Below, in pieces: positions 1 through 64,000 of a stretch of DNA of 64,000 nt (positions are counted from its first letter, which is position 1; every line of letters begins with the position of its first letter). The DNA is from Octopus vulgaris. Its lineage: Eukaryota. The DNA is taken from the NCBI GenBank assembly GCA_951406725.2, contig OX597819.1:49476001-49540000 (forward strand), in the 5' to 3' direction. The notes below the pieces were generated by a model that was not told the DNA's origin, did no database searches, and worked only from the letters and a program-made list of their open reading frames with translations. A program made the position numbers and the translations under genes.

Positions 1-244
1 ACAAAAATTCAGTTATGGTTTATTATTGTTTGTATTTTGAATTACATATATTCACGGGCACCAAAGTCTTTTACGTGCTTAGAGCCTCTATGGCCCTGTT
101 GCAGAGGAAGAGGATCTCTATTTTTTAGACCTGGTCAAGGAACTTTCTGGTATCAGTTTGTATAATACCTGCAGCAATATGCAGTTAGAATGTTGATAAA
201 ATAAAATAAAGTGAATTGAAAGTTTTAATAAAATGTTAGCACAT

Positions 245-870
245 AGGTGTAGGAGTGGCTGTGTAGTAAGTAGCATGCTTACAAACCACATGGTTCCAGG
301 TTCAATCCCACTGCGAGGCACCTTGGGCAAGTGCCTTCTACTATAGCCTCGGGCTGACCAAAGTCTTGTGAGTGGATTTGGTAGACGGAAACTGAAAGAA
401 GCCCATCGTATATATGTATACATATATATATTTCTTTACTACCCACAAGGGGCTAAATATAGAGGGGACAAACAAGGACAGACAAATGGATTAAGTCGAT
501 TACATCGACCCCAGTGCGAAACTGGTACTTTATTTATCGACCCCGAAAGGATGAAAGGCAAAGTCTACCTCGGCGGAATTTGAACTCAGAACATAATGTC
601 AGACGAAATACTGCTAAGCATTTCGCCCGGGGCGCTAACGTTTCTGCCAGCTCGCGTGTTTGTGTGTCTGTGTTTGTCCCCCCAACATCGTTTGACAACC
701 GATGCTGGTGTGCTTACATCCCTGTAACTTAGCAGTTGGGCAAAAGAAACTGATAGAATAAGTACTAGGCTTACAAAGAATAAGTCCTGGGGTCGATCTG
801 CTCGACTAAAGGTGGTGCTCCAGCATGGCCGCAGTCAATTGACTGAAACATGTAAAAGAGTAAAAGAGAG
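245..870 (+). mobile_element. tRNA-derived SINE family A (CORE-like), interrupted by a family B SINE
   Basis: Pol III A box TGGCTGTGTAGT, B box GGTTCAATCCC, CORE-like CCTTGGGCAAGTG, central TA/TG microsatellite, 3' tail GTAAAAGA repeats; many similar copies in the window. Confidence 0.9.
429..655 (-). mobile_element. SINE family B (Meta-domain-like), tail type 1, nested in SINE A microsatellite
   Basis: Reverse complement: GAGCTGGCAGAAACGTTAGC head, GAGTTCAAATTCC B box, GCCTTTCATCCTTTCGGGGTCGATAAA domain, TTGTCTGTCCTTGTTTGTCCCCTCT tail. Confidence 0.9.
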
Positions 871-1696
871 AGACATACTAAGTAATAGAATGCTGGGCTC
901 TTTTCAAACTATGAACCACACCCCCAAAAATGGAATTTGGCTTAGTAACTTAAGAAAATAATCAGTTTGCATTTGTGACATTGACACCAACTTATTGTGT
1001 GATAGATCTGTAGTACGATGGAATCTAACTTAGATTAACACTTTAATTGATAAGATAAAACTGATGGGTAACAGCTAAAATGAATAGATGAGAAGGATAA
1101 ATGATAAGCCGGCTTGATAAACTGCAAACATAACAGTAATATATTTTGTTCTTATGCACAAACATATTCAATTTATACTTTTATCTATTAGATAGAGCTG
1201 TATTTAATGGTAAACTGATGGTTTTTTCTTCATACAATTATAATTTAACTTGTATGTTTTTATTTCTGAACCACACCTTGTTACATGCTGTTTCGTGTAG
1301 GTGTATAAAAGTGGAATGTGGGTGTTTAGTGTAAAAGAAGAATGTGTAAAAATTCCAAATTATACAAGTAGCTTTCAATTTACAAAACTTCCAAATAGTC
1401 AATTGAATTTTCTATTATTTCACTGAAGCTTTTAAGTTCTACCAGAGTTATATTCATACATAACATAGGGAATATATTTGTCAACCACTGAACTTCCATT
1501 TAGTTTTAATCATTTTGTATCTGTTTATCAATGCTTCTATAAATTGTACAGATTTATTTCTGAGAAATTCTAGCACTTTTAATAGCAACACAGATGCTTT
1601 TATCATATAATGGAACTGATATTGATTTCCTAGCTAGGTCGCTTGAGACATCCAAAATAAGATGATGCAAGCAACAAATAATATCACGAGTGTACA

Positions 1697-2010
1697 TATG
1701 TATGGCTGTGTGGTTTACAAGTTTACTTCGAAATCACATGGTCCTGGGTTCAGTCCCCCTCTGCAGAACTTTGGGTAAATAACTTCTGTAATGCATGCAT
1801 GCATGCACACACACGCACATACATGCATGCACATATATGCATATACATATATACACATACATATACATATATATATATACACACATATACATAACATCGA
1901 CATACATGTGTGTGTGAATGTATGTGTGTGGTATACTTGCATGCATGTATGTGTGGGTGGTGTGCCTGTATTAATGTGTGTGTGTGTGATGTGTGCATGT
2001 GTATGTGCCT
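1697..2010 (+). repeat. Degenerate SINE A 5' fragment followed by CA/TA/TG microsatellite
   Basis: TGGCTGTGTGGT...GGGTTCAGTCCC then mixed dinucleotide repeats. Confidence 0.7.
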
Positions 2011-2296
2011 TTGCACTAACAGTGCTTGAGCAGCAATGATGTATTTATATCCCACATAAAACAACAGTCTGAAGGCTCTGTGGCTGAACGTTGCAAAGAC
2101 ATATAATTGTCTTGCTAGAAAACAAGTAAGGGCTTGCTTCAGGAAAGCCATCTAACAATAACTGTCCCAATAACGTTCATCCAACCCATGCCAGCATGGA
2201 AAAAGCAGACAAAAATGATGATGATGACTAAGTTCTTACATGAGTTGCATATGTTTGACTGTTTAAACAATGAAGAACGTAATGTTTCAAGACTTT

Positions 2297-2357
2297 GTCC
2301 TTTGTCTGAGAGAGAGAATCCTTTGTCGGAGAGAAAGTGTCCTTTGTCTGAGAGAGG
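2297..2357. repeat. ~21-22 bp minisatellite x3
   Basis: TCCTTTGTC(T/G)GAGAGA unit seen three times. Confidence 0.8.
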
Positions 2358-3474
2358 TTGTTGCTTTGGCTACAAATAAATTAGTTTGCAGCCAAAGTTA
2401 CAATATTACTTTCTTTCACACTCTCAAATCAAGGGTAAAGTGCCAAAATGTCTGATTCTTTGCTCCTCTAGGTGAATTTAACAAAATCTTACCTGCCAAA
2501 CCTGACCATGAGTTACCTTGGATTCCTGGTTTTACCTTCTCTTAATCTAGTTTGAATTCTTTTCAGGAGTAATAGTAAATAAGAGCACAAATGAGAATTT
2601 ATTTCCTGCACTTGCCACAAGCCAATAATATTATAAAGGATAAGTGTAATGGGAATTGATTGAATAAGATCATTATTGATAGAGAGAAGATATAACTTCC
2701 TTAAATTATACTGTAATTCTAATTCTTCAAAGTGGTTTGAGGTGGAGGGATTGTCTTCAGTGTCTATGTAAATTTGATAATCTTAACAGTTTTGTATTTA
2801 ATTAACATTCCCAAGTGATAATGCATTAAAATTATAGTAAGACACTGAGGTTGATATAATGTAGATAATTTAATATATTTAATCTAAACATATGCTTCTT
2901 TATTCAAATTATCCTCATCAGCATAATTTTAATAGATGTATTCCCAACTTAGACTAAATGAATTTACAATATAACATCATTCTCTTTGCCTTGCAATCTT
3001 ATGCCACCTCATCCATGAGACCAAATATTCACAAATTCAATCAATCAAATTAATTCCAAATCTTCTCAGTTTACCACTCTGTTAATATCTCTGATATTAT
3101 TTCACATGAACATAATCTTTTCTTGTGCGTTAATTTTCAATATCCTTCAAATCATACTTCTCCAGATTCTCCAATTATTGTGAATTCTTTATGTTCACAG
3201 CCAATGTTTAACTGCCATAGATCATTACAATTGTCATACAAACAGTCTTCACTACAACGTGGGACACTATTTGCGCTGGAAGTAATGATTTTCTAAAACT
3301 TATTCTACAGTCATTAAATGCTAGCCACTATGTCATCATTAATGCCAACACTAGTTATGTCACCTAGGTTACATAACTACTTGCACTGAGTCATCCAAGC
3401 AATTGTTCATATCACCAGCTGCACCAAAAAACTTTTTCCTCTCCCAGTCTGCCATAGATGCTAAAACACTTTTT

Positions 3475-3935
3475 GATGATGATGACGTCCAATATTTTAA
3501 ATCCAAGTTTGACCCCGTTAACGGGGGGTGGCTGGATCTACCTCACTCCTACAGCAACCACTCACTATCTCACCTGGTTTTGGACGTCCTCCCTCCTCAA
3601 GCCAACCCTCTCAATCTACTCCTCCATCTGTCCCCTTGATGTTGTCTTTGGTTGACCTCACTTTCGTGGTTCATTCACTCAAGCACTCTCCTCAGAACAT
3701 GATCTTCTCCCTCCTCAACACATGTGCATACCACCACATTCCATTCGCCCTTGCCAGCTGTTCCATCCATTCTTCCAACCCCAGCACCCCCATCAATTCC
3801 TCAGCCCTCCTTTTATCCAATAGTTTCACACCACATATTGCTCTCTCGGTCCATACAGCATTGCAGATCTTATGCAACTCTTATAAACCCTTCCTTTCAT
3901 CCTCAAGGAGAACCTTTTCCCATATGTGCATAAAT
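3475..3935 (-). mobile_element. 5'-truncated RTE-clade LINE 3' end
   Basis: Minus ORF 3692-3877 RAICGVKLLDKRRAEEL...MWWYAHVLRRE matches the RTE C-terminal RLRWYGHVLRR region; (TCA)n tail at ~3475. Confidence 0.75.
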
Positions 3936-3950
3936 TTCTGTTCAAACTAC

Positions 3951-4310
3951 ATAGAATAAGTACTAGGCTTACAAAACATAAGTCCTGGGGTCAATTTGTT
4001 CGACTAAAGGCGGTGTCTAGCATGGCCACAGTCAAATGACTGAAACAAGTAAAAGAGTAAAATAAACATATATATGTGTGTGTGTGTGTGTGTATGTTTG
4101 TGTGTCTGTGTTTGTCCCCCAAACATCACTTGACAACCGATGCTGGTGTGTTTACATCCCCATAACTTAGCGGTTTGGCAAAAGAGACCAATAGAATAAG
4201 TACTCGGCTTACAAAAAATAAGTCCTGGGGTCAATTTGTTCGACTAAAGGCGGTGCTCCAGCATGGCCACAGTCAAATGACTGAAACAAGTAAAAGAGTA
4301 AAATAAACAT
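3951..4310 (+). mobile_element. SINE A 3' half with local tandem duplication of its last ~120 bp
   Basis: ATAGAATAAGTACT...GTAAAAGAGTAAAATAAACAT occurs at ~3951-4070 and ~4191-4310. Confidence 0.85.
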
Positions 4311-4624
4311 TTTATTCATTAATTTTATAAATTGTAATGCATACTTTATTACTATATTTGCAGTTACTTGTAAAATTTCTCAAAAATTATACTTATAAGA
4401 GCCCGGAACTTCAGCTTGCCCAAATCACCAGCAACTCTAAGATTAAACCTAGGTTTGAATGTAACATGTATAATGGCATTAGCTGTGTATTACTAAACTT
4501 CCCTTGATATCTAGTTTCAATGAGATACACAAAGGGTGGTTGAAAATATTAGTTTACATAAGAAAACAGCATCAGTTGTGATGAAGACATTCAAAATTGC
4601 CAAAGCACAAAATAAACAATATAT

Positions 4625-4890
4625 CAGTTGTTAACTGTCAGGATACTGCATCCTTCAAAAGTTCCATGCTTCCTGGAGTTTTTTGTCTTGATGTGACAAT
4701 GTGCCCTTTCCTCTTTACAGCTCTTTTACTGTCCCTTTTTCTGTCTTTTTGTGTTTTATTCTGTGTACTGTGCATATACTTTTGGCATTCATTGCTCTTC
4801 CTTTACATGACTTATTGAGCTTTCTATCCCCTCTCTTACTTTTTCCTGGCAAGTTGTAGTGCACCTGAGCATAACATACAATAAGCTTAA
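4625..4890 (+). mobile_element. CR1-type LINE 3' end fragment
   Basis: Similar to 20075-20290 (TCAGTTGTTA..ACTGCATCCTTCAAAA..CAAGTTGT(A/G)GTGCACCTGAGCA). Confidence 0.6.
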
Positions 4891-4960
4891 ACTTATAAGG
4901 CTGATATTATCTTATCCACTTTCCTGTTGCAACTACTCATTTGAAAAGAAAGACAATGGT

Positions 4961-5146
4961 ACTCTTTTACTTGTTTCCGTCATTTGACTGTGGCCATGCT
5001 GGAGTACCGCCTTTAGTTGTGCAAATCGCCCCCAGGACTTATTCTTTGTAAGCCTAGTACTTATTCTATTGGTCTCTTTTGCCGAACTGCTAAGTTACAG
5101 GGACGTAAACACACCAGCATCGGTTGTCAAGCGATGTTGAGACAGG

Positions 5147-5203
<57 letters not shown>

Positions 5204-5381
5204 CATATACATATATACGATGGGCTTCTTTCAGTTTCCATCTACCAAATCCACTCAAAAGGCTTTGGTCAGCCCGAGGCTATAGTAAAAGACACTTGCC
5301 CAAGGTGCCATGCAGTGGGACTGAATCTGGAACCATGTGGTTGGTAAGCAAGCTACTTTCCACACAGCCACTCCTGCACCT
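4961..5381 (-). mobile_element. SINE A, full length
   Basis: Reverse complement of family consensus with (CA)n core. Confidence 0.9.
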
Positions 5382-6729
5382 ATAGTAAATAATAAACTCC
5401 TTTACTCATCAATTTTTTTTCCTAAAGAGAGTAGTTTATACCATATTTTAAAGGAACAAACAACAATAAGAAGGAGAATGAAAAAGAGGGGAAGGAGCAT
5501 GAGGAGTGAGTCAAACATTTTAGTTATTATAGCACAAACAAACATTTGTCTGATGCAAAAATTTCTGAGTTGGAAGAACAAAGAACTGTGTAAATTAAGT
5601 TAAAATGATGAAGCAATACGATTTGTGATGTAATGTAAGTAATTTATATATATTTGAGAACTATTGGATGGAAATAGTATTGAATATAATTTCAATGATT
5701 AAATAAAACTATTTGTGTATTAAATAGTATTTATTATACTTATTTTTTTTTTTTAGAGTTGTTTCTAATCCTCGAGACAAAAGATATTAATGAAAGTAAA
5801 ATGATTACATCAATAATTTATATTTTTAAACAATGCAAGTTAATTTTCTTTTAAATAAATAAATAAATATCTAACAAATTGTTATTTTCTATTAGATATA
5901 GTTGGCAAGACCAATTATCAAAGTACAAATGTAATGAGACAGAACAAAATTGCATTCTCTTTGTAGTCAGAAATATTTATTTGTATTTTTCTATTCTTAT
6001 ATCAACAGAAAAAATCTGTTAAATCATCCTTATTTTTGACTTCATTCTCTCTTAGCCTTAGTTTGTATATTATTCTAAAACCAACTACTTCCTAATTATT
6101 TTATGTCAACTGTGGTTTCCATCTACAATCATTTTATTCAATTTTACTTTAATCCTTTCTCATGAAATCTCCAGAACATATGAGCCTTTTAAATCACAAG
6201 GAACATCCAATACTAAATACTTATCAGCTGCTTACTTCGTTGTGAGTTGATGTACCTGTAGTTGATCTAAAGAAGATAATACTCATTTCATTTCTTTCTC
6301 CTTCTCCTTCACTGCTTACATTTCAGCTCCAGCTATTAAATTTCTTATAGGAAACCATCATATGACCAGCACTATGTCTGAACAGACAGTAAAAGACAGA
6401 GAGTATCTCAGAGAGAATCTCTTTGTTATAAACAACAGCAGTTCAGCTCTATAGAATATTGTGTTTATACCAACACTGGCACCATCACCAAATATAAATT
6501 TTCTACTCTGCTGCACTGAATCTTTGTCCAACACAAAATGTCTAACATAAAATACTGAGAGAAAAGAACAAAGAAATGTGTAAATTAATTTGAAATGATG
6601 GAGCCATGGCTGTGATATTAATGAATGTAATGTATATATATTTAAGAAGTATTGAATGGAATTAGTATTGAATAGATTTTCAATGGTTAAATAAAACTAT
6701 CCAATTATCTTGAAGCAATACATCTCTTA

Positions 6730-7001
6730 GTGGAGGTGCAATGGCTCAGTGGTTAGGGCAGCGGACATGCGATTGGAGGATCGTGGTTTCGATTCCCAGA
6801 CCGGGCGTTGTGTGTGTTTATTGATTTTAATACACCTAAAAGCTCCATGAGGCTCACTCTCTCTTCCTGTTTCTTGAGTAATGCTGTGACGGACTGGTGT
6901 CCTGTCCAGCTAGGGGGAGCACATACGTCACAGAAACTGGGAAACCAGGCCCATGAGCCTGGCTAAGCTTGAAAAGGGCAAAGTTTATCGTTTATTATTT
7001 T
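6730..7001 (+). mobile_element. tRNA-derived SINE family E
   Basis: A box TGGCTCAGTGGT, B box GGTTTCGATTCCC; TSD AATACATCTC at 6717-6726 and 7002-7011. Confidence 0.85.
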
Positions 7002-7364
7002 AATACATCTCATACACTGTCATAGTATTAAGTTCTTCCAAAAGTATTTTCCACATACATAGTTAAATATCTGTTATGAATGTTTGCTAAGAAGATCTTA
7101 GTTTATATATCAAGTGTTCAGGTGAACAGTTATATAGACTTTGAAATTATTAAAAGTGATTCAAATTTTTGCCACCTCACATATGAATTTGTTTTGTATA
7201 AATCACAAACTCAAACCTCCTGTGAAAATACCTTGTTCTAATACAAGGCTTATGATTCTACTTGTCTGATTCAATTAAACTTGAAAATAAAAATATTATT
7301 CACATATCACAGAATAATAAATATAAAATGGAATCCAGCTGTAATATACTAGGCAGTATTTTTT

Positions 7365-7560
7365 TTTTTTTACTTGTTTCAGTCATTTGACTGCAGCCAT
7401 GCTGGAGCATCACCTTTAGTCAAACAAATCAGCCCCAGGACTTATTATATTGGTCCCTTTTGTTGAGCTGCTAAATTATGGGAATGTAAACACACCAACA
7501 TTGGTTTTTAAGTGATAGTGGGGGAACAAACACAGACACACAAATACATACATACATACA

Positions 7561-7596
<36 letters not shown>

Positions 7597-7762
7597 TACG
7601 ACAGGCTTCTTTCAGTTTCCATCTACTAACTCCACTCACAAGGTGTTGGTTGGCCTGAGGCTATTATAGAAAACACTTGACCAAGGTGCCACACACTGGG
7701 ATGGAACCTGGAATCATGTGGTTGGGAAGTAAGCTTCTTACCCCACAGCCACTCCTGCACCT
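7365..7762 (-). mobile_element. SINE A
   Basis: Reverse-complement family match, (TACA)n core. Confidence 0.85.
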
Positions 7763-7789
7763 ATTAGTTTCTTTATCTTCTATCTTTTA

Positions 7790-8018
7790 ATTTTCACTTG
7801 TTTCAGTCGTTGAACTGTGGTCATGCTGGGGCACTGCCTTGAAGAATTTTAGTTGATTGAATCAAACCCACTACTTTTTTTTAAAGCCTGGTACTTATTC
7901 TATCAGTCTCTTTTGCTGAACCACTAAGTTATTGGGATGTAAACACACCAATAACAGTCATTAAGTGGTAGTGGCAAACAAACACAAATGCACACACACA
8001 CACACATGTATACACATG

Positions 8019-8054
<36 letters not shown>

Positions 8055-8186
8055 CTGCTCAGAAGGCTTTTGTCAGCCCAGGCTATAATTGAAGACCCTT
8101 ACCCAAGGTGCCACACAGTGGGACTGAGTCTGGAACTGGAACCTTTTGGTTAAGGCAACAAACTTCTTAATACATAGCCATGCCTA
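7790..8186 (-). mobile_element. SINE A, older variant
   Basis: Diverged reverse-complement family match. Confidence 0.8.
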
Positions 8187-8334
8187 TTTCTGTAACAAAA
8201 AAAAAACTCAAAAAAATCTTACAGAATGGTTGTACAGTCAAGAAGTTTGCAACCACATGCTTATGGGTTTTATTCCAGTGCAAAAAGTTCCTTGGGCAAG
8301 TGGTTTTTACTACAACCTCAGATAAACCAATACT

Positions 8335-8580
8335 TTCATTGTCATCGTCATCATCATCATCATCATCGTTGACATTGTTGTCATCATCATTATCATCATC
8401 ATCATCATCATTGATGTCGTCATCATTATCATCATCATCATCATCTTCGTTATCATCACCATTATCATTGTCACCATTGTCGTCATTGTCATCATCCTTA
8501 CAATCATCATCATAACTGTCATCACCATCATCACCAACACTATCAAACCCACCACCATCGTCATCATCATCATCATCATT
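8335..8580. repeat. Degenerate (TCA)n trinucleotide expansion, tail of adjacent family C element
   Basis: Long TCA/TCG/TTG run abutting family C on minus strand. Confidence 0.9.
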
Positions 8581-8790
8581 TAATGTCCATTTCAATGCTG
8601 GCACAGGCTGGGCAGTTTGATAGGAACTGGTGAAACTGCACCAAGTTCTAATATCTGCTTTGGCATGGTTTCTATGGCTGGATACCCTTCCTTCTACTAC
8701 CACCACTTTACAGATTGTATGAAGTGCTTTTTATGTGGCACCAGCAGCAGTGAGGTTACCAAGTAACTTGCAGGACGATAGCCCTCAATG
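8581..8790 (-). mobile_element. Family C retroposon (RTE-type tail)
   Basis: Reverse complement of GGAAGGGTATCCAGCCATAGAAACCATGCC...GGACATTAAATGATGATG. Confidence 0.75.
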
Positions 8791-9164
8791 AAGAGAGGAG
8801 TACTAGAGAGGGACTTGCAGAAAAGGAGAAGCATGGCAACCTCAGGTGGAGATTGGAGAAAGAGAGGAGAAAGTGAGAGAGAGAAAGAGAGAAAGGAAAG
8901 AGAGAGAGAGAGAGAGAATGGTGAAGATGTGATGAGTTTACTCCTAGGTTACAGTGAGGTGTATATAGTAAAGTGGACTGGGGATTGAAAAGAGTGAGTG
9001 GGTGGGTAAATTTATGAAATTTCAAAAGGTGAATGGGAGGTAAATAGGGTAAGATGGAAGGGGTGAGTGGAATTTGGTTGACAGAAATTATGCCTGTTGA
9101 GTGCATATATGAGTCTATGCGTGTGTGTGTGTGTGTGTGCTTGTGTGTGTGAATATCTTTCACT

Positions 9165-9378
9165 GATGTATATAAAAGGATTGCCCCCTATAAGGGCTGG
9201 TTTCCCAGCTTTCATGGCAGACTGTTGCAGGATTACTCATTTTTGCCAGCTGAATGTACTTGAGCAATGTGAAATGAAGTGTTATGCTCAAGAACACAAT
9301 ATATCACATAGCTCAGGAATTGAAACCACAATCTTACAATCATGAATCCAGCACCCTAGCCACTTGGCCACATGTCTA
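9165..9378 (-). mobile_element. SINE family E
   Basis: Reverse complement GTGGCCAAGTGGCTAGGG...GTGGTTTCAATTCC...GTTCTTGAGCATAACACTTCATTTC. Confidence 0.75.
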
Positions 9379-9392
9379 CATAATGTATATCC

Positions 9393-10168
9393 TTTTCTAC
9401 TCTAGGTACAAGGCCCCAAACTTTTAGGGAGGAGGCCAGTTGATTAGATCGACTCCAGCATGCAACTGGTACTTAATTTATTGACCCCCAAAAGGATGAA
9501 AGGCAAAGTCGACCTTGGCGGAATTTGAACTCAGAATGTAAAGATAGTCGAAATATTGCTAGATCCCTGGTCTGGTGGTACGTAAAAAGCACTATCCGAC
9601 TCGTGGCCGATGCCAGCGCCGCCTCAACTGGCTTCCGTGCCGGTGGCACATAAAATACACCAATCCGACCGTGGCCGTTGCCAGCTTCGCCTGGCACCTG
9701 TGCAGGTGGCACGTAAAAAGCACCCACTACACTCACGGAGTGGTTGGCGTTAGGAAGGGCATCCAGCTGTAGAAACATTGCCAGATAAGACTGGAGCCTG
9801 GTGCAGCCTTCTGGCTTCCCAGATCCCCGGTCGAACCGTCCAACCCATGCTAGCATGGAGAACGGACGTTAAACGATGATGATGATGATGATGATGATTT
9901 CACTTAGCACGCTGTTTCTGCCAGCTTGCTGCCTTTCAAGCTATGATTATTCTTTTCTACTCTAGGCACAAGGCCCGAAATTTTGAGGAAGGGAGCCAGT
10001 CAATTAGATCAACCCCAGTACACAACTGGTATTTAATTTATTGACCCCCAAAAGGATGAAAGGTAAAGTCAACCTCGGCAGAATTTGAACTCAGAATGTA
10101 AAGAAAGACGAAATACCACTAAGTATTTCTCCCGGCACGCTAACATTTCTTCCTGCTCACCACCTTTC
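9393..10168 (-). mobile_element. Tandem pair of SINE B (tail type 2) within one 14-bp TSD; one unit interrupted by family C
   Basis: CATAATGTATATCC at 9379-9392 and 10169-10182; units ~9393-9937 and ~9950-10168. Confidence 0.85.
9561..9898 (+). mobile_element. Family C retroposon with internal tandem repeats and (GAT)n tail
   Basis: Three GGTGG(C/T)AC(G/A)TAAAA(A/T)..CAC units, GGTTGGCGTTAGGAAGGGCATCCAGCTGTAGAAA, GGACGTTAAAC(GAT)n. Confidence 0.85.
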
Positions 10169-11591
10169 CATAATGTATATCCATGAAAGATATAAATTTC
10201 TTAAGAAAAGCATAAATACTAGTGCTTTGCAAATTAAGTCCCTTGTGGTGTTTGTATCAAATTACAGGCACTCCCTTATCACTTTAGAAGTCAGAAATGT
10301 AGTAAACCAGTGATTGACTAAGATGAAAACCTATAAGTAATGACTTTTGTTCTTCAACTGTGATATGAAATTTAAAAAATAAAAAAGAAAACCAGCTAAA
10401 ACGTAAAAGGCAAAGACAATTTCAGGTAATCAATATTTGAAATTGACACAATTATATTTCTCTAGTAACAAGTCTCTTCCTTCATGAACCGTATATATAT
10501 ATTCTTTTTTTATTCTATTCAATTTCTCAAGAATTCATTGCTATTTTCTGCCAATTCAAGATCAGCCATCATTTGTAATAGACCTCATTCTTAGTAGCAA
10601 TGAGAAGCTGGGCGTTGTCCTAAATAGGTCTGTTCAACAGGAAAGAAAATTGCTCCAGTACATCTTTGCCTTGGTAATTCTTATAACAAAGCAGCTGTCA
10701 GTTACTTCGGTGTAAAGTATCTTGAGTTATTTCTTACTAAGATGCTTCATTATTTTTCTAGAACAATCACACAGATTGCCACGTGTTACAGAAGTATGTG
10801 GGTGGCAGAGATTAAGTAACTCAATTAAATTAGAACAATTAACATTGAGTTTTCCTTAATCTATTTTAACTTGTTTTTAAAAAGAAAAATTGAAGTATCT
10901 CAATCATTAGTTTAGTACTAATCCTACTAGTAACTACCAAGTTAACAATACTAGGAAGTATTAATAGTAATATTACAATAATAAATTCAGTTCTATGACT
11001 CATTCTAACACATCCCAAACACCATTAGCAACCATCCAACACAAACGTACCACACCTTTTTCCAATAAATTTCTTTTTTATCTGTTTGCTCTTTTGTTTT
11101 CTACTCTTCCTGTGTTATATTTCTTTTGTAGCCTTATAATGTATATTTAATACATAAGCAACCAGGGAGAGCAATGAAAGTGAAGTCTGGCTTCTCAACA
11201 GAAGTTGTTAGATATAAATTATCTTAAATATTTTCATGTCATTATTTACGGTACTAAATAAGCCGATAGTCATTTAATAGCAAATATATATATGAAAAAT
11301 AAACAAAGAAAAATGTAGAAGTATCTCTGTGTCTCTCTTTCTCACTCTCTCTCATACACACATGCATACACATGCACACACACACATGCACATGTGTATA
11401 TGTATAACCTGTCCAGAATGTCACACTGCACTCTACATGATTCACCATTACTTGCCAGGGTGTGCACTATGGTCTTCGGCTAGCAGGAAGCATGCTATAT
11501 CTATAACAATAGATCTGATCTATGTGTCACTCCTAGTTATTCAACCAGCTACCTGATGGCATAGTCTTCTCAATCAAAGCTTACCTAAACC

Positions 11592-11604
11592 GCACAACAC
11601 ACAT

Positions 11605-11702
<98 letters not shown>
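11592..11702. repeat. (CA)n microsatellite
   Basis: Near-perfect CA run. Confidence 0.95.
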
Positions 11703-11703
<1 letters not shown>

Positions 11704-12288
11704 CGTACGCACAGAATATTTTTCTGAAGAGAATTCGATCCCATTGTGAGTATCTACTTTGTTCACCACACTGACACCTTACAGAAAGGCATGAATATCA
11801 CAACACCAATTTCCACAAACCCTTAAAAATCAATACAGCTAATCATTCATCGACAAATTCAAGTACGTATGTGTTTCAGTGTTTTCTTTCAGACAAACAG
11901 AAATGTCCCTTATCTTATTGTGTCACACAATACTCTAAAGAGAAAGTAAGTGATTTTAAGGTAGTTATTACGACTATAAAAAAAAAACAACTCTAAGTAG
12001 AAGCAAACATAAAAATGTTATCAGGAAATATGGCTGTATAGAGATTGGCATTACTACAGAAACTCAACAGAATGTATTTGTCATATATAGCCAAGTGATT
12101 GAGGCTGGTGTAAAAACCAAATCCGGTCCAATCAATGAAACTGTCATTCACTGACAAAGACTTTGCTGGGAGGTACAAAACTGTTCGACAGGTACAGCAG
12201 CTGTAGGCTAAGATGGATGGAATGGTGGGTGAGTGGGGGTGAGAGAGTGACAAAAAAAAACATACATACATACATACATACATGGAAA

Positions 12289-12330
<42 letters not shown>

Positions 12331-12457
12331 ATCACATTTTCCATGTGAATGAAATATCCTTATTGGAAATGAATGGTTGAAAAGAATAAATAAAATAAAA
12401 GTAATTTCTTACTTCATGAAACCAATGGAAATCAAGCTGCTGGCTTAGAAAATTAAC

Positions 12458-12642
12458 AATGATGATGATGGTGGTGGTTGTGGTGGTAGTGATGATGATG
12501 ACGATGATAATGGTGATGATGACGACGATGATAGTGGTGGTGGTGATGGTGGGTGATGGTAGTAGAGGGTGGGGTGGTGGTGGTGGTAGTGGCGGCGGCG
12601 GCGGCAGCGATGATGGTGGTGATGATGATGATGATGATAATG

Positions 12643-12674
<32 letters not shown>

Positions 12675-12835
12675 GAGGAGGAGGAGGAGGAGATAAAATA
12701 GTGGAAAAGGTGATGATGGCTTTAGCAGCAAATGTGTGAGAGATAGTAGTAGTAACAACATCGAGAGTAACGAATTAAAAGTGTGATGATAACAGATGAT
12801 GATTGTGATGATGCTGATTAATGTAATGATGTGAG
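12458..12835. repeat. Compound trinucleotide repeat (GAT/GGT/GGC/GAG)
   Basis: Successive trinucleotide runs; the ORFs here are homopolymeric artefacts. Confidence 0.9.
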
Positions 12836-13277
12836 AGGTGGACAAGAGTTTGTGATAGTAGAAAAGTGAATAAAAAAATGTACCGTCTGTACATTGTTGA
12901 ATATTATAGAAGAAAGTCCTGTTAAGAATGACTAATACATAGATTGCTTTTCTTTTTAAATTCTATCAGCTTAGCATTGGAGAAAGAATTTATGTCAATT
13001 GGAATACAACTACAGAAAGTCAGTTATAATTTCAATATTTGTCTTAATAAGCAAATTAGCTTAATGCTTAAAGTATTGGAATACTGGCTCAAATGTCACA
13101 AGAACATGTCTACAGCACAAAATTGAATTTTGTAGAAATACATTTCAGAGCAGGTATTTTATTCTAAATGTCTAAGTTCACCTGATGATGTTACTTTCTG
13201 GTGGAGATTTTATGTGATTGCTCGAGTTCAGAGAAATAGCATCTAAATCTCTCTCTCATATCACAACCGAACACCTT

Positions 13278-13696
13278 CAGGAGTGGCTGTGTGGTAAGTA
13301 GCTTGCTTACCAACCACATGGTTCCGGGTTCAGTCCCACTGCGTGGCGCCTTGGGCAAGTGTCTTCTACAATAGCCTTGGGCCAACCAAAGCCTTGTGAG
13401 TGGATTTGGTAGACGGAAACTTAAAGAAGCCCGTCGTATATGTGCATATGTATATATATATGTGTGTGTGTGTGTGTATGTTTGTGTGCCTATGTTTGTC
13501 CCCCCAACATCGCTTGACAACCGATGCTGGTGTGTTTACATCCCGTAACTTAGTGGTTCGGCAAAAAAGACTTACAAAATAAGTACTAGGCTTACAAAGA
13601 ATAAGTCCTGGGATCGATTTCCTCGACTAAAGGCGGTACTCCGGCATGGCCACAGTCAAATGACTGAAACAAGTAAAAGAGTAAAAGAGTAAAGAG
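13278..13696 (+). mobile_element. SINE A, full length, young
   Basis: Close to family consensus with many CpGs retained. Confidence 0.9.
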
Positions 13697-14524
13697 GATG
13701 GGTGACAGTAACAACTAGCAGAAGACAAGGAAGGGAAATGTTGGTCAGCAGCTTAACACTTCAAAATCCAGAATTATGTTTTAGTTTCATGGAACACTAA
13801 GGTTTGTTAAAGGATAAATAAATACTAAAGAAAGAAAGAAAAAGGTCAGTGAAATATTTCTTCCAGCCAGTAGCATTTGAGATGTTTAGAGGGGATGAGC
13901 CACTAACAGCAAAGTTCTAGTCATCATTGGGCTGTTCAAGAATTTGGACCTGGAGATCTCCATTTCCAGCGACTTCGAGGGCCACCTCCCAGTGGTGTCG
14001 GGTGTCAATGAAGAGCCCTCAACTACAACAAGACGACCAAAGTTTTTTTTTTTTTCCAAGGTCTGGGGTCTCCTGCCCCTAAGCCCTAGACCATCACCTA
14101 ATCACCCTTACCCATCTTGTTGCTTAACAACAACAGTCATCATTGGTAACTCATCTTACTGAGGTATCAGGTGATGCCCATGAGGGTGCTGGACAGTTCC
14201 AATGTTTTATCCTTGCCATCACCCATAGTAATGCTGCAAGTGTGTTGGTTTGCTTCAGTAGGTTCCACAGAACCTTGTGGTGTGCATCCAATTGAGGCAT
14301 TTAGTGTTGAATTAATGTTCTTTTCTTTTTCTTTCTTTCTTCTTTTTCTTCTTTCATACTTCTTTTTTCTTTCTTCCCTCATGCTTGTTTTTCTTTGATT
14401 TTGGATTTGTATTTTAATGTGGTTTTGTTTCATATATGTATCTTATACACACATGTTACATATGTAATAAAATAAAAATTATTATTTTCATTAAAGAAAG
14501 TTAAATATTTTTAATGAAGGAAGA

Positions 14525-14720
14525 TAATTGTTTATAGTCTACAGTAAAAAAAAGATAATTGTTTACAGTAAAGAAATTGTTTACAGTAAAGAAATGGTTT
14601 ACAGTAAAAAGGTGGTTTACAGTAGAGAAAAACAATTGTTTATAGCAGAGGAAAATGTTTACAGTAAAGAAAGATGTTAATAACAAAGGAAGATAACTAT
14701 TTATAGTAAAGGAAGATAAG
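14525..14720. repeat. ~19-22 bp degenerate minisatellite
   Basis: About nine GTTTA(C/T)AGTAAA(G/A)AAA units. Confidence 0.8.
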
Positions 14721-15242
14721 TGAAAGACATAACAACTATAATCTTTGTTTTGAATAAAACTAATAAAACAGAGAAAATGTCCTGAGTAATTAGACTCCAA
14801 GATTATTGGACATAGAGCAATGTCTGAAATTTGTCAATGTATTACATTATTTCTTTAAAGTGAGGCACCTTATTTGCATTAATCTTCCTATTTAAAAAAG
14901 TAATTCCTTCATAGCTGAGTAATAGTAACTATAAAACAACTTTTGGCAATTTGTAAAACTGACTTCAGAGTTAAGTGGCCCCATTTTTAGCAGAAGAAAA
15001 TGAATAAAATGAAATACTTAAAAAATGAGGTCAAGGAAATAGGTGTATTTTTAAAAAATATATCTTTTACTCAAGAAGAAAGACAGTGCCTGTGACCTTC
15101 AAAACTGGTGGGAAGGAGAGCGATATCCCCAGATTGGAACCTTGCAAAGGTCTGAACTCTGCTAAAAATACCCAAAGTGCCAGATATGATGTGGCATCAA
15201 AAGGTTCCAGACTAGTTATATCTAATAAAAAAATAACTTATT

Positions 15243-15644
15243 AGGCACAAGAGTGGCTGTATGGTAAGAAGCTTGCTTCCCAACCACATGGTTCCAGGGC
15301 ACATGGTGCATGGCACCTTGGGCAAGTGTCTTCTACTAGCCTTGGGCCAACCAAAGCCTTGTGAGTGGATTTGGTAGATGGAAACTGAATGAAGCCCACC
15401 ATGTATAATCATCATCATCATCATTTAACATCCATTGCCCACGCTGGCATGGGTTGGACAGTTTGACCGGGGTGGCACAGTGGAAGGCTGCACCAGACTC
15501 CAGGCTGATTTGGCACGGTTTTCTATGGCTGGATGCCCTTCGTAATGCCAACCACTCTGAGAGTGTAATGGGTGCTTTTATGTGCCACCAGCATTGGTAC
15601 CATTTGTGTGACACCAGGGTGCATTTACATGTCACTGGCATGGG

Positions 15645-15689
<45 letters not shown>

Positions 15690-15906
15690 CTATGTGTGTC
15701 TGTCTGTGTTTGTCCCCCATCACCACTTAACAACCAGTGTTGGTGTGTTTACATCCCTGTTACTTACCAGTTCAGCAAAAGGGACCGATAGGATAAGTAT
15801 TGGACTGATAAAATAAGTACTGGGGTTGATCCATTTGACTAAAAATTCAAGGCAGTGCCCCAGCATGACCACAGTCTAATGACTGAAACATGTAAAAGTT
15901 AAAAGA
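15243..15906 (+). mobile_element. SINE A with family C (minus strand, ~15408-15645) inserted in its microsatellite
   Basis: SINE A halves flank (TCA)n plus reverse-complement family C. Confidence 0.85.
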
Positions 15907-15924
15907 CAAGCAAAAGATACAACC

Positions 15925-16160
15925 AAAGTTTTAACATCACCCCCTTCAAAATAGTCACCTTGCACAGCAATACACCAGTCCCAGCAATCCTGCTCCTTTT
16001 GGAATCCAGCCTAGAAGTCATTTTCTGTAAGCAAAACGAGAACCTTCTGTGATTCACTCTGGATCTTGACAACAGTGTTAAAATGGCAACCTTTGAGCTG
16101 CATTCTCATCTTGGGGAAGAGATGGAAGTCTGCAGGTCCTAAATCTGGTGAATAGGGCAG
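15925..16160 (-). pseudogene. Mariner transposase C-terminal relic
   Basis: Minus strand reads ...DCWDWCIAVQGDYFEG, a typical mariner C-terminus. Confidence 0.7.
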
Positions 16161-16321
16161 GAACTCGGATTATATGCATGCATCCATTGCAAGTAGCTGC
16201 ACTTTTTTGCTCTTTTATTTTTAAAAGTTTTTTCCTCTTTTTCTCACTTTTTTCTTTAAATCCTCTCCTTCAAACATTCATATGTTGAAATCGACGGGAG
16301 TGACCATCATCATCATCATCA

Positions 16322-16362
<41 letters not shown>

Positions 16363-16880
16363 TTATTGAATGAGAGAGCAGTGCATGCCATCAAAGTGAC
16401 ACTGGGGTAAAATATACAAAGCCCAGTACACCCGTCATGACTACCTGTCTGATAAGGGCACATTAGGCACATACATCACAACCATATATGCACGACATGG
16501 TGATTTCATGTCAAAATAAACAGGGCATGACCTTGCAGGTGAGACCCCATTAGAATTTCCTCCAGGCTGAGTAGCCCATCCTGCCCAAAAGGTCCCTGAA
16601 TAAGGGTTGTTTAAGGATGAACAAAACACCCATGTTTCCAGAGGTAAATTATCTAAACCTCAAAGAAATCCTCTCAACACATGGCTATGATGCTTACCCA
16701 CTACTTTTGCTTGTGATCAGAGATGCACATATCATCAGCCACTAAGAGACATGCTCAACTGGTTACGGTCAAACAGCTGACAAGCAAATCTGTAGTATTG
16801 AGCAGAATATTTGCTGTAGCTTCCACTCAGTTAAAATCAGAAGCCATGAAAGCCACTGCCTGGTACTGCATCAAGGCATT
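16363..16880. mobile_element. Unclassified repeat flanked by (ATT)n on both sides
   Basis: (ATT)n at ~16323-16362 and ~16881-16910 bracket a ~520 bp higher-GC segment. Confidence 0.55.
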
Positions 16881-17269
16881 TATTATTATTATTATTATCA
16901 TTATTATTTATTCAAACAAAACCCATAGCTATAACCAATTCATGCTCTCTCTCAGGCTGATAAAGTTGATGTTTAATATTTGTTTTTCACAAGTTGTCTG
17001 TAAGAAATATGCAAGGAGGGAACGAAAGGTTAAGAAAAATAGCTTTCAGCAAAATCTGTGTGGTGTGCACAGTAGCAATAGTAAGAAGAGTAGATGACAA
17101 ATAAGGTGAGAATGTGTGTGGGAGTCACATAGTTTGCCAATTCAGAGGATAGAGGGAGGACATTATATATTGGCTGGATTTAGGATTCTAGAATATTTGT
17201 GAGTGACTGTTTATGTAATAATCTGGTCAGTTCTTTTTTTTTCAATGTTTTATAAATGTTTTATATGTG

Positions 17270-17590
17270 TAAGGCAGCTGTACCACCACAGATATGTGAG
17301 TAGTACTGCTCTAATATAAAATGTAATTGGGCCTCATTAATGATCAACAACAATGAAGAGATTAAATAGTTTGTGTTCTTGAAATGGGAGCCTAGTTTCT
17401 GGGATGTAGTAGGATTCAGAGTATTCTGTTGATACAGTGATGGGGTATATTTGAAAAAGAACTTCCGATCCAAGAAATGAGACTCAGATGGTGGCTCATA
17501 AATGGACAAACTGAGCCAAGAGGTTCTCTTGCTAGATGTTGTCAAAGGCTTTGCAAGCATGAAAGACCACAACATTGGTTTGGATGAATC
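17270..17590 (-). mobile_element. Degraded non-LTR RT fragment (CR1/L2-like)
   Basis: Minus strand VVFHACKAFDNI resembles the RT motif D(F/L)xKAFD. Confidence 0.4.
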
Positions 17591-19003
17591 AGGAAAGCAA
17601 GCCTCTGATGGTTAGGATTTTGAATGAAAACCACAAGACAAGCACCATAATGATTATGTTGATGATCCTGACGATAAATCAAAACTAAATACAATAACAA
17701 AACAATAATTTCACAAAAACTAACTGACCTAAGCTTTGGTTACAGAATGAGTTAAAAATCAAATTGGGAATTGTAATTGATGTGCTGAAAGTATTTGTAA
17801 ACCATTAAAAGAGTGATATATTTAGAATCAATGAATAATTCAATAAAAACCATTAGAAAACTACAAGTCCATTAACTCATCATGCAGAGTTTATATAAAG
17901 TACCAACTGCATTGGAGATGGAAATAGAATAACTTTTAGAAAGAAAACAAAGAATGATTAAAAATAGATTAACTGTATCTGTTATACTCTTCTTTTTTTT
18001 TTTTTTTTTGTAACAGCAAAAATTAGAAATGTAGTATGTTTACCTTTGAAAATTGATATAAGGTTTTAAGTAAATAGCTAACCTTGCTTCTCATAGGTAC
18101 AGATTTTATTTAAATGTATTGCCCTTTGGATTGACAGATTCAACCATTGGAGTAGCTGTGTGGATACAAAGTTCACTTTGTAATCATGTAGATTGGGGTT
18201 CTATCCCACAGCACATTAGGCAAGTCCCATCTACTTTAGCCTTAGGATGATGAAAGCTTTAAGAATTGGTTGTTAAAAACTGTTTGAAAGTCTGTTATGT
18301 ATCATCATTATCATCATCATTTTATGCCCACTTTCCATACTAGCATGGGTTGGAGGAGTTGTTACAGTTAAAGTCAGCACATATTCAGGGATACTGTTGT
18401 ATATACACACTAGCATTACCCATCCAGTGGCAGTCTTCTGCACAGTTGCATTCTACCAAATTTCATTTACAAGACATTATTCAACCAAAAGCTAAGTTGG
18501 AAGTCATTTGTCCAAGGAACTGCAGAGTAGAATCATACCCAGAATCTTGTGATTGCCAAATGACCTTGTTAACCACATAGCCACGCCTGCACTTTTTCCC
18601 CTCATATTCATTTGAAACATCCATGTTCATGAGACAGCAACTCGCCTGCATGACACACAAATGGTCTCTTGACTTATAAATTGGTAAATTTAAGTCTGTT
18701 GTACTTTTATCAAAGTAGGAAAGATTTAACAAAAATGAATTACATGCCTAAAAATGTTTACCTTTGTGTTATACTTGGAACTAATGAAAACTAATCAACA
18801 TTTTTTTTAAGCTTATTCTCTATCTACAATTTATACATTTTGATGTAGCTTCTCTACAACACATCTCAATATTCTAAATCAGCTTCCTGTAATCCACCAA
18901 TGTTTTTTTCTATTCCTTGATGTCTTGTCATTGAAAATGTTGATCCTATACACAACACACATACACACACACATATATATAAACAAACACATATACATAC
19001 TAG

Positions 19004-19226
19004 TGGAGGTGTGTGGCTTAGTGGTTAGGGTGTTGGACTCATGCTTGTAAGATAAGATTGTGGTTTCAATTTCTGGACCAGGTGACGCATTGTGGCAAAA
19101 CTGAGTAATCCTGCAATGGACAAGTGTCCCATCCACGTGGGGAGTATATACGCTATGAAACAGAGAAACCAACACTTATGAGTTGGAACAACTCAAGAAA
19201 GTAACTTTACCTTACTTTACCTTTAC
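19004..19226 (+). mobile_element. SINE family E
   Basis: A box TGGCTTAGTGGT, (CTTTAC)n tail, 14-bp TSD CATATACA(T/C)ACTAG at 18990-19003 and 19227-19240. Confidence 0.85.
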
Positions 19227-19340
19227 CATATACACACTAGCATGCATACACATTAATGATGCAAACCTCCAACCATCTACATTATAATCTTATATTCTGC
19301 CCAAAGAAAGCAAAGATAAGAAAAAAGTCTTATTCTAGAG

Positions 19341-19715
19341 CAGTGGTCTCAACCAAGGTCTATATGAACCCTGGATATCCTTAAAAAGATTTTGGTGGGG
19401 TCTACACAAGCAAAATAGAAAATTGAGGATCCACAGTAGTATTTTAAGGATCCATGAAAAAAAATTATGCTTTAGATGTATTTATTGCAAGAAACAGCTA
19501 GGTTTCTTTCTCAAATGTTTTACATAGTTTAGCATGTTTCCAGTACTATTGCAAACTTACACAAGTGAATGGAGAGTACTATTGCAAACTTACACGAGTG
19601 AATGGACAATTTGCAAAAACTATCTATAAAACTAACATTGAATGACTATGGCAGTCCATCAGAATAAAATAGTAATCAATGGAGTCTGTAGATAAAGAAT
19701 GGTTGAGAACCACAG
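19341..19715. mobile_element. Non-autonomous hAT (Charlie-like) MITE
   Basis: TIRs CAGTGGTCTCAACC / GGTTGAGAACCACAG; perfect 8-bp TSD TTCTAGAG at 19333-19340 and 19716-19723 (Charlie-type NTCTAGAN target); internal 31-bp tandem duplication. Confidence 0.85.
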
Positions 19716-19929
19716 TTCTAGAGCCATTGTGACTGCACAAGAAGAAAGTGAAACCCCAGGACAAAGAACTACTTTAAGTGAAGTAATTTGCTATTTGTTG
19801 ATGTCACAATCAAATTGCATCCACTTTTATGCATTCCAGACAAATCTCTCATCACCAATTTTTTAAACTCCATATCAATTTATCAACTTCAATAATCTGA
19901 TGTATAAAGTGTAACTTCCTGGAACAAGT

Positions 19930-20300
19930 GGTTATGAAGTAATACACTGCTTTCAAATTCCACCTATCTAACACCCGTGGACATGTTTACAAAGTCAGAA
20001 AATAGCACAGCTCCCATGATTTTCGGAAACATATTTTCACACTAAGAGTGGCTGAAGTATGGAACAAACTGCCAGCATCAGTTGTTAGTTGTCAGAGCAC
20101 TGCATCCTTCAAAACTTCTATGCTTCCTGAGATTCACCAACACTACACCTGATTTTCTCCCTTCCATACATATGCAAGCATATATCTGACTCATACACTG
20201 TTCACTTTCCAGACATTTGTACATTACTGCATATGCTTTATATGCACTTTTGACAAGTTGTGGTGCACCTGAGCACTGTATACAATAATTTCATTATATT
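19930..20300 (+). mobile_element. CR1-clade LINE 3' end
   Basis: Translates TRGHVYKVRK*HSSHDFRKHIFTLRVAEVWNKLPASVVSCQSTASFKTSM, the CR1 ORF2 C-terminal motif, followed by 3' UTR and ATT tail. Confidence 0.85.
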
Positions 20301-20666
20301 ATATTATAACCAAATCAGCTCGTGCACATATACATATATATATGGTATCAGAATGTTTATAAAAAGGAAGCAAGTGCTATAGAACATACTTCGTATTTCT
20401 ACAAGTACTTCCATACAAAAACAAAAACGAAGCAAGTTTTACTATCACTTCATGCACAAAGGAAAATGAAGACAATTCATTGTATGCTGAACTTGCCCAA
20501 ACTCAGCTGTTACAAAAACAGATATAATTCTAAAGATTCTTATTTTATTTATATATTTTCAGTTTCATAATTTAGGAATACAGCATAAGCTGTAAAAAAA
20601 AATACTTATATATTCTCAGACATTTTTTTTCTTATTCTCCAAGTAGTTTTACCACTCTGGTCTTTC

Positions 20667-21030
20667 ATCATCATCATCATCATCATTATCATTATCGTTT
20701 AACGTCCGCTTTCCATGCTAGCATGGGTTGGACTATTTGACTGAAGACTAGCGAACCAGATGGTTGCACCAGACTCCAATCTGATCTGGCAGAGTTTCTA
20801 CAGCTGGATGCCCTTCCTAATGCCAACCACTCCAAGAGTGTAGTGGGTGCTTTTACATGCCACTGGCACAAGGGCCAGTCAGGCGGTATTGGCAATGGCC
20901 TCACTCAAATGGTGCTTTTTATGTGCCACCTGCACAGGAGCCAGTCCAGCGGCACTGGCAACGACCTTGCTTGAATGTTTTTTCATGTGCCACCTGCACA
21001 AGTACCAGTAAGGTGACGCAGGTAACGATA
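20667..21030 (-). mobile_element. Family C retroposon
   Basis: Reverse-complement match with three internal repeats and (TCA)n tail. Confidence 0.85.
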
Positions 21031-22509
21031 ATTTTTTAAGCTAATAATTAAAATATCAAAGCAAAAACCCATCTGAAAGTTAAGAAAGAATATTTCATAT
21101 AAGACTATGAAATATTTTACAAAATATGTATATAGTTTAAGCAATAACTAACCTAAAATTATCTAAAATATGTTACAGTATTCGTTATATGATCTAAATT
21201 TCCACTGGAATATTCCTGCAGAAATAGTATCTTGAATTAGCAACAACTACAAGAGATTGTTTGCAAAGATACTGAGTGGGTATTTTGTTTTAGATATTCA
21301 TCACTTATCCAATAAAAAATATATTTATAGATGTTTGTTTTAGACTCTTAACTGTAAGGTTGGTTTGAATAAGGAATGTTAAGATGCAACAGAATAATCT
21401 TTTTTAAATGAGCTAAGGGAGGAGGCGGACTGTGAGAAAGAAGGGTCTTATATAAAAAGTTATTTATGGTATCAGTGAAAAGGATAAGAGTTCAGATGAT
21501 TGATGATGAGAAAGAGAGAGAAGCGAGCAAAAAAAAAATTATTTTATATGCAATAAACAGGTAGGAAAAGAAGAAAAAAATCAGGCAGAAGATGGGGGCT
21601 GCTGTCAAAACATAAAAGTGTGAAAACAAAAAGATGAAGGAATTACTGCCTACTTTACCAAATCATTTCTACTTGTAGAACTGTGGAGTAAAAAAATTCT
21701 ATATGATGAAAACAACAAACAAATCCATTCCTATGAAACTCAGTAATGAGGTAGAAGAGAAATTACTATTGGTTAATTTCAATTCTAGCAACAAGTTTTT
21801 GCCTGAAAGAAAGGTGTAAATATTTATTAAGAAAAAAAAATCAAGGCTGGTACAAGATATGGCCTCTAGATACATCAGTCCAAAAAAGGAGAACAGCTTA
21901 ATTATATTATATTAAATAGAATGTAAAATATAGATAGATTTAGTGGAAACTTAGGAAACTAACTGCAAAGTGACATAATTTGTGAAAGTGATGCTATCTT
22001 CAGGCAGGTCATCATTCCAGATGAGAAAACCATGATTTCCTATCAGCAGACTAATTTGGAATTTGCAATAGAAAATAAGTAGCTGGAAATCAAAATATCT
22101 TTAGACAGAAAGTCAAAATTGTTTTAAAGGAAAAACCCGGGTAACATGTGTTGTAATGCAAAAGATTCTAATTGAAACTGACAAGTTAAGATAAATTCGA
22201 GCCTGTTTAGATATGATTGGATAAAATATGACCCTTTTTATCTTTTTTCTTTCATGATGTATGAAAAGGAAGATTATGACCTAGAGTTATAGATCAGAAT
22301 GCTGGAATGATACTTTTCCAACTTGTGGAAACAATTAGGAATAAAATTTATGAAGAACTGGGTAGTCCCATTTAGTTCTTGTTATGGAAGGAGAAAATTG
22401 AGCTGCTGGTGTAACTGTTAATAAATCTCCTTTAATAAACTTTCTACCAGACTTTAAAAAATGGAAATCATGTTTAAATTCCTAACTCTAAAGATAGCAC
22501 ATCGATAAT

Positions 22510-22822
22510 ATTGTTGTTGTTGTTGTTGTTTGTTCCTTCTCAAGCCATGCCTATCTCATAAGAGCCGGTTTCCCAGATTCATTGGCATATTGGTTCCCCA
22601 CCTGCCAGTCCATTGCAGTTGAGCTGCTAGATGCAGGAGGAAACAGTGAGAGAAAGTTGTGGTGAAAGAGTCAGCAGAAGTTCGTCATTACCTTCTGCTG
22701 GAGCCACATGCAGATAGGTGTTTCACTCATAAACACACACATCGCCTGATCTGAGATTCAAACCCACGATCCCCCAATTGAGAGTCTGCTGCTCTAACCA
22801 CTTGGCCATGCGCCTCCACCAT
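22510..22822 (-). mobile_element. SINE family E with (CAA)n tail
   Basis: Reverse complement GGTGGAGGCGCATGGCCAAGTGGTTAGAGC...GGGTTTGAATCTC; (TTG)n at left end. Confidence 0.85.
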
Positions 22823-23087
22823 TAATAATATAGATGTGTCATATCTAAAGCACCAGGCACTAAGTTCAATTCAAGCAAAAAGGCTTCCACGATGTAACAG
22901 CAATCTACGGAATGGAGATTTATTGTTGTCATTCATTTAGCACCAGGTCAGAATATTATCCACATACTCTTCACATTAAATCTGTGCTAATTCCAAAAAT
23001 GGAGATGGTCTCAAAAACTTTCTCCAAAGGCATTATACCAATTTTGTCTTTAGCAGTACAAAGACACAATCAATATACATATTGGTT

Positions 23088-23518
23088 GAGGCAGTGAGCT
23101 GACAGAAATGTTAGTATGCTGGGCAAAATGCTTAGTAATATTTCATCTGTCTTTATGTTCTGAGTTCAAATTCCGCTGAAGTCGACTTTGCCTTTTATCC
23201 TTTCAGGGTCATTAACTTAAGTATCAGTTATGCACTGGAGTCAATGCAATTGACTTAATCCCTTTGTCTGTCCTTGTTTGTCCCCTCTATGTTTAGCCAC
23301 TTGTAGGCAATAAAGAAATAAGAAACGTTAGCATGCTGGGCAAAATGCTTAGTGATATTTCGTTTGTCTTTACGTTCTGAGTTCAAATTCCGCCGAGGTC
23401 ACCTTTGCCTTTCATCCTTTCAGGGTTGATAAATTAAATATCACTTGCATACTGAGGTCGATCTAATCAACTCGCCCCCTCCCCCAAAATTTCAGGCCTA
23501 GTGCCTAGAGTAGAAAAG
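23088..23518 (+). mobile_element. Heterodimeric SINE B (tail-1 unit + tail-2 unit)
   Basis: Two B bodies joined at AATAAAGAAATA|AGAAACGTTAGC; 16-bp TSD AATA(T/A)ACATATTGGTT at 23072-23087 and 23519-23534. Confidence 0.85.
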
Positions 23519-23526
23519 AATAAACA

Positions 23527-23747
23527 TATTGGTTTCAAATTTTGGAACAACACCAGCAATTTCAAGGGAAGGATGAGGTAAGTTGATTATAGCGACCCCA
23601 GTGCTAAACTGGTACTTATTTTGTGGTTCTTGAACAATGAAAGGCAAACTCAGCCTCAAGGAATTTGAACCCAGAACATAAAGGCAGACGAAATGCTGCT
23701 AAGCATTTTGCCTGGCATGCTAACAGTTCTGCCAGCTCGTTGCCTTC
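23527..23747 (-). mobile_element. SINE B, older, tail type 3
   Basis: Reverse-complement B head and domain; tail AAATTGCTGG...CCAAAATTTGAAACCAATAT. Confidence 0.8.
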
Positions 23748-23849
23748 ACAACAAAAATACATATTGAAAAAACATTGTGTTTTACCACCCCTTAATGTGT
23801 ACAATACCTCCATCTCAATAGATTTCTACAAATGCTAGGCCTAACTATC

Positions 23850-24380
23850 ACTGAGGATCTCTCCTGACAAAAGCATATCTTCAACATACCAAAAACTGTT
23901 TTGCAAAGACTGGCCTCCTACTTCAGGATCTGAAATACTTCTCCCAAAACAACTACTAGTCATTTACAACATCCAGATGAGACCCACAATGGGGTACTAA
24001 TCTACACCTGGGATAGTGCTGACATACACACACACACACCTTGACAGCATTCAAAGAAAGGTCACCTGATTGATTGGTATAAAGTCACTCACCAACACAC
24101 TCCAAGTTTTGACCCAAAGATGTGCTGCTGTCTCCTCCCTGTCTTTTCTATGACTACTAAATTGTCTTTTGCTCTTCAGATCTTGCTAGCCAGTTACATG
24201 CCACTTCTATTCAAACACTGATCTTTTATCCTCTCATCCTCCTGTATTGTTTCCCCAGTGCACCCTCATACAAACTATTAATTCCAGTCATTCCCCACCA
24301 CCAATTACCAGTATTCTAGAATTCCTGCTCTGCTCATGATTTTTGTGCAGCTGTCATCTTGTAACAGGCAGAACATTAAC
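23850..24380 (+). mobile_element. Degraded CR1/L2/Jockey-group LINE 3' fragment
   Basis: LDSIQRKV..LIG-like residues; similar relics at ~42760-43190 (+) and ~37260-37600 (-). Confidence 0.45.
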
Positions 24381-24463
24381 CTCATTGATTTCGCCAGTCA
24401 CAAAGGGCTAGTAAAGACCGAATGTACAACCTCACATTCCAAACCAAACAAATAAAAAAAATA

Positions 24464-24622
24464 TGCAGGAGTGGCTGTGTGGTAAGAAGCTTGCTTCTCA
24501 ACCACATGGTTCCGGGTTCAGTCCCACTGCATAGCACCTTGGGCAAGTGTCTTCTACTATAGCCTCGGGCCAACCAAAGCCTTGTAAGTAGATTTGGTAG
24601 ACAGAAACTGAAAGAAGCCTGT

Positions 24623-24691
<69 letters not shown>

Positions 24692-24900
24692 TTGTGTCTG
24701 TGTTTGTCCCCTACCATCTCTTGACAACAGATGTAGTGTTTATGCCCCTGTAACTTAGTGGCTTGGCAAAAGAAACCAATAGAATAAGTTCTAGGCTTAC
24801 AAAGAATAAGTCCAAGGGTCGATTTGTTTGACTAAAGGTAGTGCTCCGGCATGGCCACAGTCAAAATGACTGAAACAAGTAAAAGAGTAAAAGAGTAAAA
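24464..24900 (+). mobile_element. SINE A, full length
   Basis: Family match with (TG)n core. Confidence 0.9.
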
Positions 24901-27000
24901 TGAAGAAGAAACAACTCCCATTTTTCCCTGATGGAATAAATGCTACAATTTAAATTTAGTTAACAATTCTATAATTTTCCCTTTCCAAGATTCATGCAAA
25001 TGTTAACTTGCATTATACTGTTGAAATAACTTTGCAGAGCTATTAATACTAACACTCCAAAGTATCCATCTCAGCATTATTATTACGTGTCATCTGTTTT
25101 CAATGTTTCCCATGACAATATGTGAAATTAAAATCAGCTGAGAGAAATAACTCAGTGTAACCTGCCACATATACTTGAAAAAAAGAAAAATGAATGCAGG
25201 TATAATAAATACCATATAAGATAAAAATTTTGATTTATTGTTCTCAATTAACACCAAGTGGTAACTGAGAACATTAAATCAAAAATCCAGACAAGGAGAG
25301 ATAATCTCACAAATCAAAAATTGGCATGCCATCCCCAGACAGCCAGACTGTCTGATTGTCTGGAGATAAGAGGTTGGCATTAGCAACAGACACATGTTTC
25401 TGCCTTAGAAAGCATCATCAGCACAGCAGCTGCACTATTTTGTCTTCAGCAAAATATATATTACACAAATATTTAATAATAAAAAAAATAATTTAGACCG
25501 ACGCATCTTTTTGTTTTCAAGGTGGTGCTCCAGCATGACCAAAGTCCAATGACAGAAACTAGTAAAAGGAAAAGAATAAAAAGGATATATGTAGCATATT
25601 ATATACACTAAGGTATGCAATATCTGATAGTGTGTGTTTTGTTGCACACTCAGAACTTATTCATGTAATTGGCCCAAAGCAAATTTATCTAACATACTGC
25701 TGCTAAGGAGCCTGCCATCAATGTCATTATGCCATAGATTTAATAAGGACTGTTTGTGATAAGCCATGAAAGAACCACCCAATAGGATGAAGAAGAAGAA
25801 AAAGCATCTGAATGGTCTTATCTGGAGATAAAATGTTTACAAAGTGAGAAACAGAAAGACAGGTTACATGAAAATAAAGATTAAACATATATATATTGAC
25901 ACTTGAGTGAACTAAATACTGATTTTGCTTAACCCCAAGCTATCCCTTGGCAAGCAAACCTATGATTAAGGATTCAAACCATTTTCATTCCATCACAACA
26001 CACCAAGGTTCACATAATTCAAAATGTTATTTTCGAAGATGCGTGATGTGTGATTTGAGGGTTATTTGGCTGCTATATCAGATTGGATAACCTTCATTGG
26101 TTGGAGAGTTAAACAATAAGGATATAAGGTAGACTGGTGTGTCTAGATAATGACAAGATAAAAAATATCAAATGCTAATCTCATATTAGTTGACATAAAT
26201 AACTCACATGAATTCACAAAAGGTGAAAATGTAGTCATGAGAATCAGAGAAGACTTCTTGTGAAATAGTGATTCTAATCAGAGACGAAGCATTCTTTTAT
26301 GGCAGTATTTTATTGTTAATGTTGTTGTTTAACTCAGAGTTAACCTTGATCAAGGGGACCTATGATTAAAACAGATTTCAAAAGTGCTCACCCTGTTCCT
26401 CTGTATATGCAGAACTCATTGCCTTTCTTTTTATAAGATGGTGGTGCGTGATTTGATGGAGATTTAACTGCTACCTCCAGCAAGTTGAACAACTACACAG
26501 AACTCTGTTGTTGACTAGTGTCAATGTGATATTATGGTGAAATGATTCAGCAGAAGCTGGATTGGACAAAAGTTTAAAAGACTGTTTACTGCTTCATTGA
26601 TATTTTCTAAATGGTTGGCTTAGTAGTAGCTTCGCTTCAGTCTAATGGGAAAATATTAACAAGAACTAATTATCTTATGATTGTTAATTAAATTTTCAGC
26701 TATTCATCCATTAAATGGACTTCTGTAACCACTGGAACTTCATATCAATGAATCTAACATTGCTTATTAAATGTTTTGGCTTTCAAGAATGGAGCTTTAT
26801 TGTTACTTTGTAAAGTTAATTATAAGAGTTAATTCTAGTCATAGTGATAGTTTCTAGTGTGAGAACTTGATTTAACAACACTGGAGCTTCTACATAGTCT
26901 TTCCATCTGCCGCTAGAAATGCCAGCTAGATTTCCTTCAAATAACATTGTTATCTTAAGAAGAAAGACACATTTAATTATGGATGAAATATGTACAGTGT

Positions 27001-28450
27001 ATGAGGGCTGGTTGTAAAGTTCATAGGCTGACTAAGATACTCTCAAGGAATGTGACTAAATGAGGTTTATTTTTCAACAGTCCCTTTTGCACACCACATA
27101 CTTCTTCTATCTGTGCTGCAGTGCTTGGATCCTATTAGTGAAGAAGATTTCATCCTGTTGGTCAAAAAAGTTACCAACAACAAGTATGACATCATCATCA
27201 CTGCAATACTAGTTCTCAACCAAGTGTTTTTTCATGTTGGGTAACAGATGATAGTTAGATGGGGCAAAATCAGGAGTATAGGGAGGATGATTGACCAGTT
27301 CTTTTCTACTCTAGACACAAGACCCGAAATTTTTTGAGAGGGGGTCAGTTGATTAGACTGACCCCAGTATGCAACTGGTACTTAATTTATCAACCCCGAA
27401 AAGATGAAAGGCAAAGTCGACCTCGGTGGAATTTGAACTCAGAATGTAAAGACAGATGAAATACCACTAAGCATTTTGCCCAGCATGCTAACGTTTCTGC
27501 CAGCTCACTGCCTTTGGTGATCAACCAGTTCAAAGCCACAATCATGCACAGCAGCCATTGAAACAAAGATCTTGTGTGCTGGAGCATTGTCCTGATAAAA
27601 CAAACCCCCTTTCAGCAATTTTCCTGAGCGCTTGGTCTTGATAGCCTTTTATAACTGTCTCAGCAAGTTGGAATAGTACTTTCCATTGATGGTGTGGCTC
27701 TTTTGAAAATAATCAATAAACACAATGCCTTTTGCATCCCAAAAAACTAAAGCCATCACTTTCCCTGCAGATGAAACAACCTTGGGCATCTTTGGAGTAA
27801 GTAAGGAGGGGTGTTTCCACTGCATGGATTGTCTCTTTGTCTCTGGCTAAAAGTGAGGAAGCCAATACGCATTCTGGTTAAGGAAACTTTCAAAGAAACT
27901 ATCTGGACCTTCCTCAAAGAATATCAGATTTTCTTATGGTGTGCTTTTGATCAGGTGTCAGAAGATGTGGTGCCTACCAAGCAGAAATCTTCATCATATC
28001 AAGTTCATTGAGCAGAATATTCTTAACTCTCTCGTGAGATATGCCAGTTGTATTGGTTATTTGATTTATAGTCAATCATCTGTCATCCCTAACCATGTGA
28101 TGAACATAACCAATGTTTTCCTCATGGTAGCAGTTTCAGACTGTCCAGATCTTTGGTTATCTTCAAGACTCTCCCTACCCCTCCTAAATTTAGTTACCTA
28201 TTTTTGTACAGTTGGTACAGTTGGAGCATTGTCCCCTAATGTAGCAAGCATGTCAGCATGAATGCTCTTGGAGGCTAAACTGTAGGTACTTGATAACACA
28301 ACAATGCCAAATTTTGTCCATTTTCAAGAGAAGTCGCTACTAGTTACTTTTGAAGTCTTCTTTGAACAGTCAGATGTCAGTTTACCAGGAAAGAAACAAT
28401 GCAGTTATTAATAAGAAGAGTTGAAATTAATGCATGCAAAATTTCACAGC
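27001..28450 (-). mobile_element. Degraded irritans-like mariner, interrupted by SINE B
   Basis: TIR-like TATGAGGGCTGGTTGTAAAGTTCATAGG at ~27000; minus translation IHADMLATLGDNAP...KFRRGRESLEDNQRSGQ (HTH/GRPR region) and YTPDFAPS-like motif. Confidence 0.75.
27302..27514 (-). mobile_element. SINE B tail type 2, nested in mariner
   Basis: Family match; imperfect TSD G(A/G)TGAT(TG/CA)ACCAGTTC. Confidence 0.85.
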
Positions 28451-29899
28451 TCTAGCATGACAGAACACCTTTCATCCTAAGTTCGCTGGATGGTGGCTTG
28501 TCTAAGTTGCCTATCTATGGACTCAATCTGCCACGCTGTCCTTTTTCATTACTTTCAGCAAGATAGATCTCTTAGCAACCCACACAGACAAGTCTAATGA
28601 AACCCAAGGTTTTGTTGTGTTTTTTACTCTCTTTGTTCTAGACATAACCTACTTTCTGATATTTCTAAAAGAAAACTTCTTACAACAGATACCACTCTTT
28701 ATTCCTTCACAACTTTCTATATACAGGTTCACATGTATGTAACTTAGACACTGCAGTAGACCTGGACTGCATCTATGAACAGAAATTGTTTAACAAATCT
28801 ACTGATAGCAACATAGCAACCTGGTTTCTTTCAGAATGTTCAAATTGTTACATATCTCTAGAAATGTTTTCTACTACACCCTTCTGAAGTATGAACAGAG
28901 CACAACTAAAATCTATAAAAATATTTGTGAGAACTCACAATCTCTGGTCTCCTGTGATGACATTATGCATATAACATTGTCAACTTCCTCAGGACTAGAA
29001 AATACTTCTGTTGCTACGCTTTTACAAACCTTAAATAAGATCTACATCGGAATATTGCTCAAATATCTTGAATAATACAGCTGTCATACACACATCCAAG
29101 TTCATATCAAATCAGCACTCTTGCTTTATTTCTCTATCTCTTCTACTATATTATAACAATCTCTCTTTCTATGAGCTAGCAAGCTGATTACTACTTGCAT
29201 TCATAAAAAAATAAATCTTTTTTCTTTTTTTGCTATATTTTACTAAACACTTAGTTCAATCATTTCTCATCAATTCTCCAAGACAGATGAGAATGATGTT
29301 CTCAATGTTCATCTTGGACAAATTGAAGTGTTTAGTTCTGGGTTTAAAAGATGAGAAAATGACAAATAATGATGACAATAAAAATGATAAAAAAGTGGGT
29401 ATGGATAATTAGAGTATGTAGAGTGATATTTCAGGGGAGCAGAGGTCATTGGAGTAGATGAAGAAATAATAAATCTGTGAACTAGTGGTTAAAGCATAGT
29501 GATGATTGAATCTTTGATTATCACTTGAGTAGGAATCTTTTGAATGTAGTCAGCACTGTCTTACAGTATGGGCACAATGGGCATTTACCCAGGGGCCTCA
29601 CAAGTCTAGGAGCCCAATTCTGATTCTTGTAGCCTGTGGCTTGTTAACAATAAATAAATACTGTCAAAAGCTCAGTAGGGACCATAATGCTGTAAGGAAT
29701 GCCTTGAATATGGTCTAGGCCAGAGTTGGCAAAAAAGCTCAGCATATCAAAAAAAGCTCTGCATGTCAAAATTTCAATTTCTTTAAAAATCCTGTTATTG
29801 GAATGTTAGTCAAATGTGTGCATGTACTTTAGCTTTGTGTAAATACTTAAAGACAAAATTTTTATAAGGTTATGTTACAGGAAGATTTTAAAATCTCTC

Positions 29900-30172
29900 T
29901 CTATATATATGTATATGTGTGTGTATATATATATATACATATATGTATGTACGTGTGTGTGTATATGTTTGTGTGTCTGTGTTTTTGTCCCCCCGGCATC
30001 ATTTGACAACTGATGCTGGAGTGTTTATGTCCCTGTAACTTAGCGGTTCGGCAAAAGAGACCGATAGAATAAGTACTAGGCTTACAAAGAATAAGTCCTG
30101 GAATCGATTTGCTCGACTAAAGGCAGTGCTCCAGCATGGCCACAGTCAAAATGACTGAAACAAGTAAAAGAG
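29900..30172 (+). mobile_element. SINE A 3' half
   Basis: Microsatellite plus 3' domain and tail. Confidence 0.85.
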
Positions 30173-32210
30173 TGTACCAAACATAATCAGAGTCTTTACT
30201 GATCTCAAGTACAAGAACATTGCTTCCTTCAAAGTTATCACAGGAAAACACGGCAATTGGTGGGTGAGCTACTACAACTGTTTTATTCATCTTTGTACTC
30301 AATTACCTGACTGGCTTAGATAGCACTGGTGAAAGGTTGCATGTAATGCTTCAATAATCTATAGTATTGCTTTGGTTATAGGATTACTTTTAATCCCATT
30401 TAAATCATAATGCAAACAAGTTTATCAAAAAGATAAACCTTTCTGAGAATATTTTTCTGATACAATGATAACACTCACTCATTCTTTTCCTCTGCATCTC
30501 TTTCTTCTGTCTGTCCCCATCTTTTCTTGCTTTATCAATAATCATAAAATTGTTGCTTTAAAATTTGATATCTATCCTGTAGCCCCACCACTAAATATAA
30601 ATTTATGATATGAAATGGGATGTCTATCTTGCCAATGTCATTTTATCAGTGATTTAGTTTACTAAGACCTGTACCATCTCGTTTACTTTTATGTTTCAAA
30701 CTCTATTTTATGTATCATTTTTATCAGTTTTATCTATTTGATTGTGGATACACTCAGCTTCAAATATGTCTAGTTGACAACACATGAAACACTGTTTGTA
30801 CCTTAGAAACACATTTATCACTAGTCAACTTTCAGCATTAAATCATACACAACAATCAAATACATCAGTGCTTCTCAAAGTGGATGGTGGAAAATTTTAT
30901 ATGGGTATTAAGAACAAAGGCAGTAGGGGTGTGCAGTAGAGACATCAGTACAGTTTTTAATCTTTTTTTGCTACCTAAGTATCAACTTGAAAGAAAATTT
31001 TGATGTAATATTAGGTATAATAAATCGCTTGTTAACCTCAACCACAGTGACAATATCAATGACCACATGAACAATAATAATAGACTTCAGAATGTGAATA
31101 AGTAAATAAACAAAGCTGGATATATACAACCTATGCAAGTAAATTATGAACTATAAACTAAAGTATAATATGTGATCTATGACTGTTACTTCAGTTATGC
31201 TTCCTCCATTGTAAGCAATCTCTGCAATGCATTGTACTATTTTGGAGATTGGTGTTGTGAATATTTCAAGATGTATAACAATGCCAAAGCGACTTCTCAA
31301 ATGTATAGCCCATTTCTTTAATTTACCGAACTATTCCACTGACCACCTCATGGTTTGTGGTGTCCTACAATATAGCTCATCACTCACACACACACTAGGT
31401 AAAAAAAATGCTCTCTTCAATGAAGCAGACGTTTTTTTCTGCAGGAAATGAATTAACATTTCAACATCCTATGATTTTGCTTTACACTTACCCCTTCCCT
31501 AGCTCACCTGAAGTGCCTTCTTCCTTTCTGTTCTTTCAGTTAAGAATATTTTGTACCTATATTGTGTGTATATGTAAATGAATATGTATACAGACATGTT
31601 TGTATGAGTGTGTATACTTCTACACACATTTTTCTGTTTGTTTCTTAATATCCAAGTGTATGTGCCTGTAAATGAGAGTATGTATGTATGTATGTATGTA
31701 TGTATGTATGTATGTATCTATCTATCTATCTATCTATCTATGTATCTATCTATGTATGTGCAAATTTGTATGGTTTATGTATGTATTCTCATGCATATAG
31801 TTGCATATCTTGACATGCTCATATATATTTAAATATTCCAGTAATGGATTGAATCTGTAATTTTCAAATTAGCTTTCTCCTTTCTGATTTTGAGAAGCCC
31901 AATTTCTCAAGATTGGTATTTAGGCAGTGTGTTACATATCCCACGGCCCCAATGATTACAGGTATAAATCTGAGCTTGTAATCTGGATAGAGTAACTGTA
32001 GATTTCTCAATAGTTCAGTACAAGTGATCTCTTTTACATTAATCTTTAGCCTTATGTTAACATCTACTAATTTCCATAACTGTGCACAGTTTCTTTTCTC
32101 TGTCCCAAATCATTATATCAGATTTATTGTTCTTACATCTTATTGAGGTCTTCACTGTACATTCCACAAGTATTCCTTTTTATTATGCATGGCTATGGCT
32201 TCTACCATAC

Positions 32211-32330
32211 TGTATGTATGTATGTATGTATGTATGTATGTATGTATGTATGTATGTATGTATGTATGTATGTATGTATGTATGTATGTATGTATGCATG
32301 CATGCATGTATGTATGTATGTATGTATATA
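32211..32330. repeat. (TATG)n microsatellite
   Basis: Near-perfect tetranucleotide run; shorter TATG/TATC run at ~31678-31760. Confidence 0.95.
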
Positions 32331-33514
32331 TGTCTATGTAAGTATGACCTATATGAATGCATACATTTGAATATGTGTTCTTTTCTGATAGAGCAGTAAG
32401 GTGTGAGTTTTTACAATTGCCTTCATTATTACTGGCTAAAATTATTTTTTCTTATTTTTCATTCAAAACTAGAAATATTTGCCCCTTGCTTCTTTTACAT
32501 AACACTGGCATTCTCTTTACTAAAAATCTTCACCTTTCCACTGCATTTCTCTGCCTTGTTTGAGGCAAATGTCTCTTTCTACTATCTCTTCCCCGATTCT
32601 TAGCTTCCTCCCCTTTTGTTCCTACCACATCCTATACTTAACAGTCTCTCTCCTCTAAAGATAACTCCAGTTCTATTCTTTCTCACATACTTGCCAACAA
32701 CCCAAGGGCCACCACTACTTACTCTTTCTTCCTCACTCTCAAACAAATGAACAAGGCTTGAAATATAAGATGCGACATTCTTCGCAGCAATTTAATTCAT
32801 CAAACTCTTTTAGGGACTAATTGTAGACTAAGCAGACAATGACCAGTTTCCTCTGATTCAAGATTTTATCATTTTCAGAAAAACACACATTTTCAAATGT
32901 TTTAATCCTTGAAATCTTTTTTTGTTTTTTTTATAAGAAGGAACAATGTTCATGTAACACATTATATATTGGTTGAGACAGTTGTCTCAGCCAATATATA
33001 ATCTGCAGCCTGGAGAGAGATGATCACATGAAGAGTTTGGCCTGAGATATAGGAGGTGAGAGATGGTAAGAATGATAAGAAGATAGACAGGTGTATTAGA
33101 CAGGTGTACTAGAAGAGTATTAGAAAGTAAACAGAAGTCATTGTAATAACTGTAGAAAAGACAAAAAGAATAAGCAGTATAGGTGAGCTTGTTGAAGAGT
33201 GTTAGTGAGTGAATTGTTGACAATCAACTGGATGACTTAGGAATGTGGTTATGAATGTTTGTGTAGCAATATCACCATTGTAGATATGTGACTAGTACTC
33301 TATTTTGACCATACTTTGGCTTTGTAAAGAAAAAAAGAGCTGAAATATTATGCTATAATCTATAAATGGGAGGAATTAGCAAACTTTAATACAGAAGCAT
33401 AACCAAAGAATACTGCCAAATCCTGAATTATACATCGTTGATCTTATGAACACCCAATTTAAATGATAAAGAAAGGGATAAATCTATATTAACATATGAA
33501 CTATAACATTTATA

Positions 33515-33700
33515 GGTATCCTTTCTCTACATAATCACCAAAATTTCCAACATATTTCTGCCAGCATAATAAAAGATCAAAAAGAAAAGGCCTTTCCAAA
33601 GAAATCTGGTCCACAATTGTTCAAAAACTGCTTTACTCTTGCTTAACCTCACCTTGGTTTTCAAAAATATTCCTGATAATTGCTTCTTCATACAAGGAAA
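33515..33700 (-). pseudogene. Possible mariner C-terminal relic
   Basis: Minus strand LLLCWQKYVGNFGDYVEK resembles mariner WxKCV...GDYVEK. Confidence 0.45.
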
Positions 33701-34019
33701 CATCCAACAATCCATTTGAGGGAGAACTGAACAATGCAGTGAATGTAGAAACACAAGCAAAGACAATAGCTTCATTTATTAAAATAGAGAGAGCTGCAGA
33801 GTGGTAAGGTTTCAAAATATTGATCTTTTTACTCTTGATATTTTCTACAAGCTCATACTAATAACCTGTTTTTGATTCATAATTCAATGAGGATACACCC
33901 TCATGATTACGAAAACCTGCAAACATTGATATTTTGTGGTTAGCTTCCAGTTTGAGCTTCTTCATCAGCTTCTCTCAACTCAACTAACATTCCCTGAATG
34001 ATCTCCTAGTTTCTGAGAT

Positions 34020-34620
34020 GTAAAGAAACAATAAAAATGTAAAGAAACTAATAAGGAGAATACAGGAGGTGGTCGAAAAAGCCAGCTTTTATATATGGCT
34101 GAAGCAGAAAGACCAAAAATGGCTTGAAAGTCATAACATGCTGGCAGGAAAATAACATCACTAGGTGAAACAGGCTGACACTGATTGACAGGTGACAGTC
34201 TTGTTTAGAGAATTCGTGGGCTAAGACTACATGCCTTCATTGGTTAGTTAAAGTTGAGACAGTGTCACTTGACAACTTACTGGAGCTGCCTGCTGGAGCC
34301 TAGCAGCAGGTATTTAAAGGGAAATCTGACAAGACAGTCAGTTGCCCGCTGACACTCATTGACACTACATCGAAGAGGCCAGGGAACAGAAGAAAGAAGG
34401 AGAAAGAAGACACCTCCGAAGGTGGGGGGCGCCGCATCAAAACATTAGAGGAGTAGGGGCCGAAACCAGCTGTGGTTCCTCCTGATGATGTCTTGAGCTA
34501 ACTGGATCCTATAAAGGAGCTGTTGTGGTAGCAGACCATGAAACACGGTTGAAATTCCTGCCTTGCCTTAGGTTATAAATATTTTTTATTAAATAAAAAT
34601 ATTTAATATTTTAAAAAATG
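34020..34620 (+). mobile_element. Probable Penelope-like pLTR remnant with two degenerate hammerhead-like motifs
   Basis: CCAAT-like boxes, TATTTAAA at 34311, (TC)GAAGA-GGCC...GGCC-GAAAC and CTGATGA...GAAAC, downstream AATAAA. Confidence 0.5.
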
Positions 34621-35170
34621 TATCTATGTTGTCTTGACTGGTATGTAAATTGTTAGTATAGTAATTGAAACATCATTCCATCATTTCACCAGTAAAAAAG
34701 TCAGCACAAAGCTTGAACATAACTTTCAAGTTTGATAATATCAAGAACTTTACTACCACTTTAAGTCACTTTGAAAGTAATCTAACAGAAATTCTACTAC
34801 TATTCTTTTCTACTATAATGCTTTGCTAAAGAAGCATTTGCAATTTATAGAATTTCTTTGTGTCAATCAGGTGTTTCTTCATCTTTGAATTCCATAACCC
34901 TGTATTTCATGCACAGTTGCATATGCTAGGATCTCATCATGTAAGCTGCTGTTTTTCAATTATATTTCCTTGTTTTTTTTTATTTAAAACCCAAATACTT
35001 AATAATGGTTTGTTATTCAACAGCTTCTATTTAAATCTGTAAAAAAATTTCAATTCAAATTTAAACAAATTGTAATACATTAAAATACATTTTTTTAATA
35101 AAATTTTTCAGTTATAAAAATAATAATAATAGTCTCAATGTTCCAGTGGATTCTTATTGAGCCATCAAGG

Positions 35171-35228
<58 letters not shown>

Positions 35229-35939
35229 ATGTGTTTATATACACTATAGCTTTTTGCCTGCTATATTTTAAACACAAACCATTACATACATTAATCTTCA
35301 AACAAAACCCAAAATATTTTTTGCATTATAAAATGTAATTTTATACAAGAATACATTTATTGTACTTTTAAAATAGATCACAGAATATGAGGCTTTAAAG
35401 ATAAAAATTGCTTTTACCTGTTCTGTATAGTGTTTTTCACAAGTTCAGTGGTTCAGGAAAGTATAAAAAAAATTATCTAAATATTTCAAGCACAAGATTC
35501 CCCCACTCTTCTACAGTTACAACCCATGGAAATGGCTTCCTCTCATGAAAAATTTGTTTGTTGTTTTACAATTTATGTCTGTGTTTCATTTGTAAATAAA
35601 AATAATTTTTTTTTTTTTACCCCTTTTGTTACCAAATTTTAAAATTTATAAACTACCATTTAAACTGTAAAAGAAAAGGATAACTTTTTCAGTGTATATA
35701 TTTATTCTTTTTTTTTTACTATAATCAGTAATGTACTCACCCACAAAGCAACTTGTGTGTGTGTGTGGTTCAATTCTAATCAGTAGGCCTGTTCTTCTTT
35801 CTGTATTTCATATAGGAGTTTATAATATATATCTCATTAATAGTGAGAATTTGTCCATAATGCAATTCATATCATTATTTCACATCACTGACATTGAACC
35901 AAGGTGAAGCAGTTAGAATACATAATATTTATATTTACA

Positions 35940-36302
35940 GGCTTCATGTTCAGTCCCACTGTATGGTACCTTAGGCAAGTGTCTTCAACTATGGCCTGAG
36001 TTCAACCAAAGCATTGTGGGTGAATCTGGTAGATGGAAACTGAAATCAGCCTGTCTTATGCATACGTTCATACATACATACATGCATACATACATACATA
36101 CATTATACATACATACATGCATACATACATATATGTATGTCAGTGTGCACACACGACAGAGTGTAATCACCCTGAGAGAAATGTTGGACATAAGAAGCAT
36201 CGGATGTGGCCTGCAAGAGAGACGTTTGCATTGGTATGGTCATGTACATATATATATATGTACATACACACACACGTATATATATATATGTATTTGTGTG
36301 TA

Positions 36303-36353
<51 letters not shown>

Positions 36354-36730
36354 TCATATGTATACATACTCACTTTCTCTCACTTGCACACACACGCACA
36401 GACACACACACATGTACACATGCATACACACACATGCACACACATGCACATATACACACACATACACACACACGCATGCACTTGTGAGTGTGTATGTCAG
36501 TGCTTGGTCGCCTAGTCTTGACATCACATGATTGTTGCAAATGAATACCATTCATCCCTAATATTCTACAAAAGCATTTTCTGGTCATGAGAAAATATTA
36601 CCTCATTTGGAAATAGGTGAGGGTTGGCAAAAAGGAGGGTATCAGGTTATAGAAAATCTGTCTTTATAAACTCTGTCTGACTTATATAAACATGAAGAAG
36701 AACATGTTAAAACAATGATGATGATGATGA
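35940..36730 (+). mobile_element. SINE variant D (A head, family-C-like tail) with RTE fragment at ~36145-36245
   Basis: A head, GTCTTGACATCACATGATTG body, GGTTGGC...AGAAAATCTG and (GAT)n tail; insert translates LREMLDIRSIGCGLQERRLHWYGHV. Confidence 0.75.
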
Positions 36731-36833
36731 CATAGCATTGCTTATGCTGATAATATTAAGTGGTTGATCAATCACTTTGTGTAAACAAATTGCCACGTTA
36801 AAAATGATTTTAAAAAATTGATTTAAGTACTAC

Positions 36834-36973
36834 AGGTGCAGGAGTGGCTGTGTGGTAAGTAGCTTGCTTACCAACCACATGGTTCTGGGTTTAGTCCTAC
36901 TGTGTGATACCTCGAGCCGACCAAAGCCTTGTGAGTGGATTTGGTAGACAGAAACTGAAAGAACCATCATGTG

Positions 36974-37006
<33 letters not shown>

Positions 37007-37220
37007 ATGCTTGTGTGTCTGTGTTTGTCCCCCCAACATTGCTTGACAACTGATGGTGGTGTGTTTACGTCCCCGTAACTTAGCAGTTCGGCAAAAGAGA
37101 CTGATAGAAAAAATACTAGACTTACAAAGAATAAGTCTTGGGGTCGATTTGCTCGACTAAAGGCGGTGCTCCAGCATGGCCACAGTCAAATGACTGAAAC
37201 AAGTAAAAGAATAAAAGAAA
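36834..37220 (+). mobile_element. SINE A with small internal deletion
   Basis: Family match lacking part of the CORE-like segment. Confidence 0.9.
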
Positions 37221-37982
37221 AACAGAAAAAACTTAATTTTAAAAGGTGACAGAGACTTTATAGCTGTTAAACAGTGAATCTTGAGGAATGGGGCAATGCA
37301 ACCTGTGCACACCCTTTGAGACTAGTAAAATGGATGTGGTAGATGTTCTTCATGAACAGCTACAGGGAAGCGTATGTTAATTCCAGGGTTACATTCACAT
37401 GAATGAAAACTGGGAAAAAAGAGCTCAGCAGGGAGCCTGAAAGTGTGAGATGGACACAGTGTAGCTGATGAGAGTAGGAGAGACAAGGTGAATGAGCCTG
37501 AGTGTAGGTGACATTAGATCGACCGGCTTTCAGGAGTAGGACCTACTGTGTTGCAGAAGCAACAAAATGAGAAAACATGTCTATTGAGCAGAAGCTGGAG
37601 TGTGTCAGTGAGTGATATCATCCCAAAGTCCGGTGACCTTTTGGTGGGATATGGTATAGTATGTCTGTAAGTGCATTAGTAATCTCATAACAGAAGCAAG
37701 AGCTGTAGTCCGCTGTTGTTTTTCTTTCTCAATTCAGCCTAATATCAATTTATAAGTAGAAAAAAATCAAATTACTTCTCCAATGAATTTATTTCAATTT
37801 TCTGTTACTTAAGAAAAACAGAAAAATTCTTCTTTCAAACAAGAATGTCATAGATCATTCTTACAGGTTATGAACTTTTGAATCTAAAAAAGAAATGTCT
37901 AAATACCAGACATGTTCCTACACCTAAAACTAAATAGCATGATTTATTTATTGCAGATAGATAAATAGATAAATAAATAATA

Positions 37983-38120
37983 GGTAACTTCTTTCCAACC
38001 ACATGGATCTGGGTTCAGTCTCACTGCATGGCACCTTGGGCAAGTGTCTTCTACTATAGCCTTAAGCTGACCAAAGCCTTGTGAGTGGATTTGGTTGACA
38101 GAAACAGAAAGAAGCCCATC

Positions 38121-38169
<49 letters not shown>

Positions 38170-38400
38170 AGTATGTATGTATGTATGTATGTATGTGTGT
38201 GCCTTTGTGTCTGTGTTTGTCTCCCTACCATCGCTTGACAACTGATGTTGGTGTGTTTATGTCCCTGTAACTTAGCGGTTCAGCAAAAGAGACCGACAGA
38301 ATAAGTCCTGGGGTTGATTTGTTCAACTAAAGGCAGTGCTCCAGCATGGCCGCAGTCAAATGACTGAAACAAGTAGAAGAGTAAAAGAGTAAAGAGTAAA
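37983..38400 (+). mobile_element. SINE A
   Basis: Family match, 5' end slightly truncated. Confidence 0.85.
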
Positions 38401-40315
38401 TAAGGCCAATCTTTTCTCTTTATTCATTTATTTACTTATTCTTATTTCCATCTTATGTTTCATCATTATCATCACCAGCATCATCATTACATTCATTATC
38501 ATCACCATCATCATCATAATGACCTGTTTGGATTCCTAGCAGAACATTGGCTCTCCACAGTCAATCTTCCAGCATGTTCCATATTATGCTTTTTTTTTAT
38601 TTCACTTAGTTCCATATCATCCTCAATTCATTTGCTTATCTCTTCCAGGTGGTTCTCTCTACCTTCCTTTTTTCCTTTGTCATGTTCCAAATTTTTATTT
38701 GCTAGAAAACTTACTTTATTTTAATTGTTCTGTTATATTTCTTTCATATCAGGGATATTCTGGAAGGCAACTTTCATTTCTGTCATCTTTCATTCCTCTT
38801 CTATCACTCTTTGTTCAGTGATCCTTAGGTTTCTTGTTTTCCTCTTCCCCTCTGGGTTTCAAACTTATTTGTAAGATCAAAGTTCTACATTAATTGTATT
38901 GCTATTTTTATTTCACATCAAGAATATTCTGGAAGACAACTTTGATTGAGAACATTAACTATTAAGACTTTTTTTGTCTATCTTATCTAAAAACTAAATA
39001 TCTGCGAACAAGGTATGTGTTTGACTTCACACTCAAGTTTTGACTTTCTTAATCACTACTATATTTCCATGCAATTTATACTAAGAATTCATTGTTGTGA
39101 AATATAATTCCATAATGGAATGACTTTGACAATCAATAAGAATCTATCTATCCATCAAAGTATATTATATTTTTCCCCCAGTTTTTTGAAGCCTTCATTT
39201 TATTGATTATGAGTGTTTTTGACGGATGGTAAGTTTCAATAAAAAAAGAATTAAATTTAAAAAAGAAACAACTTCAAAATGTGGTTATTATAATAGACTC
39301 ACAGGTTTTTTTTTGTTTTAACTTCTTGAGACAGTTTTAATGGTCTGCTCAGTCAAGCATATTTATTTGATTGTTGAATGATTTTTTTTCCTTCTCCATT
39401 TGGTTCCATTTACTTACTATTACTTCTACAAACTGCAACTAGCATGATCTACACTTCAAAAATCAATTACTTCTGTACATCATTCAAACAACAACTCACA
39501 GAAAATGCCAAAGAAGAAATCAATATCTTCATTAGGCAGCAAGATCACCAAAATACCATTTAGATTAATACAACTTTCAAATGGCAATTACATCCAACTC
39601 AAGGACTGTGGACAGTCACCTCTGTTTCAGATTAAATTAAATTTCTTTTTCTTTTTTTTTAATATAAACCTCTTCTCCAGATCCACCTGCCTCTTCCAGA
39701 AGTCTGAAGTTTGGGATTTTAATTTATGCTTGTATATTGCCCATTCTCTCTGTCCATCAAATAAAAAACACAGATTTCACTTTGGTATCAATTCACCTTA
39801 TACAGATGAAGAAGTTTTGTTGCTTTAATGCAACAAAAGATGTCCATGGCTTGGTTATGCTGCCAGAACATTATAGAAGGCATAACTATCTGCAAAAATT
39901 TGTTCCAAAGACATGTAGTCCCTGATTTACAAAGATGTCAAAATAGTTACAGCTGGAATGCCTTTGATAATAGGTTTACTCACACATTGTTGATTTGGGA
40001 CTTATAACAATAGATGGTCATTTACCCATTCTTACATCCATTAGCAAAAGAAGCATAATACCTTTACAACAAAAAACTTCAAATACACACCTAATTTGCT
40101 GCAAGCCTTCTAGTCTTTGTCATGAAGGTCTCCACTAGTTTTTCAGAAATCTACTTCTTACCACTCTTCACATCCAACATGTTTCAAAGATGACAGAAAC
40201 AGTGAAAAATAATATTTTCACCGTAGCTTATTATATTTGAGAAATATATAAATCATGACCTATATATTTCTCAAATATATATAATATATAATATAATATA
40301 TATAAATCATGATCT

Positions 40316-40584
40316 GTGAAGGTGTGTGGCCAAGTGGTTAGGCTGTTGCACTCATGATTGCTAGATCGTGGGTTCGATTCCTGGATTGGACGATGTGTTG
40401 TGTTCTTGAGCAAAACACTTCATTTCATGTTCCTCCGGTCCCCCTTCGATCAAGGGGGAATGTTGGCCTGCTCATCTAGCCAGCAGGGTGGTATCATTTG
40501 AAGGCTAAAACAATGCAAAAGCACATTGTAACCAGTGATGTATAACAACATCTGAAAGTCTGATTAGTCATGTGTGATCACATG
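40316..40584 (+). mobile_element. SINE family E
   Basis: A box TGGCCAAGTGGT, B box GGTTCGATTCC, perfect 14-bp TSD ATAAATCATGATCT at 40302-40315 and 40585-40598. Confidence 0.9.
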
Positions 40585-41292
40585 ATAAATCATGATCTAA
40601 AGTGTTTTCAAAGTTCTTAAAAAGCCAATTTGTTAGGAGAATTACAATGCAGTGTTTGCTTTTCCATTTATCAGCATATTTATTTGATTTTTACAGAATT
40701 TCTGCTGGAAACATTCTTAGAAGAAATAATGGGCCATATATGGAACAAAATTGTCACATGCAGATTTCAGTGTTGAAAAAAATTAGAACCATGTCAGAAA
40801 GTACTATTTATTTAATAAGTCAATGTCTGAAATGTAAGGAAAATGCCAACAGATCTATGAGGATTGTCTGAAATCAGGGAGACAGAGAAACATGGGAGCA
40901 GAGTTGTGTACTGTGTGCAGTTAACATAGAATATGAACAAGCTGAAAGCAAATGTATTGTAAGAACATAGGAAAGGACTGCTATGTAAACAATGACACAT
41001 TCAGTTTTCATTGCCTGTTTAATCTGCAATTAATAGTGGAATAAACATTCTTGGTTCAATCCCTATATACTGTGCAGTTTAAATTACAACTTGCTAGCGA
41101 TGATAGTCTCTTAAATGGCAAAGTAAGCCTAAGGATGCAACATAATTCTAGCTGCTGCATAAGCTCTGAAATCACAAGCCTAGAAACCAGTGTTTATCAT
41201 TGTGCCTCTGTTCCTCAATTACTACAGAAACAGAGTTCTACTGTTTTAAATTTCTCTAATTAGAATACTTATAAATATTACATAATGATGTG

Positions 41293-41592
41293 TCAGTGGC
41301 ACGTAAAAAGCACCATCCAAACGTGGCCAATGCCAGTGCTGCCTTGACTGACTTCCATGCCAGTGGCATGTAAAAAGCACCAACCGATCGTGGCCATTGC
41401 CAGCCTCGCCTGGCACCTATGCCAGTGGCACGTAAAAAGCACCCATTACAGTGGTTGGCGTTAGGAAGGGCATCCAGCTGTAGAAACACTGCCAGATCAG
41501 ACTGGAGCCTGGTGCAGCCTCCTGGCTTCCCAGACCCCGGTCGAACTGTCCAACCCATGGAAAATGGACGTTAAACGCTGATGATGATGATC
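41293..41592 (+). mobile_element. Family C retroposon
   Basis: Three CAGTGGCA(C/T)GTAAAAAGCACC units, conserved 3' part, (GAT)n tail. Confidence 0.85.
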
Positions 41593-43404
41593 AAAGCTTC
41601 ATACTAGAAGTATTAAATATTCCATTTTTATATCATGATTTTTCAGACCTTAACTTCACCTTTACAGTATATATTTGCATTACTCAAATACTGTTCTACA
41701 TTTTGATAACTTTGACTGTTATTTGGTGTCTTATTACTAGATATGTATATAGTCTCAGACTGGATTCAAATTTGGATGAAGACATTACTTAGTGGATAAA
41801 GAACATTCCTTCTCTTTGGTTATAAGTATGGAGATAAATATTTTATGTACTAAATCAAGCAAAAGAATAGAGGAACAGTTTAAGAGCAAGTTTAACAGTC
41901 CAGAAAATTATAATCTTATCTACAATTCAGATCAGAAAACCCATTATATGTTTAGTTCCATTTTTACTTCCACAACCGAAAACAAACTGAATAATCCATT
42001 CTTTCTTCTTGAGTGTGACACAGATATTGGCATTGAATGTATTTGGTTCACTAATCACTCAGAGAGATATGTTGGAACTCTGCTATAGCCATTATATGGT
42101 GTCCCTTAAAAGTTTCTGGTCGTTCTTCATTTAAAGTACCTGTCTAATCACAAATACAATTTCCACTTCAACAGTTGATTATTTAACATTGGACAAAAAA
42201 ATCAGTCAGCTCTATTAACTATTCCAAATAAAAGCAAATAATCTATTTACAAACACAAACCCACTCAAAGTAACATAGAAAAACAAACTTACAAAAAAAC
42301 ATTAAATAAGATTAAAAAAATAAAAGTCCCCGGCATCTAGATTTTTCTATATTACATTTACTTGAAAATAAATAAGGTACAAGAATTTTTGTTATATACT
42401 CTTTCATTACCACTCATTGATTATAAAACTACAGCTATAGCAAACCATGGAGGAAGCCTATTTAGTAGAGTGATTTACCAGAAAAGCAGACCTGGGTCAA
42501 TATGATATTGTACAATCAGTAGAAAGGGCAGCTAGTCATATCCTGTGGCCAAATTTCATTGCTTGCTATCACAAAAACTTTCAATGGACAAATGCACCTA
42601 AATCTCAGGTTATCACAAAGGTTAAAATTTACTACTTTAAGTAGGAGTTGGACATTAATGAATGAATTAATTACTTGTTGACTTACTTAACTGAATTCAG
42701 TTCCTCAGGTTGTGATAGTTACCTGTAATATTGACAGCTTTCTTAAAGGAAGATTTATCTTATCAAATTAACACTACAGAAACCAGAGATTAGCATAAAG
42801 ACGCAAGCAGACATTAGCACAGGTACTGCTTCCACACATATGGTGGTGCTACCACTACACACACACACACCTGAGACCACCTGCAAAAGAAAGGCATCTG
42901 CCTTATTGGCAAATACATGCTCACCAACACACCACAATGCCTAACTGAAGACATATTGCATTCTCTCTGCCTATTATATTGCTACTACAACTCTAAAGTA
43001 ACTTGATGCATTCCACTCTAATCAGACTCATTCATCTTTCTGCTTTTTATCACCACACTGTTGTCTCAGACAAAGAGCTCATACTAAATCCCTTTTTCAA
43101 ATCCTTCCTACTCTGGAATTCAATCCCACCCATGTTTTTCCCAAAAGATGTTGACTTACTGATGTTCAAGTTGAACAACCCAGAACCCAGATAGCCTCTT
43201 TAATCTGAAAGAATTTGCAGTTATTACAAGCACTATATTACCTTCTCTTGACTAAACTGTAAAAATGTTATCAAAGAGAAGAGGTGGGATTATGCAACCT
43301 CTGCATGTTTTTGAAGAACCTGAGTGACTCAGCAGGGTATCTAAGTCAAGGGATCAAAACCAAGTTGCAGTCTCAGTAGACAAGGAATTTACTCAACCTT
43401 ATAT

Positions 43405-43805
43405 TCTATCTTTTACTTGTTCTAGTCATTAGACAGCAACCATGCTGGAATACCACCTTGAAGAATTTTTGTCAAATTAATTGACCCCAGTACTTTTTTT
43501 ATTTTTTAAGCCCAGTACTTATCCTATCGGTCTCTTTTGCTGAACCACTAAGTTATGGGGACATAAACACACCAGTATCAGTTGTCAAATGTTGATGGGG
43601 GACAAACACAGATACAAACAGAGATGTATGTATGTAAAATAATAATAAATAAATGTGCCCTTTTAAAGCCTAGTCAGGCTCGTGGGCCCAGTTTCCTAGT
43701 TTCAATGGTGTATGTGTTCCCCAGCTGTCACCCGGTCCAGGAATCGAAACCACAATCTTACGATCATGATGCTGACACCCTAACCACTAAGCCATGCACC
43801 TCCAC
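43405..43805 (-). mobile_element. SINE A 3' part plus SINE E, both minus strand
   Basis: Reverse-complement matches at ~43405-43620 and ~43645-43805. Confidence 0.75.
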
Positions 43806-43838
43806 ATGTATGTATGCATATATATATATACATATATA

Positions 43839-45154
43839 TCAGGTCATTAAGAATGAAATGCCCGATTTTCATATGCACCAATTTTGACAGTCATTAACTC
43901 TAATGTTTTATCCCAACAATTCTTCGTTTTACAACATGGAAGAGTTACATCATCACTTTTCAAAATGAAAGTCATGGTGTCTGATTATATTGTGAGTTTT
44001 CTCTTGTAAATCAATTTTTGTAAACCCATGGGTAGATCAAAAATTCATGTTGTTTATGAATATGAGTACCATCATGGAACCAATGCATCTCAGACAGCTT
44101 GAAATACCATTGAGGTGTTTGGTGAAGATGTGGCGAATGAGCACACTGTACGTCAATAGTTTGAGAAGTTCCTGTCTGGAGACTTTACTCTTAAAAATCA
44201 GCCTCGTGGTTGGCCTGAGACCAAGGTGGATAATAATGACCTAGAAACTGTAGTGGAAGCAGATACATCTTAAACTAGGCATGAGTTAGCAGCAAGGTTT
44301 GATGTTTCAATTCCAACTGTATTGGATCATCCAAAACAAATCAGCAAGGCAAAGAAGCTGGACAAGTGGGTACCACACGAACTGAACGAGCATCAAATGA
44401 TACATCATCTTGAAACTTGCTGTTCTTTGCTGTCTCAGCATAAAAGCAAACCATTTGTGCATCGTATTGTTATGTGTGATGAAAAATGGATTTTCTCAAC
44501 AATAGCAAGTGTTCTGCATGGTGGTTAGATAAAGATGAAGTGCCCAAACACAATCTAGAAAAGAATATTTATCAACAAAAGCTAATGGTGTCTGTTTGGT
44601 AGTCGAGTGCTTGTGTCATCCACTACAGCTTCATGAGAACTGGTAAGTCAATTACAGCAGATATATACATCAACCAATTGGATGAAATGATGAGTGAACT
44701 TGCAATTAAACAACTGAGATTGGTCACTACAGACAGGCCAATTCTCTTGCAAGACAATGCTTGACCATATGTTGCACAAAGAATGCTACTCAGATTCCAG
44801 GAACTGAACTTGGAAGTACTCTGTCATCTGCCATATTCACCAGACCTTGCACCAACTGACTGTCACATTTTCCAGGCATTAGACAACTTTTTGCTAGGAA
44901 AAAACTTCAATTCTGAAGAAGATGCAAAAGTAACCTTTTGTGATTTCATCATCTCTTGCTTCCCAGAATTCTTCACTGCTGGAATAAATAAGCTTCTGAT
45001 AAAATGGCGAAATTGTGTTGATAATCTAGGTGCATACTTTGATTAACTGCATTGCTTTTTATTGAGATAAAGCAAAATTAAGATAAGCTTTTTATTGAGA
45101 TAAGTAAAATAAACTTTCAGTTCAAAATCAGACATTCCTTTCTTAATGACCTAA
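43839..45154 (+). mobile_element. Full-length degenerate mariner (Hsmar1/cecropia-like)
   Basis: Imperfect ~30-bp TIRs T(C/T)AGGTCATTAAGAA(T/A)G(A/G)AATG..GATTTT, TA context, ~1.3 kb length. Confidence 0.92.
44028..45046 (+). pseudogene. Mariner transposase pseudogene
   Basis: WVPHEL, CDEKWI, LLQDNA, YSPDLAPTD and GAYFD* motifs with several stops and frameshifts. Confidence 0.92.
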
Positions 45155-45359
45155 TGTATATATAGTCAATTCAAATAAAGAAATACATGAGGACATGTAT
45201 GAGAAATGTATTAGCTTGGCACTGGTGAAAGGAAAGAGTTTGGTGTTTGGAGCATAGCTCTTTGTCGGACAGGAGATAGGAAGAAGTCCAAAGAAGGAAA
45301 AGAAATCACAGTTAGCACATGTGTATTACATTGCTGAAGTGACTGGAAGTATATGTATA

Positions 45360-45525
45360 TGTATGTATATACACAACAGGATTCTTATAGTTTCCATCTA
45401 CCAAATCCATTCACAAGGCTTTGGTTGGACTGAAGCAATAGTAGAAGACACTTGCTGAAGGTACCACACAGTGGGATTGAATCCGAAACCAGGTAGCCGG
45501 GAAGCAAGTTTCTTTTCATACAGCC
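45360..45525 (-). mobile_element. SINE A 5' half, diverged
   Basis: Reverse-complement head and CORE-like region. Confidence 0.7.
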
Positions 45526-46011
45526 AGATCTGCTTGAAAACCCCTTTTTAATTACTGATATTTGCCAATGCTCTTCATACAAACAATATCATATTGATGC
45601 TAGTTTTATTGAATGTAGTGCAAAATTAGTCACAGTAAGATTTCATCTCTCAAACATAAATCATCAGTCTTCAGCACATCCATTCCAGCTCTGACCAATA
45701 TCAAGTTCACATCCTTGACCCTAGAAATACAGTGGAAGTCACTTATTGTTATCATGGATAATAAATTTCAAAATGCTATAATCAAAATTAGTAAGTCTCC
45801 AAACACACAGGAGATACTCCAGACACTGTGATATCCTCTGCATAATGTTATCAACTGGTTATTGTTATTTTTAAATGTTCCATCCCAAAGTAATTACATT
45901 ATGTGGTTTCCACTTTAGTGATTTTTTTGTATTGCTACAAAGCCTAAATTTCGTGAGAGAGGAGTAAAAAATATTTAAAGAAACCCCAATACATGTCTAG
46001 TGTTTATTATA

Positions 46012-46420
46012 TTAACAACCATATGGTCTCAGGTTCAGTCCCACTGTGAAGCACCTTGGGCAAGTAACTTCTATTATAACCTAGGACCAAAAAAAGCCTT
46101 GTAAGTGGATTTGGGTAGAAGGAAACTAGAAGAAGCCTGTCATGTGTGCATTTATGTGCAAGCACGTGCATGTATGTACACTTGTCTTGACATCATGTGA
46201 TGATTGTAAACAAGCATCACTCATATAAGTGGTACTGTTCATTTCCAGTCTTCCATGGAAAACACATCTGGCCATGGGAAATATTACCTTGCTTAGAAAC
46301 AGGTAAAGGTTGATGACAGGAAGGGCATCTAGCTGTAGAAAATCTGCCTCAACAAATTTCATCTGACCAATGCAAGCATTGAAAAGTAGGCATTGAATTG
46401 TGATAATGGACATGAAGAAC
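46012..46420 (+). mobile_element. SINE variant D
   Basis: A head, then GTCTTGACATCATGTGATG body and CAGGAAGGGCATCTAGCTGTAGAAAATCTGCC tail. Confidence 0.8.
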
Positions 46421-47255
46421 AATCAAAGGACATAAAGTCAATTCCAGGAAGATTTTGAACTTAAAACATAATGGAATGAAACTAAATACTGGCAAGTATT
46501 TAGTCTAGAGCTCTACATTTCACAAACTACTGTCATTGTAATCCCAGAAAGTATTGATTCAGTTTATAATTGTTGTTCCACTAAGGCATTAAACTGCTAA
46601 AAATTTGATAGGAAAATATGTATGGCAATACATCAATCAAGTGAATAGGTGACAATATAAATCAGACTTTCAAAGAGATTAAAATGGATTAGATAAATAA
46701 GAGATATAATCCTATAAAAGTTACTAGCTTTAGGCTAGGAATTCTAAGAGTTATAATTAATACTGTTAAATATTGAAAAAAAAGTAACTTCTCAAATAAC
46801 AGCAAAGCTTAGTTTTGCGTTCATCATTATTTGTACATAGACGACAGCTATAATTATCCTGACAAATAATTTTAGCTTTCGTATAAACAATAAAAAATTT
46901 AAGAAGTTTGCTATAGTGCATATATATATTAGTTGGCTTTCTTTTCTTTTGATCTTAAATGCCATTAGTCTTTCTTTACCAGTCTCACATACCCAATATA
47001 TTGTTTATGTTTGCTCAATGTTCATCGTTGACATTAACTTGTATCCTAGTAGCAGATCTGCAGCCAGTGATTGAGCCTCTTCATCTTGATGGGTGTAAAG
47101 AGTGTCAGTCCCTGAGGTGGCTGTTTAGGCCGAGGGTGATATAGAAGAGCTAGAGGTATTTATTGCAAGGGAAGGTTGGTAGGGTACGAGGAAGTGTGAG
47201 TCATTCTTTGTGTCTTTGATGTTTGGTTTCTGCCTCTCAGTGTCTGATATTTTCT

Positions 47256-47488
47256 TATTTCTTTATTGCCCACAAGGGGCTAAACATAGAGGGGACAAAC
47301 AAGGACAGACAAAGGGATTAAGTCGATTACATCGACCCCTGTGCGTGACTGACACTTAATTTATCAACCCCGAAAGGATGAAAAGCAAAGTTGACCTCGG
47401 CGGAATTTGAACTCAGAACGTAGCGGCAGACGAAATACCGCTAAGCATTTCACCCAGCATGCTAACGTTTCTGCTAGCTTGCCACCTT
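47256..47488 (-). mobile_element. SINE B, tail type 1
   Basis: Family match; 15-bp TSD TGTCTG(A/T)TATTTTCT at 47241-47255 and 47489-47503. Confidence 0.92.
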
Positions 47489-47859
47489 TGTCTGTTATTT
47501 TCTATTAGATCTGTTCTTTCGACAATGACATGCTGCCACTTTGGGATCTCCTAGGCGATTACCACCCAGGTATTTGGGTCAAAGGAACAGCAGAAGTTGA
47601 CGAACTTGAGCTAGTCTTACAAATGGAGTTTGGGGGATCCACATAGTCTGGTGCTTGAGGCCAACTCTAAGGAAGATGATTTGACAGGGGAAGCATGTTT
47701 GAGTCATACTCTTCTTTCGCTCAATGTTGTTATTCATTTATTCTTTTATTGATTTCAGTCAATTAGACTATGGCCATACTAGGATATCCCATGCCCTTCA
47801 AGAATCTAAGCCAATCATATTAACCACAATAGTTATTCCAGCCTAGCAATTATATTAAC

Positions 47860-48162
47860 TCCACCAAAGCTGGTCCCAAGCAAAATTGAGAAAGGAGGGT
47901 TATAGGCATAAGGTTAGCATCTCTGTACTATCAATTTTCTACCTTGCATTTGAAACACCAACAAGAGAACATATGAAAATGGTCCTGGTAAGGGGAGTTA
48001 AGCCTCAGACACTGTTATGAAGCAGTGTAGTAAAATCTGAAAAGAAGAAGCTATGCCAGGCAATTACATGTGGGGGACAACTGCAATCCATAGTCAAAGA
48101 CAGAGATGGATGGAGATGTTTTCTTGGCACCTTGTGCTCCACATGGAGCCAAAGGAATTAAC
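47860..48162 (+). mobile_element. RTE-clade remnant (UTR-like piece joined to 3' end)
   Basis: 3' part translates TWGQLQSIVKDRDGWRCFL, like the RTE C-terminal A.DR..WR motif. Confidence 0.5.
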
Positions 48163-48504
48163 ACAGACACTTAATTTTATTGATCTGTACTTGCCAAACT
48201 ATTAGGTTATGGACATAAAGAAACATAGTGCACCAATTCATGAGGGATATTGGATTTGAAACAGGTAAGTGGATCCTGGTTTTTAGACTAGGTATTCTAG
48301 TTCCTTGCTCATGTCTTTCCTACAACAGTTTTAGCAGGGCGTTAATAACATCAGTCTTACCAGTTTTGGAGGGCTTGCAAAGACCATGAGCACTGGCCTT
48401 ATCTCCAGACTCAGTAAAAATAAAAAAAGAAGGAAAAACACAACACAAGGTGACTCAAGTGAAAGCACACACATACATTTATATGACAATTTCTGTCTAC
48501 CAAA

Positions 48505-48865
48505 TTAGTGGCTATCATGGTTATGATCATGATTTCCATGTATTATGTAGGGGAAAAGAATTAGATTACTATAAATATTCAAAATGTTTTCTCCTACACA
48601 CAGTTTAAGCATTACATTTTGTATGTTTTTTCTTTTTATCTTTTAGTTTGGAAGGAAAACAGTGCCTATGACTATACAGAGCCACAGAGCTGATGAAGAG
48701 GGGAAGGTAGCCTCAAACCTTAGACCTGAATACTTGCAACAGAGTAGACTCTACAAAAGGTACCCATGGCAGTAAGGTGATAGTGTTAAAGCAGATGACA
48801 GATTAAGTCTAGCACCTAAGTAGACCATAGTGGGATTTGAACTCATATTGCAAAGAGTCACAACA
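48505..48865 (+). repeat. Local direct duplication, copy 1 (copy 2 at ~49862-50203)
   Basis: TGGCTATC(A/G)TGGTTATGATCAT...GCAAAGAGTCAC alignable over ~350 bp. Confidence 0.9.
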
Positions 48866-48874
48866 AATTAGTGA

Positions 48875-49123
48875 ATATATGTATATATATATATATATGT
48901 GTGTGTTTGTGTGTGTATACGTTTGTGTGTCTGTGTTTGTCCCCCCAACATCGCTTGACAACTGATGCTGGTGTGTTTACGTCCCCGTAACTAAGCAGTT
49001 CGACAAAAGAGACCAATAGAATAAGTACTAGGCTTACAAAGAATAAGTCCTGGAGTCGATTTGCTCGACTAAAGGCGGTGCTCCAGCATGGCTGCAGTCA
49101 AATGACTGAAACAAGTAAAAGAG
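48875..49123 (+). mobile_element. SINE A 3' half
   Basis: Microsatellite plus 3' domain. Confidence 0.88.
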
Positions 49124-49861
49124 TATATACATCAACAATCCCTATCTCCATGGAACATTTCATTCTATGTAAATAACTAAGCTTTGCAACCATTGAAGAA
49201 TTTCAAACCCAGTTTTATTATCAGAGATTAGTGATAGGCATCCCACTAAGAGTAAGCCTGTCTACATGCATATCACTGTTTGATAGTTATATATATATAT
49301 ATCCAGGCTTATTTCCCATTTTTTGGGGGTGGCAGGGGTGGGGGTAGCCACAACAAGACACACACCAGGCATTCCATTCATTTCCCAGCTCAAAGTGGCA
49401 AGCCCCACCCTCAACCCCATTTGATAGTTACTGGCAGCAAACTAGGACTGAACCTGGTTAGATTCATTCCTCATCATCTTGTGACTTTAATGGAAAGTCT
49501 TTCCTCAATAGTGTATATCCCAATTGATCAACCAACCATGTATATTGGCTAAGTTTTCTTTGCTTAAGCTAGTTTCCATTCTATGGTTGAATGGATACTT
49601 TACATTTAGTGGAATCACTTTTTCTTAAAAGTATATTTCTTCAGTAAAAAAGTTTTCCTGACCTTTCTTGCTTCCTGGAGCTTCTAAAAGTTCAAAGGAA
49701 AATCAATAGGCTTCTAATTTTTTACATGTGTTTTATATCGTTCTTTAGGTGTGAAAGAATTATGGATTTGACCTTTCACTAAAAGAGCTATTTTAAAAAT
49801 AAATCTTTTTGATTCAGTAAAACGTTTTTTTTTCTTACATATCTGCTAAATGCTGATGAAG

Positions 49862-50203
49862 TTGGCTATCGTGGTTATGATCATAATTTCCATGTATTAT
49901 TTGGAGGAAAAGAATTAGATTCCTACAAATACTCAAAATGTTTTCTCCTACACACAGTTTAAGCATTACATTTTGTAATTTGTTTTCTTTTTATCTTTTA
50001 GTTTGGAAAGCAAACAGTGCCTATGGTTCAGAGCTGGTGAGAGGGAGGAAGGCATCCTCAAACCACAGACCTGAATACTTGCAACAGAGTAGACTCTACG
50101 AAAGATACCCAAGGCAGTAGGTGATAATGTTAAAGTAGATAACAAGTCTAGCACCTAAGTAGATCATAGTGGGATTTGAACTCATATTGCAAAGAGTCAC
50201 TAC
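49862..50203 (+). repeat. Local direct duplication, copy 2
   Basis: Aligns with 48505-48865. Confidence 0.9.
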
Positions 50204-51744
50204 AAGCACTGTAAGTTTTGATGTTCTTGCAGTTCTACCAATTCTGTTGCTCTGGACTGGTACCTTTTTTTTGACAATCTTGAAAGGATGAAAAACATGG
50301 TTGGCCTTTGTAAGATTAGAGCACAGAGTTGGAGAAAATACCATGAGACATTCTATCTAACACTTTAATGACTTCCAATTCTCTGCTGTGACACATTTAT
50401 ATGTCAATACACATATACAACCCTGTAACAATGCAGCAGTAATTCACTCCTGTTTCAAATGTCTTATTTTTGGTATGTCAGGACTGGATCCAGTTTAAGG
50501 AGAGATAACCCACTAAACTGTTATCCAGGTAATATAGTCCATAGATTAAAGGGACAACAGAATGGACAACAATGTATAAGTGTCGGGAATTATTATGCGC
50601 CATGGGAAACATCATAGCAAGAAAACTTCTTCCTTTGCATTGCAGCAGACCACCATTTATAAGTGTGGCCAGTTGCTTTCATGTGCAGTTAACAAAGTCA
50701 TATGACAGAGATAACTCCCAATATATGAAGAACCATAGAACATGCCAAAATGTCACGTTGTTCATGGTGGTTGTTGTTACTCAGTCCTTGATCAATCCTG
50801 AACAAAAAGACCTGTGACAACTAGCATTCCATCCATGTCTGTCAATCAGCTATTTTATACTCAACACTGCATTTGCTCAGGTATCCATTTTTTTTTACTT
50901 TTCACAATGGTTGGATGTGATTTGAGGGTGATATGGCTACTAGTTGTAGCAAGTAAAGAAATAATATATAAAGCCCAAAAATAAAGAAAACACAAAGACA
51001 AGATGAAAGAACAACTAAAAGTGTTGACACTTAGGTAAAATGGAAGAAGTCTTTAGTGTTTCGTGCCTATGCTCTTCTACAGAAAGGAGCTCCTATGTTA
51101 ATTAGTTTCAAATAACTCGACAACATGGTTTCAATTTCCAGTTTGAAAAGCTTCACTTAGGTTGTCTTGGAATAAGTACAAACATCACAATTTCACATTT
51201 TTGTTCCCCTGTAAAAGTGTGCTTAAATGTTTATGTATACCACCTGGCATGGTGTAGAAAGAAGACATGTTTTTCTAAGAAATTATTATGCATTGCTATG
51301 CACGTACACACCTCTACAAACAACATACAATTAATTCATTATGTATCTATTTATACATACATATACAAAGAACATATATACAGCATCATAACTGAATTCT
51401 TTTATCTGGATTTTATCAGGGTTTGCTTTATTTAGATTCCATAAAGAAGATACACTATAATGATTACAATAGAAAATAGGTAAACCAACCATTAGAGAAC
51501 TGTGCTGTGTACTAAATATATTTGTAGTGAGAAAACAGTGCTACCTTTCTTAGAAATACAATTAACTTCACTGAAAGAAATTATATCAAATAATAATAAA
51601 ACAATAAACAACAATTCTTTTTTTTTTCTTTTTTGTTATTGTATTTTTAAAAGTTATTTTCCATATGATGCAAGAATTTTAGATAAAAATCAAAACACTT
51701 TCACTGAAAGAATATATTACTGTTGAAAATCCAAATTAAAATGG

Positions 51745-52033
51745 TGGGAGTTGTAGACATAGCTGTGTTGTTAAGTTTGCTTCTTAACCATGTGGTCCCA
51801 GGTTCAGTCCCACTGCATGTTCGATAAGTGTCTTTGTCTACAGCTCCGGGTCAACCAAAGCTTTGTGAGAGATTTTGATAGAGAGAAACTAAAAGAAGCT
51901 CATCATATGTATACATGCATGTGTGTGTGTGTGTGTGTTTCTGTGTATGTATGTGTATGTATGTACGTATGCACGGATGGATGGATCAATGGATGGATAG
52001 ATGTGTGTGTATGTCATGTGATGGCTGTAAATG
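51745..52033 (+). mobile_element. SINE variant D 5' part, truncated where the LINE begins
   Basis: Diverged A head, TG microsatellite, GTCATGTGATGGCTGTAAA. Confidence 0.7.
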
Positions 52034-53416
52034 AACGAAGGTTAACAAGGACAAGTCGGGCGGTTTACAACTCGGCACCTGGAGGAGCAAGCCGATGCCA
52101 TCAAATAACGTTGTGGGGTGTTGGACGGAAGGTCCTGTTAAGCTGCTCAGAGTTTAGATTGGTCCAGACGTCCTGATAGAGCGGTCTGACCGTGGTGTCT
52201 TGCCCCGATTTGTGGTTGAACAAGTTGGAGAAAATCCTTATCCGCTTTTTGTAGAAGGGAGGAAAGCCACTTGTAAAGCACTCTGTCTGCTGCTAGAAGC
52301 CGCTAAAGAGTGGGTTAGGGATGCCTTGCCTGAGGATGCGAAAATTCACGTTACGGTCGAGGCACCTCTGGTTTTACCTGGATGGAGAGCAGGTGTGGTC
52401 ACCGCACGTCCGGTTCTATATCCCGCAGTTAACGTCCTAAATGGACGTTGGTACATGGATCAAGAAGAGACCTAGGCTGGGGGACTGGCAATTGGAGTAT
52501 TGTCAGGCACTTCAGCTATTCTCTTGGACAGGCAATGCCGGCAGCTGGAGTTCCACCGTGGATTTTTATAGTGGGTTAGTAGAAATCAATTCCAAAGACG
52601 CCTTAGGGGAGACCTTGGGCTACGATGAAAATCAGTTAATCAACCTGTTCAGGAAAACGTTCAGGCCGGGGTATCTGAATAATTACAAGAAATCCCTAGC
52701 TTGGCAGTGCTTCCGTGTGGCGTTACCGGTTCGTGACAAGCTTTCAAGGCACGGAAGTGCCGTCTCGCTGACATGCCCGAGATGTGGGCAGGATAGGGAA
52801 ACCGTCTTGCATGCATTCGTGGAGTGTCTGGAATTATCGGGACTGATAGCTTTCGTCGAACAACTGATATCAATGATGGGAAGAGTACAGCTATCGGCTG
52901 AGTCTATCATCAAGATCGTGCCACCTTCTTCCCTTACCAGGGAAAGGAAGACCTGTTTTTCCTGCGTAGTAGCCATATGAAAGAAACAGTATGGAAGACG
53001 CGTGTGAAAGGCATAGTGACAGGTACCTTTGTCTCTGGCCAGGGGTTGGTCAACTTCTTTAGTTACCACCTCAATAGTAAGATCAGGCTGGAGAAGAAGT
53101 GTCTGTTACAGGATATATTTGTTAAAAGATGGAAACCTGTGGAAAGTAAGTTGGGTGTGATTGGCACCAAGTAAGTGTATTCAAGATGAAAAGTAAATGT
53201 TCTACCCAGGTTGCAGGATGCCTTTAGGTAATACATTGCAAGTCGCAATGAACGTAAAATTTTTAAAAATTTTGAAACTATATATATTGTTTCAGGATTC
53301 ACCTATCATCCGAGACTGTTTTTTAATCGATTAGCAGCTACTTCACCTTTTTATGTTTGTTTGTCTTTGTTCGTCCCCTCTTTGTAATGTCATCGTGGTA
53401 AATTTGACGAAATAAA
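52034..53416 (+). mobile_element. Tx1-type (L1 clade) LINE, copy 1, 3' portion
   Basis: KVNKDKS RT C-terminus; zf-RVT-like WQCFRVALPVRDKL...TCPRCGQDRETVLHAFVEC (ORF 52441-52980); ORF2 stop at 53174; 3' UTR ending AATAAA. Confidence 0.88.
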
Positions 53417-54112
53417 GTAATTTGCTTACCTGTCTCATGGTTAGACGTGTTTCTTTGGTGGTGAGTCAAACGTTTTCTTGAACGTTGGATAATTTTTCTG
53501 TTGGAATTCCTGACTGTTTATTGTTGAACATTTTCGAACTGTTGAACATTGTTGAACTTTTAAACTTTGGAAATTTTTGTGCTTTTTCCCGGTGACGGGA
53601 GAAAGTAATTGTTTGTGTAAAGCCATTTTTGCAGTTGTGAATTGTTGAAATATTGAACTTGTTAAAGCCGTTGTAGGCGTTATTGTAGTACCTCCACCAA
53701 GCGGGGATGGGATTTGAACTGTTAGCCTCATTAAGAGGAAAAAAATATTATAGGTTTCCCGTTTTTTGTGTGTTTTTTTTAGATAATCAATTTATTACTG
53801 TGTGAAAATTTTAATTTTAGCCGTTGTAGGCACTATTGTGGCACCCCGCCCCTAGTGGGGTGAGATTTGAACTGTTGTCGTCCTCGTTGTGAGGGGAAAA
53901 AAATATTATAGGTTTCCCGTTTTTTGGGATACCGTATTTTTATTATTGTGTGAAAAATTTAATTTCGAACATTGCAGGCTTTGTTGTTACGTCTCGCCCC
54001 CCAGCGGGGGTGGGATTTGAACTGCTGTCCTCGTTGAGATGAAAAAAAAGTAAAAATTATAGGTTTCCCGTTTTCAGGGATTAAGTTGTGTATAAATTTA
54101 TTCTGAACGAAC

Positions 54113-54980
54113 ATGTCAGTCGAAATAATTTCAGAAAAATTCACTAGAAGAGCCAGTTAAGAAATTTTCAGCAGTTACTGCGGTGGCTACTGAAAACATC
54201 GAACTACCAAAGGAAAGCTCTCCGAGCTTTTTGAAAAAATGAAAGAAGAGGTGGGTGATATAGAAATATCACCCTCACCTCGTGTTGAAAAATTGAAAAG
54301 AAGGACAGTTGTTTTCAAAACATAGTGTCCTTCAACAAAGAAATTTAAGCACTTTGAGCAGTGCAAAATTGAAAAATGTCTGGCTCCCATATGGGAAGAC
54401 ATAAAGTATATAGCGAGGGGCCGTACTTATGGTACAGTAGAGGCCAGATTTGAAACAGAAGTAAAAGCCCAAGAGCACTCAGTGAGTCCCCTGAAGACGA
54501 AGTAGTTGGTACTTCTGCCAACCTACATGAGAGACAAACTGCTCGAGTAAGAGTGACAGAAGTGCCACCTGAAGTTGGTGTAAGGGGAGTGATGGCCGCC
54601 CTGTTGTATATCAGGACAGACAAAATCGCCTTCCTTCAGATCACACGCACTGCCCCACAAAACTGGCTCGGGCAAAGCATTTCTACCATTATTCAGAGAA
54701 CTCGGGAAGAAATCGAAATGCTTCCAGAGAGGGGGCTCTTGGGTGAAGATATCGCCCTCGGAATACAAGTAGATGGCAAAAAAACCAACGTGATACGAAT
54801 GTAGCAAAAAAGGCCACATCCGTATAGACTGTGAACAATGGAAAAGAAAAGTGGCACAGGCAGCAGGCCCCTCAATTACAAAAAAAGACCCCAAACCCGC
54901 ACACGCATTAGCCCCGACAGAAACAAAAATCCATACTCCCCCATCTGTGGTGCCCGCCCACAAACACGACACCCCAAAAC
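54113..54980 (+). pseudogene. Tx1 ORF1 (gag-like) pseudogene
   Basis: RTVVFKT and RVRVTEVPPEV segments; knuckle (C>stop)YECSKKGHIRIDC at 54791-54832 fits CX2CX4HX4C. Confidence 0.75.
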
Positions 54981-56438
54981 CCCAGAGTTAATGATTTTGG
55001 CCAAGGTGCTAGCGAAAAGGTTGGCGCGGGGCGTAGACAAACTTGTAGGGGGTGCACAAATGTGCGCTATCCCAGGCAGGATGATCCACAACAATCTCCA
55101 CCTTATACGCTACTCCTTAGAGAGGGTGGGGAAACTTTCTGGGGTAGGGGGGGGGGCACTGGTACATTTAGACCAGTCTAAGGCATTTGATAGGGTTGAC
55201 CATTGATACTTAGTGACGGTCTTCGAGAAGGCTGGCCTGGGCCCGACCTTCTGTGGTTGGATTGCTGCGTTGTATAACAACATCGAGTCTGTCATAAAAG
55301 TGAATGGTTTCCTTTCGAAGCCATTCAGAATCGAACAATCAGTGCATCAGGGGTGTTCCCTGTCTCCGCTTTTGTATGTGTTGGCTCCCAAACCATTACT
55401 GCGGAAGTTGGAGGCACTAGGGGGCACCCCACATGATCTATGGTGTGGAAGAGGAGCTATGGCGTATGCGGATGACATCTCCATCATCGTGGCAAATGAA
55501 GGCTAGCTTCCAGTGGTGGAAGAGGCTATCAAAAGTTACGAGGCGGTAGCAGGAGCGAAGGTTAACAAGGACAAGCCAATCGGTGTGCAACTCAGCACCT
55601 GGATGGGCAAGCCTTGGGGAATACTCTGGGCTACGATGAAAATCAGTTGATCGATCTGTTCAGGAGAACTTTCGAGCTGGGGTACCTGGATACTTACCAG
55701 AAATCCCTGGCCTGGCAGTGCTTTCATGTGGCACTACCTATTCGTGATAAACTGTCAAGGCACAGAAGTGCCGTCTCGCCGACATGTCTGAGATGCGGGC
55801 GGAACATGGAAACTGTCTTGCTTGAATTTATGGAATTTCCGGAATTAACGGGACTGATAACTTTCACAGAACAACTGTTGTCATCGATGGGAAGAGAACA
55901 GCTATCAGCTGAGTCTATCATTGAGATTGTGCCACCTCCTTCCCTTAACAGGGAAAGGAGGGCTTGCTTTTTCTGCGTAGTAGCCATATGCAACCGAAAT
56001 TTAAAAAAAAATTTTCGAAAATTTTACCCAAAAATTTTCCAAAAATTTTAACCAGAAAGTTTTCGAAAATTTTCACCGAAAACTTTACCCAAAAATTTAC
56101 CGAAAATTTCACCTAAAAAGTTTTCGAAAATTTTCACCGAAAATTTTACCCAAAAATTTTCTGAAAATTTTCATCGAAAATTTTTCCCCAAAATTTGTCG
56201 AAAATTTTACCCAAAAGTTTTCACCGAAATTTTTCAAAAATCTTTCGAAACAGTATGGAAGATGCATGTGAGAGGCACAGTGATGGGTACCTTTGTATCT
56301 GGCTAGGGGTTGGTCAACTATTTTAGTTACCACCTCAATAGTAAGATCAAGCTGGAGAAGAGGTACCTGTCATGAGATAGATTCATGGAAAGATGGAAGC
56401 CTGTAGCAAGGAATTTGGGAGCGACTGGCACCAGGTAA
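54981..56438 (+). pseudogene. Tx1 ORF2 reverse transcriptase pseudogene (endonuclease missing)
   Basis: ILAKVLAKRL, LDQSKAFDRVDH, QGCSLSPLLY, AYADDI, GAKVNKDK, then zf-RVT-like region; stops, deletion and minisatellite insertion. Confidence 0.92.
55991..56246. repeat. AAAATTTT-based minisatellite inserted in LINE copy 2
   Basis: Many GAAAATTTT(C/A)(A)CC units; absent from copy 1 (GCCATATGAAAGAAACAGTATGG). Confidence 0.9.
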
Positions 56439-56911
56439 GTGGAGTCCAAAAAAAAAGAAAAGGAAAGAGAAAGCAAGGGTTCTACCCTGGTGATCGGATG
56501 CCTTTCCGTCAGGGAAGTCATTGAAAATCACAGTGAGTAACATGTTATCATGTAATTGGTAATTAGTGATTTGTAATTTGTAAATAGTAATTTGTAATTT
56601 TTAGATTGTATCATAAATTTATCATTATAAATTTTTAAACATTGTAGCAGCTACTACATTTTTTTGTTTGTCTGTCCTTGTTCGTCTCCTCTTTGTAATG
56701 CCTTCATGGCAAATTTTATGAAATAAAGTAGCTTGCTTACCAACCATATGGTTCCGGGTTCAGTCCCACTGCATGGCACCTTGGGCAAGTGTCTTCTACT
56801 ATAGCCTCAGGCCTACCAAAGCCTTTTGAGTGGATTTGGTAGACGGAAACTGAAAGAAGCCTGTCGTATATATATATATGTATGATAATGATATATATAT
56901 ATATATATATG

Positions 56912-56953
<42 letters not shown>

Positions 56954-56954
<1 letters not shown>

Positions 56955-58235
56955 GAGGGGAGTTCAATAAGTAATGCCCCTGACCCACTTGCAGTTGTTT
57001 GATCTAGCTGAAATTTTGTGTGTGCAATTATTTACATCTCTATAGAGTATGTGGCAAATTACAGCTTTGAACTAATTGGGGTTTCTGATTTACAGGTGTT
57101 TGAACTGAGTCAAGTGTGAAATGGAGTCTGTTGAGTGTCGAGTAGTGATCTGGTTTTTGTATTTGAAAGGACGCACACCACGGGAGACTTTTGATGAAAT
57201 GAAAGTAACTTATGGTAATGATGCCCCATCATATGACCTTGTAAAACGCTGGCATCGTGAATTCAAACATGGTCGGAACTCGGTGGAAACAGCTCCCAGA
57301 TCTGGTCGCCCCACTTCTGCAATTGATGAGGCATCTGTCCGTCAAGTTGAGGCTGCCATTTTGGAAGATCGACGCATAACTATTCGCCAAATAGCCCACG
57401 AGGTCAAGATTAGTACCGGGTCTGTGGAAACTATCATTCATGACCATTTGCATGTGCAAAAGGTGTCTGCCAGATGGATTCCCAGGTTGCTCACACCTTT
57501 CCAGAAGCAAGAACGCGTCGAGTGCTCGAGGATGAATTTGGAGATGTGCCAAGAAGATGAGTCAAAATTTTTCAAAAGACTGATTACACAGGATGAAACC
57601 TGGGTCCATCACTATGATCCAGAGACCAAAGCCCAGTCAATGCAGTGGAAGCACTGTGACTTACCTCCTCCAAAGAAGGCAAGGGTGCAGCCCTCCGCTG
57701 GCAAGGTCATGCTCACAGTCTTCTGGGACCAGGACGGAGTAGTGATAACAGATTTCCTGGCAAAGGGTACCACAATTACAGGAGCCTATTATGCTTCACT
57801 TTTGAGGAAATTAAGAGAAACTATCAAAATCAAGAGGCGGGGAAAGATCAGCAAAGACATCAGGACAACGCTCCGGTCCACAACTCGCTTGTCGCCAGAT
57901 CAGAAGCACAGGCGTGCGGTTATGAACTCCTCCCCCATCCCCCCTACTCTCCTGACCTTGCACCCTCTGATTTTCACCTCTTCCCAGCCATGAGGTTGTT
58001 TTTGAAAGGAAAGCTTTTCCCAGATGATGCAGCCTTGATTTCTGAAGTCACGTCGTGGTTGGAGGACCAAGCTGGGTCTTCTAAAAAAACGGTCTCCAGA
58101 GCTGCATCAAACAATGGGAGAAATGTGTAAATCTGGGTGGTTCCTATGTAGAGAAAGACTAATAACTGTACAAAGTTTCGTTGCTCTACTCCTATGAGAA
58201 GTGGGTCAGGGGCATTACTTATTGAATGCCCCTCG
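56954..58235 (+). mobile_element. Young full-length mariner (irritans/Himar1-Hsmar2-like)
   Basis: 37-bp TIRs CGAGGGG(AG/CA)TTCAATAAGTAATGCCCCTGACCCACTT with 2 mismatches, TA on both sides, 1282 bp. Confidence 0.95.
57121..58162 (+). pseudogene. Mariner transposase, frameshifted near 57860 and ~58075
   Basis: ORF 57121-57993: SGRP, WIPRLL, ITQDETWVHHYDPETK, KVMLTVFWD; DNAPVH and YSPDLAPSDFHLF in a shifted frame; ends GSYVEKD*. Confidence 0.93.
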
Positions 58236-58268
<33 letters not shown>

Positions 58269-58292
58269 ATGATGATGATATATATATATATA

Positions 58293-58521
58293 TATCTGTA
58301 AATTAATATGTGACAATTATTCAATAGCCAAGATAAAACTCTGAGTTTCTGGCCAGATAACCGAAGAGATGGTGTTGTGGATTTCCACTTCGGCATCCGA
58401 AACTCAGAGTTTTATCTTGGCTATTGAATAATTGTCACATATTAATTTACAGATAAATTTCCTCTATTTACATAATATTGAGGTCTCTTTCTTTCTTTTG
58501 TTATCTTACCGTTTTTACCAA
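58293..58521 (+). mobile_element. Penelope-like terminal fragment with inverted duplication
   Basis: Perfect 57-bp inverted repeat 58293-58349 / 58399-58455 inside (TA)n, overlapping a hammerhead-like motif. Confidence 0.65.
58352..58421 (+). ncRNA. Candidate minimal type I hammerhead ribozyme (core variant CCGAAGA)
   Basis: Stem I GCCAGATAA/TTATCTTGGC, core CCGAAGA 58361-67, stem II GATG/CATC enclosing GTGGA-TT-TCCAC, GAAA 58399-402, stem III CTC-A-GAG, GUU cleavage triplet. Confidence 0.55.
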
Positions 58522-59302
58522 TATATATATATATATAAGTATGTGTGTGTATATATGTTTGTGTGTCTGTGTTTGACCCCCCCACCCAACATCACTTGAC
58601 AACTGATGCTGGTGTGTTTACGTCCCCGTAACTTAGCAGTTCAGCATAGAATAAGTCCTGGGGTTGATTTGCTTGACAAAAGGCGGTGCTCCAGCATGGC
58701 CACAGTCAAATGACTGAAACAAGTAAAAGAGTAAAAAGAGAGTAAAGGGTAATGGAAGTAGAAGTATAAAGCACAAACAAACGGGACATTGATTGGAGAA
58801 TTATATTTAAGCTATTCAGAAACTGGATGACAAGCAATGAGAATAATTAACTGTTAGGGAACTCTTTAACGTTTACATATGTTTCAGCAGTAATGTACTC
58901 TTCGTGTTAGTCTAGGATACAATGCTTCTAAGTAGCAAGTTTATTATTGATAAACTCTTTTCCCTTTACATGAAATTGATGGACACAAACTGATAGTTTA
59001 TTTGTTTTGAGTCCATTCTCCAAGAAGAACAAGTTCTTTTATATCATGAGCAAATTTTAAAACAGTTTTTAAGTCAAATTAAATTCAAACAAAGAAAATT
59101 ATATTTTCATTTGAGACAATGTTAAAAAGTTGCATACATTGAGGTCAAGACAGACAAGTGGTAAAACAAGATTGCAAATGAGTAGAAATAATGGCTTGAA
59201 AAAGCAATTAAAACCTAAAATGAGGAAAACCTATGGGCTCTAGCAAAAAGATGAGAAAAGATCCAGTTAAGTTTTGGTTAGACATGTTCAGGTCAAGCTT
59301 TA

Positions 59303-59720
59303 AAGCACCCACTACACTCACAGAAAAAACGTTAGCACACCGGACGAAATGCTTAGAGGTATTTTGTCTGCCGTTACATTCTGAGTTCAAATTCCGCCGA
59401 GGTCGACTTTGCCTTTCATCCTTTCGGGGTCGATAAATAAAGTACCAGTTACGCACTGGGGTTGATGTAATCGACTTAATCCGTTTGTCTGTCCTTGTTT
59501 GTCCCCTCTATGTTTGGCCCCTTGTGGGCAATAAAGTAATAGGTTGGCATTAGGAAGGGTATCCAGCTGTAGAAACTCTGCCAGATCAGATTGGAGTCTG
59601 GTGCAGTCATCTGGTTCGCCAGACCTCAGTCAAATAGTCCAACCCATGCTAGCATGGAAAGCGGACGTTAAATGATGGTGATGATGATGATGATGATGAT
59701 GATGAGGATGATGATGATGA
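59303..59720 (+). mobile_element. Family C 3' part interrupted by SINE B tail-1 (~59322-59540)
   Basis: AGCACCCACTACACTCAC | SINE B | GGTTGGCATTAGGAAGGG...(GAT)n. Confidence 0.87.
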
Positions 59721-60291
59721 AGTTGCTAAATATCAACAGTATTAAGCTTTCAGAAGATTGGGTGCAGTTTTGAAAAGACAAATTTTCACATAAGTTTCAT
59801 TTATGCAAATAAGAGTCGCTGATGCAATCTTGTCTTCTTTTTTATAGTTTATTCAATTATATGATCTATTTTAGGTCGAAGGCCCAACAGCTCTCCACAG
59901 GAGTTAGATTAAGTTTACTCAGAGAACAGCTTTTTCAGCTAGTATTCAATATTTCCATTTTTTAAAAGAGTAGCATGAGATTTGGCTATTACTTCTTGCA
60001 AATCAAACAACCAAGAAGACACTCCTTTTATTGGCTCAGATACCAAATGGCATTTTAATTAAAAGTGCATGTATATAGTGGAATGTTATTAAATGATTAT
60101 TGATACCAAAATTAGTGAGTCAGAATATTGTAAAGCCCTTTGCTTAATGCTATAACCCAGTTATTATTACCTAAAAGACTCTGTCCCAAAGTAGCTCCCA
60201 CAGTAATAGGAAGTGAAACCCTTTCAGAAGCATTTTTGCTTTCTTTCTTTCTTTCTTTCTTTCTTTCATTCTCAAATTTAATTAATTCAGA

Positions 60292-60580
60292 GGTCGACAT
60301 TAAGGACAACACGACTCTTTCTACACTACCATACATTCTTCTGTTTTTGATGCACACATTTGTAATTGCAATTTGGAAAGGTTATTGTTTTGGACAGGAC
60401 ACCATGCGAATGCAAATAGTCAATACTTCATGCATTGTCACTGTGGAAATTCTGAATAACTTCATAATCATCCATGCTACAATCTTGGCAATTTTTGACA
60501 ATGCCTTCCATTTTCAAAACACTTGCTTCCACTTGTAAGATTTCTTAGTACTTCAAAACAAGGCTTACTGCTGCTGTTGA
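60292..60580 (-). pseudogene. Possible Merlin (IS1595/ISXO2-like) transposase N-terminal relic
   Basis: From ATG 60511: MEGIVKNCQDC...DYLHSHGVLSKTITFPNCNYKC...VW*CRKSR; inverted paralogue at ~61099-61247. Confidence 0.4.
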
Positions 60581-61724
60581 TGCTCTTGCATTGGTTTTCC
60601 ATTGGCAGGGAAATTTGTTTTTCTTGTTATTATTGGTTTGTTATGAATAACTATGGCCTTCAAAACAGTTGAAAATTGATGAAAAATCATTACTTAATGT
60701 AGTTGTAACAAAAAACTATATTCTACACAATGCTTAGAACATTTAAAATATCGTTTATATATTTGTTTTGTAAGATTCTTGATGTGCAATCGTGTGTTGA
60801 AACAGATGTTGTTGTATTTAGGAATGGTCATTTTGCCAGTTTAGCCAATAAAAATACATGCACTATATATTTGGTGTTAATTTGCTTCAGCTTTATTTAT
60901 TTTTTACATTAATCTTAATCTTATTTCGGCCAGAGTCCTTTTGTCACACTTCTGTGACCTCATCAGTGGTCCTTTGCTTTCTTCTTTCTTATTTGTGTGT
61001 CTCTCCTTACTAACGGTCAGCCATACATTTTAAATATCAAAATATTAAAACTTCATAAATCTAATGCTGCTACTGTTACTTAAAAACATGTGTGTCCACT
61101 TATTTTGAAGCAGTAGCAGGAAGCCTTGCAAGTGGAAGCATGTGTTTTGAAAATGGAAAACATTGTTAAAATTTACCAAAATTGTAGCATAGATTATTAT
61201 GAAGTTATCCACTGTTTCTACAGTAATATTGCAAAAACAAGTACTGAGGAAGTAGATGAAAAGGCTGAAAAATATACCAGGTATTTTAAATGTTTTTTGT
61301 TTCCACTATTACTTTGATTTTTGCCCCATCCCGTCCTCACTGCCGCAGCCTTAAAAAGAAAACTAATGATTTCCAATGGTTTAAAAGTCAGATTCACTGA
61401 AAACACATAAAAAAGAACTAAGGAAAAAGATTTTCTTATTGAACAGCAGTAGGTGCTTTACTGACCCTTGTCTGTATGGCTGAGGGTCCTCCCTGCTCGT
61501 AATTCCATCCCCCACACACACACACACCCACACACACATACGCAAGCACACTTCAGTTTTTGAGAAAAGAAGTCAATTTCAAGTGAATTGGAGGTCAGAT
61601 TAGTTGAAAACACACACAAAAAAAAAAAAAAACAGAACAAATTTTCTCATCAAACCTCACCAAGTTCTTTTTTATAAATTTACTTATTTTTTTTGCCACC
61701 ATTGTCACAAGTGCAATCACTAAA

Positions 61725-61920
61725 GTAGTGAGTTGGAAAAATTCTTAGCAGCATTTCATTCACCTTCACATTTTGAGTTCAAATTCCACCAAGGTCAACT
61801 TTGCCTCTCATCTTTTCAGGTTTGATAAAATAAGTATTAGCTAACCACTGGGAGCGATGTAACCAACTTAACCCAACCCACAAAATTGCTGGCCTTGTGC
61901 CAAAATTTGAAACCAATATT
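61725..61920 (+). mobile_element. SINE B, older, tail type 3
   Basis: GAGTTCAAATTCC, TTTGCCTCTCATCTTTTCAGG, AAAATTGCTGGCCTTGTGCCAAAATTTGAAACCAATAT. Confidence 0.8.
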
Positions 61921-62237
61921 ATTTCAATCACTGGACATCATCATCCAAGTAATGCCACAGTCATTGGATGTCTTTTATACTTCTAGAGGCTCTATTTTAC
62001 TGCCAGTTCAGTCCCTAGCCTCAATGATATAACTTACATAACAACTTGGCTGCATCATATGGCACAGTAAATATTCTGAACTAGCAACACTATAACAGGG
62101 GAATCATACAGACACACTGCAGTGTAAGTTGACAGAATACCTTGTATTTAGTCACGTTATTGCAGTTCATTCACTTGAATGTGCATTCCCAAGTAATGTG
62201 TGGACTTGCACCATTAAAAATCATTTCTAAAAACAAC

Positions 62238-62415
62238 AAAAATGCTTAGCAACATTTTATCCATCTTTACATTCTGAGTTCAAATTCCATGAAGGTTGAT
62301 TTTGCCTTCTGTCCTTTGGTAGTCCATAAAATATGGTGTTAGTCAAATACTGGGGTCAATGGAATTGATTATCCCTTCTAAAATTATTGGCTTTGTACCA
62401 AATTTTGAAACTGTT
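62238..62415 (+). mobile_element. SINE B, older, tail type 3
   Basis: Diverged family match; another tail fragment at ~63245-63312. Confidence 0.75.
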
Positions 62416-64000
62416 ATCAATGACAACAAAAGATACATATTTAAAAGTCTAGTTTGGTTAACAACAAATCACAATGACATCGTTCCAGTAAGAATGAATA
62501 CCAAACACAAGTTTAAAAACCGTTGGGTGTTTTGTCATTGCATTGATGGAGACTGCAATAAGTATTGATTAGTAATTAAGGTTTCTTCCAAGTCCGTGTT
62601 GTAATTGTATTAAAAAAAAAATCCTATATGAACAAATGGTTTTCTGAATTAATTACGAGCAGCAAAGATAGCTTTGATGCAATGTTTAATGCATTATTCA
62701 GTGTGTAAGGTTGAATAGTTGATTCATAGATTGCAACGGTGAGTGCACCATTTGAATAAAAATTTACCGGGTGAATAATTTTCTTCATTGAAAGTCATAA
62801 TAATGCATTATGGAAAATACGTAATCATTGAGTTGTATAGTATATTTGGACAGTTAGGAGAACGTTAATATAGCATTTTATGGTTCTGGCTCTTTGTTGG
62901 GTTCCAGGTGGGAGAGTTTTATAATGATGTTGAAGCCACCAGATTTGGGAATTCCTGATCTCAAGTTCTAATTAAACTTTTCTTGAAAGTAAGATTGGCC
63001 TTGGGCTGCTGATAGCTGAACAAGCTGAATTTCACAGCTCTTTACAAGTAAATAATTTTCACAACAAGGGGATAAAACTGCAAATAAGGAGTTTATTAGA
63101 ATATACAAGCTGAGAAACGATTCAAACACATCAGTGATTCAAATCTTTTCATTAGCATAACTGAGAGAGGGAAAGGGAGAGAGAGAGATCATATTGACAT
63201 CACGAGTAATGATCTCGACACATTTTTGTTACAATGTCAATAGAGTTGATGGAACTGACTCAACCCCCTCTCCTGAAATTACTGGCCTTGTGCCAAAATT
63301 TGAACTAATATTGCCAGCCATACAATCTCCAGAGCAGCTGAAGATTTGAAAGTCAGGAAAACAGCTGGACCATGTAGAATAGCTGATGAGTTTATAGTGG
63401 CATAACTAGATGAGTGAAAGATAGTCCTCTTTAGATGTAACAAAATTACTCCAAATAAATTCTTAAAAATTAACAAAAGCACATTAATTTGAATAAGACA
63501 TGGATTTCTTTAGATCAGCTGATACTTTCATAATACTTTTAATATATTGCATTTTCTTTCTTCTCTTTTTTTTACACACTATTATTTTCTTTTAACAAAA
63601 GTTGCAAAAGAATTCGATGACTTCTGATTTGGGCAATTTTAAATATGCCTTTGTAAGCAGTACATAGCAAAAGCTTCTTTCTACCACAGTCACAGCCAAA
63701 GGTAAGCATACAACTCTTTAACATATGACATGTGGCACCCTAGTTGATAACCTAAGTTGCTGGAGTCTTCAGTATATTACTACTAAAACTTATTTTGTTG
63801 ATTTTTTTCCCATTTTTATAGCTATGAAAGCCAAGTGAAATTTGAAGCCACAATCAATCAAAGCACTGCAAATTGTCTACTTCATACATAAGAAAGAGGC
63901 AATTGTCTCACACATAAGAGAGGGGAAATGAAATACTTTGCACATGCATGCATACACATGCACAATTTTGGGATGAATGTTACATGTTGAATGGTTTTTC

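What the first reader, a model, noticed from the sequence alone, without database searches (positions are those of the whole stretch)
53411..56753. Tx1 LINE apparently targets one site in the head of a tRNA-derived SINE
Seen: copy 2 ends AATAAA|GTAGCTTGCTTACCAACCATATGGTT (56727), just 3' of where the A box of SINE A would be (consensus TGGCTGTGTGGTAAGTAGCTTGCTTACCAACCACATGGTT). The diverged copy 1 ends at the same register, AATAAA|GTAATTTGCTTACCTGTCTCATGGTT (53416), matching 22 of 28 nt of the SINE consensus. Neither has a poly(A) tail. Established: Tx1-clade LINEs often insert sequence-specifically into multicopy targets (tRNA arrays, snRNA, 5S rDNA, other TEs) and pile up in tandem. Inference: a Tx1 family that uses an abundant SINE as its target, with the 53415-53442 motif being the duplicated target reused by a second insertion.
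Basis: partly seen in the sequence, partly recalled or inferred. Interest (0 to 1): 0.85.

Follow-up and report, generated by a model that had tools for sequence, protein, structure and literature searches.

The report
LINE retrotransposons that target a SINE
A lineage of LINE retrotransposons in this genome sits almost always at one exact position inside the promoter region of a very abundant SINE, so one genomic parasite uses another as its landing site, and it likely carries a short copy of that site on its own RNA to finish each insertion.

Summary
Confirmed and extended. The window holds two decayed copies of an APE/RT LINE in tandem (family W), followed by the 3' part of a tRNA-derived CORE-type SINE. 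Genome-wide, 27 of 29 W 3' ends sit at the same SINE-derived motif and 23 run into the SINE body. 26 of 30 W 5' ends follow the SINE head or another LINE end plus the motif. A young, intact sister family (A; 5.44 kb, 107 exact ends) uses the same site in 30 of 30 ends examined. Related families in this genome use microsatellites or no fixed site. Correction: the junction repeat is 14 nt, not 28, and it is not a pure target duplication. In 17 of 18 full-length A copies whose own target lacks TAACC, the 5' junction still ends TAACC, so at least the last bases travel with the element. A favours the TAACC SINE variant 53:12 against a ~51:49 background, while W almost never sits in it. Nine open-access literature searches found Tx1 elements targeting DNA transposons, LTR elements, snRNA, 5S and microsatellites, but none targeting a SINE; Repbase/Dfam were not checkable. 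Verdict: new variant of a known kind.

The parts
51774..52032 (+). Older, diverged copy of the same SINE; its microsatellite and tail abut the truncated 5' end of LINE copy 1 (context; the head of the actually targeted SINE is missing from the window)
   Evidence: 73.5% to the SINE at 56728 over 51774-51921; tail read
52033..53416 (+). LINE copy 1, 5'-truncated: ORF2 aa ~732-1150 of the intact sister (end of RT, zf-RVT), stop at 53172-53174, 3' UTR ending AATAAA, no poly(A)
   Evidence: 86-88% nt to intact family A; zf-RVT E 3.9e-8
53417..53430 (+). Tandem junction 14-mer GTAATTTGCTTACC: target-like motif; by analogy with family A its first part is likely duplicated target and its last bases likely the 5' leader of copy 2
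53431..54112 (+). LINE copy 2 5' UTR starting TGTCTCATGGTTAGACG, with ~150-bp internal repeats (53666-54081)
54113..54985 (+). Copy 2 ORF1 remnant (broken by stops and frameshifts; CCHC knuckle in better copies)
   Evidence: (tblastn to sister ORF1 aa 11-313)
54983..56438 (+). Copy 2 ORF2 remnants: RT aa ~518-750 and C-terminus aa ~959-1150; endonuclease and aa ~751-958 deleted; 12-bp tandem repeat at 55992-56246
   Evidence: (D9)
56439..56727 (+). Copy 2 3' UTR ending GGCAAATTTTATGAAATAAA, no poly(A)
56728..56741 (+). Target 14-mer GTAGCTTGCTTACC; insertion point AA|GTAG lies just 3' of the A-box region, upstream of the B box
56742..56883 (+). Body of the targeted SINE: B-box-like GGTTCAGTCCC (56757-56767) and CORE motif CCTTGGG (56779-56785); its tail resumes at about 58540-58745 after a mariner and a hairpin insertion
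   Evidence: (D12, D14, D20)

Best explanation
A lineage of LINEs, likely Tx1-clade, inserts at one fixed position (AA|GTAGCTTGCT[T/A]ACC) between the A and B boxes of an abundant tRNA-derived SINE, likely because its endonuclease nicks that sequence and its RNA carries a short target-like 5' leader that completes the junction. Steps: (1) Shown: the 3' end is joined at the same base in nearly all copies, in pre-existing SINE copies of more than one variant. (2) Inferred from the intact APE domain and established target-primed reverse transcription: ORF2p nicks the bottom strand at AA|GTAG and reverse-transcribes the poly(A)-less RNA from there. (3) Shown: full-length young copies end 5' in (T)GCTAACC/CTAACC whatever their local target; inferred: this leader on the cDNA anneals to the cut top strand and primes second-strand synthesis, giving an apparent 14-nt duplication, and slips by a base when the target mismatches. 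(4) Shown: the regenerated motif is reused, giving tandem arrays that mix different families, as in this window. (5) Inferred: the lineage has followed SINE subfamily turnover (W in TTACC copies, young A mostly in TAACC copies).
For: W 3' ends: 27 of 29 at the motif, 23 into SINE body; 23 of 25 exact 22-mer ends whose 13th flank base is not G are close matches to GTAGCTTGCTTAC. W 5' ends: 16 of 30 follow a SINE head, 10 of 30 an upstream LINE end plus motif. Family A: 107 exact 3' ends; of the first 30 in position order all 30 begin AGTAG and 29 run into the SINE body, the 30th has a SINE head at its 5' side. Intact ORF1 (488-codon frame, CCHC) and ORF2 (1150-codon frame: Exo_endo_phos, RVT_1, zf-RVT). 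Independent insertion: L004 carries the same private variant GTAGCCTGTGC on both sides; truncated copies L151, L156, L167 abut the SINE head directly; A copies are 99.1% identical over their last 600 nt but their flanking SINE bodies 94.9% (min 88.3%) (17 copies). Leader: 33 of 34 full-length A copies have TAACC at the 5' junction, including 17 of 18 whose 3' flank lacks it; junction length classes do not cluster by LINE haplotype (permutation p 0.22 and 0.34); imprecise junctions 11 of 17 at mismatched versus 4 of 16 at matched targets (Fisher p 0.037, post hoc). Variant bias: A 53 TAACC vs 12 TTACC against 27,671 vs 26,278 intact exact sites (binomial p 6e-7); W 1 of 25 TAAC. Controls: W and A form one clade (100/99), while sister families B, C, D in the same genome end in variable flanks, (TC)n and (TATC)n.
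Against: No biochemistry: nicking, the top-strand cut position and the RNA 5' end were not observed. The window itself lacks the SINE head. 2 of 29 and 2 of 25 W ends match only the first 3-6 nt of the motif. 3 of 30 W 5' ends have no head or motif. Truncated A copies show little or no duplication (L151, L156, L167), whereas L004 and L172 show 11-14 nt, so the true duplication length is unsettled. L103 and L180 differ between their 5' and 3' copies at positions 2 and 7, which a simple 7-nt duplication does not explain. The 18 non-TAACC copies were mostly chosen on purpose (20 regions), and about 20 more could not be fetched. The background for the variant bias is a 33-mer count, the LINE count a 14-mer count. 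No empty allele of a filled locus was seen.
Confidence: 0.82

Rival explanations
1. Same site, different recognition: ORF2p is tethered by Pol III factors bound to the SINE's A/B boxes and cuts at a fixed distance (as recalled for tRNA-gene-targeting TRE elements of Dictyostelium and Ty3), with sequence secondary.
For: The site lies between the A-box region and B box of a tRNA-like head; the younger-looking TAACC variant, which may be more often transcribed, is favoured.
Against: Tandem arrays need reuse of junctions that have lost either the A box or the B box; 0 of 92 LINE-type 3' flanks hold a tRNA gene; base-exact 3' register; the two poor-match W ends still start GTAG.
Confidence: 0.08
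2. The lineage is really aimed at a host tRNA (or other small RNA) gene and hits the SINE only through homology.
For: The SINE head aligns end to end with genomic tRNA-Lys/Glu-type genes (score 55-58 vs shuffle maximum 41-45); tRNA genes are known transposon targets (Dada, PMC3706591, passage).
Against: 0 of 92 flanks are tRNA genes; the 20 tRNA genes fetched (of 34 listed, 6 amino-acid types) differ from the 14-mer at 6 or more positions; at least 53,949 exact SINE sites exist.
Confidence: 0.04
3. No targeting: the SINE-plus-LINE composite moved as one unit (hitchhiking), or the SINE body is the LINE's own 3' end.
For: Many A flanks belong to one closely related SINE variant; part of the 5' motif is element-borne.
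Against: Flanks are more divergent than the LINE and include both body types; private variant on both sides of L004; SINE heads directly upstream of differently truncated copies; several families with different 3' UTRs share the site.
Confidence: 0.04
4. The two window copies are a local duplication of one insertion.
For: Head-to-tail arrangement.
Against: 82.5% and 70% identity between copies, while copy 2's 3' UTR is 92% identical to a copy on another contig; different truncations and deletions.
Confidence: 0.01

Closest known systems
Target-specific Tx1-clade LINEs: Xenopus Tx1 (into Tx1D piggyBac), crocodilian Tx1-Mar (Mariner-N4_AMi), Tx1-9_AMi (Harbinger), Tx1-8_Crp/Tx1-4_AMi (LTR elements), Keno (U2), Kibi/Koshi (microsatellites) (PMC4494074, passages and section 15)
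   Same: APE/RT LINE with a fixed site in a multicopy sequence, including other transposons; far above that paper's 20% flank criterion; sister families here use (TC)n and (TATC)n, much as Kibi/Koshi use (TC)n and (TTC)n
   Different: The target is a non-autonomous retroposon (SINE), at a point that splits its Pol III promoter; no SINE target is named in the passages read (figure 3 labels and supplements not seen)
R1 and R2 rDNA elements (PMC2718515 section 15; PMC3774820 abstract)
   Same: Fixed 3' junction, tandem arrays, 14-bp duplication in ancestral R1, and target sequence on the RNA 5' end postulated to anneal and prime second-strand synthesis
   Different: Different clade and target; no ribozyme match at this element's 5' end; here the leader mimics bases downstream of the nick and can be told from the local target because SINE copies differ
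Dada DNA transposons (PMC3706591, passage)
   Same: Insert at or near the A box of Pol III (tRNA) genes
   Different: DNA transposons aimed at functional RNA genes; the word SINE does not occur in PMC3706591 or PMC8869645
CORE-SINEs, e.g. octopus OR1 (PMC4824008, PMC5786205, passages)
   Same: tRNA-like head followed by the conserved CCTTGGG CORE motif
   Different: Identity of this SINE with OR1/OR2 or a Repbase entry was not tested; no reference sequence was available

Membership tests
Tx1 clade | ORF2 with N-terminal APE endonuclease and non-LTR RT | tested here: met
   Family A ORF2: PF03372 aa 27-243, PF00078 aa 526-771; best PDB hits are L1 endonucleases. Window copies align to it at about 67-81% aa but copy 2 has lost the endonuclease
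Tx1 clade | ORF1 with CCHC zinc knuckle; C-terminal zinc-binding motif in ORF2 (features recalled) | tested here: met
   zf-CCHC in ORF1 of A and W; zf-RVT in A and both window copies
Tx1 clade | RT phylogeny groups with Tx1 rather than L1 | tested here: inconclusive
   Groups with two proteins that their sources name 'Transposon TX1', apart from plant L1-type proteins, support 90/85; no Xenopus Tx1L, Keno or vertebrate L1 in the tree, and source names are automatic
Target-specific non-LTR element | More than 20% of flanks in one sequence type (criterion in PMC4494074) | tested here: met
   27 of 29, 23 of 25, 30 of 30
Target-specific non-LTR element | Endonuclease cleaves the target in vitro | not testable with these tools
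   needs purified protein
tRNA-derived SINE (target) | Head homologous to tRNA with A and B boxes; dispersed, high copy; not itself a tRNA gene | tested here: met
   Colinear alignment to genomic tRNA genes above 200 shuffles; 53,949 exact 33-mers; ARAGORN finds 0 tRNAs in the window; Rfam gave no tRNA hit on one copy
CORE-SINE (target) | CORE domain after the head | tested here: inconclusive
   CCTTGGG motif at 56779-56785 matches the conserved motif quoted in PMC5786205; no full CORE alignment made
R2-like ribozyme-processed elements | HDV-like ribozyme at the 5' end | tested here: inconclusive
   No ribozyme family among 5 weak Rfam hits over the 5' 570 nt; Rfam would miss a divergent one

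The most novel reading that the evidence does not exclude
A hyperparasitic LINE lineage that retunes itself to its host SINE partly through RNA: the target-like 5' leader is re-captured from whichever SINE subfamily is current (an older CTTTGCTTACC relic lies 18 nt inside family A's present TGCTAACC leader), and pairing of that leader with the target biases which SINE copies are productively invaded, so specificity tracks SINE evolution without needing a matching endonuclease change.
Probability: 0.3. Interest if true: 0.87.

Novelty: new variant of a known kind. Interest (0 to 1): 0.72.

Why it matters
It adds a target class (a SINE's internal promoter) to the known list for site-specific LINEs and shows several families sharing it across RT divergence of about 6-20%. 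Because SINE copies differ, each insertion records which junction bases came from the target and which from the element; near-identical rDNA targets rarely allow this. That makes the long-open question of how non-LTR second-strand synthesis is primed testable from sequence. An intact, young element and its differently targeted sisters in one genome also give a natural series for mapping APE-endonuclease specificity. Impact on the SINE itself is probably small: 413 exact occupied junctions against 53,949 exact free sites.

Tried and rejected
The 28-nt duplication was rejected (53431-53442 is LINE 5' end). Local duplication was rejected. Inheritance of the whole 14-15-nt junction from donor lineages is not supported. 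A second SINE (SINE-B), whose tail resembles the LINE 3' UTR, is not co-targeted: 1 of 39 ends at the motif. Rfam searches of the SINE head and of the family-A 5' end gave only sub-threshold hits. The first homologue search returned no Tx1-named protein among its best 120 of 782; a second, from a sea-cucumber homologue, gave two. Sequencing runs: no RNA holder listed. Contigs of four runs, labelled organisms A, B and C, cover the element, but no listed piece bridges a junction by 31 nt on both sides, so they say nothing on empty alleles, expression or targeting in other species. The search of earlier findings returned nothing. Supplements of PMC4494074 could not be read; they may list further Tx1 targets. 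Literature searches: (open-access full text only).
Full report
Observation. The two junctions are exactly as reported: copy 1 ends AATAAA at 53416, copy 2 at 56727, neither with poly(A), and each is followed by a GTAGCTTGCTTACC-like 14-mer. After copy 2 the SINE body follows. Intact copies of this SINE in the window read GGAGTGGCTGTGTGGTAA-GTAGCTTGCTTACC-AACCACATGGTTCCGGGTTCAGTCCC, so the LINE end lies just 3' of the A-box region and upstream of the B box. The head aligns colinearly with genomic tRNA genes above shuffled controls and is followed by the CCTTGGG motif quoted for CORE-SINEs (PMC5786205, passages). The genome is 2.8 Gb in 227 contigs; the closest named RT homologue is from Argonauta (65%), so an octopod host is likely (inference).

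Window anatomy. Mapped on an intact sister element, copy 1 (52033-53416) is the 3' third of ORF2 plus 3' UTR. Copy 2 (53431-56727) has both ends, but a broken ORF1, no endonuclease, an internal ORF2 deletion and a 12-bp tandem repeat. The copies are 82.5% and 70% identical, which rules out a local duplication. The SINE head that should precede the pair is absent; copy 1 abuts the tail of an older SINE copy.

3' ends of the window family (W). A search with the flank-free 3' UTR scored 40 hits; I fetched the top 30 loci, which hold 29 distinct 3' ends. 23 run into the SINE body at the same register, 2 into the motif plus another W 5' end, 1 into the full motif then other sequence, and 1 into an array of SINE heads. 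2 match only GTAG(CT). A pattern search listing all 25 exact 22-mer ends whose 13th flank base is not G gave 23 close matches, 1 of them the TAAC variant. Across all families there are 413 exact LINE-end/SINE-body junctions against 27,671 + 26,278 exact uninterrupted sites.

5' ends. Of 30 loci (top 30 of 41 hits), 16 follow a SINE head (one with a microsatellite between), 10 follow another LINE 3' end plus the motif, 1 has the motif only and 3 have neither. Several upstream partners have different 3' UTRs: several families share the site and form mixed arrays. The truncated copy L004 has a private variant on both sides, which is what insertion into a pre-existing SINE copy predicts.

A young intact sister. 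An RT search found family A: 5.44 kb, with ORF1 (CCHC) and ORF2 (APE endonuclease, RT, zf-RVT). It has 107 exact 3' ends. The first 30 by position all begin AGTAG; 29 enter the SINE body, and the other has a SINE head upstream and runs into what looks like another family's 5' end. Over 17 copies the LINE's last 600 nt are 99.1% identical pairwise and the flanking SINE bodies 94.9% (minimum 88.3%), covering both body types. Truncated copies L151, L156 and L167 join the SINE head directly. In an RT tree (38 rows; window copy 1 left out as too short) W, window copy 2 and A form one clade (100/99). Sister families B, C and D end in variable flanks, (TC)n and (TATC)n; these rest on few copies (4 of 5 C ends and 1 D end seen).

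The 5' repeat is partly element-borne. Among 34 full-length A copies with both ends, 33 have TAACC at the 5' junction, including 17 of 18 whose own 3' flank lacks it; the exception has lost the whole motif (three truncated or unfound 5' ends were left out; most non-TAACC copies were selected deliberately). Junctions come as 14 nt or 15 nt with an extra T. These classes do not cluster by LINE haplotype (p 0.22, 0.34), and 15-nt junctions are commoner at mismatched targets (11 of 17 vs 4 of 16, p 0.037, post hoc). The simplest reading is an RNA 5' leader of about (T)GCTAACC whose cDNA copy anneals to the cut top strand, as postulated for R2 (PMC3774820, abstract) and melanogaster-type R1 (PMC2718515, section 15). 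The top-strand cut is not fixed by these data: truncated copies range from no duplication to 11-14 nt, and L103 and L180 differ at positions 2 and 7. No ribozyme was detected. An older target-like relic (CTTTGC[T/C]TACC) lies 18 nt inside A's 5' end.

Variant tracking. A sits in exact TAACC 53 times and exact TTACC 12 times against a ~51:49 background of 33-mers (p 6e-7; the lengths compared differ). W is 1 of 25 TAAC, consistent with W predating that variant (inference). Whether the bias comes from the endonuclease, the leader or chromatin is open.

Rivals. A tRNA gene as true target: 0 of 92 flanks hold one, and 20 fetched tRNA genes (of 34 listed) differ from the 14-mer at 6 or more positions; this is not a full tRNA set. 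Pol III tethering is disfavoured by reuse of junctions lacking a box but is not excluded. Hitchhiking is contradicted by flank divergence and truncated copies; no empty allele was seen, and the read-laying test was uninformative.

Known comparison and novelty. Tx1 membership: domains met, phylogeny suggestive only (90/85 with automatically named TX1 proteins; no canonical references). PMC4494074 (passages and section 15; figure and supplements not seen) lists Tx1 targets in piggyBac, Mariner, Harbinger, LTR elements, U2/U5, 5S, satellites and microsatellites. PMC13282606 (passages) reports recently active L1-Tx1 families in an octopus without the word 'target'. PMC3706591 and PMC8869645 (term finds) do not mention SINEs. 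PMC4824008 (passages) names octopus OR1 as a CORE-SINE. Nine searches found no SINE-targeting LINE; subscription papers and Repbase/Dfam were out of reach, so prior annotation is possible. Verdict: real, strongly supported, a new variant of target-specific Tx1-like LINEs; interest 0.72.

Noticed in passing
window 59440-59540, 23260-23320, 47284-47313, 461-486 (and 39 ends across fetched loci): A second abundant SINE has a 3' tail resembling the 3' UTR of these LINEs and ends AATAAAGAAATA like sister families B, C, D; it may be mobilised by a Tx1-like LINE. It is not targeted to the first SINE (1 of 39).
   Followed up: partly
window 56953-58236: Near-complete mariner (terminal inverted repeats, 294-codon frame with Transposase_1 and HTH_48) inserted in the (TA)n stretch of the targeted SINE.
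   Followed up: yes
window 58290-58458: 60-bp near-perfect inverted repeat with a 49-nt loop in the same (TA)n stretch, MITE- or hairpin-like.
   Followed up: no
window 55992-56246: 12-bp tandem repeat (AAAATTTTCGAA-like, partly palindromic) inside copy 2 ORF2, absent from other copies.
   Followed up: no
L020:509-890 and L083:2350-2420: Tandem arrays of the 24-31-nt SINE head alone; in L020 a W copy sits inside the array at the usual register.
   Followed up: partly
G000:C9:59206606-59249571, C5:29186660-29203227 (L129, L131, L133-L136): Family B, an intact relative with no shared flank, forms long head-to-tail arrays (5.28-kb spacing, at least 7 listed copies on C9) whose junction sequence differs between arrays.
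   Followed up: partly
L121, L127, L128, L132; L140: Families C and D end in (TC)n and (TATC)n microsatellites, Kibi-like behaviour in close relatives of the SINE-targeting clade.
   Followed up: partly
L061, L067, L070, L077, L097: Many W copies keep both ends but have large internal deletions (1.4-3 kb long), some sharing breakpoints; possibly non-autonomous derivatives.
   Followed up: no
L112, L144, L186, L028, L092 junctions: Further unidentified 5' ends (e.g. GCACATGCGC..., TGCGCATG...) follow the SINE head plus motif, suggesting more SINE-targeting families with their own target-like leaders.
   Followed up: no
window 48380-48880 and 49790-50200: A local ~400-bp direct duplication seen by eye.
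   Followed up: no
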